DNA of 64,000 bases from Piedraia hortae CBS 480.64 (lineage: Eukaryota): positions 206,217 to 270,216 of the forward strand of contig MU005963.1 in NCBI GenBank assembly GCA_010093745.1. Reading direction: 5' to 3'. Of the stretch, positions 1-64,000 are shown one piece after another; within the stretch, counting starts at the first letter, position 1; each line of letters begins with the position of its first letter. Position numbers and translations under genes: made by a program. The notes under the pieces were generated by a model that ran no database searches, had not been told where the DNA came from, and was given only the letters and a program-made list of their open reading frames with translations.

Positions 1-3000
1 AGTGTTGTCACTTCCCATCCACTCTCTCATCGTGTCAAGCAACTCACTCTTCCTCCCCGTCAGGGTATAAACCTTTCCGATCAACGCGCCGGCCATATCC
101 CTACACACCTCCTCCGAGTCGCCGTTGTGGGTTAATTGTAATGACACAAAAAGCGTAAACGCCAACTTATCAATCTCCTCACCCGACAGCTTTCCCAGCA
201 GGGTATGCATAACCTCCATCACACTAATCCTCCCACTCGCGTGATTATAGCTTAGATTAGTAGTTAGAAATGCTATGCATTTCTTCCACCTCTCACTCCC
301 CATCGGGTAGTTTAGTATAAAAATCGTATACACGCTTCGCGCGCTTGCTCGGATTTCTGCATCGGGGTTGACGATCGCTACTTCGCCGACAGTGTCCATG
401 CACTCGTACACCTCGGGCGTTACGATTTTTCGGGATAACACCGTGCGGAGGAATTTGTAGACCATTCCCTGGTCGTCAGGGCTGTCGAGGGAGGTTGAGA
501 GGGTTTTAAGGATTTGGGCTAGTTTTTTGGGTGGAAGGGTGTAACTTTTTTCGCGGAGAAGGGAGGTTAGGAGTTCGAGACCCGCTCGCGCAGAGGGGGA
601 GCTCATGCTTGGTGAACCCAGGATTGTGGCTACGGCTTCGCTTGCGTAAACTGGGAGTGCGGGTTCGAGTTCGGGTAATGGTAAAAGGAGGAGGGTGGAG
701 AGGAGTTTCATGGAGGCAATTTTGACGTCCTCGTGCCCTTCGACTAAGGCGTCGCCAACTACGGGGAGGAAGGCGGACATGTTGGAGGCGGTGAGGAGGG
801 CGGGGTGCCGACGGGTTGTTTTTTGGATTAGATTTAGTGCGAAGGCGACGAGTTTGTGTTGTTGAGATGAGGTCGTTGTGGGTGTGGATTTGGCGGGCTG
901 TTTGATTAGGAAACGGCGGGCTTTGGCATCGGGTTCTTTCTGGGCGCGGGAGGAGGTTTCATTGTAGGCCCCTCGGATGATTTCGTGGGAGAAGACTAGG
1001 ATATCCCTCGTCCCGGCCACGGCGTTTTGGTCGATTCCCTTGCGCAGACGGGAAAGCACTTCATCTATCTTGTTGAGCATGCGTGAGTCTAGCTTCTCGC
1101 CGAGAAGTGCACATATCGGCTTGACGAGCAGCCACAGCTTACCAACCGGTGTAAATTTTGCCAGCAGTTCGATAGTGTTAAAACTCTTCCCAGCTTTGAC
1201 TTCTAGCTTCGCACTCTTGTACTCCTCCGCGTCTTTCTCTTGCCCAACAGTACCAAAAATGTCATCCATAACAATCGACATCAAATCTGACAGACACGGA
1301 TCCAAGTCTCCGGGCTGACACGTCTCACACAACTTCACCAGCAGCGAGTGAACCGTAAAAGACAGCACATGCAGCTGATATCCCCTCTGCAACGCCCTCT
1401 TCAGCTCCCTCACCACAAAAGTCAAATAAGCCGGTCCCAGCAGCGACAGGATCGTAGCGAGCGTCTTTCTCGCCTCATCGCGCGCCTCCTGCGCCTTACT
1501 CCGTAGAACCTGACACACATCCGTCAGCAACGGCGTCAGTCTCGTCTCCACCTCATCCTCCGGCAACAACAACATCAACTTCACAATCGAAACCGCAACC
1601 GGCATCCTCCGATCAACAGTCGACTCATCCGTGTGATGAACATACGCCAACAACGGCGGCAAAAACTCTTCCGTCACAACCCTCGAACGATCCCCCTTAG
1701 GCATAGCATCAACCAACGCCCCAATAACCCTCAACACCACTTTCTCCATTTCCATCTTCGAGATAAACCCAATATACCTCCTAAACGTTGCCCGAAAAAC
1801 CTGCCAGTTGAGCGACGCACCCAACGCCCCAATCGTAATCACACTCTGATCCGCGAGCGTCCGTCCGCTATCCCCCTCCGCGGGATCAAACACAAAATTC
1901 TCAACCAGCGGCAGCCAAAATTTTGCCACATTACCCGAACTTATCTTTTCCGCGGCGTCAGCCAGTCTCCTCAACGCCCGCAACCTCCGGTGCGTCTGAA
2001 TGTGCAGAATATTCGTAAAAACCGAAGCTTCGTCATCGTTCTCAACCGTTAGGGGGAGCATATCCTTTATCGCACCCCAATCCGAAAACCTCCACACAAC
2101 TCTTCCAAGAAGCTGGACGTGCTCGTTGCGCACAACCTCTGATTGGGCGGACACCCCCCGCGCAATACTAGGCATGATCGTCTCAGCAACAAAGTCCCTG
2201 TACCCCTCCCCCTCAGCTTCAAGGAAGTGGGAGAGGGCTAAGGCGGCTTCCTGTCTCGTCATCGCCTCCTCCGTATCTCGCAGGAAAAAAAGCAGATTAT
2301 GCACAATCGGTTTCCACTGTATTAGGGTGAAACCCCTCCATTCGCGACTAATCCGCGCGAAGCCGCGCTCGTTGAGCTGGAAATTGGGGGTGTTGAGTTT
2401 CGTCCCGTCCTGGGCGTTGAGGTCAAGACAGATTTCCACGCTGATTTGCATGGTATTGTTATTCCGGAATAAAGTAGCGAGGACTTGGGAAAGTAGAGCC
2501 CGACTTTCAAGTGATGAGAGGCGCGAGAAGAGGCCGCAGATGGACTCAAATAACGAGCCGCAGGCGTTTTGGATTCCTTCGAGCTCCAGCAGGGGTAGGA
2601 GCGTGCGGAGGATGTCTGCTTTCGCGGACGGGGAGACCTCGCGGCTTGGTTTGATAAGAAGGCTGGTGCAGATTTGCAGGACGCTGATCGCTTCGTTTAC
2701 GTCTTGGATTTGGGCGGCGAGGAGAGGGAAGGAGTGCACGCTTGCGTTCAGGACGTCTTTTGCGGGCTCACACTTGAGTAGGAAGCTGATGCTGGCTGCG
2801 AAGTCGGAGATGTGGGAGTTGAGAGTTTCCGGGGCGTTGTGTAGGAGAGGGTCGAGGAGGTTTTGGAGGATGAAAACTCGGACGTCGTCCTTTGCGCTGG
2901 GTTCGCAGAGGAGGTCTGCTATCGCAGAGAGGATATCTGGGTTGAGGTAGCTTGCGGAAGGAGATGAAGATGTCCAGGCTGCGAAGAGGCGAAGGATGCC

Positions 3001-6000
3001 GGAGATGGAGTGGGCGTTTTCTGCTGCAAATTTGGGGAGACGGGGTTTGATCAGCTCTTGTGTGATCAAAGCTGCTTCATCTGGGAAGGACGCTTCCATG
3101 GAACCATAGATGCGGAATAGGCACTGGAAGCCAGTTTGACGGATGGAGCGGAGTAACGAGGCGTCTGTTGGGAAATTTGTGTTGAGTTCATGCTCTGCGT
3201 TGACGATACAGGGGAGTATCGCATGTAGCATTTTCGGAGCACAAGACTCCAGTTTCGAGCCCATGACGCCAAGCAAGTCGCTAAACATGTTCAACATGCC
3301 AAGCTGTTTCCGTAAGGTGCCCATACCCTGGTCCGGGATGGCAATGTTAATGAACTTCTCCAAAACACCTTCATCAAACCGTGACAGAGCCATGAAAATC
3401 GCTCTCCGATCCGCGCCATGCCCGTGCTTGCTACCAGCCACTGCCCTGCCATACAACAAAGGCAGCAGAATTGGCATCAACTTTGCCTGATCCTCCGCAC
3501 GAATCCCATCATCTCCCTCCGACGAACCAACCAGAAAAACCGAAATCTCCTCCCTAAACTTCGCACCATCCAGCAGATTCACCATATGCTCCTGGTACGG
3601 AGCGACACCTGCATCCTTCCACGACAAAATAGCCTGTAAAGCCGAACGCTGAATCTCCACATCTCCATTCGCACACAACTTCAACAGAGCCCGGTACACC
3701 TCATTCGCCTTGAACAGCGTCCTGGGATTAGTGAATTTCGCAAAAATAGCAAGCATGGCTTTCTGATCCTTCCGTGACCATCGCTCTTCTTCAGACTCCG
3801 CGTCCTCGATACTCGCCCACCTTAACAGAACCGGTACCAGCACCCTCGACCGCTTCTCCGCAATATGCGGAATCCTGCTCAGAACTCTCAACGCCTGACC
3901 GCGGGACGCGGGTGTGATAACCGGTGCCGCTACCACAGAATCCTCAATCATCTCTTCAGAAGAAGGATATCCACCCCTCGGTTCCCCAAACACCTGCTCC
4001 CTCATCGCAGAAACCTTGGCGAGGTTAGGACACTCAAAATCCGACGTGACCTGGAATCCCTTTGCATCCATCCCAATGACCGGCATCCTAGAACTCCTCT
4101 CCTCAACCCCAGGAGTCCCCTCAAGCCACGTCTGCACAAGCTTCATAACCTCCTCCTCTCCTTCTTTAGATCTACAAATCTCGCTCAAAGAAGCGCAGGA
4201 GTCCTCCCACGCGGACGAAAGCTGGAGATGCAGGAGCCCGAAACAATACGCTGGAATAGCACGCTTCATCACTTCATCGAGTTCTAATGTATAGCTAGGT
4301 CCAAGGTTGCGGATATGCATCGAAATCAGCCGACTAGACTCCATACTAATCGGAATTCCCTCGATAGTATGCGCAGTGGTCAAGATCTCCGGTCGATGAG
4401 CGTATAGATGCATCAAAATCGCCAGACCTGCTTTTCGGATTTCATGTGAAGGCATCGCCAGCGCTTTGACGATCGCGTTGTGCAGCAAGTCAACATTCAT
4501 CCGCTCTTCCGGCCTGTAGTATTCCACATAACGTTCCAGGTTCCTCCAAAACGCAGGCAGGGCAATGTAGCGTTCGCTGATAGCGCAAAGCTGTGGCCAG
4601 AGGGATTTCAGGTCCAGAGCTTTCCAATCTTGTGCAAACCAGCTGATGAAACCGGAAATATCTAGTAGTCGATCGAGGCAGAAGCAGAGTGCGAAACGCA
4701 CAAACTCGTCATCTTGAGACGATCTGAGAGCCCGCTCCACTGCAGCCAAGACGCAGGTCTGGAGCTCGAGTTTGGTTTTACTGCTGAATGTGGAGAAATA
4801 GCGAATTAGATAGAGGGCGGGGACTGAATCCGCGAGGGGGGTGGATGTATCGCCGTTTTGCAGCGCTTTGAGACGATGAAGTAGTTCAGCTTGCAGAGGC
4901 TCACGATGGTGGAAGCAGCCTTGTCCGATTCTAAGACGCGGGAGATAAGTGCCCAGCTCCTCTATGGTGGGATGGTCGCGCACATATGACATTAAAAGCG
5001 GACAAAAGATTCCTATATATCTCTCCGGGAGTAATCGCGTGACCATGTCGCTGAAGCGTAAAAAGTAGGGACTCCACCGGTCTTCCATGAGGATTTCCAC
5101 GGAATCAAGATTGTCAATGACTACGCCTGTGGACGTGGTTGTGAGGATAGTCGCTAGAGCGCTGAGCTGTGCACTTGCCAGTTCCGGGTCAACTTTGGGC
5201 GAGTTTTTCATGAGAGAAATGATCAGATCAACGGCTGTTTTCCAGTCGCTGATCCTTGAGCCTTTGCGGACTGCAGCCATGGTGAAAAGAAGATTAGCAG
5301 CAAAGGTAAATGTCTTTTGCCCGGCACTTTCCTTGCTGTCTTGACGGACCAGGTGGTTTATAAAGTCTTTCACGACCTCAAAGATTGGCTGGAATGTCTC
5401 GATAGTGGTGTGATGAATCAAACTCGTCAGCGTGCCGATCACGATGCCTTGTGCTGTGTGGCTTCCGTTCTCAATTTCAGCTTTGCTTGCTTTGAGTAGA
5501 CAATTCACCGTCGCAACACCGCTCCTCTGATCGATGCTGCTCTGTACCCCCTTGATAGTCTCCACCAGCAACGTCATGATTCCCTGAGAATGTAAATTCA
5601 CCAGATACGCCGTTTTGCGCTCTGAAGAGGCGTCTTTCCCGCCGGGAATCATCTCGCTGCTCTTCTTAAAAATATGGGATATGATACTGTCAAGAGGCTG
5701 AGGATCGCGGTCATAGCGAGCAGCAGCTTTGCGGAAGAGAAACGCCATCGATTCGGCAGCGAAACGCACAATAAACGGCCTTTGCATCTGCATGCCCAGA
5801 TACGGAGACATGATATCGTATAAAGGCACGAGATCCGGAACAAGTAACCTCGACAGATACTTGAACAGCCAAGCAAGGCAAGTGAAGCTCCATTCGAGAA
5901 CAGCAGGGTCGTGGTGTTTGGCGGCCACCTGCGCTACTGTCTGAACAGCTTCTTTGTAGTATTTCTGGTGGAATCGAGCGTTCAAGTCGTGTGCAAAATG

Positions 6001-6387
6001 TGCCATTAGACTGAGAAGAGGCTCCATGGCTAGCTCATCCCCTTGACTGATGTATTCCATCAGCAGTTTCATGATTTCGTCTTCGTGGTGGACAATGGCC
6101 GGCAGACTCTTGCAGAGAGGCGCGACTCGCTTCGCAAAGGTTGTAAAAGTCTCAGAGAGGTTGGTATCCCGCCATTCTTCTAACGATCGTTCAAAGTAGG
6201 ATCCCATGTTCCCCTCTGGCTCTCCATGGTCGCGAACATTGCGTGCCCGCCGCAGAGGGTCGATTTTTACGCCTGCAATGTGATCGGAGAATGGCTTGAA
6301 ACGATGGTTCTTGGTAGTCTTGGTTGCATTGCGTGTGCGACTGCTCTTGGAAGGTTTTACGATGACCTTTTTGCTTCGGCCCTTCAT
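1..6387 (-). CDS. UTP20: U3 snoRNP / SSU processome HEAT-repeat protein Utp20 (3' end runs off the window)
   Basis: ATG at 6387 reads MKGRSKKVIVKP...TKNHRFKPFSDHIAGVKIDPLRRAR (Utp20-like N-terminus). The same frame at 360-181 reads ...LNYPMGSERWKKCIAFLTTNLSYNHASGRISVMEVMH (Utp20-like). Absent from the ORF track, consistent with no stop before the window edge. Confidence 0.9.
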   Translation of the reverse strand, partial: MKGRSKKVIVKPSKSSRTRNATKTTKNHRFKPFSDHIAGVKIDPLRRARNVRDHGEPEGNMGSYFERSLEEWRDTNLSETFTTFAKRVAPLCKSLPAIVHHEDEIMKLLMEYISQGDELAMEPLLSLMAHFAHDLNARFHQKYYKEAVQTVAQVAAKHHDPAVLEWSFTCLAWLFKYLSRLLVPDLVPLYDIMSPYLGMQMQRPFIVRFAAESMAFLFRKAAARYDRDPQPLDSIISHIFKKSSEMIPGGKDASSERKTAYLVNLHSQGIMTLLVETIKGVQSSIDQRSGVATVNCLLKASKAEIENGSHTAQGIVIGTLTSLIHHTTIETFQPIFEVVKDFINHLVRQDSKESAGQKTFTFAANLLFTMAAVRKGSRISDWKTAVDLIISLMKNSPKVDPELASAQLSALATILTTTSTGVVIDNLDSVEILMEDRWSPYFLRFSDMVTRLLPERYIGIFCPLLMSYVRDHPTIEELGTYLPRLRIGQGCFHHREPLQAELLHRLKALQNGDTSTPLADSVPALYLIRYFSTFSSKTKLELQTCVLAAVERALRSSQDDEFVRFALCFCLDRLLDISGFISWFAQDWKALDLKSLWPQLCAISERYIALPAFWRNLERYVEYYRPEERMNVDLLHNAIVKALAMPSHEIRKAGLAILMHLYAHRPEILTTAHTIEGIPISMESSRLISMHIRNLGPSYTLELDEVMKRAIPAYCFGLLHLQLSSAWEDSCASLSEICRSKEGEEEVMKLVQTWLEGTPGVEERSSRMPVIGMDAKGFQVTSDFECPNLAKVSAMREQVFGEPRGGYPSSEEMIEDSVVAAPVITPASRGQALRVLSRIPHIAEKRSRVLVPVLLRWASIEDAESEEERWSRKDQKAMLAIFAKFTNPRTLFKANEVYRALLKLCANGDVEIQRSALQAILSWKDAGVAPYQEHMVNLLDGAKFREEISVFLVGSSEGDDGIRAEDQAKLMPILLPLLYGRAVAGSKHGHGADRRAIFMALSRFDEGVLEKFINIAIPDQGMGTLRKQLGMLNMFSDLLGVMGSKLESCAPKMLHAILPCIVNAEHELNTNFPTDASLLRSIRQTGFQCLFRIYGSMEASFPDEAALITQELIKPRLPKFAAENAHSISGILRLFAAWTSSSPSASYLNPDILSAIADLLCEPSAKDDVRVFILQNLLDPLLHNAPETLNSHISDFAASISFLLKCEPAKDVLNASVHSFPLLAAQIQDVNEAISVLQICTSLLIKPSREVSPSAKADILRTLLPLLELEGIQNACGSLFESICGLFSRLSSLESRALLSQVLATLFRNNNTMQISVEICLDLNAQDGTKLNTPNFQLNERGFARISREWRGFTLIQWKPIVHNLLFFLRDTEEAMTRQEAALALSHFLEAEGEGYRDFVAETIMPSIARGVSAQSEVVRNEHVQLLGRVVWRFSDWGAIKDMLPLTVENDDEASVFTNILHIQTHRRLRALRRLADAAEKISSGNVAKFWLPLVENFVFDPAEGDSGRTLADQSVITIGALGASLNWQVFRATFRRYIGFISKMEMEKVVLRVIGALVDAMPKGDRSRVVTEEFLPPLLAYVHHTDESTVDRRMPVAVSIVKLMLLLPEDEVETRLTPLLTDVCQVLRSKAQEARDEARKTLATILSLLGPAYLTFVVRELKRALQRGYQLHVLSFTVHSLLVKLCETCQPGDLDPCLSDLMSIVMDDIFGTVGQEKDAEEYKSAKLEVKAGKSFNTIELLAKFTPVGKLWLLVKPICALLGEKLDSRMLNKIDEVLSRLRKGIDQNAVAGTRDILVFSHEIIRGAYNETSSRAQKEPDAKARRFLIKQPAKSTPTTTSSQQHKLVAFALNLIQKTTRRHPALLTASNMSAFLPVVGDALVEGHEDVKIASMKLLSTLLLLPLPELEPALPVYASEAVATILGSPSMSSPSARAGLELLTSLLREKSYTLPPKKLAQILKTLSTSLDSPDDQGMVYKFLRTVLSRKIVTPEVYECMDTVGEVAIVNPDAEIRASARSVYTIFILNYPMGSERWKKCIAFLTTNLSYNHASGRISVMEVMHTLLGKLSGEEIDKLAFTLFVSLQLTHNGDSEEVCRDMAGALIGKVYTLTGRKSELLDTMREWMGSDNT

Positions 6388-6695
6388 TACTGTGCGCTGC
6401 CCAAAAATTATGGGAGGATTTTGGAGATGCGGGGACGTTATACGGGACGGCCCGTACCGATAATGTCTCAGACTTCGACGTCGGAGCGGTGACATCACAT
6501 AATTTCACACGCTGAATGCACAAGGCAAATAAAACAAGACAGAATCTATTGGACATCATAATCTCGTAGCCGTTCAATACATAGCTTCGTCAATCCAAAC
6601 ATTATGAATTAACGCTGCACAAAAGCAATCGCTATCGTGCCTCTGAGCCCGTCAACTCATCAGTCCTCGTGAGCCATAAGTCGTCAAAATACAAG

Positions 6696-8593
6696 TCATG
6701 GGCGCACCCCAGCCACAACGGGCATCGGTCGTACGCCTTGATCAGTTCGCTGTCGTTTGATTCCCACATCGCCACGGTAGTGGTCGACGTGGTTGGTGTG
6801 GTGATTAGTGCGCTGCCTTCCATCATTATCATCCTCATCTTCATTCTCGTCATCTCCGTCGTCTTCGCGGGCGCGCTTGAGACCCGTACCATTCATAGAT
6901 GAGTAGCCTGCTGCGCCATAGACACTGCCTGACACAGAGTATGCATCGGCAGACGGCTGCGTCGAGCGATCGCTGCTCACGACAAAGTTGAGGTTGCTAG
7001 TAGCCAACTGCGCCGGGCGAGACGACGGCTGGTAGCTGGGGTAGGCAGAAGTCGACGTCGTGCGAGGTGTTGCACGGCCCGATCCGGCCAGGTGGGGGGA
7101 GTGCGCCATGCCGGGGGAGATGTGGGACGAGTCCGAATGCATCGACCCTGGAGCCGGGTTAGGCTGGTGAGTCTCAAGGGGACGGGCAGAGTGGGACACA
7201 CTGATGTGGGTGTATTCGCCCTCGTTTTCATTCTCAGCTTCGGTGGTCGCGAAGCTGTCATTGTGCTGTTTGCCATCCGCTGCCGAAGAATCAGCCTCAG
7301 CCACGCCAGCACGGGCAGGCGGTCCCATTTCCGACTTCAACCCGGGCGCAGGCTGCAGAGCCGGATAGCGTCCGGGAAAGGAGTTGCTGGCGTAGTGGTT
7401 AGCGTAGGCAGAACCGTAGGACGAGCGCGGTTCATAAGCCTGGCTGGTCGGGTAGGATAGAGCAGTGGCCGAGTGGCTTGGAGGTGTTGTAGCTGGGGAA
7501 GAGAGCACGGTACGCTGGCCGCCAACATGTTCGAGCCCAGATCCGGGGTGACTTCCACCTGCACCGGCGTTTCCATTGGCATAGTCGTAGGATGACCCAG
7601 ATGCGCCCATGCTCACGTTCAGGCCCGTTGCGCTTTGCGGGGGCGTTGGGAAAGTGTGCGCACGATCCATCAACGGTCGGCCAGAACCCGCAAGATTGGC
7701 CATTGCGCTGGACGAAGCCGGGGTGGAAACCGGCGGGGGAATCGACTGGGGAATCGACTGCGACATCGAGTGGTGATGGGTGAGAGCAGGCGGATGGGTG
7801 CCCTGGGGCGTCCGCATATAATCAGGCTGATCTGGACGGCGGCTTGTAACCATGCCAGTACCGCCTACACTTTGCCGATTCTGGTTGGAGGGATGGTATA
7901 GCAACGCATTGATGTTGTGCACAAAGAGCGGGTAAAGCAACTCGGTGATTTTCTCCTTGTTGGCGAATTCGAGGGCGCGCTCAAACGGAATCCTGCATTT
8001 GTCAGTGGATGAGACAGCTTGGCTGCGAGAAGATCGACATACCACACGCCCTTGAGATGCATGGGGCCAATCTTCACCACATGGCGCGTCTTCTCGCTCT
8101 TGAGGATACCGTCACGACGTCCGCGGGTCATGCCAGCAACGTTGAGCAACTTGGTACCATTAATCATGTGGTTGTCTTCGCGGCGAGCAACGCAAACGCC
8201 ATTGGCTTCAACTTGAAAGCACAAGCTGCCCTCGTCCTCCCACAGAGTGGCAGTAACACGCGGTTTCATTCCCGGCGGAGCAACTTGGCCGGTGATGTCG
8301 GGAACGTGGTGGTTCATGGCATGTCCCGTCGAAGGAGCACCGGCACCGTGAGGCATGGCCGACAGCGGAATCATAGCAGTCGACATGGACGAGGTCACCG
8401 GCTGCGGACCCGAGGGAAGCGGAGCCATGTTTTGAGCAGGATGTCCAAAGTGATAGCCGTAGTGCGGCGTAGCATAGGGATGCGTGTGATGAATCTGCGG
8501 CTGATGGGTTGGGTGCGCATATGCGGCATAGCCCGTGGGGCCCGTGTGAGGTGGATGAGACACGCCGGCATCCATGTAGGGCGGCGGATTCAT
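6696..8593 (-). CDS. stuA: APSES transcription factor StuA; exons 8593-8043 and 7992-6696
   Basis: APSES domain [57 protein letters not shown]...[30 protein letters not shown], joined by a 50-nt intron 8042-7993 (GTATGT...CTGAC...CAG). Confidence 0.95.
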
Positions 8594-11460
8594 GGCTCCG
8601 TAAGCCAGGGCGGAGCTGAAGGCGGGCGGCTGCTGGAAGTGCAGCTGGTCGGGGGACGGAGTGAGCGCGGTTGAGGGCTTGTGGACGCCGTCAACTGAAG
8701 ACTGGTACGACGTCTGCGAATCGTACGACTGGTTCGCAATCGACGCTCCGCTAAACGAGCCTGCCCGGGAGGAAGCAACCGAAGAAGAACTAGGCGGATG
8801 GTGGAGATCAAGGTGGTAGCGGTGCGAGTCGCTTCCTCGAGCTTGGAGCTGAGAAAAGGGTGGGAGCGCCAGGATTTCGGTTGCGGCAGAGCCGTTGGAG
8901 AGACGTTGTTGCCGATATTGCTGTTGATGGAATTGCTTAGAAGAATGCCCAAAATATCGACGCGAAACAACAGCAACAACAGTCGTAAATCGTTACAAAT
9001 CGTGACGGTCGTGAGCTCCGTGGTGGTACTGAGTGAACGTCAGACCACGTATGGGAAAAAGACTAACGTGGAGGAGATGCAGGCGCGAGGGGAGGAGCAG
9101 CGGAGGGTCTAAGAAATGCAAAGACGGTTTTAGGGTTGCGACGGTGGAAGAGGGGGAGGGGCTGCGTGGTGTGCGTGGTGGTTGCAGATAAGGTGCTGCA
9201 GGAGGCTGGGCGGTTGGGCGCTGGGCGATTTGATGTGGCAGAGCGAGGGGGGGAGGACAAGGAAAAAACGTGAGGAAATTATTACCTTGTACCGCGGTAT
9301 CGGGCACAGCCAGCGGAAGATTTGTTTTGGGCGGGCCTCTGGTGTCGGTGGCGGGGTGGCGGGTTCAACGGTAAAGAGAGACGTTGACGGTATGGGGGGG
9401 GGGCGTTGACGACGCTGATATACGTGGTACTTGGTCTGGGACCTCGCTATGAAAAGAACGAGCCGTCTTGATATCTTCATATGGCCCCTCAGTAATCTTG
9501 TCGGCGAGAAAAAGATACCATTGACCAGCCCATGAGACTGCTGACCCTGTCCTGCACGAACAGGGATATGCCTGCGACGCAGGTGGGGGATCCTCGCAGC
9601 GTCCCGCATATACGCGTGGACTTGCCCACCACTGGAATGTGGGCGTGTCAACAACAACCGCAATTTAAACACCCCAGCACGAGAGCCAGTGTTCTCTCTC
9701 CCCATGGCGTTTCCCCGATTCCAATCACTACCATCCACCAGCTTGTCCATCCCCGTTTGAACTCCACCTGACAGCAAAAAGAAAGGTGTGTCCCCGGCCC
9801 GTCACGCACGCACGGACTGTCGTGCATCCCGTCATCAATCGGGACAATCAACGGCCTGCGGGCCGGCGGGCCCCCGCTGCCCAACCGATGCCAAGTAATC
9901 ACGTGAATTTCCCACCCATCGGGACCCGCCCGGGTTTCCTCCAGCCACGGTCGCACGCGGCTTACGGCCCACGGGCCCCCGTGCGTCAGCAACGCCTTTG
10001 CCAGAACGCCTCGCTCCACGCGCCTTCGCCGCTAGAGTGTGCCTCCCGCATCGGGTAGTTGCACCTTGCCGCGGCCCCGCGCCCCCTCTTTTGCCCACAA
10101 TCCTTCACCGCTACTTCTTAATCGGGCTTAGTTAGCTCTCGTCTCACCGCCCGCACCCGCCCTCCTCCTCTGTTTGTGGCCGCCTCACAATAGCATTGTA
10201 TTTTTACCGCCACTGCACTCCCGCTGCGATCCGCCGCCGCATGTACGGCCGGTGCAACGCCTGCGCGCCATGCCAGGAACTTTTTTCTCCGGTGTCTCGC
10301 GAACGTGAATTGCTTCTTTTCTTCTTTACCATCTTTCTTTCTGCCTTGCCCCTCGTTTGTGGTAATTGTACTTTCCCCGTAGCTTGTGCTACTAGCCGCG
10401 TCCCTAGTGCGGGGCCAGGCTGCGAGGGACCCAGGCGCCAAGAGTCACGAAAAGCAACGCCCTTGTTGACCGTCGCACCATTTGCGCCCCATGCACGTGA
10501 TGATCTCGTTGGGAGCATTGCCCCTCCGCCCCCCTCTCCCGCCGCTGGTTCATCATCCTTGCTTTTGATCGCGGGCAATGTTCGGTGATCTTAACATCTT
10601 ATTAGCATGGGGGGAGGTTCATGGGCAGTGCAATTCAGTCACTGATGTTCGTGTTGCCAAAAACTCCCATCTATTTTTGTCAGAACTGTCCTTCTATTTC
10701 AGTCTGAGCGTAGTCATGTTAGACGCATGTCAATTTGATGACGGCAGGTCAGACTGCGTCGGTTCTCAACAAATTTGCCCTCTGACCGGGGGTGAATCCT
10801 TTGGATTACGTAAATCCCAACGAGCCCAAATGGGACATTGAAGCTGCAAGAAGTCTGCCGGCTAGCTTCGGCAAATTTCTTGGTTGGCAGGAAGTCTTTT
10901 GAAACTAGCCAGCCAGTTTTATGCCGGAAGGATCAAAGTCCAGACGGTGAACAACTCCCATACTTCGGACCGATTATCACTCGAAGGCGCAAAAACATGA
11001 CATGCTCTACCGTTTTAGTCAACGTTTACCGCTACTGCTATCACTGCTGTTTTGCATACAATACGTCCGCAACGGGCGATGCAGCATCAGCCGTTGCGGA
11101 CGTATCGCATCACTGATGCATTCTGAACCGAACCATACTTGGCCATGATTCATAAGTGTCGTTGACGGGATCTTCCTATGCAAAACACGCCAACGAGTTT
11201 GCGCAGGGAGAAAGGGTTCGCGTGGCTCGTAGATCTCTTACTGGCCTTGCAGCAGCATGTCTCATCTATGGTGTTTGTGGGGGGGGGGGATCTCCATGAA
11301 CTTCTGATCTGTAACCTCGGACGCCCATGTAGCAAAACCGCCGCAAAATCCCCGCAAAACCCCCTAACATGACTTGCATGAAGAATGCATCTCATCTCGC
11401 ATGCGTCTGGCTTGGGCGGGAAAAGGTAGGAGCAACTTTGTCCAACCACTAGCAGCAGCA

Positions 11461-11527
11461 ACAGAATCGTCCATCAAACAGAATCGCCCATCAAACAGAA
11501 TCGCCCATCAAACAGAATCGCCCATCA
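11461..11527 (+). repeat. Minisatellite, ~4 x 17 bp (ACAGAATCGCCCATCAA)
   Basis: Near-identical tandem copies start at 11461, 11478, 11495 and 11512. Confidence 0.9.
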
Positions 11528-11564
11528 TTCCAATCCATTCCATCCGGGTTCCTGCATGGTAAAT

Positions 11565-11730
11565 TCCATACACGCACGCGCGCGCACGCGTACATTCACC
11601 ATGTACACCGCGAGCGATGGTGGAAATGTAGGTGACACTGCCTGTACATGTAGGTGACTGCACACATGGGCAGATTACAGGTAACGCGTACAGGTACACA
11701 CACATACGCGTGTACGGTTCACGTACGTGG
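11565..11730. promoter_or_regulatory. Cluster of three MCB-like ACGCGT elements in an alternating purine/pyrimidine-rich tract upstream of stuA
   Basis: ACGCGT at 11586, 11684 and 11706. APSES proteins (StuA, Mbp1) bind CGCG-core elements. Function is inferred. Confidence 0.4.
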
Positions 11731-12509
11731 ATCAACAATCCTCAAACCTGGTTCTCGATTGTTTTACGTACGGCGGTTCTTCTGCAGTAGCTGGAAAGTG
11801 TCACAAAAAGGAAGCATGGGCTGCAGTGGAGATTGTAGAGGCTTGCGCCACTGAAGAGTGTAAAATGCCTCAGGGTGACAAGATGGCCCTGCGACGTTCT
11901 AGAACGGTAGTGGATCATACGAAAGTGCCCGTTCGGTAAGCGCTCAAATAATGGCCACTGTGAAGGCCGGCCTATGGGTCTGCGAGGAAATTGCTATTGC
12001 CTTACGGCTCTTTCGAGAGCCATAGAGTTGGCCGCGACCGAGCATCATGATATCGGCATGAGTATTTCTAAGTCGCGTTCCAATCAAGGCCTGGTGTTTG
12101 TCAAGGGCACGGCCAGACGCAACGATACGAGAATCACGTCTTCGTCGATTCGTGTTCAGCCTTCCGTTGTGATCAGAAGTATTCTAGTTTCCCTACCAAA
12201 AGGAACTGCATGTTCTTAACTAGAAGCACTCATGTCCGTGATATTGATGTACAAGTGGAATGGAACACAAAAGAATTCTCTTCCAAAGTTGACCAGATGC
12301 AGGGCAAAACTCCCACTTTATCGCAGAATCACGAACCCAAAATGGCGTAAGACATTCACCCCAGTTTAACCCCACCATCGACAGTGGGTCTCGTGTAACA
12401 CCTATGTATGTCCATGAAGAATCTTCACCACAGTGATAGACCAAAAAGCCTCCAGTCTGATCGCCAAATTCAAGAGAACATTCCAGAAAAAAACGTTACG
12501 AATGAGCAT

Positions 12510-15190
12510 GTACCTCATGCAACCACCAACCTCCTGAGACGTGACCCACGATGTTCAAGGCCACGCGAATAAAGATCACATGGAAGTGAGTATACGACGC
12601 AGTTCACCAACCTCCTGAAACATGGACCACAATGTCGTCAGCCACCGGTGAGAAAAAGCAAAAATCACACTCTACTGTAGACTCATGGAACTACTCACCC
12701 TCCCCAATCTCTCCCAAACAGTGATCCCTGGAAAATATTCAAGTCGATGAAAATTCCTCCTGTCAGTAGTAAGAATTCCTCCTGCCTAACGTCCAAAATC
12801 AGAATCTGCCATACTTGTCCAAAAACGACATTGCCCGAGAAAAAAGAAGCTACTTGGGACTGTCTACCTAATGCAGTCACCAACCTCCTGATGCGCAGCC
12901 CACAACATAGGCAGCCACTCAAAGACAGTTCGCTTGGGAGTGGATATTCAATGCAATCACCAACCCCCTTTAATCCCATATAGACAGCCACTGGTGGGCA
13001 GGCTTTCGGATCAGATTGGCAGAACAATGAAAGACGATCCTACTTGCGCACTCTAGCAGCACGACCCACAATATAGGCAGCCATCCGAAGATAATGCCAC
13101 TTGGGAGCGGGTATTCAACGCAATATCAACCTGGCAGTTGGGAAAGTCCAGATTCCCCAGGTCAAGTCGGGAAAAGAAGAAATATGAACCCATTCACACA
13201 CTCCTGCAACTTGATCCACCATATAGGCAGCCACTCGAGAATAACGTCACTTGGGAGTGGGTATCGACGCAACCACCAACCTCTTTCGAAGCGAATTCCA
13301 AAGCGACAACCACTCGTAGGAAAGTCCCGAATAGGAGAGGCAGAGGATGGTCGCACTTCCACCCCCTTGAAACACAACCCACAACACAGGCAGCCACTCA
13401 TTCAGAAGCTTCCAGATTTGATAGGCAGAATTAGAAGAAACGGTCAGACCCATGCACTCCTCAAACACGTGCTACTATATCGGCAGCCACTTGTATAAAA
13501 AAGGCGCTTGAGAGTGGGTATCTGATGCAATCACCAACGTCCTGAAACATGGCCCACCATATAGGTAGCCACAGGTAGAGAAACTTCTAGATCAGGTGGA
13601 CAAAATAGTGGAGCTGATGCAATCACCAACCTCTTCGAATCAATTCCAAACAGGAAAGCTATCAAATTGGACTTTCAGAACAAGAAAAGAATGACCAGAC
13701 GCTGTTGAAACGTGACCCACATATTAGCTGCCACTCGAAAGATGTCGCTTGAGAGTGGGTATCTACTGCAATCACCAACCTTCTTCAACACGAATACAAT
13801 TTTAGATAGCCACTCCTAGAAAAGATTTCAGATTAAATCGACAGAACGGGGGAAACGGTCACACTTACACAACTTGACCAACTGTATAGGCAGCCACGTG
13901 GACGCAGGACTGTGGAGCTGATATAATCAAGACACACCTGAAATATGACCCACCATATAGGCAGCCACTCGTACAGGGGCGCCCAGATCAAGCCTGCCAG
14001 ACAAGAAGAAAAACGATTACCCGCACAACTGCCGAAGCACGACCCGCAATAAAGGCAGCCACTTGTGTAAACCCTTCCAGATCGGGGAGATAAAACAAGA
14101 AACGATAATCCCACCAACGCACTCCTTAAGCATGGGATACTATATAGGCAGCCATTGAGCTAGAAAAGGTACTTGAGTGTGGGAACTCGAAGCGATCTCC
14201 AACTCCCTTAACGCAGCACATTGTAGACACTTGTTTATAAAGAAGCTTTTAGAATCAGGCAAACTCCCCCCCCACTCAAAAAAAAAAAAAAAAAAAACAA
14301 TCATCTGCACAACTGCCGAAACAGAACGCATCATTGAGGTAGCTACCCAGAACAGACAGATTACTGAACAGCGTGGCTAATGCAATCACCAAGAGGCACT
14401 ATATAAGCAGCCATTTGTATGGAAAATTGATTGAGAATGGGTATTTAATGCAGCATGAAACACGACCCGCCGTATATGTAGCCACTCGGATAGGAAGTCA
14501 TCGGGGAGTGGATATTTCATGCAATCGCCACCCACCGTCGGAGCATGTTCCGATGTAGATAGCCTATGTAAGGCTGACATACTCCTGCACCACGGTCCAT
14601 AGTATAGGCAGCTACTCGAAAAACAACATTAGTTGAGAGTGGGTATTTAATGCCACCACGGACTGTGTGAAACTGGAAAGGAACGAGATATCCTGGTCAA
14701 TTAGGTAAAACAAGGAAAAATCCTACACCTTCATGCAACACGGCCCACAATACAGGCAGCCACTCTAGAATGAGATCACATAGGGGTGGGTGACGATCCG
14801 CCATGTAGGCAGCCACACGTACAGAAACTTCCAGATCAATCGACGAAATACGAAAAAAGGTTACCACCCACGCACTCCTGCATCACGACCCATCATAAAG
14901 GCAGCCACTTGAAAGAATGTCACTTGGGAGTTGGTATCATATGATTCCTCAAACGTGGTCCACATTGCAAACTGCCAATCCGTGGGAAAAAAAAGAACAA
15001 GGACCTTCCAGAACAAAATGTGTACCCAATAAGACACTCCTGAAACTTAGTCCACAGTATATAGCAGCCGCCACCATTGCAAGAAAAGGAAAACATGGAA
15101 ACGAAAACAGGACCTGAAATGGAAATCTGCTGCAGACCATCTGTACGTAAAACTCGTGAGACATGATCCACAGCGTGTACAAGCCACAAC
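12510..15190 (+). repeat. Degenerate tandem repeat array, >20 copies of core ~CACMATATAGGCAGCCACT with two types of linker
   Basis: Core seen near 12900, 12975, 13067, 13217, 13380, 13473, 13555, 13718, 13880, 13951, 14045, 14138, 14397, 14470, 14596, 14746, 14798, 14889 and 15053, with weaker copies at the edges. Confidence 0.9.
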
Positions 15191-15829
15191 TGGGAGAAAA
15201 ACAAAACCACAAACGGTTATAACTAGAGCCTGAAATGGGAATCTTGCAGGACATCCACACGCAAGCAAAATCTTTTCTTCTCTCCAAAGTCTCCAACCTT
15301 TTCGCAAATGGGGAGATTACATGCATTTATTGTGAAGGTAGGATACATCTCACAGAGTTTAATAACCCATCGCCTAGCAAAAAGGAGGGAACATGCATGC
15401 ATACAGTACATGACGAGTTGGCACGATACCGAAGAAAATAGAAATGTAAACTCGCTGCAGCTTCTTTCCTTAGGCCTCGTTAGTTTGCATACTCTCAATC
15501 AGATTTTGCCGAATCGGGGTCTTTTCCCTTTCAAGGAAGATATATTGCAAAGTGAAGCCAAGTACCTCGCCCAGATTCAAGGGGGTTGGTACGTTCAAGA
15601 TGATGTACATCCCACCTGCGTGGAACTGGATAACATGACGAGCAGAACATCTACGTACTTTCACACCAAAAAGCCCAAACCGTAACCACACAGCCACATT
15701 CACTCGAGGGTCAATCCGAACCCTTCAACCCCCAACGATACAGACGCACCCACAGAGATACAAAGCTCTCCTAAACACAAAAAAGCTAAAAAAAAAAAAA
15801 AAAAACTCATCATAATCCATACCATACCC

Positions 15830-17745
15830 CTAAAAATACCTCCTAACCGGTCGCTCCGAAGGAGTCTCCCCCCCAATACGCCTCTCAACCCCAATCCACT
15901 CCCAAACGAGTGTAACATCCCCCGTTCTACTCTCCTTAACCATTGTGCGCACATTACTATTACTTTCCACTTTCTTCCTAACCGCCTCCCAAAGCCACTC
16001 CCTCCTTCTTGGATCAAACTCTCCTCGGAGCACATCATCGCGGAGCTGCACAACCGAAATCCCCTGCCCGGCGGAGCGTTCAAGCGCCTCGAGCGCAACG
16101 CCAGCAAGTTTCCGAGCCTCGATTTCTCTCTTCCGCGAAGCGGAGAATCTGTGTCTTGCATATGCCGCGGCAGCGACAGTGGCAAGGAGACCTATAAGTC
16201 TTGGAAGATAGTGTCCAACACGCGCGCGGATTCTTTTGCGGAGGGCGCAAGTGAGGGGGATTCTGGCGAGGCTGGTGGAGCGGAGGCCGCGTTCGCCTGT
16301 CCTTCTGCCGCGGAATCAGCGTTTGAGGAGGAAGGAGAGGAAGGTGGTGGGTGCGGATGTTCGTACCGGTTCGTGCTGGTTACGACCTCTTCAGAGGTTC
16401 GGATTTCGGATAGGGCGGGGTTCCAGAGGGTTTCGAATTCTTCGCGAGACATGCCCTTTTTGCGTTGGCTGGAGAGGATGGTTTTGAGTTGGTCTTCGCT
16501 TAGTGCGCGTTCGGGGGTTTCGCCGCATTCGTAGCGTGCGGTGTGTTCGCGGAGCTCGGAGATGGCGCGGTCGGCGACGGCTTGGACGCGACGGGCTTTG
16601 GCGCCGTCGGGTTCGCAGGTTGGTGGGAGGGGGATGAGTCCGCCGAGGGAGAGGGGGTGGGGGCGTTTGACAAAGTCGGACTCGCAGTCGGTGTCGAGAT
16701 GCTCGCCGCAGAAGGCATGTGCGGGACAGGGCTCGCATTGTGGTCGGATGAATTCGGCCCAGGGCGGGATGGATACGCCGGCTAGGTCGGTGGATGGCTG
16801 TCCAACGCCACAGTAGCCCACTTGGAGCTTCTCCTGGCGCCAGAGGGTTAACAAGCCGAGAAGGAGGGCGATAAGGACGGCCAATGGTGCCGTACTCGTT
16901 CCGGACGTTGTCCTTCTCCTGCGAGGAGCGGCCTGCACGACTTCTGTGTCTGATTCCGTCTCTGCGCCGCCGTGCGGTACGGTCATGTCAAACGTTTCCC
17001 TCGTAGGCACCAGCGCGCCATCGTGTTGCTCGTGAGTCGAGCGCAGATCAGTTGTCCGTCTGCGCGCTACCACGTCGTCGCGACTCTTACGTCGCACGCT
17101 GAGGCGGCCGGTGGTACGACGGCGGCTTTCGGTGGCCGTTGGAGGCGAACCGCCGGATTGGAAGACGTTTTCGCGTGAAAAGGGGCTTTCTTCGGCCGCG
17201 GGAGTGGCAGCGGCAAGGCGGCTAGCTCGACTGGCGCGTCGTTTGGCTTCGCGTTCCATCGTTTCAGCCCCTTCGGTGGTGCGCGCATGCTTGCTGCGAG
17301 AACGACGCGGCGTCTCCGTCACTTCATCGCGATGGCGGGTCGACCGGCGCGGTTCTGCGGCCTCATAAAGCTCTGCCGTGTCCTCGCGCACACGCGTTGA
17401 TCTCCGTACCGGCTCGACGGGGGTTGCAGTGTCGCGGCTGCGTGTGACGCGTCGTAACGTGTCTGCGCCTTCTTCAGTTCGCGCACGCGTCGTCCGCCGC
17501 GGCTGTTCGTCGTCGACAGTGTCCGTCTGAGACGCAACGTCTTCGATGCCGTTGCTGGTGCGTGTGACGTGGGACTGGGCCGACCGCAGTCGACCGGCCT
17601 GGGGCGCAACGTGTTGGTTGAAGATGTCGATCAGCTGGCTCTTCTTGGCCGACGATGGATACGGCACCGAATGGGCCACCAGCACCGAGCGCAGGCGCGG
17701 CACCGTCAGCGTGTTTGGATCGAACCCGGGCTCCAGATGGTCCAT
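15830..17745 (-). CDS. SRC1: Inner nuclear membrane protein Src1/Heh1 (HeH/LEM-like N-terminus, MAN1-Src1 C-terminus); intron 16366-16305
   Basis: N-terminal FDPNTLTVPRLRSVLVAHSVPYPSSAKKSQLIDIF, a TM segment, luminal CEPCPAHAFC...PPTCEPD. Splicing a 62-nt intron joins the frame ending ...VESNSNVRTMVKESRTGDVTLVWEWIG. Confidence 0.92.
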
Positions 17746-17861
17746 GATGTAAGTTGCAAGTTTTCGAAAGAGGAAGTTGTGCAACGAAAACGTAAACAAA
17801 CGCGGGGTTGCCAAGCCGCCAATCCGCACACACACGCACAATTACAGGCCTCAAATTCAAA

Positions 17862-18617
17862 ATGGATTGCACGCACTGTCACGGTTTACTGACAGTCGGG
17901 GTGGATGAAGAAGGGGCTACGGTATCAGATGAAATCATCCCGCAGTGCGGCCACCGCTATCATTGGGAGTGTTTTTTTGAAGCATCTTGCGAGGCTGGCC
18001 AGGACAGGCTGGGTTCGTGTCCGAAATGCGCAGAAAATCTGCTGAGAGGTAATAATTTGCTCGTAGAAGTCAATAACGAGGGCGGCCACCAGCAAAATGT
18101 TGACATCCTGCCCATTTTACACGAAGAGTATTACATTCACACCCATCCAGAGGAGCGTCTCTGTCGCGCTTTTCTCGAGCTGTGTCGGGAAGGAGACTAC
18201 CGTGCTGTTGCCGAGCTGCTGAAGCATGTCCGTGATGGAATGGACGACAGCGTGAACTTGCAGCAGGTGCTCCTTTACCAGGATCCTCTTAACAGTCACG
18301 CCTCGGCCCTTCACTGTGCTGCAGCCAATGGCCATCGTGAGATTGCTTGGCTACTGCTGCTAATGGCTTCGACTTTTCCTCAGACTGAAATGCCTGCCCC
18401 AGTATTCCAAGAGGCCGCTGCACTTGAGCTCATGCGGCCTGATAATGTGTCCGAACATCAAGACATTCGCAGCTTGCGAGATGAATTGAACCGCACTGCC
18501 GAAGACGTTGCCAGGACCTCTGGAAGCCCCATCTGGCACGGGTGGATTGGGAACGGCCGGTTGCAGATGCCGGGGTCAGCCGGAGAGCATGGGAACTCCA
18601 GCACCTTGGTCATCTAG
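17862..18617 (+). CDS. RING-like zinc finger plus ankyrin-repeat protein
   Basis: CxxC...CGHRYHWECF...CPKC followed by ankyrin-like SALHCAAANGHREIAWLLL. First ATG at 17862, 116 bp from the divergent SRC1 ATG. Confidence 0.75.
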   Translation: MDCTHCHGLLTVGVDEEGATVSDEIIPQCGHRYHWECFFEASCEAGQDRLGSCPKCAENLLRGNNLLVEVNNEGGHQQNVDILPILHEEYYIHTHPEERLCRAFLELCREGDYRAVAELLKHVRDGMDDSVNLQQVLLYQDPLNSHASALHCAAANGHREIAWLLLLMASTFPQTEMPAPVFQEAAALELMRPDNVSEHQDIRSLRDELNRTAEDVARTSGSPIWHGWIGNGRLQMPGSAGEHGNSSTLVI

Positions 18618-18764
18618 CCAGCTGCCACAACCCAATGAAATTACTTGCACGCTCTTATAGATATTGTCCGACACTCAACAGAATTTGATTGCACCAACTC
18701 TAGTAATCAAAAAAAAAAAAAAAAAAAAAAAAAGGGTACTGTCTCCCCCCATGGTATCGTCTAA

Positions 18765-21719
18765 TCAAAACCCTCCAATCCTGCGCTGCCGTGAGAGCAG
18801 CTGCGATATTATAAAATGGCTCACATCCTCGTCGCCCCAGTATGACAAGTGGCTCGCAATAGCCGCAATCAGATTGATGTCAAACACTCCCTCCTGGATG
18901 GCATAATCCACCCGCCCATTGCTGTTTAGAGCCCGTACCTTGTCCTCTTCACGCTTCAATTTACGTGCCCGTTGCTCTGCCGATGCCTCTGATCCTTCCG
19001 ACTTGTCTCGCTGCTTTTCAAAACCGCTGTACAGCGTCTCCAACTCGGCCTCAATGAGCGTTGGCGGGTGCTGGCCTTGATGGGCGGCCGTCAATGTGTC
19101 CGTTGCTAGCTTTTCCTGCTTGCCATCGCTTCCAGCAGGCCCGTCTTTTTTCACGTCGGTGGCCCGCACGGCTTCCACTTGCGGCGATAGCCTCATAGAA
19201 AGCGGGCCGCTAGACTTGGCCATGGGCGGTGGTCCCGGTCCATTGTAGCCTAACCGTCGTGTAAGCAGCGAAGACGCCATCGAAGACCACATGCTGCTGA
19301 CACTCTGGCTAACACGAGCACCGATACCCGTTAGACCCTGGCCCATCTGTGCCCCGAAAAGGCCACGCTTGGTATACGGCAACGGTTGTGGTTTGAGTGA
19401 AGCCATTGCCGACGAGATGAGTGGCTCCAGACGGTAAGATATGGGGTCGGTGGGATGGAAGATGTTGAATATCTGCCCGCATTTGGGACTGGACTGACCC
19501 ATGTCTGTGAAGGGTGAGATATTACCTTTGCGTGCTGATACTGGCACATCAAGCATCGGATCGTCAGTTGCAGCGCCTTTTGATGCATCATCTTGGCGTG
19601 CCACAATCTTCTGGCCTGTAAGCATCTGGAACAATCCGATGGGGGAGCCTAGAGCGTAAAAGTCTTCTACTTCAAAGTTCAGATGCGTGCCCTCGTCCTC
19701 TGGTCGTGGCGGTCGCCCTTGACGGCACAGAATCTCAAACATGATGGCCGATCCCAGTGAATGTCCAACCATGGAAACTTTTCCTTGAAAGTTGGGATTA
19801 CGCTCTCGGAATATGCTGTATATGCGGTTGCACTCGGATGCCACAATGCGGGCCATGTGGTTCTTGTAGACGGGGGATTGGTACAGCAGAATGTCCAGGG
19901 CGAGGTCAGTGATCAGATTTCGCACAGCCGGAACTCCCTCAACCGTGATATCCTCCAAACTCGGGAAATTCTCCTCGTCCTCCATCTGCGGATCGTTTGG
20001 GTCGGCAATATCGGCCTCTTGCCGGTTGTGCTTCACACTTTGCTTGGGAAAATCGAGAAGATGGCGCCAACAAATAGGAAGGACTTGAAGCCGACTGTTG
20101 ACATACTTGGGATTGTCCAGCTCCGCGTTGAGTGCTCTCAAATCAGGAGACTCGGCGTAGACGGCTTTGATGGTCTTACGGAACGTGTTGACATCGTGCA
20201 CAAAGTTCACACTCTCCATTCGAAGACCCAATCGTTGTCCTATGCCGTGGGTAACAAGAATGAGGTGCTCAATCTCTCGGCCCTGTTCATCGCCTTCAGT
20301 CTCGCGATAATCGTCTTCGATTTCCCGTTCATCACGACGCCTTGCTTCTTCGTCTTCCTTCTCAGGATCTTCCTGGCCTGCAGGTGTTTCCAACAAGGTC
20401 GACATTTGTCGCTGAAGGCTCCGTCTTCGCACCTCTGACACACTGGGCCGATGGGCAGCTTCCTCGGACTGAGAATCGTCCTTTTCAGTCCCTTTCTTGT
20501 CTTCCCCTGCCTCGTCTTTCTCACCCGCGGGCTTCGTTTCCGTTGGAACATAGCCTCTAGTCAACTTGATACCGGCAAAATGCCCTCCGCCGGCAAACCT
20601 CTGGTACACGGTATAGTTCATTCGCGACAAAAAGTCATCTGTCAACAGCCATGCCGTAGTATCGTCTTGGTAAGTTACTACGGAATTCATATGTGCACCA
20701 AACAGCCTGTGCGTGTTTGGAGGCGGTGAAGTGTCCGGACCAGTCGGATTCACAGCAGTTTGATCTTTGGCCTTCCCACGCAAATCCCCCGTTGAAACCT
20801 TTGACGAGGGTCCCGCAGAAGAGGCACGTCCAGGCTCTTTCGTTTTCTCACCCGCAATGTTAGAACCCTGTGTGCGCGTTCGAGAAGAGTCTCGCGACTG
20901 CTGAGCACTTGGAAACCTCCAGGGACACAGCTTGAGATAGCCCTCTTCCAGCTGCGCCGCTAGATTCTCATCGCAAGGGCGCTGGGTGCTTGCCTCTTGG
21001 TAAAACCAGGTACCTCTGCGAACTTCATAGATAGGACCCAGCCAGTAGGTTGGTGCAAGCTCTCTCGCGTCCACGTCTACGTCAAACAGATAGTCCTCGT
21101 TCACCGGCACCTTGACATTACCTGCTCCGCTGGAAGGGATCATGTTGCGCGAGAGCTTCGAAAGGCTCTGCGAGCCCACGTCGCCAGACTGCTGCTCTGA
21201 TGTTCTGGTTGATGTATCATCATCGTTCTCCAACGACTTCTGAAAAGCAGCTTCGATGGCTTTGGAGTCCCTGACAGAGAAGGGAGTGTACTTTTTCGGA
21301 GCCGCCAGCGGTCTCTCTTCTCGTTTTTCACCAACTAACAATTGAGGCCTACGTTTCGGCACATCGACCGCATGGAACCAACGGGGCCTGACGAGTGGGC
21401 AGTCTTTGGGGTATTTTCTCAAGCTAAGCCTATGTCGTGGGCCAACCACGTGATCTGTCCCTTGTTGCTGCTGTATCAGCGGTTCGGGCTCTCCGCCTTT
21501 GCCCTTTGAAGGAGGCATTAGAGGGTTTCTATTCCAAGACGATATTCTGGAAAGATAGGATTGTTTATCCTGGGCTATCTTATGCTGTTTCTGGTTTTGC
21601 CATTTGTTGGATTCGGCTGTGCCCTGCTCTGTGGGCAACTGTGCAGCCTTATCGGGCTTTTGAAGGGAGAACAGAGGTGATCGGCGAAGAAGCCGTAACC
21701 AATTCAAGGAGCGAGCCAC
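18765..21719 (-). CDS. DDHD-domain phospholipase A1 (PA-PLA1/Ddl1-like); start uncertain (GTG 21719 or first in-frame ATG 21518)
   Basis: HLILVTHGIGQ, lipase motif GHSLGS, NIFHPTDPISYRLEPL and SHLSYW are DDHD-family motifs in an uninterrupted ORF. Confidence 0.9.
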   Translation of the reverse strand: MARSLNWLRLLRRSPLFSLQKPDKAAQLPTEQGTAESNKWQNQKQHKIAQDKQSYLSRISSWNRNPLMPPSKGKGGEPEPLIQQQQGTDHVVGPRHRLSLRKYPKDCPLVRPRWFHAVDVPKRRPQLLVGEKREERPLAAPKKYTPFSVRDSKAIEAAFQKSLENDDDTSTRTSEQQSGDVGSQSLSKLSRNMIPSSGAGNVKVPVNEDYLFDVDVDARELAPTYWLGPIYEVRRGTWFYQEASTQRPCDENLAAQLEEGYLKLCPWRFPSAQQSRDSSRTRTQGSNIAGEKTKEPGRASSAGPSSKVSTGDLRGKAKDQTAVNPTGPDTSPPPNTHRLFGAHMNSVVTYQDDTTAWLLTDDFLSRMNYTVYQRFAGGGHFAGIKLTRGYVPTETKPAGEKDEAGEDKKGTEKDDSQSEEAAHRPSVSEVRRRSLQRQMSTLLETPAGQEDPEKEDEEARRRDEREIEDDYRETEGDEQGREIEHLILVTHGIGQRLGLRMESVNFVHDVNTFRKTIKAVYAESPDLRALNAELDNPKYVNSRLQVLPICWRHLLDFPKQSVKHNRQEADIADPNDPQMEDEENFPSLEDITVEGVPAVRNLITDLALDILLYQSPVYKNHMARIVASECNRIYSIFRERNPNFQGKVSMVGHSLGSAIMFEILCRQGRPPRPEDEGTHLNFEVEDFYALGSPIGLFQMLTGQKIVARQDDASKGAATDDPMLDVPVSARKGNISPFTDMGQSSPKCGQIFNIFHPTDPISYRLEPLISSAMASLKPQPLPYTKRGLFGAQMGQGLTGIGARVSQSVSSMWSSMASSLLTRRLGYNGPGPPPMAKSSGPLSMRLSPQVEAVRATDVKKDGPAGSDGKQEKLATDTLTAAHQGQHPPTLIEAELETLYSGFEKQRDKSEGSEASAEQRARKLKREEDKVRALNSNGRVDYAIQEGVFDINLIAAIASHLSYWGDEDVSHFIISQLLSRQRRIGGF

Positions 21720-21982
21720 AATGGAGGCTTGGGATTTTGATCAACTTGAATAAGCAACTTTGGTGTAGGCAGTCTGAGGTTCATAGGAACTTGGAAAGGA
21801 CACAGAGAGGCCGTTCACTCCTCCTGACGTCGCAGCCTCCGGTCCATGTTTGAGGTCACATTGAATGACTCAGCACTTGCGCTAGGCTGAGAGGGGTTAG
21901 CTGACGGATTGTGTTCCGCCCTGCAACCACTCCGGGGAATTTTCTCTCTCCTTCAGCAGCAGCAGCTCTTCCAACACGCACA

Positions 21983-22441
21983 ATGGCGGACCCAGACAAG
22001 ACGCCGGAGATGGCACATATTGAATCGTTCATGCAAGATAAAGTGCTTGCTAACCCAATATACGCTTTTCTCCTCAAACCGGTGAAGATCACGGGCGCGT
22101 CGAAAGGCCATGTGGTCGCGCGTCTGCCGCTGAGCGAGAACCATATGAATAGCATGGGAAGTATCCACGGCTCGGTCACTGCCACGATTGTTGACTGGAT
22201 GGGCGGCGTGGCCATTGCTTCGTACGACCTCCGCACCAAAACTGGTGTCAGTCTTGACATTCATGTCACATATCAATCAGGAGCCAAAATGGGTGATGAA
22301 ATAGAAATCGAAGGCATCGCCGAGAAGGTCGGCCGTAGCATTGCCTTTACCAGAATCAACATCTATAAAGTTCAGGACGGCAAAAGAGGTAACATCGTCG
22401 TCTCTGGCACCCACACCAAGTTTATCAAAACCTCCGACTAG
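21983..22441 (+). CDS. Hot-dog-fold acyl-CoA thioesterase (PaaI/ACOT13-like)
   Basis: HMNSMGSIHGSVTATIVDW...GVSLDIHVTY...KVGRSIAF...GTHTKF. ATG at 21983. Confidence 0.88.
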   Translation: MADPDKTPEMAHIESFMQDKVLANPIYAFLLKPVKITGASKGHVVARLPLSENHMNSMGSIHGSVTATIVDWMGGVAIASYDLRTKTGVSLDIHVTYQSGAKMGDEIEIEGIAEKVGRSIAFTRINIYKVQDGKRGNIVVSGTHTKFIKTSD

Positions 22442-22822
22442 TGATGGCAGTGATGACATTATGAATCTGACCAGGCTTTTGCATTCTAAATTCGCCTGGC
22501 TTCTTTGCGTCGGCAGGATTTCCATGACTGCACGAACTCACTCTACCCAGGAAGATCAAACCGTCTACTGTGCTTTAGAAGCCATGGCGAGCGCTAGCTT
22601 TGAGCCAATGGCCATTTTGTAGACAACATAGAGCTGTTCATCTTGTATTTCGTGTATCTTACACTGCTTTCTTCCACACGTTCAACTCGGCGCCCTGTAG
22701 AATCAGGCACCAAGGCGTCAACATGCCAAGACCATTGGCGGAACATTCCGCAGCCCACAACCCAGATTCTTTTGTGCCGCTGGCCACTACGCAAACCACA
22801 GAACTCGTCACTCGTCGTCAAA

Positions 22823-23451
22823 ATGGTGAGTACTTGCCCGTACCGATATCCCGAGCACCGAAGCGACCAAAAAATGCGCCGTTGGCCTTGAATGGCGTGC
22901 TGCAGCAATCGAGTCAGAGCGCGAAAGAGCATGGAACTGCAGAGGCCATTGAAGGAACGAGGCAGCTTAGAAGCATCCGCATTGTGATGGGAAGTGGAGA
23001 AAGTCTTGACGCAGCACTGACGGAACTGCGCATCAGGTGAACGTTCCCAAAACCCGCCGAACCTATTGCAAGGGTAAGGATTGCAAGAAGCACACGCAGC
23101 ACAAAGTGACGCAGTACAAGGCTGGCAAGGTATGTCTGTTCAGGTTCCTGGTCGCAAACAGTTGATGACTTCTGCCCCAGGCCTCGACGGTCGCCCAGGG
23201 AAAGCGCCGCTACGACCGTAAGCAGTCCGGTTATGGTGGTCAAACGAAGCCCGTGTTCCACAAAAAGGCAAAGACGACCAAAAAGGTGGTGCTACGACTA
23301 GAATGCACTACCTGCAAGACCAAGTCCCAACTGGCTTTGAAGCGTTGCAAGCATTTCGAGTTGGGGTATGTTGAGGTCGATTCCGCTTCTTTACATGCTA
23401 ACACTGTACAGTGGAGACAAGAAGACAAAGGGAGCTGCGCTTGTGTTTTAA
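22823..23451 (+). CDS. RPL42: 60S ribosomal protein eL42 (L44/L36a); exons 22823-22825, 23037-23129, 23181-23365, 23412-23451
   Basis: Spliced product [74 protein letters not shown]...[16 protein letters not shown]. Three canonical GT-AG introns. Confidence 0.97.
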
Positions 23452-23595
23452 GCGTTTCGAGGACATGGCGTGCTTCGGGCTATGTCGACATTCAAAGTCA
23501 GATAGTCCGCAGTATTACATAATGAAGCTCGAAGCGTCCTTTTCCTATCCCTCAGAAATTCTTTTTTGCATTACATACGAGGTGAAAGAACACGA

Positions 23596-24279
23596 CTATT
23601 TCATACGCATTGCCTCCATGAATTCCTGTTTGTGTTTAGGGCCAAGGGCGGCAACGGCCTCTTTCATCGTCTCGACTTCCTTTACACCAGGGCTATGCGA
23701 GAAGGTCCACTCGTCTGAACTCTCCAGACGCACCTGGAAGGCTTGCCAATTGAGCTGTTTTAGTTCGCTAACGTGGGCATGGACGAGACGTTGGGGGCCT
23801 GAGAAGACCAGAACGCCTGGATATCCGGGCTTTGTCAACCCCGACACGGTTTCTGGTGCCCAAAGGCATTGTTTGCGCTTGTTGGTATTGAGCAGATGAT
23901 GCAGCCACACAACAACCGTGCAAGATTCTCCATCCTCACCATCATCACACTCCTTAGAAGACACCTCTTGCGTCCTATCTGGCACTTCCAGGTCCTGAAA
24001 AGCAGAAACTATCGAATCCAAAACCTCTTCACCGGGCTGCAATTCAACCATGCGCTGTCTCAACAACTCACGCACATCTGTCTTGTTTATACTCGCCGAC
24101 AAAACAATCGGAAGCGCATGTTCAGGATACGATTCCGGGAGACGGAGGTGGAGAGACGCACCCTGGTCATCCCGCCAACCCACTTCCCCCGCTTTGGGAT
24201 CAAATTGAATTTGATCAGGGTACATGGATTCAAGCAGATCGATTTCAAGTTTGATCCGTTGATGGCCAGGGTCGTCCAT
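23596..24279 (-). CDS. RWD-domain protein (RWDD2/DUF1115-like)
   Basis: EIDLLESMYP and LPESYP (RWD motifs). C-terminal WLHHLL...KRK...SGLTKPGYPGVLVFSG...LKQLNWQ. Confidence 0.8.
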   Translation of the reverse strand: MDDPGHQRIKLEIDLLESMYPDQIQFDPKAGEVGWRDDQGASLHLRLPESYPEHALPIVLSASINKTDVRELLRQRMVELQPGEEVLDSIVSAFQDLEVPDRTQEVSSKECDDGEDGESCTVVVWLHHLLNTNKRKQCLWAPETVSGLTKPGYPGVLVFSGPQRLVHAHVSELKQLNWQAFQVRLESSDEWTFSHSPGVKEVETMKEAVAALGPKHKQEFMEAMRMK

Positions 24280-24389
24280 TGAGTTCTTTCAGCTCGATGA
24301 CGAAACGACGCGTCGCGCGCACAGACTAAAAATTTACGTGACGCATATAAATTGTTGGCCTTGGACGAGCAGCAATACACACTTCAATC

Positions 24390-25575
24390 ATGCCAGCTAC
24401 ACGTTCTTCAGCCCGTCAGGCGTCTGCGAAGAAGGATGATGAGTCTGCGTCTCTGACTCACGGGGTTAAACGTCAGGCAGATGAATCCAGCCCAAAGGCA
24501 CAACGGCCGGCTAAAGCACCCAAGGAACAGGCTACTTTGGAGCAGATGATGCCCAATGATGAGGCCCAGAATGAAGGTGGGACTGGGAAGAAAGAAGCTG
24601 ATGCTGATAGAGGTATGTTCTGATCTAGTTGTGGGCTTGTTTGGCTGATTGGAAGTAGATGTCAGTGGCAAGGATGAGTCCGGAAAGGAAGACACCAAAG
24701 AGGCAGCGATTGAGGAAGATGCCAAGCGCGAAAAGGCGCAGCCAGAGAACGAAATGGAAAAGGGCATCATCTACTTTTTCACGCGTGGTCGCGTTGGCGT
24801 AGAGGATCCAGAGAGCACCCAGGACCTCCAGCGTAGTTTCTTCGTGCTGAGGCCTCTGGCAGCTGGGGGAAAGATTACCGACGGAGCTGTTCAAGACGTT
24901 GGCAATAACCGTCTGTTTGCCCTGCCCAAGAAGGTGTGGCCTAAGAGTGGCAAAGACCGTTTTCTGACGTTTGTTGAGAAGAGCGGCGTGTCCATGGACA
25001 GTCTCCGGGAGGAATTCTTCACCGGCTCTGATTATGACACCAAGACGGTCGGAACGCGCCATACGCCTGGAGCCAGCCCGCTGGGCGAGGGCGTTTACTC
25101 AATAACGTGGACGGGTAGCGGTCGCGCAACAACTCATCTCGCGTATATGCTCACCATCCCAAAGGAGTTGGGTGAGGTGCAGACGGACGTAGGACTTGCC
25201 AAGCACGGCAGCTTTGTTTTGAGCACCAAAAACCCAAAGTCTTCGGGCCCGGCTAACGCTCAGCTGCCGGAGGGAGCCGATTACCCGCAGGAAGTGATGG
25301 ATGAGTTTGGCAGCCGTGGCTGGCTCCCAACGCAGCCCAAGCACTTGGATTATCCCAATGCGCAGATTCTATTGATTGGGGAAAGCTCAGGGCCTGACGC
25401 CCTAGAAGCAGCCAAACATGACCAAAACGATACCAGCATAGAGACGCCGCTGGAAGAGCTGCAGAAGCTGGAGGAAGAGAATCAGCTACGGGTCGAACAT
25501 CTCAAGGGTGATGACACTGTCTTCGAAGATTTGGGGGCATCCGGCAAAGACTATCCGCTCAAGTCGACGTGGTAA
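24390..25575 (+). CDS. Conserved fungal hypothetical protein; intron 24613-24658
   Basis: A 46-nt GTATGT...GCTGAT...TAG intron joins ORF 24390 to ORF 24649-25575 in frame. Globular region EKGIIYFFTRGRVG...HLAYMLTIP...FVLSTKNP. Confidence 0.75.
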
Positions 25576-25930
25576 GTCTCGGTGGCTGCATGTGTCAATG
25601 TCACGTCAGACAGGCGTCAAGGGACAGCTTTAAGACATCGATGTACGACTAGAAGAAGCTTAATGCGAAGGCGTTTCCTCTGCTATATAAAGTGGTCTGG
25701 AGCGCTTCACAGGCGCCGGGGCCCAACTACCCCCCACGTGCTCCTACCCATCCTTACCTATAGCTTGTAGCACCAGCATCCCCAGCTCAGCACGAGAAAA
25801 GCAACCAATACCCGACTGCAGGTACGCTGCCCCCTGTTCTCTTTGAAGCACGTGCGTGGTGGGGCTCATTGTTGGCAGACGCTTCCGGTGACGGCGCCGA
25901 TCATTCCTTCCTCATCCCCCAGCTCCAACC

Positions 25931-27087
<1,157 letters not shown>

Positions 27088-27805
27088 TGGTTTAATGGAA
27101 CGTACATGACTGCTCTGCTGGATGATTTCTTCTTTTTTTTTTTCGAGATTTCGTTGTTTGTAGATGGCAAGGGTATGACAGAACTATACTATGATAACCG
27201 GTTGTTCTTCTCGTGCAGTGACAACCGCCTTTAAGACTTTACTGGTACAAGGTTATGTGATTGCTCAGGTGGATGGGTTGTCTTGTTCTGGTTGGTTTTT
27301 TAGAGGCGAATGGACTGAAACGATGGGACAGGCAGAGAGGACTGCGTGAAGGGTTCCTGCAGGAGCAATCAGCTCCATCCCTTTGTCTGTCGGCCAGTTT
27401 TGGGAAGGTTGGCACTAAGCAGGGACTCTTGCATTAGCCTAGCGTTAGCGCGGCCTGTTTGGGCGCGATTATTTCGATTGACGGTCTGTCCCGCGCTCCC
27501 TTCCGCTCCCTTGCGGCGCTAGAAGGGACCCTGAATCAGTCGGAAAATCAGTCGATACAGACCAAGGGATACATTCACGCCTCCCCATGGCTCTTGTGCG
27601 AATATCGTTGTGGATTTCTCAATAAGATTTTCCTACTAGGAAGTTCGAAAGCGAGGACAGTGACAAAGAAACAAAACACGAAAAGGAGAAAACACAAAAG
27701 GAGAAAACACAAAAGAAAATGCCGCTGCATTTCATACACCCTACCCTACCCCTAAAACTCCACAGAGAGTCACCCACAAAGTATACCCCCAGTGATCCCA
27801 TAATG

Positions 27806-29602
27806 CTAATTCCCCATCTGCTTATAATCCACACTCCGCTGCCTCCTCTGCGGGACTTTATTCTGATTGACCGGCGGACGGAAATATGCCCCTCCTGCTT
27901 GCCAGTTTTGTGGCATATTCATTCCCATTCCCATTTGCATTGGCATACTTCCCATTGGCATACTGCCCATATTTCCCATATTTTGCATGTTGGGCATGTT
28001 TCGCATATTCGGCATTGGCATGTTCTGCATGTTGGGTAGGTTCATGTTCGGAACACCGTACATCATCGGATTCATCATTCCCATCATCATCATCATCGCC
28101 ATGGAATTATTCGCATCCGCGCCGGTACCATTATTGGTTGTACTCGCGGCCATCTGCTCCATCTGTCTCGCGAAGTCGGCGGGGCTGGCTGCGATTTTGA
28201 ATTGGGGGGGTTCTTGCTCTGCTGTGGTTTCTTTCGCCGTTTCCTTTGCCGTTTCCTTCGTCTTGGTTGCTTCCTTTGTCGCTGCAGCTGCTACCGACGA
28301 GGGAGTGGGACTCTTTGCCTTAATTGCAGGATTGGCTGGTTTGCGGTCGTTTTCGAGTTCGTCGTCTGCGGGGCGTTTGCGTTTGCTGCTGCTGGCTGTA
28401 CTCGGCGCTGAAGATTCAGGACTTCCTGGCTCGGGGGTTGATGTTTCTTCAGCCGATGCTGCTGCCGCTGCTGCTGCCTTCGCAGCCGCTTTTTCCGCAC
28501 GGAAAGAGTTGACTTTCTCCTGCGCTTCGAGGTCGTCGACGAGATCGTCTAGGAGTGCCTGTAGACCGCACGAGGGACATTTAAAGCCTTTGTCATAGAG
28601 AGCCATCTCGATGCAGCTGCGGCAATATGTTGTTCCGCAGCAGGTGGTCTTCGTGGCGTGTTCAAAGGCACGGTTGTCGATGGGACAGAGGAGGTTTAGT
28701 TTTTTCAGCTCTTCGGCGTTGGCGGCGGCTTCTTTGGCTTCTTCTTCGCTGGCTTTGTGTTGCTGAATGTACTTTTCCCAAGCTTTAGAGTCGGTTACGG
28801 CAATGACCCATTCGCCTTCGGCGGTGCACATGGCACCTTTGGGAAGTTTTAGAACGTCGATTTGGCCGTCTTCGCCTAGACACTCGGACTGGTCGATTTT
28901 GCGGAGCATGGACTTTGGAATGCCAGTTGTGCGCCGAATTTTTGGACGGCCATCAAAGCTCAAATCACCATTAGTAGGACAGGCTTGGATCCAATGACCC
29001 TTCTTTCCACACCGATAGCAAGTGTAACCTTTGGGAAGTGGTCGATCGGGCACAGCGACCTTGTTCATATTGCTACGTATAACAGGCTTACCCGCTTTTA
29101 AAGCCGCGTCCTGCTTCCATATTTCATCCTGTAAACCGAGTGCGGCTCTCAACTTCTCCTCATCGCTCATGCTAGTTGAGGCAAATGATGTTTGTGGTGG
29201 CGTGACTAGCTGGCCTGATGTCGCCGCCCGACTGGCCTCGACCCTATGCTGGTTCTTGGCATTGACGGGCATCTTACCAGTGACATAGCGAGCGGCCCTG
29301 CCGGCGCCTGGTCGCATAGCTGGCCGACGCTGCGCTATTACAGTACTGGCACGCATAATCTGTGTAGTGTCATCGTCATAAACTGGCAGTGTTAGCACTC
29401 AAAGCGACGGTCATAAGGGGAATGACTTACGTGTCCCATCGTCGGGGTTGCGAATCTCTAGATCAAAGTCGGTCCCGTCGCCGAGGCGCGAGATTGCAAT
29501 TATTTGTCGCTTCACCTCAAATACAGACAGTGTACTCCCGTCAAAGGTGATGGCAAGCGGCTCCTTTTGGGACTTGAAACGGAAGAAGATGCACGAAGAC
29601 AT
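27806..29602 (-). CDS. MPE1: Cleavage/polyadenylation factor Mpe1 (RBBP6-like: DWNN, zinc knuckle, RING-like); intron 29430-29383
   Basis: MSSCIFFRFKSQKEP (DWNN), GYTCYRCGKKGHWIQACPTN knuckle, RTTGIPKS, and CPID...TTCCGTTYC..C...CPSC. Confidence 0.92.
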
Positions 29603-30214
29603 CGCAACAGTATCTCTTTGTATTTGCAAAAGATCTAGCTGAACACAGAGGAATTTGTTCTACCGCGGACTCACGGTGATAGCTACTGTACCAGCGTTGA
29701 ACGACTTTGCGTGAGGACTGTGTGAGGGAAGTGGTCGAGCAAACCGGGGGCGGGAAGAACAAAAGGCTGGTCGCGGAAATGTCTCCGCGACCAATCAGAT
29801 TACTGCCGCTTTATCCGCAAGATGGTCTTGATGACTAATGTCCACGAATAGCCTTTGGCCGAGTCAACGTCAGCTGCTGATATCAAATGCTGATGACATG
29901 CAGATGCATTATCACTCTTTTTGATGACATGCACCGAGGCTGACTTCAGGTGACTTGAGATCCCTGGCTTCTGTCCGGAGTTGACGTGGGGACTTCATGC
30001 TGTGCGATATCATAGTAAGCACTCGGACAATGAGCCGTTGCAGCGTGTATGATTTCGGGATAAGAGTTCACACATTGCAGTACAGATTATTTAGCATCTT
30101 AGTGAGTAACTATGTACAATTTTCACACTTTAGGCAGGCGCATTTACCTTGGTAACCACAACTTCCAGCAGCCTCTTGACAACCCACCTTCCAATCATCA
30201 TTAACGATCCAAGG

Positions 30215-33131
30215 ATGGTCAGCATCAATAGCGAGCATAAGCATCCAGCCTCCGCCGAAGCTAGCAATGCTCGCAACTTAATCAAAAAAGGGTCACGCTT
30301 CTTCTTACGCCGTTCAAAATCAGAAACACAGATTGTTCCTACACCCAATACAAGACTTTCTTCGTCATCTGAAGGGAATCCTCGATCTCCACGTCGTGTT
30401 CTGTTGCTGAAACGTCGTGCCTCAAGGCTGCTATTCCGAGTTCCTTTTTCGAGATGTAAGTGATGCATTGCGTCTTGTTTGGAAACTAAATGTTATAGTC
30501 AAAAAGACGATGCCGGGCTCTGAGGGCGAGTCTTCTACAACGTTACAAAACTCGAGTACTGCAGAATCGAGAAATCAAGACAACACAGTGGCCGAGTCCA
30601 TACAGACGATTCAGCTTGTTGAAAATGATCCAGGGCGGTTTGATGGCGGGAAAAGTGCTGGAACGGGTACTGGTACTGGTACTGGCACTGGCAAATCTGG
30701 CGCAGAACAACCGTCAACATATCTTGTTCGTTCCAGCGTTGCCCATGATGTCAATACTGTTGTTCAGCGGAACAAAAAAGGAGGTCGAGTCGGGATTCCC
30801 TTGGTCGGAAACAGCATCGACAATGTGTTGACTTCACAGAACGTGGACAGCGGTCCCGAGCAAAGCACCGTCTATTCTTCTCCGAATTCTGGCAACAATG
30901 CCTCATCACCTCCTGGTACCCTATCAACAGCAGCAACCTCCCTGACATCCTCCGGTGGGAAACGTGCAGGAGCAGACGAGAAGCGGGTGACGCCACCGGA
31001 AGAAAACCACGATATTTTGACGCCAATTACGGAATTTGAAGGCAAGTACTTTGTGATTCCCGTCCAGGAACCTTTGTCGTATCCCAAACCTTCCATTACC
31101 ACCGTCGAGAGAGCGGCAGCAGCGAAGATTTCTATGGAAACCCACTATTATGAGCTCCTTGCCCCTGTGTCTCATCGAGAAAGGCGACGACAGCAACTTG
31201 AGCATTACATTCGTCAAGCTAGGCTCTCGAAGAAGGAAGTCCTTCAAACCCGGTTCAACTGGTTGCGGGCGGAAAGGGATTATCTTCGTCAATGTCGTGC
31301 ACTCAAGACCAACAGCTCACTCCGACACAACTCCAAAGGCATAAATCTTGCAGGATACCGAAACATGCGGGTGCTCGGAAAGGGCAGCTTTGGCGTTGTC
31401 AGGCTCGTGGCAGAACAACCACATGGCCTCCTCAGCGATGCCTGTCGTCAAACGAACAACGTAAAAGGCAGCAAGGCCGCTGGATTCACAAACCTGGACG
31501 GTACAGCTCAGCAAAATCTCCCCCAGGGCGGCAAAGTGCTACATGATGTCTTTGCCATGAAGGTAATTCGCAAGTCTCAAATGTTGCGGTCCTGTCAAGA
31601 AGGACATTTGCGAGCAGAGAGAGACTTTTTGATTTCTGCAGAGGGCTCTCGCTGGGTGGTGCCTCTAGTGGCCAGTTTCCAGGATAGTGCCAACCTCTAT
31701 CTCATAATGGAATACATGATTGGTGGGGACTTTTTGGGTCTACTGTTCCGAGAAGATGTTTTGGACGAGGAGGTAGCAAGGTACTATGTTGCGGAAATGA
31801 TACTGTGCATTGAAGAGGCACACAAGATGAACTGGATTCATCGAGATGTGAAACCGGACAACTTTCTTATCAGTGCATCAGGACACTTGAAGATTTCAGA
31901 TTTCGGCTTGGCTTTTGACGGCCACTGGGCTCATTGCCAGTCTTACTATTCGGGACAGCGATACAGTCTGCTTGAGAAACTTGGCATCCGCATCACAGGC
32001 GATGAGCAAGACGCCAAGGAGGAGAGGGATCCTAAGACCAAGGTAGAGCTCCGACCAGCACGAGCAGACTACGACGAGGCAGCCATGCCAGATGGTTTAT
32101 TGGAATATCGAAATCGCACCGAACGACGCAAACTTGCCCGCAGCGCCGTGGGTACGAGCCAGTACATGGCACCGGAGGTGATTCAAAGCGAGTTGTACGA
32201 CGGCCGATGTGACTAGTGGAGCATCGGAATCATCTTATACGAGTGTTTGTACGGTCGCACACCTTTTTACCGTGAAACAAGGCATCTGACGAAGCAATGC
32301 ATCGTGGACCATGTCAATACGCTGAACTTTCCCAAAATTGAGCGCTGGTCAAGGCCAACCTCGGAGAAGCGTCGTGCATTGGCTCCTCCCAGCGCGACGG
32401 TCATTGACTTGCTGTGCAAGCTCCTCACCCATAAAGAAGCCCGACTCAGCTCTGCACAGTATCGCCAAGGCGAAGGCAGATGCGTGTTCCCCAATGATGC
32501 AGAGGATATCAAAGCACACCCCTTCTTCCATGACGTGCCGTGGACCCAACTGCATGTTAGCAAACCCCCCTTTGTCCCTCGGGTTCGCCGCAACCAATCC
32601 ATTGCAAAATACTTTGACGATGAAAAAGATATTTTGAGAACCAGCGGTTCAACGATGCTCAGCATCCTCGAAATTGACGATGCCGTTGACTTGGAGCATG
32701 CCAAGGAGCTTTTGGGAGCAAATTACTCTGAATGGCGACGCACCCGTCTCGAAGCAGAGAAACGGGAACTGGGAATGGAGTGCTGCTGCGATGACGAACT
32801 GCAGCGAATCAAAGACCACCTGGGTCCTCTTAACTACGCAAAATGGAAAGCCGAACGCATACTTCAGGTACAAGAGGACATGGTAGATTGGGGAATGGTT
32901 CCTCCTCAGACTGTGGCTGCATCTGCAGCTACGGCGAAACTGCAGCAGGAAAAAAAACCCAGGCCGAGGGATAAGTTGCTCAGAGACCCCATCGTGGGTC
33001 GACAGGTGATGGAAATTCGAAAAAAGGTGGCGTTCTATGGGTATACGTACCGGAGACCTAAAATGGTGACTTCTCTGGAGGGCGGGAAGAAGAAGAGATC
33101 CATTCGACCTGTCATGTCGGAGGTTTTTTGA
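30215..33131 (+). CDS. AGC/NDR-like (Cbk1/Cot1-related, PUK1/stk-21-like) Ser/Thr kinase with one in-frame TAG at 32214-32216; exons 30215-30455 and 30499-33131
   Basis: LGKGSFGVV, FAMKVIRK, HLRAERDFL, IHRDVKPDN, ISDFGL, SAVGTSQYMAPE, then GRCD*WSIGIILYECLYGRTPF and C-terminal FYGYTY. The ORFs on both sides of the TAG share a frame. A 43-nt intron at 30456-30498 restores frame with the first exon. Confidence 0.88.
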
Positions 33132-33248
33132 TTTGGACGAACCTGTGGTACCCATGCATTTACATACCTAGAATATACACCACAGGGAGGAACCATTCAT
33201 CATTCACATCATCAAACACTCACATCACGTCTTGGCATATACACCACT

Positions 33249-34938
33249 CTACAAATCATCCTCATCCTCAACCCTCCTAACCACCAACCCCTCCCCCTCC
33301 AAATACCTCTTCACATCCCCCACCGTGTACTCCCCCCTATGGAAAATCCCCGCCCCCAGCGCAGCATCCACACCCGTTCTGTCAAAAACCTCTTTAAAAT
33401 GCTCCGGTCTCCCCGCACCACTACTCGCTATTACCGGAATCCTTACCCTCCCCTTCACCAACCGCAGCAACTCAAGATCAAACCCCTCATTCGTCCCATC
33501 ACGATCAATACAATTCAACAAAATCTCCCCCGCACCCATCGCCTCAACCGCCTCCGCAAGCTGCACGACATCCAAATCCCTCGTCTCCCTCCCGCCCTTC
33601 GCCGTACACGCGAACCACACGAACCCCTCCCCGTTCGGCCCTTTTTTTTCCGAAGGGATCACAAAATGCTCTGTCTCATCAGGCGAAGCGACCCACACCC
33701 TCTTAGGATCGATCGACACAACAACAGCCTGCGCGCCGTACGCACTACTTATCATTTCAATCGCCGTCTTTCCACTCAACCTTCCCCCAGCGGCATAGTA
33801 CCCCTCCGCCGCATCAACCGCATCAGAGCCAATCGAGACCTTATCCGCCCCGCTTTGGAAATACAGCTTCGCGACCTCCAACGCGGGGACGGTGCGGCTT
33901 GTTTCGGGGTCGAATGTATCCCTTATCCCGCCCCCGATTGTGAGGGGGACGAAAGTCGTTGCGGCGGTTTGACGTAGGATGGTCAGCATGGGTAGGTCAC
34001 GGAGGGGCGTCTCGCGGAAAGAGGTTATGTTTAGGAATGTGATTTCATCCGCGCCTTGGTGGTAGTATTCCTGCGCTTTTGAAATGGGTTTGCCAAGGTT
34101 GCGAATTGAGGCTGTGGGGTTTTTCTCCCGGACGTCGTATTGGTCCCCTTTTGTGACGACAAGGTCGCCGGAGTCGTTGGTGCGTACGTCGAGACAGGCG
34201 ATTATGCGGTTTGTTAAGCCCCGAGGGACGAATTGGGGGTTGGGGGGGTTGGAGGGGTTGGGGGTTCCGGAGAGGAAGGATTTGAGGACCCGCAGGCCGG
34301 CCACGCCGCTTTTTTCGGGATGGAATTGCGTTGCCAGGATGTTGGACTTTGAGATCGCGCCGATGAAGGTCTCCGTGCCGTAGGTTGCGGTTGCGATGCC
34401 CCAGCCTTGGGATTCGAGGGTCCCCGGGTGGTATGGGGCGAAGTAGGAGTGGACGTAGTAGTACTTCGAGGAGGGGCGGAGACCGTACAGCGGAGTGGAA
34501 CTCGTGGCTGAGTTCCAGCCGATGTGGGGGACACTTTTGTCCGTGTTGGTGAAGTGTTGGAGGGTTCCCTTTACGAGGCCTAGGCCGGGGACGGAGGGAT
34601 CCTCCGTTGAGCCTTCGAAGAGGGCTTGGAGACCCACGCAGATGCCCATAAAGGGTTTTCCCGAGGTGATGTGAGCTTTGACTGGTTCGACATAGCCGGC
34701 TTGGGTGAATTGGCTGAGACAGTGGCCGAAGTGGCCTACGCCGGGGAGGATGAGTTTCTGATTTTTTACGTTAGGTGTGAATGTTGGGGGGGGGGTGGGG
34801 TTTTGGATGATGTACTTCAGCTTTGGGGACGTCTTTGGGTGATTTGATCCATTCAACTTCCCATCCGAGTTTTTCGATTGCATTGACGAGAGATCGAATA
34901 TTCCCTGCTGCATAGTCGAGCAGGTGGACTGTAGGCAT
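33249..34938 (-). CDS. HIS7: Imidazole glycerol phosphate synthase HisHF; intron 34815-34758
   Basis: [62 protein letters not shown]...[12 protein letters not shown]. Confidence 0.97.
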
Positions 34939-35031
34939 ATCGGGTGGAATGTTTTCAGAAGTTTGATTTGCCTTTTGCGGACCTGGCTCGTCTGGCCAAT
35001 CAGATGCTTGCGATATAGCGGACGCTAGCGG

Positions 35032-35046
35032 GTGATGAGTCATCAC
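35032..35046. promoter_or_regulatory. Gcn4/CpcA (cross-pathway control) site upstream of HIS7
   Basis: Optimal ATGAGTCAT at 35035-35043 within the pseudo-palindrome GTGATGAGTCATCAC, ~100 bp upstream of the HIS7 ATG. Confidence 0.75.
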
Positions 35047-35093
35047 TAAACCTCACGGGGACGAAAAAATGTTGGGGGTCGACAGCGGAGACA

Positions 35094-35703
35094 ATGGGCC
35101 GCAAGCTAAAGTACCACGAGCAAAAGCTCCTGCGAAAAGTCGATTTTGTTAATTATCCGCGCGATGCTCAACACCGCTCGGCCGAAGTTATTCGTCGTTA
35201 CTCAGTTACCAACGCGGCGGATTACCAGTCCTACAACCGCATCGCTGGAAGTCTGCGCCAATTAGCCCATAAACTGACGCAGTTGCCGCCGGAATCTGAA
35301 TTTAGAAGGAAACATGAAGACCTGCTGCTGGAAAAATTGTTTGATATGGGGCTCTTGAAGACGGGAGGAGGCGGGAAGGGCAAACTAAGCGATGTTGAGC
35401 GTATCAGTGTTTCGGCGTTCTGTAGAAGGAGGTTGGGGGTCGTTATGACAAGACTGAGAATGGCAGAGACTGTCAGTGCGGCGAATAAGTTCATTGAGCA
35501 AGGACATGTCAGAGTCGGGACCGAGGTGGTTACTGATTCGGCGTTTTTGGTGACGAGGTAGGTGGATTTGTGTGTAGTGGATGGTGTTATGCTGACTGGT
35601 GAACAGGAACATGGAAGACTTTGTGACTTGGGTCGACTCATCCAAGATTAAGCGCACCATCATGAAGTATCGCGACAAGCTGGATGATTTTGATCTGCTA
35701 TGA
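35094..35703 (+). CDS. IMP3: U3 snoRNP protein Imp3; intron 35558-35606
   Basis: [18 protein letters not shown]...SAFCRRRL...[10 protein letters not shown]...[33 protein letters not shown]. Confidence 0.97.
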
Positions 35704-35796
35704 GTCGCTTTACAATTAATACATAGAGACGATATGCCCTTAGACGAGCCGCGAGACAGCCGTGCTGCATGGCTGCCCCGAGGCATGTACGATACA

Positions 35797-36399
35797 CTAA
35801 CCACATCTACCATCTTTCCACCCAGTTCTCCACCTTTCTTCCCACAGATTGCAATCAAAAACTTTTTTGCCCAATTTTACATTGACAGCGTTGTGCGCAT
35901 CACACAGCCACTTGCCAAACTCCTCCCGATTACTAACCTTGGGCTCATTTCCCTCCTTCATCCACGCTCTAAAGTCATCGGCACACACCCAGCAAGGGTA
36001 TAGTCGACTAAAGCTGCTCATGAACTGCTTTGCGTCTGACTGCTGCTCGGGAGTTGCATCAGTTGGGTAATTCGCGGCCAGGGAATGGAGGAGCGTCCAG
36101 GTTGCGCGACCCAGTTCTTCAACATCTGCAGGGCAATCTTGGGGCGGTTGAAGAGTAGCAGCAGTCGACATGGGCGCCTTACTGCTACTCGTTTGACGTT
36201 TAGTCATGGCAGCCCAAGAAGCAAAGGAGGTACACGAACGACAGCTGCGACTATCTCAGTACATAAACCCCTCCCATCGACCATGTCCCACGTACGGCTT
36301 CCCATCCGGGCCCAACACAACGCCTTTGGGCAGCTGCTTAGGTTGTTTATCCTCTTCCTCTTTCCTTGTGGACGCCGCTTCTGGTATATCTGAATGCAT
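35797..36399 (-). CDS. ERV1: Mitochondrial FAD-linked sulfhydryl oxidase Erv1; intron 36295-36245
   Basis: VLGPDGKP/CRSC shuttle motif, CPADVEELGRATWTLLH, YPCWVCA, WLCDAHNAVNVKLGK, ERWRTGW. Confidence 0.95.
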
Positions 36400-36696
36400 A
36401 TTTACGGCACAAAAGAATTGCTGAAGGATTGGATACTCGAAGGAATCAACCGTCATGCCTTCGATGCGGTCGATTGAAAGATGAAGTCCATTTGACCTTA
36501 GGGTTAGGACATGCACCTGTCACCAGCTTCCGGCATTCAGCCGACACAAGTGGCATGGCCTTGCATGAGTCAGCAGGGTCCACTCCAGGCTATCATATTT
36601 GATAAAAGGTCGGTGAAAGTGGGTGTCAAGGGAGTTCAAACAAGGAGAGCCTGACTCTTTGTCCAACGCTCTTTTTCTATTTCAGTACTGGCCATC

Positions 36697-37824
36697 ATGC
36701 CTGCAATGTCACTGCTCTCCATGCTCACCCGGACTGCTGTCCGTCGAGTCGACGATATAATGGATCTGGGACAGATGCCTGAACATCTTGCGAGACCGAT
36801 TTTGGATGCCGTCAAGAATCCAGCTCAACTCAAATCAATCGAGAACAAATCACCACACCTTCAAGCTGGAAACTCTGATTTGTGGAGAGCATTCATCAAG
36901 AAAGATATTCCCAACTGGTCTCAAAAGCTGAGTAAAGAAGGCACTCCTCTGCACGCCAAAGGCTGGCGAAAATTGTATTACAAGTGGAAAAAAGAAGCTG
37001 AAGAGGCCCAAAAAGCTGCCAAAGATGCTCTGGTCAAGACTCTCAAGGGTATTCAAGAAGAAAAGGAGGCGAATAAGACCAAAATAGTCCCCCGGATCAT
37101 CACCAACCCAAAGAGAAAGAAGCGGTCGACACCCGCATATATAATGAGGCCGCCACCGAGAAGTGTACAAATCAAAAATGTACCAAGCTGGGTTATTGCC
37201 GACGTCGACAGAGCGGAAAAGGTAAGGGCGGCAGAAGACAAGGCTTGGGAGGAGATGAAGAGGAGAAAGGCCGAGGCGGCGCAGTCTATTTCTGCCGCTC
37301 AAACTGCCATACCTCCGAGAGCTGTGCCTACCCAAAGAACCACACAGACATCCTCTAGAGCATCGGCAGCTCAGCCTGCTGGGCCACCGAGAGAAGTTGC
37401 TGGAAGCACTTCTAATACCCCTTCTCAGTCAACCGCTAAGCGAAAGCCGCCGACTGATGTGGACACCCCAGTTGACAAACAGCCTGTTAAATCTCCAAAG
37501 CGAAAGCAGCCGGCTGAGAGAAATGTTCTGACCCCTAAGACCAGGCATGCTGAACGGCCTAGCCAGACTGTTCAACCTCCAGAAGGGGTCCGGCCAACGA
37601 CAAGTCGCATTCTTACCCCCAAGCGCAGACGCACATCTCAGCCGTCTCCTGTCTCGCCAGCGTCCAGTCCAAAAGCACCTGCAACAACCTCTAACAACGG
37701 ATTATCCTCCGTGCCCAGATCTGTACCAGCAGCACCGAGCCTCGCTGAACCAAAGCCCAAGGCTATACTACGGAAGAGACCCCCACCCTCGGTCTTCATG
37801 CCATCTAAAAAAGCAAAGCATTAA
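36697..37824 (+). CDS. Elongin A-like protein (RNA polymerase II transcription factor SIII subunit A)
   Basis: N-terminal SLLSM...DLGQMPEHLARPILDAVKNPAQLKSIENKSPHL...LWRAFIKKD...WRKLY, then a basic low-complexity tail. Confidence 0.8.
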   Translation: MPAMSLLSMLTRTAVRRVDDIMDLGQMPEHLARPILDAVKNPAQLKSIENKSPHLQAGNSDLWRAFIKKDIPNWSQKLSKEGTPLHAKGWRKLYYKWKKEAEEAQKAAKDALVKTLKGIQEEKEANKTKIVPRIITNPKRKKRSTPAYIMRPPPRSVQIKNVPSWVIADVDRAEKVRAAEDKAWEEMKRRKAEAAQSISAAQTAIPPRAVPTQRTTQTSSRASAAQPAGPPREVAGSTSNTPSQSTAKRKPPTDVDTPVDKQPVKSPKRKQPAERNVLTPKTRHAERPSQTVQPPEGVRPTTSRILTPKRRRTSQPSPVSPASSPKAPATTSNNGLSSVPRSVPAAPSLAEPKPKAILRKRPPPSVFMPSKKAKH

Positions 37825-37895
37825 CAGGATGATGTGCTATGTATTAACAATTGTAACTGGCTATATGTTCATAACGTTCATGTACTGTACATAGG

Positions 37896-38344
37896 CTACG
37901 ATGTCTCGCGAAGGGCCTTCAACGCACCAGCAATTGCTTCCTTGGCTTTTGTAATTTCCTCAGGTGAGCTTTGGTCACCGGGGCCTTTGTCGTCCTCCTA
38001 GCTTGAAGTCAGCAAACGCTCAAAGATACCTATAGAAGAGCATACAAGCTGAGTCTCGAGCTTGGAAAGAGCTTCCTGGATCTTTTGTTTCATTTGCGGG
38101 AACAAGGCCTGTGTCTCTTCAAGCGCCTTGCGCTGTTGCAGTGTTAATAATCCACAGCTACGAAAGTCGAAATGAATACCTCCTGCTTCAGCAAGTATTC
38201 CGCATTTTCATCATCGCTGCCGCCTTTCTCCATCTTAGCAAGACGGGCTTTTTGGGCTTCGCATTCTTTATGGTAGCTAGCCTCTTCCTTGACCAAACGG
38301 TTCAAGGAAGAAGTTGCAATTGAAAGCTGGGACGGTGGGGCCAT
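37896..38344 (-). CDS. RBL2: Tubulin-binding cofactor A; introns 38179-38133 and 38045-37998
   Basis: MAPPSQLSIATSSLNRLVKEEASYHKE...ENAEYLLKQE/RKALEETQALFP...L/EDDKG...EEITKAKEAI. Confidence 0.92.
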
Positions 38345-38378
38345 TCTTCTGAGAAAGTTTTTTTTTTTTTTTTTTTTT

Positions 38379-38402
38379 NNNNNNNNNNNNNNNNNNNNNN
38401 NN
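38379..38402. other. Assembly gap (24 N) next to a poly-T run
   Basis: Run of n characters in the sequence. Confidence 1.
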
Positions 38403-38478
38403 TGTCAAGTAAAGTCAATAGTTTGTCACGTAGATGTCACGCAGTTGTCACAGTTAGGCGCTTAGAGAGCTTGCATTA

Positions 38479-38502
38479 GCGCGACGCGACCACGACGCGT
38501 CG
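38479..38502. promoter_or_regulatory. MCB-like cell-cycle boxes upstream of MCM4
   Basis: ACGCGA at 38484 and ACGCGT at 38495, within 50 bp of the MCM4 ATG. Confidence 0.6.
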
Positions 38503-38528
38503 TCTTCAACTCCACCAATCTACCCACC

Positions 38529-41500
38529 ATGTCGTCCCGCAGAGGCACTCCGAGACGCAATCGGCGCGCTCCTTCCATTGGCAATGCGCCGCCATCAAGC
38601 GACCAGCCTCTCCCCGAAGCGGCCACTCCCAGACGCGCCGCAAGGTCTTCCCAGATGACATCGCAGTCGCAAAACCCGCCCACATCCTCGCCCTTGTTCT
38701 TTGGTACCTCCCCAGCTAAAACGCAGAGCCAGTCGCAGGATCAAGATGTTGCCATGGGCGGAATGCCGTCCAGCCCAACCCGACGGCCGGATGACGGCGA
38801 TACCACGCCGCGTGCTACGAGAACTAGCCGGATGAGGGACTCATCGCCTCTACATTATGCCACAAGCTCCGAAGCTGCAGGCCCAGCGGGGCAGGTGCCG
38901 GGCAGCAGCTCAACGGGACTTTTTGTACCCGAGAACTCGTCAAACGCTCTTAACAGACGCCATGACATTCAGTCTGACATTCTACAATCCAGCGTTGGAC
39001 GTAGACGGCGGGTTTTTGTGGATGAGCAGGGAAATCCAGTCCAAAACCCGTCTGATGCAGCCACTTTTTCCAATGTCAATCCCAACACGTCCGATGCGGA
39101 TATGCTAGGCGGCCAGTCGAGCCGGTTCATCTGGGGGACAAATGTCTCCATTACCGATTCTTTTTCCTGCATGAAGGACTTTTTGCTCAATTTTCAGCAG
39201 AAATATCGGTCCATCTTGGACGAGGAGATGACTGAGACCCAAACTCTACCTGCTGGCCACCCGGGTTTGGAAAAGGTTAATGTGAGGATGTTGGAGACAA
39301 TGCTTGATTTGGGCACCAGAGAATTTTACCTAGACTGCCGGAATCTAAAGGCATATCCTTCTACTAAAAAGCTGTGGTATCAGGTGCAGAATTTTCCAGC
39401 AGAGATAATACCAATTATGGACGCTGCTGTCAAAGACGCTCTTATTGAGCTAGCTGAAAAGAGGCAGTCTGCTACAAGATCGTCGCAGATGCAGCAGCAA
39501 CGACAGCGTCGGGACATGAGCTCCATGCCACCCATGCCCAGCTCCGACATGGACAGTGCCAACGGAACAAATGGCGTCCGTCCACCGCAGCAGACGGAGG
39601 AGGTAGAAGACATTGTTGCCGAAGTGGAATCTAGGGTCTTTCGTGTGCGGCCTTTTGGTCTAGATGGGACCATCAACCTCCGTGAGTTGAACCCCAACGA
39701 CATGGACAAACTGGTCTCTATCAAGGGCTTGGTCATCCGCACAACCCCCATCATTCCAGACATGAAGGACGCCTTTTTCCGCTGCTCCGTCTGCCACCAT
39801 ACAGTCAAAGTAGACATTGATCGCGGCAAGATCGTGGAGCCGACCCGTTGTCCAAGAGAAGTGTGCAATTCAAGCAACAGCATGCAAATTGTGCACAACC
39901 GCTCTGGGTTTGCGGATAAGCAGGTGGTTAAACTGCAGGAAACGCCAGACGCCGTTCCTGATGGCCAGACACCGCACAGCGTAAGCCTGTGTTCCTACGA
40001 CGAGTTAGTGGACGTGTGTCGGGCCGGTGACCGTGTGGAGATCACAGGCATCTTCAAATGCAACGCCGTACGCGTCAATCCCCGACAGCGGTCAGTCAAG
40101 AACGTATTCAAAACCTATGTCGATTGTCTGCATATTCAAAAGGTCGATAAACGACGAATGGGCATCGATCCCTCGACCATCGAAGAGGAACTATCCGACC
40201 AAGCAGCGGGCGCTACGGAGGAAACCCGTCGGGTAACGGAAGAAGACGAAGCCAAGATCAAAGCCACAGCCGCTCGCCCGGACGTGTACGAACTCTTTGC
40301 CCGGTCTCTTGCGCCCAGCATCTACGAAATGGACGATGTCAAAAAAGGCATCCTCCTCCAACTATTCGGCGGAACGAACAAATCGTTCGAAAAAGGCGGC
40401 AGCCCCAAGTATCGAGGAGACATCAACGTCCTCCTCTGCGGCGACCCCTCAACCTCCAAATCAAAGATGCTCGAATACGTCCACTCCATCGCCCCCCGCG
40501 GGGTCTACACGTCCGGCAAAGGCTCCTCGGCCGTAGGCCTCACAGCGTACGTAACCCGCGACCCTGAAACTCGAAGCCTAGTCCTCGAATCCGGCGCACT
40601 CGTCCTCTCCGACGGCGGAGTCTGCTGCATCGACGAATTCGACAAGATGTCCGACTCTACCCGCTCCGTTCTCCACGAAGTAATGGAACAACAAACCGTC
40701 TCCATCGCGAAAGCAGGAATCATCACCACTTTAAACGCACGAACCTCAATCCTCGCCTCTGCAAACCCCATAGGCAGCAAGTATAACCTCGACCTCCCCG
40801 TCCCACAGAACATCGACCTCCCACCCACCCTCCTCTCCCGTTTCGACCTCGTCTACCTAGTCCTCGACCGCGTCGACGAATCCGCAGACCGCAAACTCGC
40901 CCGCCACCTCGTAGGGATGTACCTTGAGGATAGCCCCGAAAACGCCGCTCAGGCTGAAGTTTTGCCCATAGAATTCCTAACCCTCTACATCTCCTACGCG
41001 CGCGCAAACATCCACCCGCGTATTACCCCCTCCGCAGCGGACGCGTTGGTAGAAGCATACGTCTCGATGCGCAAACTAGGCGAGGATATCCGCTCCTCCG
41101 AGCGCCGCATCACAGCCACAACCCGCCAGCTTGAATCTATGATCCGCCTCTCTGAAGCGCACGCGAAGATGCGTCTCAGTCAGACCGTCAACGCGGAGGA
41201 TGTGCATGAAGCGGTACGGCTGATTCAGTCTGCGTTGAAACAGGCTGCGACGGATGCGAGGACGGGACTCATTGATATGGGGTTGTTGACGGAGGGGACG
41301 TCCGCGGCGGAGAGGAGGAGAAAGGAGGATTTGAAAAATGCTGTTTTTGGGGCGGTGGAGGAGATGGGCAGCGCACAAGGGGGTGTGGTTAGGGTGACGG
41401 AGTTGGTAAGGGTTGTGGGTGAGAGGGCGAGTGTTACGGTGTCGATGGAGGAGGTTATGGAGGCAGTTAGAGCGCTGGAACAGGAGGGAAGGGTGCAGGT

Positions 41501-41552
41501 TACGGGCGAAGGGGGTAGGAGGGGGGTCAGGGTTGTTGTTGGAGCTTTATAG
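38529..41552 (+). CDS. MCM4: DNA replication licensing factor Mcm4 (intronless)
   Basis: IWGTNVS, zinc finger, KLQETPDAVPDGQTPHSV, Mcm4-type Walker A GDPSTSKS, IDEFDKM, SRFD arginine finger. Confidence 0.98.
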   Translation: MSSRRGTPRRNRRAPSIGNAPPSSDQPLPEAATPRRAARSSQMTSQSQNPPTSSPLFFGTSPAKTQSQSQDQDVAMGGMPSSPTRRPDDGDTTPRATRTSRMRDSSPLHYATSSEAAGPAGQVPGSSSTGLFVPENSSNALNRRHDIQSDILQSSVGRRRRVFVDEQGNPVQNPSDAATFSNVNPNTSDADMLGGQSSRFIWGTNVSITDSFSCMKDFLLNFQQKYRSILDEEMTETQTLPAGHPGLEKVNVRMLETMLDLGTREFYLDCRNLKAYPSTKKLWYQVQNFPAEIIPIMDAAVKDALIELAEKRQSATRSSQMQQQRQRRDMSSMPPMPSSDMDSANGTNGVRPPQQTEEVEDIVAEVESRVFRVRPFGLDGTINLRELNPNDMDKLVSIKGLVIRTTPIIPDMKDAFFRCSVCHHTVKVDIDRGKIVEPTRCPREVCNSSNSMQIVHNRSGFADKQVVKLQETPDAVPDGQTPHSVSLCSYDELVDVCRAGDRVEITGIFKCNAVRVNPRQRSVKNVFKTYVDCLHIQKVDKRRMGIDPSTIEEELSDQAAGATEETRRVTEEDEAKIKATAARPDVYELFARSLAPSIYEMDDVKKGILLQLFGGTNKSFEKGGSPKYRGDINVLLCGDPSTSKSKMLEYVHSIAPRGVYTSGKGSSAVGLTAYVTRDPETRSLVLESGALVLSDGGVCCIDEFDKMSDSTRSVLHEVMEQQTVSIAKAGIITTLNARTSILASANPIGSKYNLDLPVPQNIDLPPTLLSRFDLVYLVLDRVDESADRKLARHLVGMYLEDSPENAAQAEVLPIEFLTLYISYARANIHPRITPSAADALVEAYVSMRKLGEDIRSSERRITATTRQLESMIRLSEAHAKMRLSQTVNAEDVHEAVRLIQSALKQAATDARTGLIDMGLLTEGTSAAERRRKEDLKNAVFGAVEEMGSAQGGVVRVTELVRVVGERASVTVSMEEVMEAVRALEQEGRVQVTGEGGRRGVRVVVGAL

Positions 41553-41749
41553 GACTATGTTGGTTGGGAGGGCAGAGTGGGTTGTTTTGTTGTGGGATGG
41601 TGTTGTTGGATGGCGGGGTGGACGTGATGGTTGTGAGGGCGAGTATGGTAATCCTTTCCCAGACACTTATAGTTGACTCTTGTGGTATGTAGACCCATAT
41701 CTAGCTACACAACCCGAGGTATGAAGGGGGGCAAACACTAAGACGATTA

Positions 41750-42300
41750 GATGATGAGATCTTCTGAAACAAAAATCATCTCTGAACCACAACAAATCAT
41801 CAGAGCACGCATATATGTGTCAAACACCCAACCCGCATCACAGCTCAATTCCGAACTCCAGCCCACGGGACAACCTGCGTTAAAGTAATAGTATATCGTC
41901 CCGACACAGTCCTGAATACTGTATGAGCAGCCAGCGAATCCAGGTATCAGTTGTGAAGTCCACACGCCGAACACACTCCCACAAAACATCCCGCAGTGTC
42001 CTTTCCTAGAGTTTGTCCAATTCACCAAGCCTTTCTCTAGCACATACGCCTTGCATCCCGGTAATCTGACCATCGAACTGCCTGAATTTGTTCCATTGAG
42101 GTGGATGGAAAGGGGCTGATTTGTTAGACTGTTGACGCCATCTCTCAGGACAGATGAGGTTCATGTGACGAATTACCAGCGCATCGTGAGCGTACACATT
42201 GTGGTTCGTGGTGTTGTCGAAGATCCACAATGCCTGGAACATTTCCCGAAGGGGGTTAAATGAAAAACCTTTAAGCGACTCTAACCCGCTACAACGCTAC
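41750..42300 (-). pseudogene. Degraded DDE transposase-like relic (probably IS630/Tc1-related)
   Basis: Frameshifted pieces FQALWIFDNTTNHNVYAHDAL...MNL, G.KAYVLEKGL and C...RALM resemble, from memory, a fungal family with FDN..NH..YA.DAL...MNL / KG.K.VL.ERGL / CCAR..M motifs. Confidence 0.45.
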
Positions 42301-45300
42301 AAGTGGGAACAGACGGTTGCTATGTGGCCCCAGTCTCCCTTCAACGGCCTACGACATCCCCCTTCCCCCCCTCCCCCTCACCACCCCACCGTGGACGACG
42401 GCAAAGAGCTTCCGCCATCCGTCGAAGAAGTGCTGGTACTTCACAACGTCTCAGTGTCCAGACGGATTGGCAAATGATCGGACAGCACGGATGGAAATAG
42501 CGGGCGAGATCCCGTATGTCGGTCAGGATGACGAGGGATCGCAATCGATAAACTCCAGAGAACAATCGTGTCGAAAAGCTCGTGACGACAGTAGGGCGCC
42601 TGAGGACTGTTCGATGGTCTGGAGGGTAAGAACAATGCCTGGCCAGCCAGTACAGCAATCCCAGCGCCCATGATGATATCATATTCGTCGTTTAAAGTGC
42701 TGTTGCGTTCTTTGGTTTTTTGACGTCAAATGTAGTGTCCCCTGGATGGAATATCCAGTCGCTGGTATCAGGAACCTTCTAAGCTTGCATCAGAACAACA
42801 AACACCTCCTCCCCCATTGCTTTTCCGAGGCTTAATCAGGCGCCGGCGCTGAATACCCCGACAATTGAATGAATTCCATCCCACATGGAATGTCCCTCGG
42901 GAGGTGGGGCTGCGGTGGAGCTACTTCAGGGCGGCTACGCCCCTGTCACCTATCATTCACGCCGGGGAACGTGGTAGTAGACGGTGATTTTCATTCTTGG
43001 TTTTGGGGAACAGTGTGAGTCTGACTTGGTGACATGGTGTTTTCCAACACGGAGGTGTCATTCTCCTGGCTCGTCTGATACCTCCACTGTTCTACCCCCT
43101 TTGCTGTGTGGTCAGAAGGTAAATTTGGTGATGGTTGCGCCGCTCGTTCCAGGTTTGTCCTCGGTCCTGGTCGTCTGTTTCGGGTGCCCGTTAGTGAGCG
43201 TCTGTCTTCGTGTATTCGTTCATTGTGTACCTAAGGCTATCACCTCCTTGCGGGCTCTCTTCCTTCCGACAACGATAGAAAGGCGTTGGTGTCCTCGTGT
43301 GCTTGACACGGCATAGGTCCGTTGGGGGTTCCTCGTATCACCTTTTTGCAAGTTCTCGCTCTTTTGTCGCTAGTTCGCAGTTTCGAGATAAGGTGTCGTC
43401 TCGATGAAGTGGGGCCTGCGTAGGGACCTGTTGAGGTTGGTATGAATGGAGTCGATTTGATGCGAATGGTAGGTTTTTGTTGGAGTGGCGCTTATTATAG
43501 GCGTGTGGGAATTATCAACGGAGACATTCATGCGTGAGCTGTTGCTCCTGAGTCTAGGATCCAGTAGTCATTGCCGCAGAATATAGTGACGTGTTCTTCG
43601 ATGTTACCATATTCTTGGCAAGTCGTGGTTCTGGGTTAGTGGCTCTTCAACTGTTCTCGGATGTTTTCATTGCCTGGGGCTGGAGTTCGAGTTAAGGGGC
43701 TTCTTCCTGCTCGACACCTCCGAAGTCTCTTTGGCATGGAGGACTTTGGCAGCAATCTTGCATGAGGTGGGGGTCAAATGCTCAATGCTTGCCTCCAAAC
43801 TCCTGTAAGCCTTTGGTGCTTTCCACGCGCTTCTGAGCGGGCCTCTGCGATTGGCCTTACACGATTGGACAAAGTCGATGTTTGCATGCCTCATTCAAGT
43901 CATGCATGCTGAATTTTGCCGCATGACGTATCGGGCCGGCGCAGACCGGGAGATGCAAACACTTCCCTATCCTCGTATGTACAGTAGCAAACATTCTTGT
44001 AGAGGAATGTAATGCTCGCAAGCATTCCTCTGTTGCGGTGTTCATTAACGGCTCAGAGCCTCCATGTTTGAGGGCACTTTGCGTGCTCTCTTGGGTGTTC
44101 AGCTTCACCACTGAACTAGCGTAATGCGCAATTTGACCGCATTCGCCAAGGTCTTGCTATAGTGCGGTTTCGTCCCAGGAATACGAACATGTTGGGAATT
44201 TCGTCATGAATGTCGTTGCAAGTGGATCGCCCCGAGCCTAGTGCAGGCTTGGCACACTGACCCGCAGTGAGAATTACCACATGTCAAATACTCTTGAAGT
44301 TGAAAATACGAACAGCACGGCTATCATCAACACGATCTTAATTATTACTCCCTTGTAGATAACATTTTGAAGGATACGCGAATCTCTTCAACACCCACAA
44401 CCGCATTATAGATATGTAAACACTGGCTGAACCGTCAGCGATCGCTTCCCCCACAGGCCTTTCGAATGCTTCCATATAGGTGGACGCATTCCAGGGATTC
44501 AACATCTGGGAATGATGTTTCCTCAGCTTACTGAGATATAACGGACCAGTCTCCCACATGGGTGGCGCTCTTAACCTCCTACAAGAAAATATCACGCTCT
44601 CTCCAGCATGAGCAACATCATAATGGACCCAGACTTGATGGTCATGCAGACACAAGAACAGACAACGAAAAACAATGGCCGTCGGCAGTGGCTGCTCCAA
44701 GACTTTACCATAACTAACCTCTGGTCTAACGCTGCCAAGTATGTGTTTGCTCCTGTTGGTTTATACGGCTGTGCTGACAGATTGCAGTCATAATCACTTT
44801 GTTGTTGGCGGTGATTACAACAATTCTTCATCGAAAAGGTCAATACCATGTGGGTGTTGTGATCCTGCACGCCATCATCATTGATTTGCTGGCTGTCTTC
44901 ACCCCGAAAACACCCACTAGGTACACGGTGTGTCGCAGAGTGGCTCCTTTTTGAACTTGAGTACACACGATGTTTTGCGGAGTGATCCCAGTTTCTTGCA
45001 GTCTGACCAAAGGATGCCAATAGAAGGCAAAGTCTTCGACGCTCTGCATGGCCTAGAGCAACACGGAAGTCCGGTGTTACCGCTTGGCAAGTAGGACAAA
45101 CGCTCGGGCCTGCTCAGAAGATTTTTGGCAAGGACTCGTAAACACACCATGGCCAACAACCGGCCGCACTCGGCAAAGGGTCTATGTGCTTGGAAGGTAC
45201 TGCATGGCTCGCAGTCCCGATGCCTCTATTTAATGATGACGAATTGTTGGGGAGCTTTTGCATTGCATGTGATGCGGGTCTGGCTGGATGCATGCATGTT

Positions 45301-46084
45301 TGGCATGCATTACGTGCTCAGATGCCTTTGTAATAGCCTTTGCTTTCTGCTGTTGCCTTGCCTGGCCTTGGACATAGGCTCGCACATTGCTTTGCCCCAC
45401 TCTTCCGATAAAATCTCCGTGGACCAAAACTTCTCCGCATCATACCGATATCTGAACAGAACATCACAACAACATCCAGCCATTTGGTTTTATCTTCACG
45501 ACAATTTTCCATCATCATCATTATGACAACTATTTCGCAGACCGCTAAGAACTTGGCCGCTGACCAGGTCATGGTTGATACCCCAGAGCAGAGCCTGCCG
45601 ATCCATGCCCGGTTCTGTTTACTGCGCTGGCAATGAGGCCGGGTTTCCGTGGACTGGACTAGAGTTCGTTGAACCCTCATATCCATATTACGATGAGCGA
45701 GCTGGCATCAGTGCAGTGCTCTCAAGCGCCATATCATCGCCTCAATCAGAGGGTAACATTTGTAGAGACCTGATCATCTCGTCTTTCGTGTGCGTCTCAC
45801 CGCCACACAGTCCCTCTTTCACCCCTCGAGGTCTTTGTGGAGCTCGACGTTGTATGCCTGGGCTCAAATAAAATCGTGGCATTCTTCACTGTCGACTCAT
45901 TGCGACGGCTTTATCATTTCATGTTGTTGTAACGAAAGGCCTGTCAAGTTAATTTATACCAGACGCTACCCACCAAAAGGGACATGTATACACTGCCAAC
46001 CCTCTCGCGTCATGTCACATCATTTTCTCACTCTTTTCACGTCATGTAGCGAGATCGTGTACATCACGTGCCATGATGTAGGAT

Positions 46085-48258
46085 GTGACGCAGCAAGATG
46101 CGGAACGCCTTGCTCCGGGGTTCGTGGAATTCATAACGAAACCACATCCTGCTCGAGCCTTTGTAACGAAATATGGAGCTGAAGTCTCCCAATTCAACAT
46201 CAATTTCTGGACGGATGGCACAAGCGCCACAACCACTTCCAAATGGAACCCTCTGGAGGTTTGGTCACTTACCTTTTCCGGGAAGCCACGTGTAGTGAGT
46301 ACTATCCTGCATTCGCAACCAATGCGGTACGGTCACTAATGGCTTTCAAGGAATATTTCCATACCTCCGCCAACCATTTCGTGGCTGTTGGGGCAAGGAT
46401 GAAGGGCAATACCATGATTGATAGCCTCACTCCTGAGTTCGTCCGGCTCCAACGGGGAATCAAAGCTTTTGATCCTCGGCGTAAGAGAGCGCAGGTCGTC
46501 TTTGGAGGGGTTACCATGGCTCTCGCAGATATTCCTGCAGATTCTGGTGTGATCTCCCATCAGCACACGTGTAACTGCTCTTGCCGGAATTGCTTGTTCA
46601 ACAAAGCAAGTGTTACGTCGTGGCAAGATGTGGCTTCGGCGGCAGCACCCAGATCCAAAAAGTACTCTCGGGCACTTGAGAGAACTGAGAATGGCATCAA
46701 GCCACCAATCTCCTCACTATACCACTTGGAAGGATTTGATCCGCACCAGGATATCCCATTTGAAATATTGCATGGTGTGCCACTGGGGTTTGTCAGAAGC
46801 CTCTGGCACCAGTCGTTGTATGACCCGACGATCAAGTCAGACTTTGAGGAGTTGGCCCTCTGCGTAGCCTCATCAAGCCTGGATGGTATGAACAGTTTTT
46901 TAGACGCGCAACAGATCCTGCTTTGGAGCAAGTCCTTTGTGGTTTCGGATTATCCGGCTTTGATTGAGATCTGGCTGGCAACTTTGGTCTCCTTCTATTC
47001 CTCAAGGGGACGGACAGGTCGGTCCGTAGGCTCCTGCTGCTGTGGTGCGTCGCAGCCGATCTTGCCAGGATGATATATTCTAGGCAGATCGAAGACATTA
47101 ACCTGTGGGAAGCACTATTCAAGCATCGTTACGAACGTATGCTTCAGCTATGGACCGACGTCTGGGGTCTGGACAGCATCAGAAACAAAACAAAGCTTCA
47201 TATGCTTGTCCATGTGCCTGAAATGGTGCGCAGATTTGGCCCACCGCAAGGAACATCCTCGGAGATCCCAGAGTCGCTCAATCGGCACCTGCGGGGTTAC
47301 GTACGGCACTCAAACCATCAAGCAAATTCCTTTGATGCCGCTGGTCATGCGTCAATTCGAGCGGCTCAAATTTATCTTGTCAACCGGGGTTGGTGGTGTC
47401 ATGATGGCACACATATGACACAGGCCGGGAAGAAGTGCATCTAGGCTCTCAATCAGCCGAGGATGCGACGTCTGCTGGGCCTTCCCGTTGAACTGGCTGC
47501 ACCCACCCACACGATGAGCAAACGATTGCCTCCAGGGGATTTGCCAGCTCATGATGGGCTTTTTACGAAGTTTGGCTTGGGCTGGTCCCAAAACTCGTAC
47601 AAGGCATTTACCCGCTTGCTTGCACCTGTCAAATCCAGTGTTGGGTCGTTTGTCAAATGTGGTGGTCAGACTATTTTCCGGCTCAGATATCTCTTGAAAC
47701 AGCTGGGCACAGCCCATCATGTCGCCCTTCTTAAGGAATTTTGTACAACCACATTGGAAGACCAGCATGGCACCTTTGGGTTTCCTCTCTTGGCCTCTCG
47801 TGAGCGATTCACAACAGTGCCCGTGGGCTCGATCTCCAATGTCCTAAACGTGCAACACTTCTGCACTGTGGATTGCCGAAAAGTTTGGGTGCCTAACGCA
47901 ACCAGAAGAGAACGGAAAATCGTTGAAGGGTTTGCTTGGAGGCACTCCACAGACGGCGCGTATGGCAATCGCTGGATCGAAAACATCCACATGCTAACGC
48001 ATGATAATTGACCCTGCTGGGCTATCTGAGATTAAAATATGCAAGAGATTTGTAAGGGGATTTAGTATTATCTGATTTTTCCAGTTAAGACTGTACTTAT
48101 GGCAAAACGGCCGTGTTCTCTTTTGATATTTATGTGTATGTGCTTGACTTGCCAATAGCCTTGATATGTTTGCGACATGTCGAGATTAGTTGCCGCATGA
48201 TGCTGCGTCACGCAACCTACCCCGCATGACGCAGCATCATGCCGGGGGGTTGGCTGTG
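46085..48258 (+). mobile_element. Decayed CACTA/EnSpm (CMC)-like DNA transposon: disrupted transposase and candidate right end
   Basis: Collinear motifs FWTDGTSATTTSKWN, LADIP...CNCSCRNC, GFDPHQDIPFEILHGVPLG, KTKLHMLVHVPEMVRRFGP...SSE.PESLN...SNHQANS and VLNVQHFC. Broken by frameshifts (~46260, ~47030) and a TAG at 47442. A subterminal 16-bp inverted repeat precedes a ...GGCTGTG end. Left end not found. Confidence 0.65.
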
Positions 48259-48419
48259 TAGTCAATCTCTACGGTATTGGCTATCACTAGCAGTGACTAA
48301 TAAGTTTATATGATGTTCCAGTGTTGTGCTGTCTTGTTTCAGCGTTGGCGGCTTTCGAGGTGTAGTTCAATTCCGCGCTTGTACCTTGGCTTTTACGGAC
48401 ATCTCTTCCATTCAACACC

Positions 48420-50136
48420 ATGCTCATCAACAAGAAGATACACGTCCCAACTGAGATCGTGTTGATGATACCGCGTTGTCTCGCGAGTGAATATAAAACT
48501 TTGCTCAACCTCGCTCTGGTCTGCAAGGAATTGGCAGATGCTAGCAATGAATTCATCTGGAAATCTGTGAAGCCACACTTTCTGTGCGGGATCGCCTCTA
48601 TCGACCAGAGGCAGTACTATGCAAAGATGGTTCAACGCTTATATATCATTGGAGACTTGCACGAATGCAAATACCAAGGAAGAATAAAAGGTCTATCCTT
48701 CCCACGACTCAGGAGGTTGGTTTGCTTTAGAAACCCAAGTTACCAAGAAAAACTGTCCATCTCCCAATTCCTCCAGTCGAATATGCGTGAGCTAGGCCTA
48801 AATGAATAAAATTTTGAAGAAAGGGAGGTTCTAGCTATCCTCATCCCAACCCGGTGCCCCCAACTAAGACTGTTGTACCTTGTGGCTCCACCAAAGTCAA
48901 TGACAGTTGCTGGGCTAATAAGTCTAATTGAACAGCTTCCTATGCTCGTAGAACTGGGATTTTCTCAAGTTCAACCCGGCGCTAGCGTGGGCCATGCAAT
49001 TCAGCATCAATGTCTGCAAGCCTTTTTTGCATGTGATTGCTTCGTTAGCTTCGAATGGTTGCAGAAGCTGGCTTCAAAAAGCGTCACCGCCTTCTCTAAT
49101 CTCCAGGAGCTGTACCTATACCTCAGCGCAGCTTCAGTGCCACTTCTTCCCAGTATCGTAGGAGATTATCTGCATACCCTTGCACTTAACATCACTTTCT
49201 CAGACTCTGGGAATGTTGTTGAGAAGTATCAGTGCCATACCTTGACCCGATAATAAAGGCTACACAAAAGAAAAATCCTGTATGGCAAAATGCTCGAAGA
49301 GCATAATAAAGAGGACAGTGGGGCGATGGAGTGATATATGAAACTGTCTGAACAAAGAAGCTACTTGTATATAAGCTCGCTGTTGAATATTAGAAAACAT
49401 AACTTTGTTAAAACTTAATCTTCAGATCGATTACGCTACGCAACAACTATCTTCCAACAGGGAATAGCTTGTATGGCCTTAGCAAGGCTGCGTCCCTGCG
49501 CAGTTTATACATAACCTTCGTCCATGATTCTGAGCCAAGAATCGAATCGCGAGACTTTAAAGTCTTAAGCAATTGAAGTCATTGGAGGAACTTAGACTTC
49601 TTCCATCGCTTTCAACGATGATCAATATCGACGGCTTGAACGACGAACACTTCATCGACCTCTTTGCTTGCATGCCTAATTTAAGGAATTTTCATTTAAA
49701 GAATGATGGCCCAATCGCTCTCAGCCTTGCAAAGTTTATTGCGATGGGCGAATCTTGCCCCAAATTGGTCAATCTTATGATGAATGCGCGTTTCGACCTT
49801 CGCGCCCTGCCGCTCACGTCACCACCCCTTTTTCCGTGTCTCAAATTGTTGAAACTGAATGAAGCGCTTCCTGGCAAGTAAGTACACATGGGCTCGGTGA
49901 TGGACGTGGTTTGGAAGCTGACGACGCAACAGCTTCGATAAATTCGAACGCCTGGGCAAGTGGGTGGCCAAGGTCGAGAAATTGTTGCACAATCATATGC
50001 CCCGACTGAAATCTTTGTTCCTTTACGACGGTTGGAATATACGGAACATCTTATTAGAATACACTTTCGGGCAACGCGTGGAGGAGAAGGACTCCGCTGC
50101 TCCATTACCATCAGTCCAGCGATGACAGAAGAGTGA
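48420..50136 (+). pseudogene. F-box-like/LRR-like gene, disrupted (paralog of 58380-59849)
   Basis: HVPTEIVLMI...LLNLALVCKELAD...W aligns by eye with the 58 kb copy. In-frame TAA at 48807, solo LTR at 49214-49459, 1-nt frameshift near 49560, and the same 3' intron position as the paralog. Confidence 0.75.
49214..49459. mobile_element. Solo LTR (246 bp, TGTTG...CAACA) with 5-bp target-site duplication GGGAA
   Basis: GGGAA (49209-49213) | TGTTG...CAACA | GGGAA (49460-49464). AT-rich with a TATATAA box. Removing it restores the host frame DSGNSLYGLSK, matching the paralog's ENVIGTLSK in length. Confidence 0.85.
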
Positions 50137-50946
50137 CCTTCCGCATCACCATACTAGTCGGCCATCCACCCCCAACAAGAAGTACACAATGTAGAACTTG
50201 TTGGTAAGAGTTTCACAAGAGTTTTGTCGAGTATTGCCATTTCAAAAATACCCCCTGACCGTGGCACCATAATTCAGATGACATTTCGTAGCTGCCTGGA
50301 CATAACAGACGAAGTTCTTGTGCCCGATCAATCCGCTATATCCAAGTTGGACTGTATCATTACCATTATCATCACCAGCCTTCATTTTCTTCGTGCAGAT
50401 GGCCTGCGCTATAGCAAAAGATCTTCCGAGGCGCGCGCACATACACACAACGACTCACTTATTGAGAAAGATACTCATCCTTGCACACCAAACCATCCAT
50501 ATCTATGCCACAGCAAACCACGCCTCAAATTGTCTTCTCTTTGCTTTGCTCTGATTTCCCATCAACCCATCCTTCCATATAGGCCCCCAAACGACTCATC
50601 ATTAAACCAACACCCGGGCCTATTACTCGCCTCCTTCCTCCATTGTCACTACGGAACCACTGGAGCCTCCTTCCTTAACCGGATCTTGTAAATTTCATGC
50701 CATCCGATTTTGACCCCGGTGATCATTTAATCTTGTCATTCTGCCCCGGACAGAACGATTCATCGTACCTATCACACCTGACCCTCGATGGAGCGCCCAA
50801 AACTCACCTGGGAGGATTTACACAAGGGAAACTCTGTGTGCAAGGGTGTGGGTGTCTGCTTGCGCTGGCCGCAGCTTCGGGGGAACTGCAGAAAAGGTGA
50901 ATGTCTTAGGTATATACTTTGAGCAGCCAGAAAAGGTACATATATT

Positions 50947-51025
50947 GGGCTTGTGGTCTAGCGGTATGACATCTTCTTAGCACTTGGTTTGGAGAAGGTT
51001 CTGTGTTCGACTCACAGCTAGTCCA
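50947..51025 (+). tRNA. tRNA-Ala(AGC) with a 7-nt intron (50983-50989)
   Basis: Acceptor stem GGGCTTG/CTAGTCC with the G3:U70 alanine identity pair, A box TGGTCTAGCGG, anticodon stem TCTTC/GGAGA, AGC at 50979-50981, T arm CTGTG-TTCGACT-CACAG, T6 terminator at 51031. Confidence 0.92.
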
Positions 51026-51701
51026 TCTCCTTTTTTGTTGTCAGATTTGGTTTGCAATTGTATGAATGGTGCCCGTGGCACAAGGAGGCGGAGACCGATT
51101 TGACATGGACTTACATATTTTGGGTCGTGAAATTCTCATACCAAAGTAGGCTTGACGCTAGTCCTATAATGCTACTTGATCCAAGGATTTCCCGCTAGTA
51201 CTGGTAGCGAAAGGTAGCAGGAGATCGAGTGCCTGGTAGAAAATTGAGGTCGTCATAACTGGGTCCAGCAGCACCTGCTTTTTGAGTGAAGAGACGGACA
51301 CCAAAAGAGGTCATGTCATCCAAACCCTCCAGCGAGCAACTTAACTCAGGCCCATGACAGTGTTGGCATTAAGTCTCGTTGCTATGAGTGTACGACGCCA
51401 ATACGCGACACCGCTTACACCAGCAGCTGCACCCTAGGTTTGGTCCTCACAGAGGTTTCCCTCGGGTCATGTCGCATGCGACATGGTGGATGCGCCCTGC
51501 TACCGTTTGAGGTGAGTCATGGATTAAGACTGCATGCTGACGTTCTTACTGCATGTTTGGCCATTTGCTTCCGGTCATACGATTAATGACTCGTACGAGG
51601 CTACGCACGGGCCTTCCAGCCCAGGATATATTCTCTGATGTCCCCTCGTAAATACACTTGTATTCACTTGTACACACATCTCTACTCTCCATCCATCGTT
51701 C

Positions 51702-53020
51702 TCATTCGCACATACCATCTGTTTTCAGCCAGTAGATGAACAATAAGTGCTTGCATTGCCTAAACGTTTTTGCGGCGCTGCGTATGGCTTCACTAACTCT
51801 GATGCCAATCGAGGGAGATTCAAGGAGTGTGAATTGCGCTTCGTTTGAAATATTCGCAACAACACTTGAAAGCGTGGGGATTTTTGATCCGAGAGCGGTC
51901 AAAATATTGGGCTTCAAAGGCATCCATATGCTGCCAAATTGATTGTCGCTGTTGTGTAATAACGATCTTTCGGCTCTTCCGCGGAGAACCACGTGCTTCA
52001 ACTTTGGGGGTGGCACAACGCCGTGTAGGAACATGGTGTCTAGAACCCCGTATTCGGCCGTCAATCGGAAGTCCTCAGGCGCAGTAAAATCCTTGAGGTT
52101 GTGCACAGTCGACGAGGTCCTTGAAAAGCCCGTCAACCTTTGCGCATATTGGTTCAACGATTTCAACAAGGTTTATTTTTTCGGCTAGGGAGTCGAAAAA
52201 TCGATTGGCATCGCCCCAAAGAAGGTTGTTGGTGTGCAACATGGATAGGACTATTGAATCATTGTAATTGTTTTCGACTGTTTCCCTGTTAGCTTCCGTT
52301 GAGAGACAAACGTTGGTTCGCATACCTGGCACCAAGGGCTCATGAGCCGCTGGGTATTTTATAATAGCTTTAAGTGCATCGTCACCAATGATTACCTCCC
52401 CCAGCCTTAGATGCTTCAGTGGCGTCTTAGCAACCGCAACATCGAGGCAGCTATGGGCTAGGAAAGCAGCGCCGGGAATTTTAAAATGTTGTAGAGTTGG
52501 AAGCGCAAATATAGCAGATAATCTGCCAATCACGACTGGATTGTCCATAGGGGAGGCCAGCCTGATCAGATGCAGATTGAGGGCATTGAGAGTAGACGAC
52601 ACCTGCCAATCAGGGTTTGGTTCTGGGCCAATGAGTTCATTTAGAGTGAAGAGCCATTGACTGAGGACTGTCCCCTTATAAAATGGAGGGAAGTCGACCT
52701 CGGGTTCATCTTCCATACAGTAATATGGGCTTCTGATAGTGAGCTCCGTCAGTTTCGGCGCCTGTGAAAGTGATAACTTTGTATTGAGTACGGTCTCAAA
52801 TGAATCCAGGTGAAATGGTACCGAAATTGACCTGATATAATGTTTGCGAGTAGGACAGACTCGGAGAGCCTTCAAAATGGCCTGGAGTTGCATGAGATCG
52901 CTGAACGAGACTGAGCGGTAGAGCACTAGTCTGCAACATTGCAACAACGCTTGTTGACTCCAGCAAGACTGCTATGTGAAAAAATAGTTCATTTGGTGAC
53001 GTCATCAGTGATGGGTCCAT
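51702..53020 (-). pseudogene. F-box-like gene of a second family, frameshifted
   Basis: N-terminal MDPSLMTSPNELFFHIAVLL continues as CCRLVLYRSVSF in another frame. LRR-like middle. Second frameshift at an A7 run near 52180. Confidence 0.55.
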
Positions 53021-53885
53021 TGCTGGCTAGTTCGAAGTTCTCGGTTGGCTTGAGGTGACACGAGAAAGACAAATTTAAAATGACAGGTCCATAACACAAC
53101 ATGCTTCGATGTAACAGTCATCATTGACACCAGTTAACAAGCTAGTGACTGGCTGTTAAGAATGTGAATGGGAATAAATAGTGGTGTTTTAAGGCATCAA
53201 TCCCAGGGATCAAGGGCCGGTCCCACCTTGTGAGTCACTGAAAGTTGCTATTTGAGGAAGGTCAATCTGGATTACATCAGCAATTCCGCGTGATCTCGGG
53301 GTCGGATTGATCTGCGATGCTTGGAAAAGGCACCTGAATGCCCCACTATTTATACCCACTTACTTTCTTAACAGTACTTGCTGCCAGTCATATGCGGAGG
53401 GATTCACGTGTGGCCGTTCGAAGAGGAACCATATACTTGGACACAACGTGTAGCTATAGTAGGTTTTATATATATGGCCTATTACATCACGAGTTCAATT
53501 TCAAATTGGAAGAGGCAAAAAGAGGCAGTAATGGACTAGCTGTGAGTCGAACACAGAACCTTCTCCAAACCAAGTGCTAAGAAGATGTCATACCGCTAGA
53601 CCACAAGACCATGTATACATATTCCAAATGAAGATTTGATTATCATATTTGAAGGTCTCGTCGTTTGTGACAACTTTGGCCTCTATGTCTTCTCAAATTG
53701 TGGTCGCAAATTCTCAATTATTATTGCGAGAGGTGTTGTTTGAAGGCTGCCAGTTGGAATTAAATCCTGTAGTGTCTAGCAGTACTTTTTACAAGTGCGG
53801 TGGTCTGTGGGACTCGGTATTATTGGCGAATGAACAGAAATTTACTTGGAGTATCTGGTCCCTGGGTCAGTCAGGTTCGGTCATG

Positions 53886-54480
53886 TCATATGTGACATGG
53901 CGAATGCGCCCTGCTAGTGTACGGCGTGATGTCACCGGTCCACCGGTACAGAAGATCTATTTTGACGTTCCCTCGTAGAGATACATGGTCATTCACACTG
54001 TCACATAGACACTGGTGTTGACTCCTACCCACCTGCATCGTTCCTGTCCCTGTCGTTGATCTCCGTCTATCGCTACGTCCTCCTAGCTCGGGCCGTTTAC
54101 GCAGTCCCATCCACGAGAGTACTATCGCTACAGAATATAGATGTAGACTCCTGACAGTAACCGGATAATGAGCAGTTGCCTTGCCTAGCGTTTTTGCCGC
54201 TTTGCACATCGCTTGCTTCACGCTATTCGCACTCCTGAAGTTCCATCGAGATGAAACTGTGATTTGTGGGAATTTTGCAAGTACACTCGAGAATTTGGCG
54301 ATGTTTGCTGCGAGAGCGGACAGAATATCAAGCTTCACTGGTATTCATGAATTTTCAAGCTGGCCCTCGTTGTTGAACAAGAGGGACACTATCCTTCCCC
54401 GTAGTACCATATGTCGTAATTTTGGTGGCGGTTCGACGACTCATCCTAATTTGGCAGCTGCGATCGAGTCAGTCATCTGC
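53886..54480 (-). pseudogene. 3' fragment paralogous to the 51.7-53 kb gene
   Basis: KLDILSALAANIAKFSSVLAK...VKQAMCKAAKTL resembles KPNILTALGSKIPTLSSVVAN...VSEAIRSAAKTF. Confidence 0.5.
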
Positions 54481-54584
54481 GAATGAGCTCACGCAGGGCC
54501 ATTTAAAAGTAGAACCATAAGATGGGGGGTGATTTTATATGAATATGCTCCGAATGTATCATAGTACAATGGCCTGCTATTACT

Positions 54585-57356
54585 CTACAGCTCCAACCTA
54601 ACCCTCTCAAAGAACTTATTACCCATCAACTCCTCATTACCCTTGATCAATTCCCTCAGTTTCTCGACCTGCAGCTTCTCATCCACTGCAGCTCCAGCGT
54701 TATCTTCCTTCCACTTTACCAAAATCTCTTTGAGCAATCTACACCCCTCTTCCACCTCCTTCTCATCCGCAGCCACCTCCGCCCCCGCAGAGGTCGATGA
54801 CGCGAAATTCTCAAGCTCGCCCGCTCGCCACTTGGCCATGTTGACCACCTTTTTGGGAAACTTCACCAGCTCCGCAACATTTATGCCAAACGACTTCTCG
54901 CTCACGCCTTCTTCCACCTTGTATAGCAGCGTCACATCCTCGTTATCGTTGTCAAAGTGCGCCACGACCCTCAGGTTTCCTACCTGGGGAAACTTGTCCC
55001 GCAAGGCGGCTAATTCGTGAAAGTGTGTTGCGAATAGCGTCAGACACTTCGTCTCCGTAAGGAGATACTCGCTAATGGCCCAGGCGAGACCAAACCCGTC
55101 ATAGGTACTTGTGCCCCTGCCAAGCTCGTCGATGATGACAAGCGACTCGCGCGTGGCACTCTTGAGGATGTTGGCGGTCTCTAACATCTCCGCCATAAAT
55201 GTGCTGACACCGTGCAGCTGGCTATCGGATGCACCGACACGTGCAAGGATGCTATCATGGATACAGAGCGTTGCAGAGGTGCAGGGAACGAAGCTGCCTA
55301 CTTGGGCGAGGAGGGATATTACGCCCAGTGTGCGGATATAGGTTGATTTGCCGCCCATGTTGGGACCGGTGATGAGGAGGAATGAAGGGGGGTTACCCTC
55401 ATTACTCTGGTTGTCATCCTCTCCAGTCTCTTGTCGGCGGCTCATGTAAAAATCGTTCGCAATGAATGTGATTTCGCTCTGCGCTTCCATGCATGGATGT
55501 CTCGCCTCTTTGAGCTCTGTAATGCCGGTTGCGTCCTCACGAGGATGGATCTTCGGCCGCACATACGGCACGGGAGCATGTACTGCGGCATGTGCGAGGG
55601 AGATAATTACGTCCATGTGTGAAAGCACACTGGCGAGATGTTCGATTACAGGCGTGTATCCTGCTGCAATTTTCAGCACCTCCCGAACGAGGCCGGACTG
55701 TGTACGGTTGTAGTTTTGTGTCAACTGATCAAAATCCCTCTTCAGCGCAGAGAGTGTGGGGGTGGTAAAAAAGACACCGTTCTTCTGTGTGGCTAACTCC
55801 ATGTAAGGCTTTTTGTTACGGATTATGCTGGCTTCCGCGCGTGTTAATCTGAAGCAGAAGCCATGACCTTTGTTATTCTCGAGGAAGAGCTTCTTGTCCG
55901 CCTCGACGTTGAGGTCATCAGCGACTTTCCGATGTTCCTTGTTCATCTTCGTTCGGGCTTCATCGAGAAGTTTCTTGAGGACTTTGAGCCCCTCCTCAAA
56001 ATCTGGCTTGATGGCAAATTCATGGTTATCGAGTGCGTCTAGGTCGACGGTAGTTTCAACCATTTCTTGGTACCCAGAGAATTGGTTGGAGATACTGCGC
56101 AGTTTGTCGGTGTATTGCTGGTCAAGGACATCTTTGTAGGCCTCATCCATGATGTTCTCGTACGTGTCAATGATATCCGGCAGGCGAATGATGACCTGGT
56201 AGACCCTCACAACATCCTCAAGCGTGGCTTTCTCGCGCTGAAACTTCTTTGCGAGGCGGTAGAGGTCCGGTATATAGCGAAGATGTTGTTCTTGGAGCAC
56301 CTGGCGGAGTTCGGTGTCGGTGAAGAATGCCTCAACGAGCTGCTGGCGTTTTCCGATTTCTTCCAAGCTCATGAGAGGCTGTTTAAGCCATTGCGAGAGT
56401 AATCTGCTGCCCAGAGGGGTTTTGCAGTGGTTCAGCAGCCCGTAAAGGTTCATTGTCTTGGAACTATCCTTTGGCCCTGGCATCAGGTTCAGAGCTTTGA
56501 GAGCAGACGAATCAAGCTTCATGTACTGACTGAGCTCATGCTGGTACAGCCGGTACTGACCGTAGTTTGTAGTATCAGTCATGATATCCAAATACTTGAT
56601 CAGCGCAGCCGCAGAGTTCATGGCCAGCTTAAGGTCGCTATGGAAGACGTTGACCTCGTCTCTTAACAACCGCGCAAGATCCTGTTCTACATCTCTACTT
56701 CCAAAGTCGCCCGGAGGTCTCTTAGACACGGCGCAGCCGCAATTTTCCGCAATCGAGCACAGCTTCTGCAGGTCTGGATCGCTGCCGTCCTGAATCAGAC
56801 ACTCGCGCACGCCAAGCTGGATGAGTAGCGATTCAAAGTTGGAGTAGATGTCGTTATCCACAAACTCGCTAACTCCCAGTTCCCTAACACTTGCATCTGC
56901 AAAACAGACGCCTACCTGTCTAGCATCCGCCTTGGCAGAGGCCTTGACTGCAAGGATGATGGGCGCAGATTCAATGTTTCCTCCCAACTCATCTTCAATA
57001 TCCTGTAAATTTCCGGGCGATGCCTGCTTGGCAAGGGCCCATTGGTTGCGTCCCGTGCTGGAGTAAATCTCTACTCGTTTGCCTAACCTAAAGATGGCCT
57101 CTCTCAGGAAATTCTTGTACACAGTCCATGTCATGGTTACAGACGGTAATCCGGGACTTCGGCCAAGGGTTTTTATCACCGAAGTGGTCTTGTACTGATG
57201 CCTGGCGATGAGCAGAGCATCTGTCCCATGCGCGCTGAGGTAATCTCCACGGTCGAAGATGCGGACAGTCTTTTCATCCTTGTCTCTACTGAGCGCGCTG
57301 AACGCTTTGATGAATCCCGTCTCATCCTCTACTTTGAGCTCTGGTCTGTTGCCCAT
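54585..57356 (-). CDS. MSH2: DNA mismatch repair protein Msh2 (intronless)
   Basis: MGNRPELKV, FDRGDY.SAHG.DA, ASPGNLQDIE, EARHPCME, ITGPNMGGKSTYIR, STFMAEMLET, DELGRGTSTYDGFGLAW. Confidence 0.98.
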   Translation of the reverse strand: MGNRPELKVEDETGFIKAFSALSRDKDEKTVRIFDRGDYLSAHGTDALLIARHQYKTTSVIKTLGRSPGLPSVTMTWTVYKNFLREAIFRLGKRVEIYSSTGRNQWALAKQASPGNLQDIEDELGGNIESAPIILAVKASAKADARQVGVCFADASVRELGVSEFVDNDIYSNFESLLIQLGVRECLIQDGSDPDLQKLCSIAENCGCAVSKRPPGDFGSRDVEQDLARLLRDEVNVFHSDLKLAMNSAAALIKYLDIMTDTTNYGQYRLYQHELSQYMKLDSSALKALNLMPGPKDSSKTMNLYGLLNHCKTPLGSRLLSQWLKQPLMSLEEIGKRQQLVEAFFTDTELRQVLQEQHLRYIPDLYRLAKKFQREKATLEDVVRVYQVIIRLPDIIDTYENIMDEAYKDVLDQQYTDKLRSISNQFSGYQEMVETTVDLDALDNHEFAIKPDFEEGLKVLKKLLDEARTKMNKEHRKVADDLNVEADKKLFLENNKGHGFCFRLTRAEASIIRNKKPYMELATQKNGVFFTTPTLSALKRDFDQLTQNYNRTQSGLVREVLKIAAGYTPVIEHLASVLSHMDVIISLAHAAVHAPVPYVRPKIHPREDATGITELKEARHPCMEAQSEITFIANDFYMSRRQETGEDDNQSNEGNPPSFLLITGPNMGGKSTYIRTLGVISLLAQVGSFVPCTSATLCIHDSILARVGASDSQLHGVSTFMAEMLETANILKSATRESLVIIDELGRGTSTYDGFGLAWAISEYLLTETKCLTLFATHFHELAALRDKFPQVGNLRVVAHFDNDNEDVTLLYKVEEGVSEKSFGINVAELVKFPKKVVNMAKWRAGELENFASSTSAGAEVAADEKEVEEGCRLLKEILVKWKEDNAGAAVDEKLQVEKLRELIKGNEELMGNKFFERVRLEL

Positions 57357-57374
57357 TTTCGATAGATACTGGCA

Positions 57375-57402
57375 ACGCGTGAGCGAGCGCGTAAAGTCGC
57401 GG
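57375..57402. promoter_or_regulatory. MCB-like boxes upstream of MSH2
   Basis: ACGCGT at 57375, plus GCGCGT and TCGCGG, immediately upstream of the ATG. Confidence 0.55.
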
Positions 57403-58379
57403 AAATTTGAAGTTCCATACCAGCGGGTAGATCCGTGCGCAAGATAATCACTTCACACTGTCAAATGTCGAATGCAACTCTCTTTTGTGGAACTAGAGTT
57501 GTCACAAGGTGTTGGAGATGGTCTTCTTCAAGGTATGCGTAACCTGGTATTGAATATGACTTCTCCACTTTGTTTGCTTGCTTGGTTCGCTCAATTGAAA
57601 GGCTACAGTGTATACAGGCGCGAGAAATAATGTGGAGAGGCTTTCTCCTCAATGGCAAACACACAGTAGCTTGTGTGATGCGGATGTGTGAGTCTAGTTT
57701 CGTAATGTGCTTGACATGGTTGTGTACTCGAATGCCTTGCGAGCAGGCACTGTTTGGGTATGGATTTGTGATGATGTTTGTCTTTATTGTGAGCCTTGAA
57801 CCAAAGTCTTGCTCGGATATATAGAGTGTCCCTCCACTGGGTGAAGACCTCAAGATCCTCTGATAGAGCTCGATAGCTTGCATACCTCATCAGAAGCTTC
57901 TTCCATACTTAACAGCACACAACTGTATCATGACTTGTATGTATACTAAGGACCTGGCTCAAGCAATTGAGCTACAATGCAGATGATTATTGTTAGCATG
58001 AAGCCTCATTTCTACAAGTACATGAGCATATACTGCAGAAATCTTCTAGTGGAAGCTATATGATATCCTTGAGTCCGGTTTCTGGCTGCAAGGTCCAGAC
58101 TTTAAGCGTACAACGCCAGAAGTCGTAGATAACCGCAGTGGAAGTGTGCCTGGTATTATTAAACGGGCCTTTTGTAATCTTGGGACCTTTATATTGAAAT
58201 AGTATCGAGTTTGTTTATCTGATTGAAGCCAGTGCGGAGACTGCCGAGCGGTATCGGCTGCCATTCGAAGTCGGGATCTGACGCAGCGTGTGGAATCTTT
58301 TTGCCCCACATGTCACAATGACAGACTTGGCCTTCACGGGAATTCTCCATTACGAAAATTTTTTGCTTCCATCAACACC

Positions 58380-59849
58380 ATGATCATCAGCAATATGATA
58401 CATGTCCCCGTGGAAATTTCGCAGATGATAGCAAGCTGTCTCAAGTGGGACCGGCAGTTGCTGTTCAATCCTACTTTGGTCTGCCACGAACTGGCAGACG
58501 TCAGCACTGATGTGCAATGGGAGTTCGTCTTTGTGGGGGCATTTGAAAAGGTGGGCTCCTTTGAACGAAAGCAATCTTACGCAAGCAAGGTCAAGTACAT
58601 GTGCAATCGCACCACCAACCAACCTGAGCTTCATGAAAGGATGGAAGGGCTATCCTTTCCGCTTCTCTCCAAGCTCGACCTTGGCCTAGGGTATTCGCCG
58701 TGCCGAGCTCAATTCATTGTCCACTACCTCCAATCAAATCTGGTAGTGCTTGGCTGCCATGGAATAACTAAGGAAGATATAGATAAGATCAACATCCTTG
58801 TCCCCACTCGGTGTCCGCGGCTAAAGAAGCTTAGCTTGAAATGCGCTCCAGCAACTCAGGAAACCGGCGGGGTAATGAAACTGCTTAGTCAACTTCCGTG
58901 CCTCAAATCGCTACTAGTATTACGCTTGGAAAGCTATTTGAACCTAGACCCCGTTGAGCAGCATGACAATCTGCGGTACTTGCGCGCGCTCGATTGTTAC
59001 TTTGGCCCTAGTTGGTTCCGCCAACTGGCCTCATTAAATGCACCTGTATTTCCCAATCTCAAAGAGGTGGGGTTAGGTTTAAGCTCGGTATCTGTGCCGC
59101 TACTTTCCTGCATCGTAGGAAGTGTACTGCGAGCAATTACCATTCTCATTATCAATACAGGCTTTGAGAATGTAATAGGAACACTAAGCAAAGTGACATC
59201 CCTGAACACCTTGACTATCAACTTCCTTCATGAACAGCCGAAAACAATTGGTCCACGAGACTTCAACAACCTCAAGCAGCTCAAGTCGCTAGAGGTTCTG
59301 CATCTTCGCGGGAAGAATCTTTACGTTGATGAATTGGGCGACGAGCACTTCGTCACCTTCTTCGCGTATTTGCCACGACTAAGGGAGTTTATTATCGATA
59401 GTCATCACATCAACACCGTCGGTATCGCAATGCTGATTGCAATGGCCAGATTTTGTCCGAACGTGATATGTTGTGGGATCAATGCTATTTTCGACTTTCG
59501 TGATCTGCTGCAGACGCCAGCACCACTTTTTCCACGTCTCGCCATAATGCTACTAGCTGGGCCCCTACCCGAGGGGTAAGTTCTCTTATGCCTTGTGGTG
59601 ATTTGGAATGCAGAAAGCTGACAACTTAACACTCTATAGGATCCACCGTTTGACGAGGACAAGTGAATGCTTGCGCTGGAAGTCGATCGAATTGTACAGA
59701 TCCACGCGCCTCGTCTCGTTTCCTTTCTTTCGATTGGCCGAGATCCGGTGTTCGCTGCAGTGAGGACTGTGTTTGATGAACGCGTACATTCGAACGAGTT
59801 CTGGAGAATGAGGAATCTATTGTTTCAACAAGTAACACGATTGAATTAG
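58380..59849 (+). CDS. F-box-like/LRR-like protein; ~400-codon first exon intact, intron 59576-59639, second exon possibly damaged
   Basis: HVPVEISQMIASCL...TLVCHELAD...W, then LRR-like CPRLKKLSL, LPCLKSL, FPNLKEV, LKSLEVLHL, LPRLREF. The exon-2 frame that matches the paralog contains a TGA at 59664. Confidence 0.65.
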
Positions 59850-60448
59850 CCCTATGGCTAGATATATTTCGTCTCCGATTTTCCGACTCTCGATGAGAAA
59901 TTGGATTACTATAATACTTTATACACATCAACGTTGGGTCTCGTACTAAGCACCTACAACCGACCAATATAGGCCTGACGTCGTGTGACTGTTTTCTACC
60001 ATCTGCAGTTCGCGACGCTGTAGGCTGTACCTAAATTCGACCTGTCATGAGGAACTGTCCGGGGGCGGGCGTGTCAAAGCATCTAAGCCCAACGTTCCCA
60101 GACTCTGTGATACCCTTGACTAGACGTGAACATGATATCTCAAGTGCATTGTGTTGAAAGCAGGCTGTATTATGTTGCTAGCATGTCCTGCGAAGCAATT
60201 TAAATGTTCACCTGGAAACCAATTAGCGATGCGTTAAGGAAAAGCCACCGTAGTACAATGCTGGGCATAGTACGCGCTTGGGCATCAACCATCATCAGCG
60301 GTACATCAGCTGTAGCCGACGTGACACAGGTTTGGGCATCACCAAAGGAACTTCAGGCCCAGTATTCCCAACCGTTCAGTAGCAATCTCAAACAATTCCC
60401 ATCAAGCTCGATTACATTCGAACATCATCTGCGGACACTTCTACCGAA

Positions 60449-61406
60449 ATGTCCAGCTCCAAAGACCCTGCCAACAAGGAAAACAAGCCCAAACACCCTG
60501 CTAACGATGAATACAAGTCTGAAACTCCTGTCAACGATGAAACCAAACCCGATGACTCCAACGACTTAAACCCCCCGTCACTCAACTCGCAAAACCCCCT
60601 CAACTCACCAAGACATCACAGATAGAAGTAATCCTCCATACAGGCCTCATCAAGCTCAACCCCCAAATTGGACGAGAGGACTTCCTCACGAGAGCTTTCT
60701 TCCCGGAGCTCGACAAGCTACCCAAAGAAGAGAAATTGCAAGGCCTCGTGCGCGAGCGCTGGGCCCAATGGCAATCCACCTCCGACAATACATTTCACCA
60801 CCCTGAGATCACATACGGCCTTTCCCAAGACTGCTTCACCAAAGAACAACTCGACCGTCTCCAAACATACATGCAAAACGGCAAAGCCTCACGGTGCACA
60901 GTGAACCAACTCTTCCCCTACGTTGTATGCCAGACCGAGTCCCGCGCCGGTGACATGGAGGCCGCCGATGGAGAGTCGCATTGGCTGCTTCAAGTGCTGT
61001 CCAAGCCATTATCGACCTGTGACATGTTGCTGATCTAAATAACTTAAAGGCGCTTGAAGGGCGGCTGCTCACTTTCAGCATCATCTACGACGTCAAATGT
61101 CTCAAAATTTTTGGTCACCTTTTGTTTTCCGTGGAGGGAGATAAAATTCGTCATTATCGCCACCAGTTGCATGAGAGGACTTTTTGGCAGGATATTGAAG
61201 ATGGTAAGAAGTGGGCTGATGACCCGGAGGATGACTCGAAACCGTTCAAGAGCCAACTACTTGGTTTTCTGCTGGGTTTCATGAAGGGTTTCGGTGAGAT
61301 GCACTTGGAAAGGCCGCACGATCTTGCTGAGAAGTTGCTCAAGGTTGATCCAGTAAAGGATGGCGAGATTAGTTCTAGGTTGAAACTGAAGGAGAGGTAC
61401 CTCTAA
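60449..61406 (+). pseudogene. Frameshifted member of a fungal PD-(D/E)XK-like hypothetical family
   Basis: PEITYGL..DCFT..QL...LFPYVVCQTE...MEAAD, then in another frame FSIIYD...IFGH...HYRHQL. Family assignment is from memory. Confidence 0.45.
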
Positions 61407-62959
61407 TGCAAGAAAAAGAACGAGGATGATGAAGATGACAAGGAACTAGACAAACAAAAGCGGTTCTGGAACGAGTTGATGAGTCTTGCGAAGTTGAAAC
61501 TGGAGGAAAATGTGGGTGCGAAAGGCAACAATGGTGGATATACACACGGGTGAACCTAAAGAGTGAGTACTGGAAGTACTGGTTGCCTGCTAAGCAAGGG
61601 AGAATGCTTTTTGGAGATAAGAAGAGTCGCTGTACTGTCTACACTTCCCAGCCCAGAGATTCCACTGCTTTCAATATATTCCCATCTCCAATGTTTCACC
61701 ATTTCACTTACTATTACATCGTTAATCAATTTCCAAGTTCACAACAAAAATTTAAACATCCGAGAAAAGCAGCGGGATCCAAAAATAATCTCCGACCTCG
61801 AAAACACCGCAAGAAAAGTCCATCAACAATCTACATACAAAGCGGTATAACCCCAGATCTGTTGACCCAGAAAGTGCAGGCCTCGACACCGTAGAACATG
61901 GAGTACTAGCCATCTGACACAAGCCTCCCATCCATCCGTTGACGAAACATCCGTCTATCCACAACAATCCCATTGATCGCCACATCCGAACCCCCCCAAC
62001 ACCATCACACCATACCATAATTCAACAACCTATGGGTGCAGATTTCTCTGGTCAGCCACTGTCTAAATTCAAGAATATGTCACTTCACCGAGCTTGCTGA
62101 TAGCTATGAACAAAAGACTAACATACAGGAGAAACCAGACATATGCCCTCCATAACTTAAGATATTTTAATCCCCCATCCAATCGAACCAAATCCTCCTT
62201 CTCTCGAAGCGTTAAAGCCGTCTTGATCCAGACGAAACGACATTTTTCACAAGATATGCTCGTTTGCGGCTAATTTGTCCACCCGATTGACGTGTATTGG
62301 CGGCTGGATATGTCGAGAGCCGTCTGGCACAGGTGTCCTCCAGGAGCTCAGGGATATTGATGGCATTCAGCCGTTCCTGGAAGTGTTCGTTTCTCCTAGT
62401 CAACGCCAAAAGCTCGTATATTTCGTTTCTTCCCACGTCGCGCCAAACCGTCTAGACCGACGGTGGTGTTGGTTGAACGTGGCATCTCTTCTCTGATGAT
62501 TCGTTCAATGTTTGCGAGTGAGGTTCTTGTTCCACCCAGGGAGAGGATACGATGGTTTGAATGTGTGGCAGGGTTTTGGGCAGTACTCGTTTTCCGCCAG
62601 CGTGAACGGAATGTTTCCATTCAGATTGGGATCCAAGAGGAGCTTGTCCGCCTTATCTTGGTCCTTTGATGACATGCGAGCAACGAGGTGGTTTCGCATG
62701 TCGGGACCTTTCTTGACGATTGGTTCGGGACTCGATGATTGCATCAAAATATTGAGCGTACCGTGACACCATGATCTAATCGTGGAACTTTAGGATATAG
62801 TAGAAAGGAATAAAGCTGTACACCACTATTGATAACAGACAGCAATGTTAAGGCCTCTGCATATAATCTGCATCGTTCATTGTCAGGAGAATGCAACATA
62901 ATGACTCAAAGGAAAGATAAGGGGCCAACCCCGCGAAGTCAAACAACCCCCGTCCGTGG

Positions 62960-63450
62960 GCAGATCAATGCTTTGTGTTCTCTCTCAAAAACTGCCTTCT
63001 AAACGACGGTCTTGCCGAAGACCTTGCTCCACGCCTAGCTTTGGAAAGCCAACTTCCTGGGATTGTTTTTCGTGCTGAACGGTGTCAGCTGCAAGAAGTC
63101 GCCGCACGCGATGACTTGGATACCGCCAAAAACCACGTCGTTTCGGCGAATGACGCGGGCAAGTTCTTCCAGCATCATGAACAATGCACCGTCGATCATG
63201 GAAACCCCGTCTATGACAAGGATCTCCGTAGTCAGCCATTTTCCATGGCCTATCTGCTCCCTTTGATCTTAGCAACAAGACCAGTGACGTCCATATCGCC
63301 GTCACCGCCACGGAGTGCAAGTTTTCCAGTCTCCTCTTGCGACATTTCATGATAATCGCGTTTAGGATTGCCGACTTGCCGGTGCCGGGACCGCCAGTTG
63401 TAAAGACGTTTTCCTTCCTGTCCGTGACATGGCGCATTGCCAGTGCTTTT
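62960..63450 (-). pseudogene. PIF1-family helicase fragment, disrupted
   Basis: Walker A NVFTTGGPGTGKS. After a frameshift: WLTTEILVIDGVSMIDG (Walker B E to G), RRNDVVFGGIQVIACGDFLQLTP, then AFQS*AW...V*KAVF with two TAG stops. Confidence 0.75.
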
Positions 63451-64000
63451 TTACTGCTTAGTCTGAGACAGAATTTCCTCTGCAGCGTTCGTGTGCGCCG
63501 AAGAGCCCCATGGGGCCACTTGTCAAACATGTCGTCCAGCACTTGGACCAGGGGTGCGGTGGAATAGACACACACCGTATGACAAAGAGGGAAGCGGACG
63601 AGGTCAGGATTGAGGGCTGACCATGGCGTAGCCCTTCATCTTCGGGCCAACGGCCACGAAGTGGTGGCCAGATCGATGGAACGTGGCCTATAGTCCCCGA
63701 TTATCAGTTTCACGCCAATATGCCAGGCTAAGGCTTATCTTTCGGGGCAGATCGGCGAACTTGAATGGCCATGCTTCAATGGAGTTCCACCGCTTTCCTT
63801 TGACAGAAATGAGCCCGTCGTTCCAGGAGACAGCGTTCATCTGGGTAGGGCCACAGTCCTTGGCCTCGACGAGCTCCCGAGTCGAATGTGATGTCTGCAG
63901 ATATTGGTGAAAGCCATTCTCCAAGAGCGTTCCATCCTCAGCCATCAGACACCATTACGTGCAGCGCCAGGCTCTCAGGATATCCTCTTGCGGGACACAG

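Follow-up and report, generated by a model that had tools for sequence, protein, structure and literature searches.

An in-frame TAG at a subdomain IX tryptophan codon in a Dothideomycete ortholog of PUK1/stk-21: a candidate for restorative mRNA editing

The 64-kb window analyzed here (the whole stretch of 64 000 nucleotides) contains a protein kinase gene of 957 codons that is interrupted by a single in-frame TAG, and the question raised by this locus is whether the gene is a null allele or one whose stop codon is repaired in the mRNA. The precedents for repair come from Sordariomycetes. In the accessible part of the original report (Liu 2016), NCU03242/stk-21 of Neurospora crassa has UAG UGG at this position, and UAG UAG in the kinase domain of PUK1 is edited to UGG UGG; a review, in the portion available, gives editing levels of 91% and 99% for the tandem TAGs of PUK1 and states that stk-21 is edited in perithecia and that a non-editable allele does not complement. 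Table S1 in the supplement of Qi 2024 lists editing levels of up to 86% for PSC03-1. According to the available text of the same paper, PSC stops are TAG, mostly derive from TGG, have independent origins at the same sites and in some cases give way later to codons one step away, and all PSC origins of Fusarium graminearum are set within Sordariomycetes (Qi 2024). The Ame1-Tad3 editing machinery is likewise described as having arisen in Sordariomycetes (Feng 2024, in part), and editing in Pezizomycetes is regarded, in the published passages at hand, as a separate origin. The accessible part of the review notes that genome-wide editing is not reported in cleistothecia of A. nidulans or apothecia of B. 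cinerea, and names fungi that form pseudothecia and cleistothecia as still to be examined for editing. In the literature found, as far as its text was available, there is no report of mRNA editing in Dothideomycetes; where research papers name the class, they do so in connection with the distribution of orthologs or with expression.

The gene consists of two exons (Table 1), which together make a coding sequence of 2874 nucleotides (957 codons and TGA). The boundary of the first exon is fixed by a splice joint in a contig of RNA run X2, which comes from a study separate from that of the DNA run X1, and the second exon is covered by one piece of an X2 contig that spans 30499-34757 with 0 other letters. 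The encoded protein has the full set of catalytic motifs (GKGSFG, AMKV, HRDVKPDN, DFG, YMAPE, D-stop-W-S, HPFF and FYGYTY). The stretch from DFG to APE holds a long insert, and from this insert and the C-terminal tail we take the protein to be a kinase of the NDR type.

Table 1. Features of the kinase gene, in window coordinates
Feature	Position	Strand	Details
Exon 1	30215..30455	+	starts with ATG 30215; reading frame, 3' end fixed by the RNA-contig joint 30455/30499
Intron	30456..30498	+	43 nt, GT..AG (GTAAGT...ATAG); joint in RNA run X2, record 6, side 255
Exon 2	30499..33131	+	ends with stop TGA 33129-33131; contains the entire kinase domain and the C-terminal tail
Site 3 codon	31260..31262	+	TGG (Trp in FN-W-LRAERDYLRQ)
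Protein kinase domain	31377..32528	+	Pfam PF00069, E 7.5e-46
GKGSFG	31377-31394	+	kinase motif
Site 2 codon	31782..31784	+	TAC (Tyr in VAR-Y-YVAEM), one step from TAG
HRDVKPDN	31839-31862	+	kinase motif
DFG	31899-31907	+	kinase motif
YMAPE	32163-32177	+	kinase motif
Local hairpin	32204..32227	+	32204-32210 pairs with 32221-32227; 6 Watson-Crick pairs and U32210:G32221
In-frame TAG (site 1)	32214..32216	+	codon 653, first Trp of subdomain IX D-W-W-S; candidate edited base A32215
HPFF	32517-32528	+	kinase motif
FYGYTY	33033..33050	+	hydrophobic-motif-like, C-terminal; would be removed if translation ended at codon 653

The letters 32211-32222 read GAC TAG TGG AGC, and the TAG at codon 653 is the sole internal stop; there is no frameshift, and 304 codons follow, among them those for YGRTPF, HPFF, PPFVP and FYGYTY. 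The description of this gene in the initial annotation, as an NDR-like kinase with one lesion at the first tryptophan of the DWWS motif, is thus borne out by the frame check, the splice joint, the Pfam match and the gene tree considered below. WW is found at the subdomain IX site in 172 of 277 family protein models. The window gene keeps 90 of the 95 invariant columns before the TAG, 43 of 46 in the downstream part of the kinase domain and 26 of the tail's 28, so that the signs of a decaying pseudogene, namely several lesions and loss of constraint past the stop, are absent from it; a very young lesion would have the same look. A scan of the window for further genes of this kind gave 41 adjacent ORF pairs (at least 70 aa each), 11 of them split by TAG, and yielded no second candidate. 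Of four TAG-split pairs submitted to Pfam, only 15700-17841 on the reverse strand gave a match (to HeH and to the MSC domain, the latter over its first half), and this candidate was rejected because the frame past its TAG looks non-coding and the TAG is most likely intronic or at an exon end.

In two gene trees, one of 196 rows and one built with IQ-TREE from 73 rows, the class-level clades are starred, and the N. crassa member P0248 falls within Sordariales and the window gene within Dothideomycetes (starred at 96 and 99 in the 196-row tree; 19-row set starred at 100 in the 73-row tree). Both trees were built without the outgroup paralogs Cbk1 and Dbf2. The two genes belong to one orthogroup whose tree tracks the fungal classes and, at this gene-tree level, the window gene is the Dothideomycete ortholog of PUK1/stk-21. 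The same trees place the organism in Dothideomycetes; a position outside Sordariomycetes had been weakly suspected in the initial annotation. The homologue search found the N. crassa member and none labelled NCU03242 or FGSG_01058; the record of P0248 bears the title 'kinase-like protein [Neurospora crassa]', and we infer that it is NCU03242.

The likeness to stk-21 extends from the orthogroup to the codons, since both genes have UAG UGG at D-W-W-S, and the tail pattern RPRD..LLRD...AF.GY.Y.R is common to the window gene and Sordariomycete members (Verticillium P0039, L026 and L067); AF.GY.Y.R is the conserved form of FYGYTY in Sordariomycete and Pleosporales orthologs. The difference is that stk-21 is a Sordariomycete gene for which editing is demonstrated, whereas the window gene belongs to a Dothideomycete and has A in the consensus of its RNA contig. 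PUK1 (FGRRES_01058, PSC03), which is linked to the family through the tree and its description in the paper, likewise encodes an NDR-like kinase that is interrupted prematurely at the WW of subdomain IX, but has two tandem TAGs where the window gene has one. Judged by sequence, the window gene is the same gene as stk-21 and PUK1, and its stop lies at the codon published as edited.

The codon is not unique to the window outside Sordariomycetes. Among 113 metagenome loci of the family, 93 have TGG TGG, 18 TAG TGG and 2 TAG TAG, that is, site 1 is TAG in 20 loci, 7 of which lie outside Sordariomycetes; the search pattern accepted TAG or TGG at site 1, so that TGA or TAA there was undetectable. 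In the tree, TAG is found in 7 of the 142 non-Sordariomycete rows of known state (six loci and the window), with at least four origins; the seventh locus, L113, was too short and was left off. Y and L also occur at site 1 in relatives. The Dothideomycete loci with TAG there include L002 and L110. These counts indicate that TAG for Trp recurs in non-Sordariomycete orthologs, and a stop at exactly codon 653 does not look like chance because it recurs in relatives. This recurrence strengthens the case made in the initial annotation. In the window's own clade of 21 rows in the 196-row tree, 18 of the 20 others read W, Cladosporium fusiforme (P0012) has L and the model of Recurvomyces (P0010) skips the stretch.

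A strict scan for in-frame stops, which covers stops for which the locus pattern made no selection, found TAG at 38 of 41 locus-positions, the remaining three being a single TAA and two cases of TGA with weak support. Outside Sordariomycetes, these stops fall on two more aromatic/Trp columns, sites 2 and 3. The codons at site 2 are TGG in 39, TTC in 12, TTT in 8, TAG in 4 (L001, L029, L050 and L054) and TAC in 1 of 64 sequences (63 loci and the window); Sordariomycete loci and models have F there, in contrast to the Y (TAC) of the window, which alone has Y among the 277 models. This TAC fits the PSC pattern because one-step replacement codons are known there and, together with the TAG itself and Y or L at site 1 in relatives, makes the window gene resemble the PSC genes as far as these are described in the accessible text (Qi 2024). 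At site 3, TAG is present in 6 non-Sordariomycete loci, L009, L030, L043 and L060 in the strict scan and L002 and L040 in a second one. The TAG loci include ones near proteins of Alternaria, Pyrenophora and Didymella, and Zymoseptoria-like ones. For Pyrenophora-like and Alternaria-like loci with a common site-3 TAG, dN/dS is 0.14-0.19 upstream of the TAG, with figures of 0.03-0.07 for the kinase part and 0.12 for the tail at a dS of at least 0.7, values that indicate purifying selection on both sides of a conserved TAG in these Pleosporaceae-like loci. These figures apply to other Dothideomycetes; on the window's own branch dS would be saturated, since the 113 loci include no close DNA relative and the best of them, L017, is 70% identical.

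The stops also appear to have left scars in gene models. The matched motif is absent from 96 of the 277 family protein models, and the motif stretch is skipped in many Sordariomycete models (Xylariales, Sordariales and Hypocreales) and in four Dothideomycete models, with joints such as YMAPE to WSVG or YMAPE to WSIG, the latter in P0108, P0115 and P0119, all from Pleosporales; the model of P0248 jumps from YDAR to HMTKQN. Jumps of this kind are described for automated models (Liu 2016, in part). Stretches at the three sites are also missing from models of Lentithecium, Paraphaeosphaeria, Neocucurbitaria, Zymoseptoria, Dothistroma, Zasmidium and Baudoinia, where such scars suggest a TAG. At site 2, model introns would delete the HRD catalytic loop. 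A recurrent annotation fault, in which kinase models lose conserved segments and in some cases the catalytic loop, is explained in this way.

The candidate base, A32215, is preceded by T (-1), followed by G, T and G (+1 to +3) and lies in a predicted loop, in agreement with the editing preferences given in the available text of Liu 2016, where 85.7% of sites have U at -1, the base at +1 is A or G and 62% of sites are in hairpin loops. The two flanking bases are, however, dictated by the TAG codon itself, and the loop by the neighboring codons. CCGATG (32204-32209) can pair without mismatch with CATCGG (32222-32227), and C32213 pairs with G32218 further in to close the loop UAGU, but the 61-nt fold has z = -0.99, with 35 of 200 shuffles folding equally well, and the hairpin is also present in TGG relatives. 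Over 82 family sequences, 81.9% of the cells of the stem are paired, the same value as in all 500 of 500 column shuffles, and there are 0 compensatory pairs in the stem among these sequences. Among unique 61-mers, the candidate base lies in a predicted hairpin loop in 13 of 19 TAG sequences compared with 26 of 62 others, and the mean MFE is -16.8 for TAG loci compared with -13.2 for others, both comparisons being confounded by relatedness. The hairpin is a by-product of conserved codons and was rejected as independent support for editing, being no better than the codons alone give; of the context and hairpin put forward in the initial annotation, the base preferences and the loop stand and the independent weight of the hairpin does not.

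The window gene is a probable restorative-editing (PSC-type) gene in a class new to such genes, by analogy with stk-21 and PUK1, and this reading has to be weighed against three others. The TAG at codon 653 is not an assembly error: a DNA contig of run X1, possibly the window's own source, and a spliced RNA contig of run X2, from a separate study, both have A at 32215, so that a sequencing or assembly error with TGG as the true codon hardly comes into consideration. A bypass of the stop that does not involve editing, through UAG readthrough, a 39-nt micro-intron or a functional truncated N-terminus, is very improbable. A GT at 32178-32179 and an AG at 32215-32216 do enclose a stretch whose length is a multiple of 3, and gene predictors place an intron between YMAPE and WS in relatives. 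However, the X2 contig is continuous over this stretch, and the UAG is therefore kept in the consensus mRNA, with no splicing there; 39 nucleotides are fewer than in any of the seven introns seen (43-58 nt), the deletion would take the conserved Asp of D-W-W-S, such introns at site 2 would cut a catalytic loop, and in PUK1 the intron that masks the stop in automated models is described as false, an annotation artefact (Liu 2016, in part). Readthrough, for its part, leaves both the TAG identity of the stops and their placement on Trp columns unexplained.

The main rival to editing is a recent null allele, in which a G-to-A change would have knocked out a kinase required only for sexual spores, in a lineage or strain that can now do without this kinase, and is left unrepaired. 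This is unlikely, although several observations fit it. Only the window has this TAG among the sampled relatives; the end branch of the window gene is long (0.52 compared with a median of 0.11 in the 196-row tree, and 0.51 compared with 0.19 in the 73-row tree), which could reflect relaxed constraint; the X2 consensus has A at 32215 in a transcript spliced at 30456-30498, the tissue of origin not being recorded and contigs losing minor variants; no editing is known in Dothideomycetes from the literature found, as far as accessible; and an intact downstream ORF is what a young mutation would leave. Against these points, it would be improbable for a random nonsense mutation to strike precisely the codon whose editing is known from N. 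crassa and F. graminearum, and at least three other non-Sordariomycete lineages have TAG there too. Furthermore, the TAGs of the relatives are confined to Trp/aromatic columns (38 TAG rows against one TAA and two weak TGA) and persist under purifying selection, and in the window gene the invariant columns are equally kept before and after the stop.

If the window gene is indeed edited, translation of the primary transcript would end at the genomic TAG and give a shortened kinase without activity, in which the last part of the catalytic domain and the C-terminal hydrophobic motif are missing. Deamination of A32215 to inosine, probably in sexual development, would cause the UAG to be read as UGG (Trp), yielding the full-length kinase, so that the gene would be off at the protein level in vegetative cells and on where editing is active. 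By analogy with the Sordariomycete genes, we infer the editing of this particular TAG, its stage and its enzyme, which would be Tad2/Tad3 with a cofactor. More broadly, the chances appear evenly balanced that stage-gated restorative A-to-I editing is active in Dothideomycetes and also in at least one other clade that lies outside Sordariomycetes (L040/L001/L089/L094).

What is new here, at the level of sequence comparison, is the TAG at site 1 in 20 of 113 loci, two extra Trp columns with TAG, the predominance of TAG among the strictly scored in-frame stops and the purifying selection across a TAG. The PUK1 orthologs of Dothideomycetes and of this other clade have TAG for Trp at three columns, in some cases across genera and, judging from dN/dS, under purifying selection. 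If the editing is real, fungal mRNA editing either predates the Sordariomycete ancestor or arose several times beyond the two proposed origins, and perhaps no Ame1-Tad3 contact of the Sordariomycete type is needed. RNA editing may then extend to more fungi than has been supposed. The diagnostic PUK1/stk-21 stop in the window gene, and the many orthologs from Dothideomycetes, the largest class of fungi, in which one of three Trp columns has TAG, provide concrete targets for the question of editing in pseudothecia.

The stop codon that interrupts the kinase gene is genuine and is retained in the mature transcript. Direct reading of the + strand gives GAC TAG TGG AGC at 32211-32222, and 30411-32216 (601 aa) and 32217-33131 (304 aa), each open from stop to stop, share one reading frame that only the TAG interrupts. 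Two public runs were aligned over window positions 26000-38000: X1, a DNA assembly from which the window may itself derive, covers the whole interval and has no difference near the TAG, and X2, from a separate study of the same organism, is RNA, with poly(A) ends and seven short joints (GT..AG or CT..AC) on its contigs. The splice of an X2 contig at 30456-30498 (GT..AG, 43 nt), followed by 30499-34757 with no other letters, fixes the gene model (see the table), in which the TAG, codon 653, is the sole internal stop, so that the length and the single lesion given in the initial annotation match exactly. The mature mRNA retains the UAG, with no splice across it; the agreement of X1 DNA with spliced X2 mRNA rules out an assembly artefact, and a sequencing or assembly error of any kind is very improbable. 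The X2 contig consensus, from unspecified tissue, gives no sign of editing at the TAG. The protein kinase domain is found by Pfam with an E-value of 7.5e-46, and every catalytic motif is present.

The X2 contig over 27710-34757 joins three genes on both strands; the kinase stop lies only 117 nt from the stop of its convergent neighbour, so that the transcripts must overlap. Elsewhere in the window, at 15700-17841 (- strand), the 549-aa frame of a gene with HeH/LEM and MSC domains (Src1/Heh1-like) ends at a TAG (16192); the 163 open codons beyond it look non-coding, and the MSC match covers just the first half of that domain, the remainder of which is probably past an intron.

Genes of the window and TAG codons at Trp sites 2 and 3 of homologous metagenome loci (for loci, first base of the codon)
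Feature	Sequence	Position	Strand	Remark
Kinase CDS	window	30215-30455 + 30499-33131	+	957 codons plus TGA, X2 splice joint
Zinc-knuckle protein	window	27806-29398	-	on three-gene X2 contig
Imidazole glycerol phosphate synthase-like gene	window	33249-35024	-	on three-gene X2 contig, next to kinase (+)
Site-2 TAG	L029	2566	+	
Site-2 TAG	L054	3467	+	
Site-2 TAG	L050	2319	+	
Site-2 TAG	L001	701	+	
Site-3 TAG	L009	3289	+	
Site-3 TAG	L030	3977	+	
Site-3 TAG	L043	3445	+	
Site-3 TAG	L060	3977	+	

In a search with residues 330-906, the best 120 homologs are, as far as they are named, nearly all from Dothideomycetes, with the top matches (59-62% identity) in Teratosphaeriaceae, Friedmanniomyces, Elasticomyces, Cercospora and Recurvomyces. 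Extra searches that started from a Xylariales-like locus and a Podospora protein added Sordariomycete and Leotiomycete members, including the Neurospora crassa model P0248. In the FastTree (196 rows) and IQ-TREE (73 rows) phylogenies, both without an outgroup, the gene tree matches the fungal classes, the pattern of a single orthogroup: Sordariomycetes (99*) adjoin Leotiomycetes, these two form one starred set with the Eurotiomycete, Lecanoromycete and Candelariomycete rows, and the Dothideomycete rows split into two groups. The window belongs with the Dothideomycetidae (19-row set, 100*, IQ-TREE), as sister to Mycosphaerellales, Cladosporiales and Capnodiales rows (96* in FastTree, 93 in IQ-TREE), and the weak initial impression of an organism outside Sordariomycetes was therefore correct.

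The position of the stop coincides with a known editing site. In PUK1 of Fusarium graminearum, a tandem UAG UAG in the kinase domain becomes UGG UGG by editing in perithecia, stk-21 (NCU03242) of N. crassa has UAG UGG with perithecial editing of the first of the two positions, the F. verticillioides kinase reads UGG UAG, both positions are G in M. oryzae and Claviceps, and a false intron conceals these stops in automated annotation (Liu et al. 2016, in the parts consulted). Such scars abound in the 277 protein models of the family: D-W-W-S is present in 172, and a matched motif is missing from 96, most of them Sordariomycete models gapped at D-W-W-S, many of which restart immediately past either the first Trp codon or the second (YMAPE|WSVG, YMAPE|SLG); P0248 skips the stretch as well (YDAR|HMTKQN). 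To judge from the tree, these scars and the published description, the WW of D-W-W-S is the published editing site. The codon state of the window, TAG TGG, is that of stk-21, in contrast to the tandem stop of PUK1. The proposed assignment to the PUK1/stk-21 type holds through the common orthogroup with P0248, the shared codon and the matching scars, no record labelled NCU03242 or FGRRES_01058 being among those compared.

At site 1, the first Trp of D-W-W-S, a tight motif finds W in 105 of the best 120 homologs, and a looser one that also accepts S-I-A finds D-W-W-S in eight of the 12 remaining homologs, with four models skipping the stretch; the TAG is private to the window among the close sampled relatives. 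Three Pleosporales models, from Lentithecium (P0108), Neocucurbitaria (P0115) and Paraphaeosphaeria (P0119), read YMAPE|WSIG, a scar they share with Sordariomycetes of the TAG TGG state. Residues one step from TAG also occur at this site, namely Leu (D-L-W-S) in P0012 and P0100, and Tyr (D-Y-W-S) in P0059 and seven Sordariales models.

Metagenome contigs were scanned for Y-D-[GA]-R-C-D, TRG TRG, S-x-G, a pattern that requires the flanking motif and is blind to TGA or TAA at site 1. At least 113 loci matched, at least 93 with TGG TGG, at least 18 with TAG TGG and at least two with TAG TAG, and none with TGG TAG among the matches listed; flanks were retrieved for 80, several of them partial, so that denominators differ between sites. 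On the tree, at least 13 TAG loci fall, as expected, in Sordariomycetes, the sister of L002 is Lentithecium (Pleosporales) and that of L110 Neodothiora, and L040, L001, L089 and L094 form a clade of their own outside both Sordariomycetes and Dothideomycetes; L113, below tree length, has its best matches in Pleosporales. Outside Sordariomycetes, TAG is present in seven of the 142 tree rows whose state is known, six of them loci and one the window, which takes at least four changes on the tree. A group of seven family loci (L006, L020, L033, L038, L084, L101, L106), too short for the tree and left off it, have open stretches of only ~25 aa at the motif, with many short introns or decay.

In-frame stops in any column were sought by tblastn of 172 complete models against all loci, keeping a stop if it had eight ungapped columns with at least four identities on each side. 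Among the matches listed, this strict scan gave at least 41 locus-positions, 38 TAG, two TGA and one TAA. Both TGA rows are duplicate loci matched far N-terminally by a single reference and probably lie upstream of the start; the TAA (L071:1105), the only clearly non-TAG in-frame stop, is at a column occupied by Glu in the near-identical model P0118, and may be a nonsense variant or a metagenome contig error. Outside site 1, the non-Sordariomycete TAGs fall in two Trp columns, site 2 (VA[KR]-W-Y[IV]AEM, just before the catalytic loop) and site 3 (W...E...LRQ in the N-terminal extension), with one exception, L083, where TAG is opposite a Gln column in two references only. The site-2 carriers L029, L050 and L054 are Dothideomycete-like, and L001 is a member of the L040 clade; the codons in 63 loci and the window are TGG 39, TTC 12, TTT 8, TAG 4 and TAC 1. 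Models from Baudoinia, Teratosphaeria nubilosa, Polychaeton, Cryoendolithus, Zasmidium (two), Dothistroma and Zymoseptoria (Mycosphaerellales, Capnodiales) skip this stretch, and in the last four the HRD catalytic loop is deleted, an implausible loss in a kinase that is conserved; such models presumably conceal TAGs. The window has TAC here (31782-31784), the sole Tyr among the 277 models (W 128, F 121), and because a Tyr codon is separated from TAG by one step but from TGG by two, this suggests a former TAG hard-wired to a sense codon. The site-3 carriers in the table are Pyrenophora-like and Alternaria-like (88-99% identity to named proteins), and L002 and L040 likewise have TAG there by a looser scan and inspection by eye; many ~590-aa Pleosporales models may start downstream of this stop. 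Sordariomycete loci have TAGs outside the published pair of PUK1 sites as well, in columns of Tyr, Phe/Trp and Trp: HR*SL (L010, L011, L021, L087, L061), HR*F (L019) and IP*E (L061).

Selection extends across the site-3 stop. Between L009 and three Alternaria-like loci, all with the site-3 TAG, Nei-Gojobori dN/dS (dS 0.7 to >1.4) is 0.14-0.19 over ~330 codons upstream of the stop, 0.03-0.07 in the kinase part and 0.12 in the tail (one pair with unsaturated dS), indicating purifying selection in one frame on both sides; judged by these sequences, this is the pattern of a recoded stop, unlike that of a pseudogene, and possibly these genes instead yield two separately translated products. The window's kinase has not diverged further downstream of its stop than upstream (ratio of window-to-relatives identity to the relatives' pairwise identity 0.91 and 0.95, respectively). 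Of the invariant columns, it retains 90 of 95 ahead of the stop, 43 of 46 in the rest of the kinase part and 26 of 28 in the tail. These results fit continued selection and would be equally expected of a very young mutation.

The hairpin noted initially stands in part. The stem is real, with six exact pairs, a seventh U:G and an inner C:G closing a UAGU loop, and A32215, the candidate edited base, is inside the predicted loop, where 62% of the F. graminearum edited sites are located (Liu 2016, in the part consulted). However, the fold is ordinary for its base composition (z -0.99) and exists in TGG species as well. In an alignment of 82 sequences of the family, 81.9% of the stem cells are paired, compared with 29-59% when partner columns are slid, but column shuffles also give 81.9% and no pair has a compensatory change, so that the stem is a by-product of the R-C and S-I-G codons; at most, it would explain why this codon tolerates TAG where editing activity exists. 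At sites 2 and 3, UAG is in a small predicted loop in five of the eight loci folded, in the Alternaria-like site 3 within a 6-nt loop on a predicted 6-7 bp stem.

Taken together, the kinase gene is probably of the premature-stop-corrected type, in which the UAG would block kinase synthesis by default and stage-specific deamination of A32215 would permit it; by analogy, the stage would be sexual development and the enzyme Tad2/Tad3. The main rival, a null allele that arose recently where the kinase is not needed by the lineage, is considerably less probable: it would account for the private TAG, the long branch of the window and the unedited RNA consensus, but not for the exact coincidence with a published codon or for the TAG-at-Trp pattern across the family. 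Bypass without editing, whether by readthrough, by splicing of a 39-nt micro-intron or because the truncated product is functional, is improbable given that the X2 contig is unspliced, the introns in the aligned stretch measure 43-58 nt and the stops are confined to TAG at Trp columns.

In the parts consulted of the sources named here, the origins of F. graminearum premature-stop-corrected genes are placed within Sordariomycetes, and premature stops at several such sites occur in single species of other classes, with editing there undetermined (Qi 2024); the Ame1-Tad3 interaction is argued to have arisen in Sordariomycetes, with Pezizomycete editing independent (Feng 2024); no genome-wide editing is reported for A. 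nidulans and B. cinerea (2024 review); and pseudothecia-forming fungi were still to be examined (2020 review). No report of editing in Dothideomycetes was found in the literature searched, which took in Qi (2024) apart from any per-class PSC03 (PUK1) states in its figure and supplement. The mechanism and the gene are already known in Sordariomycetes; more interesting is the wider pattern to which the genomic sequences point, with three TAG-for-Trp columns, several apparent origins and putative selection across the stop.
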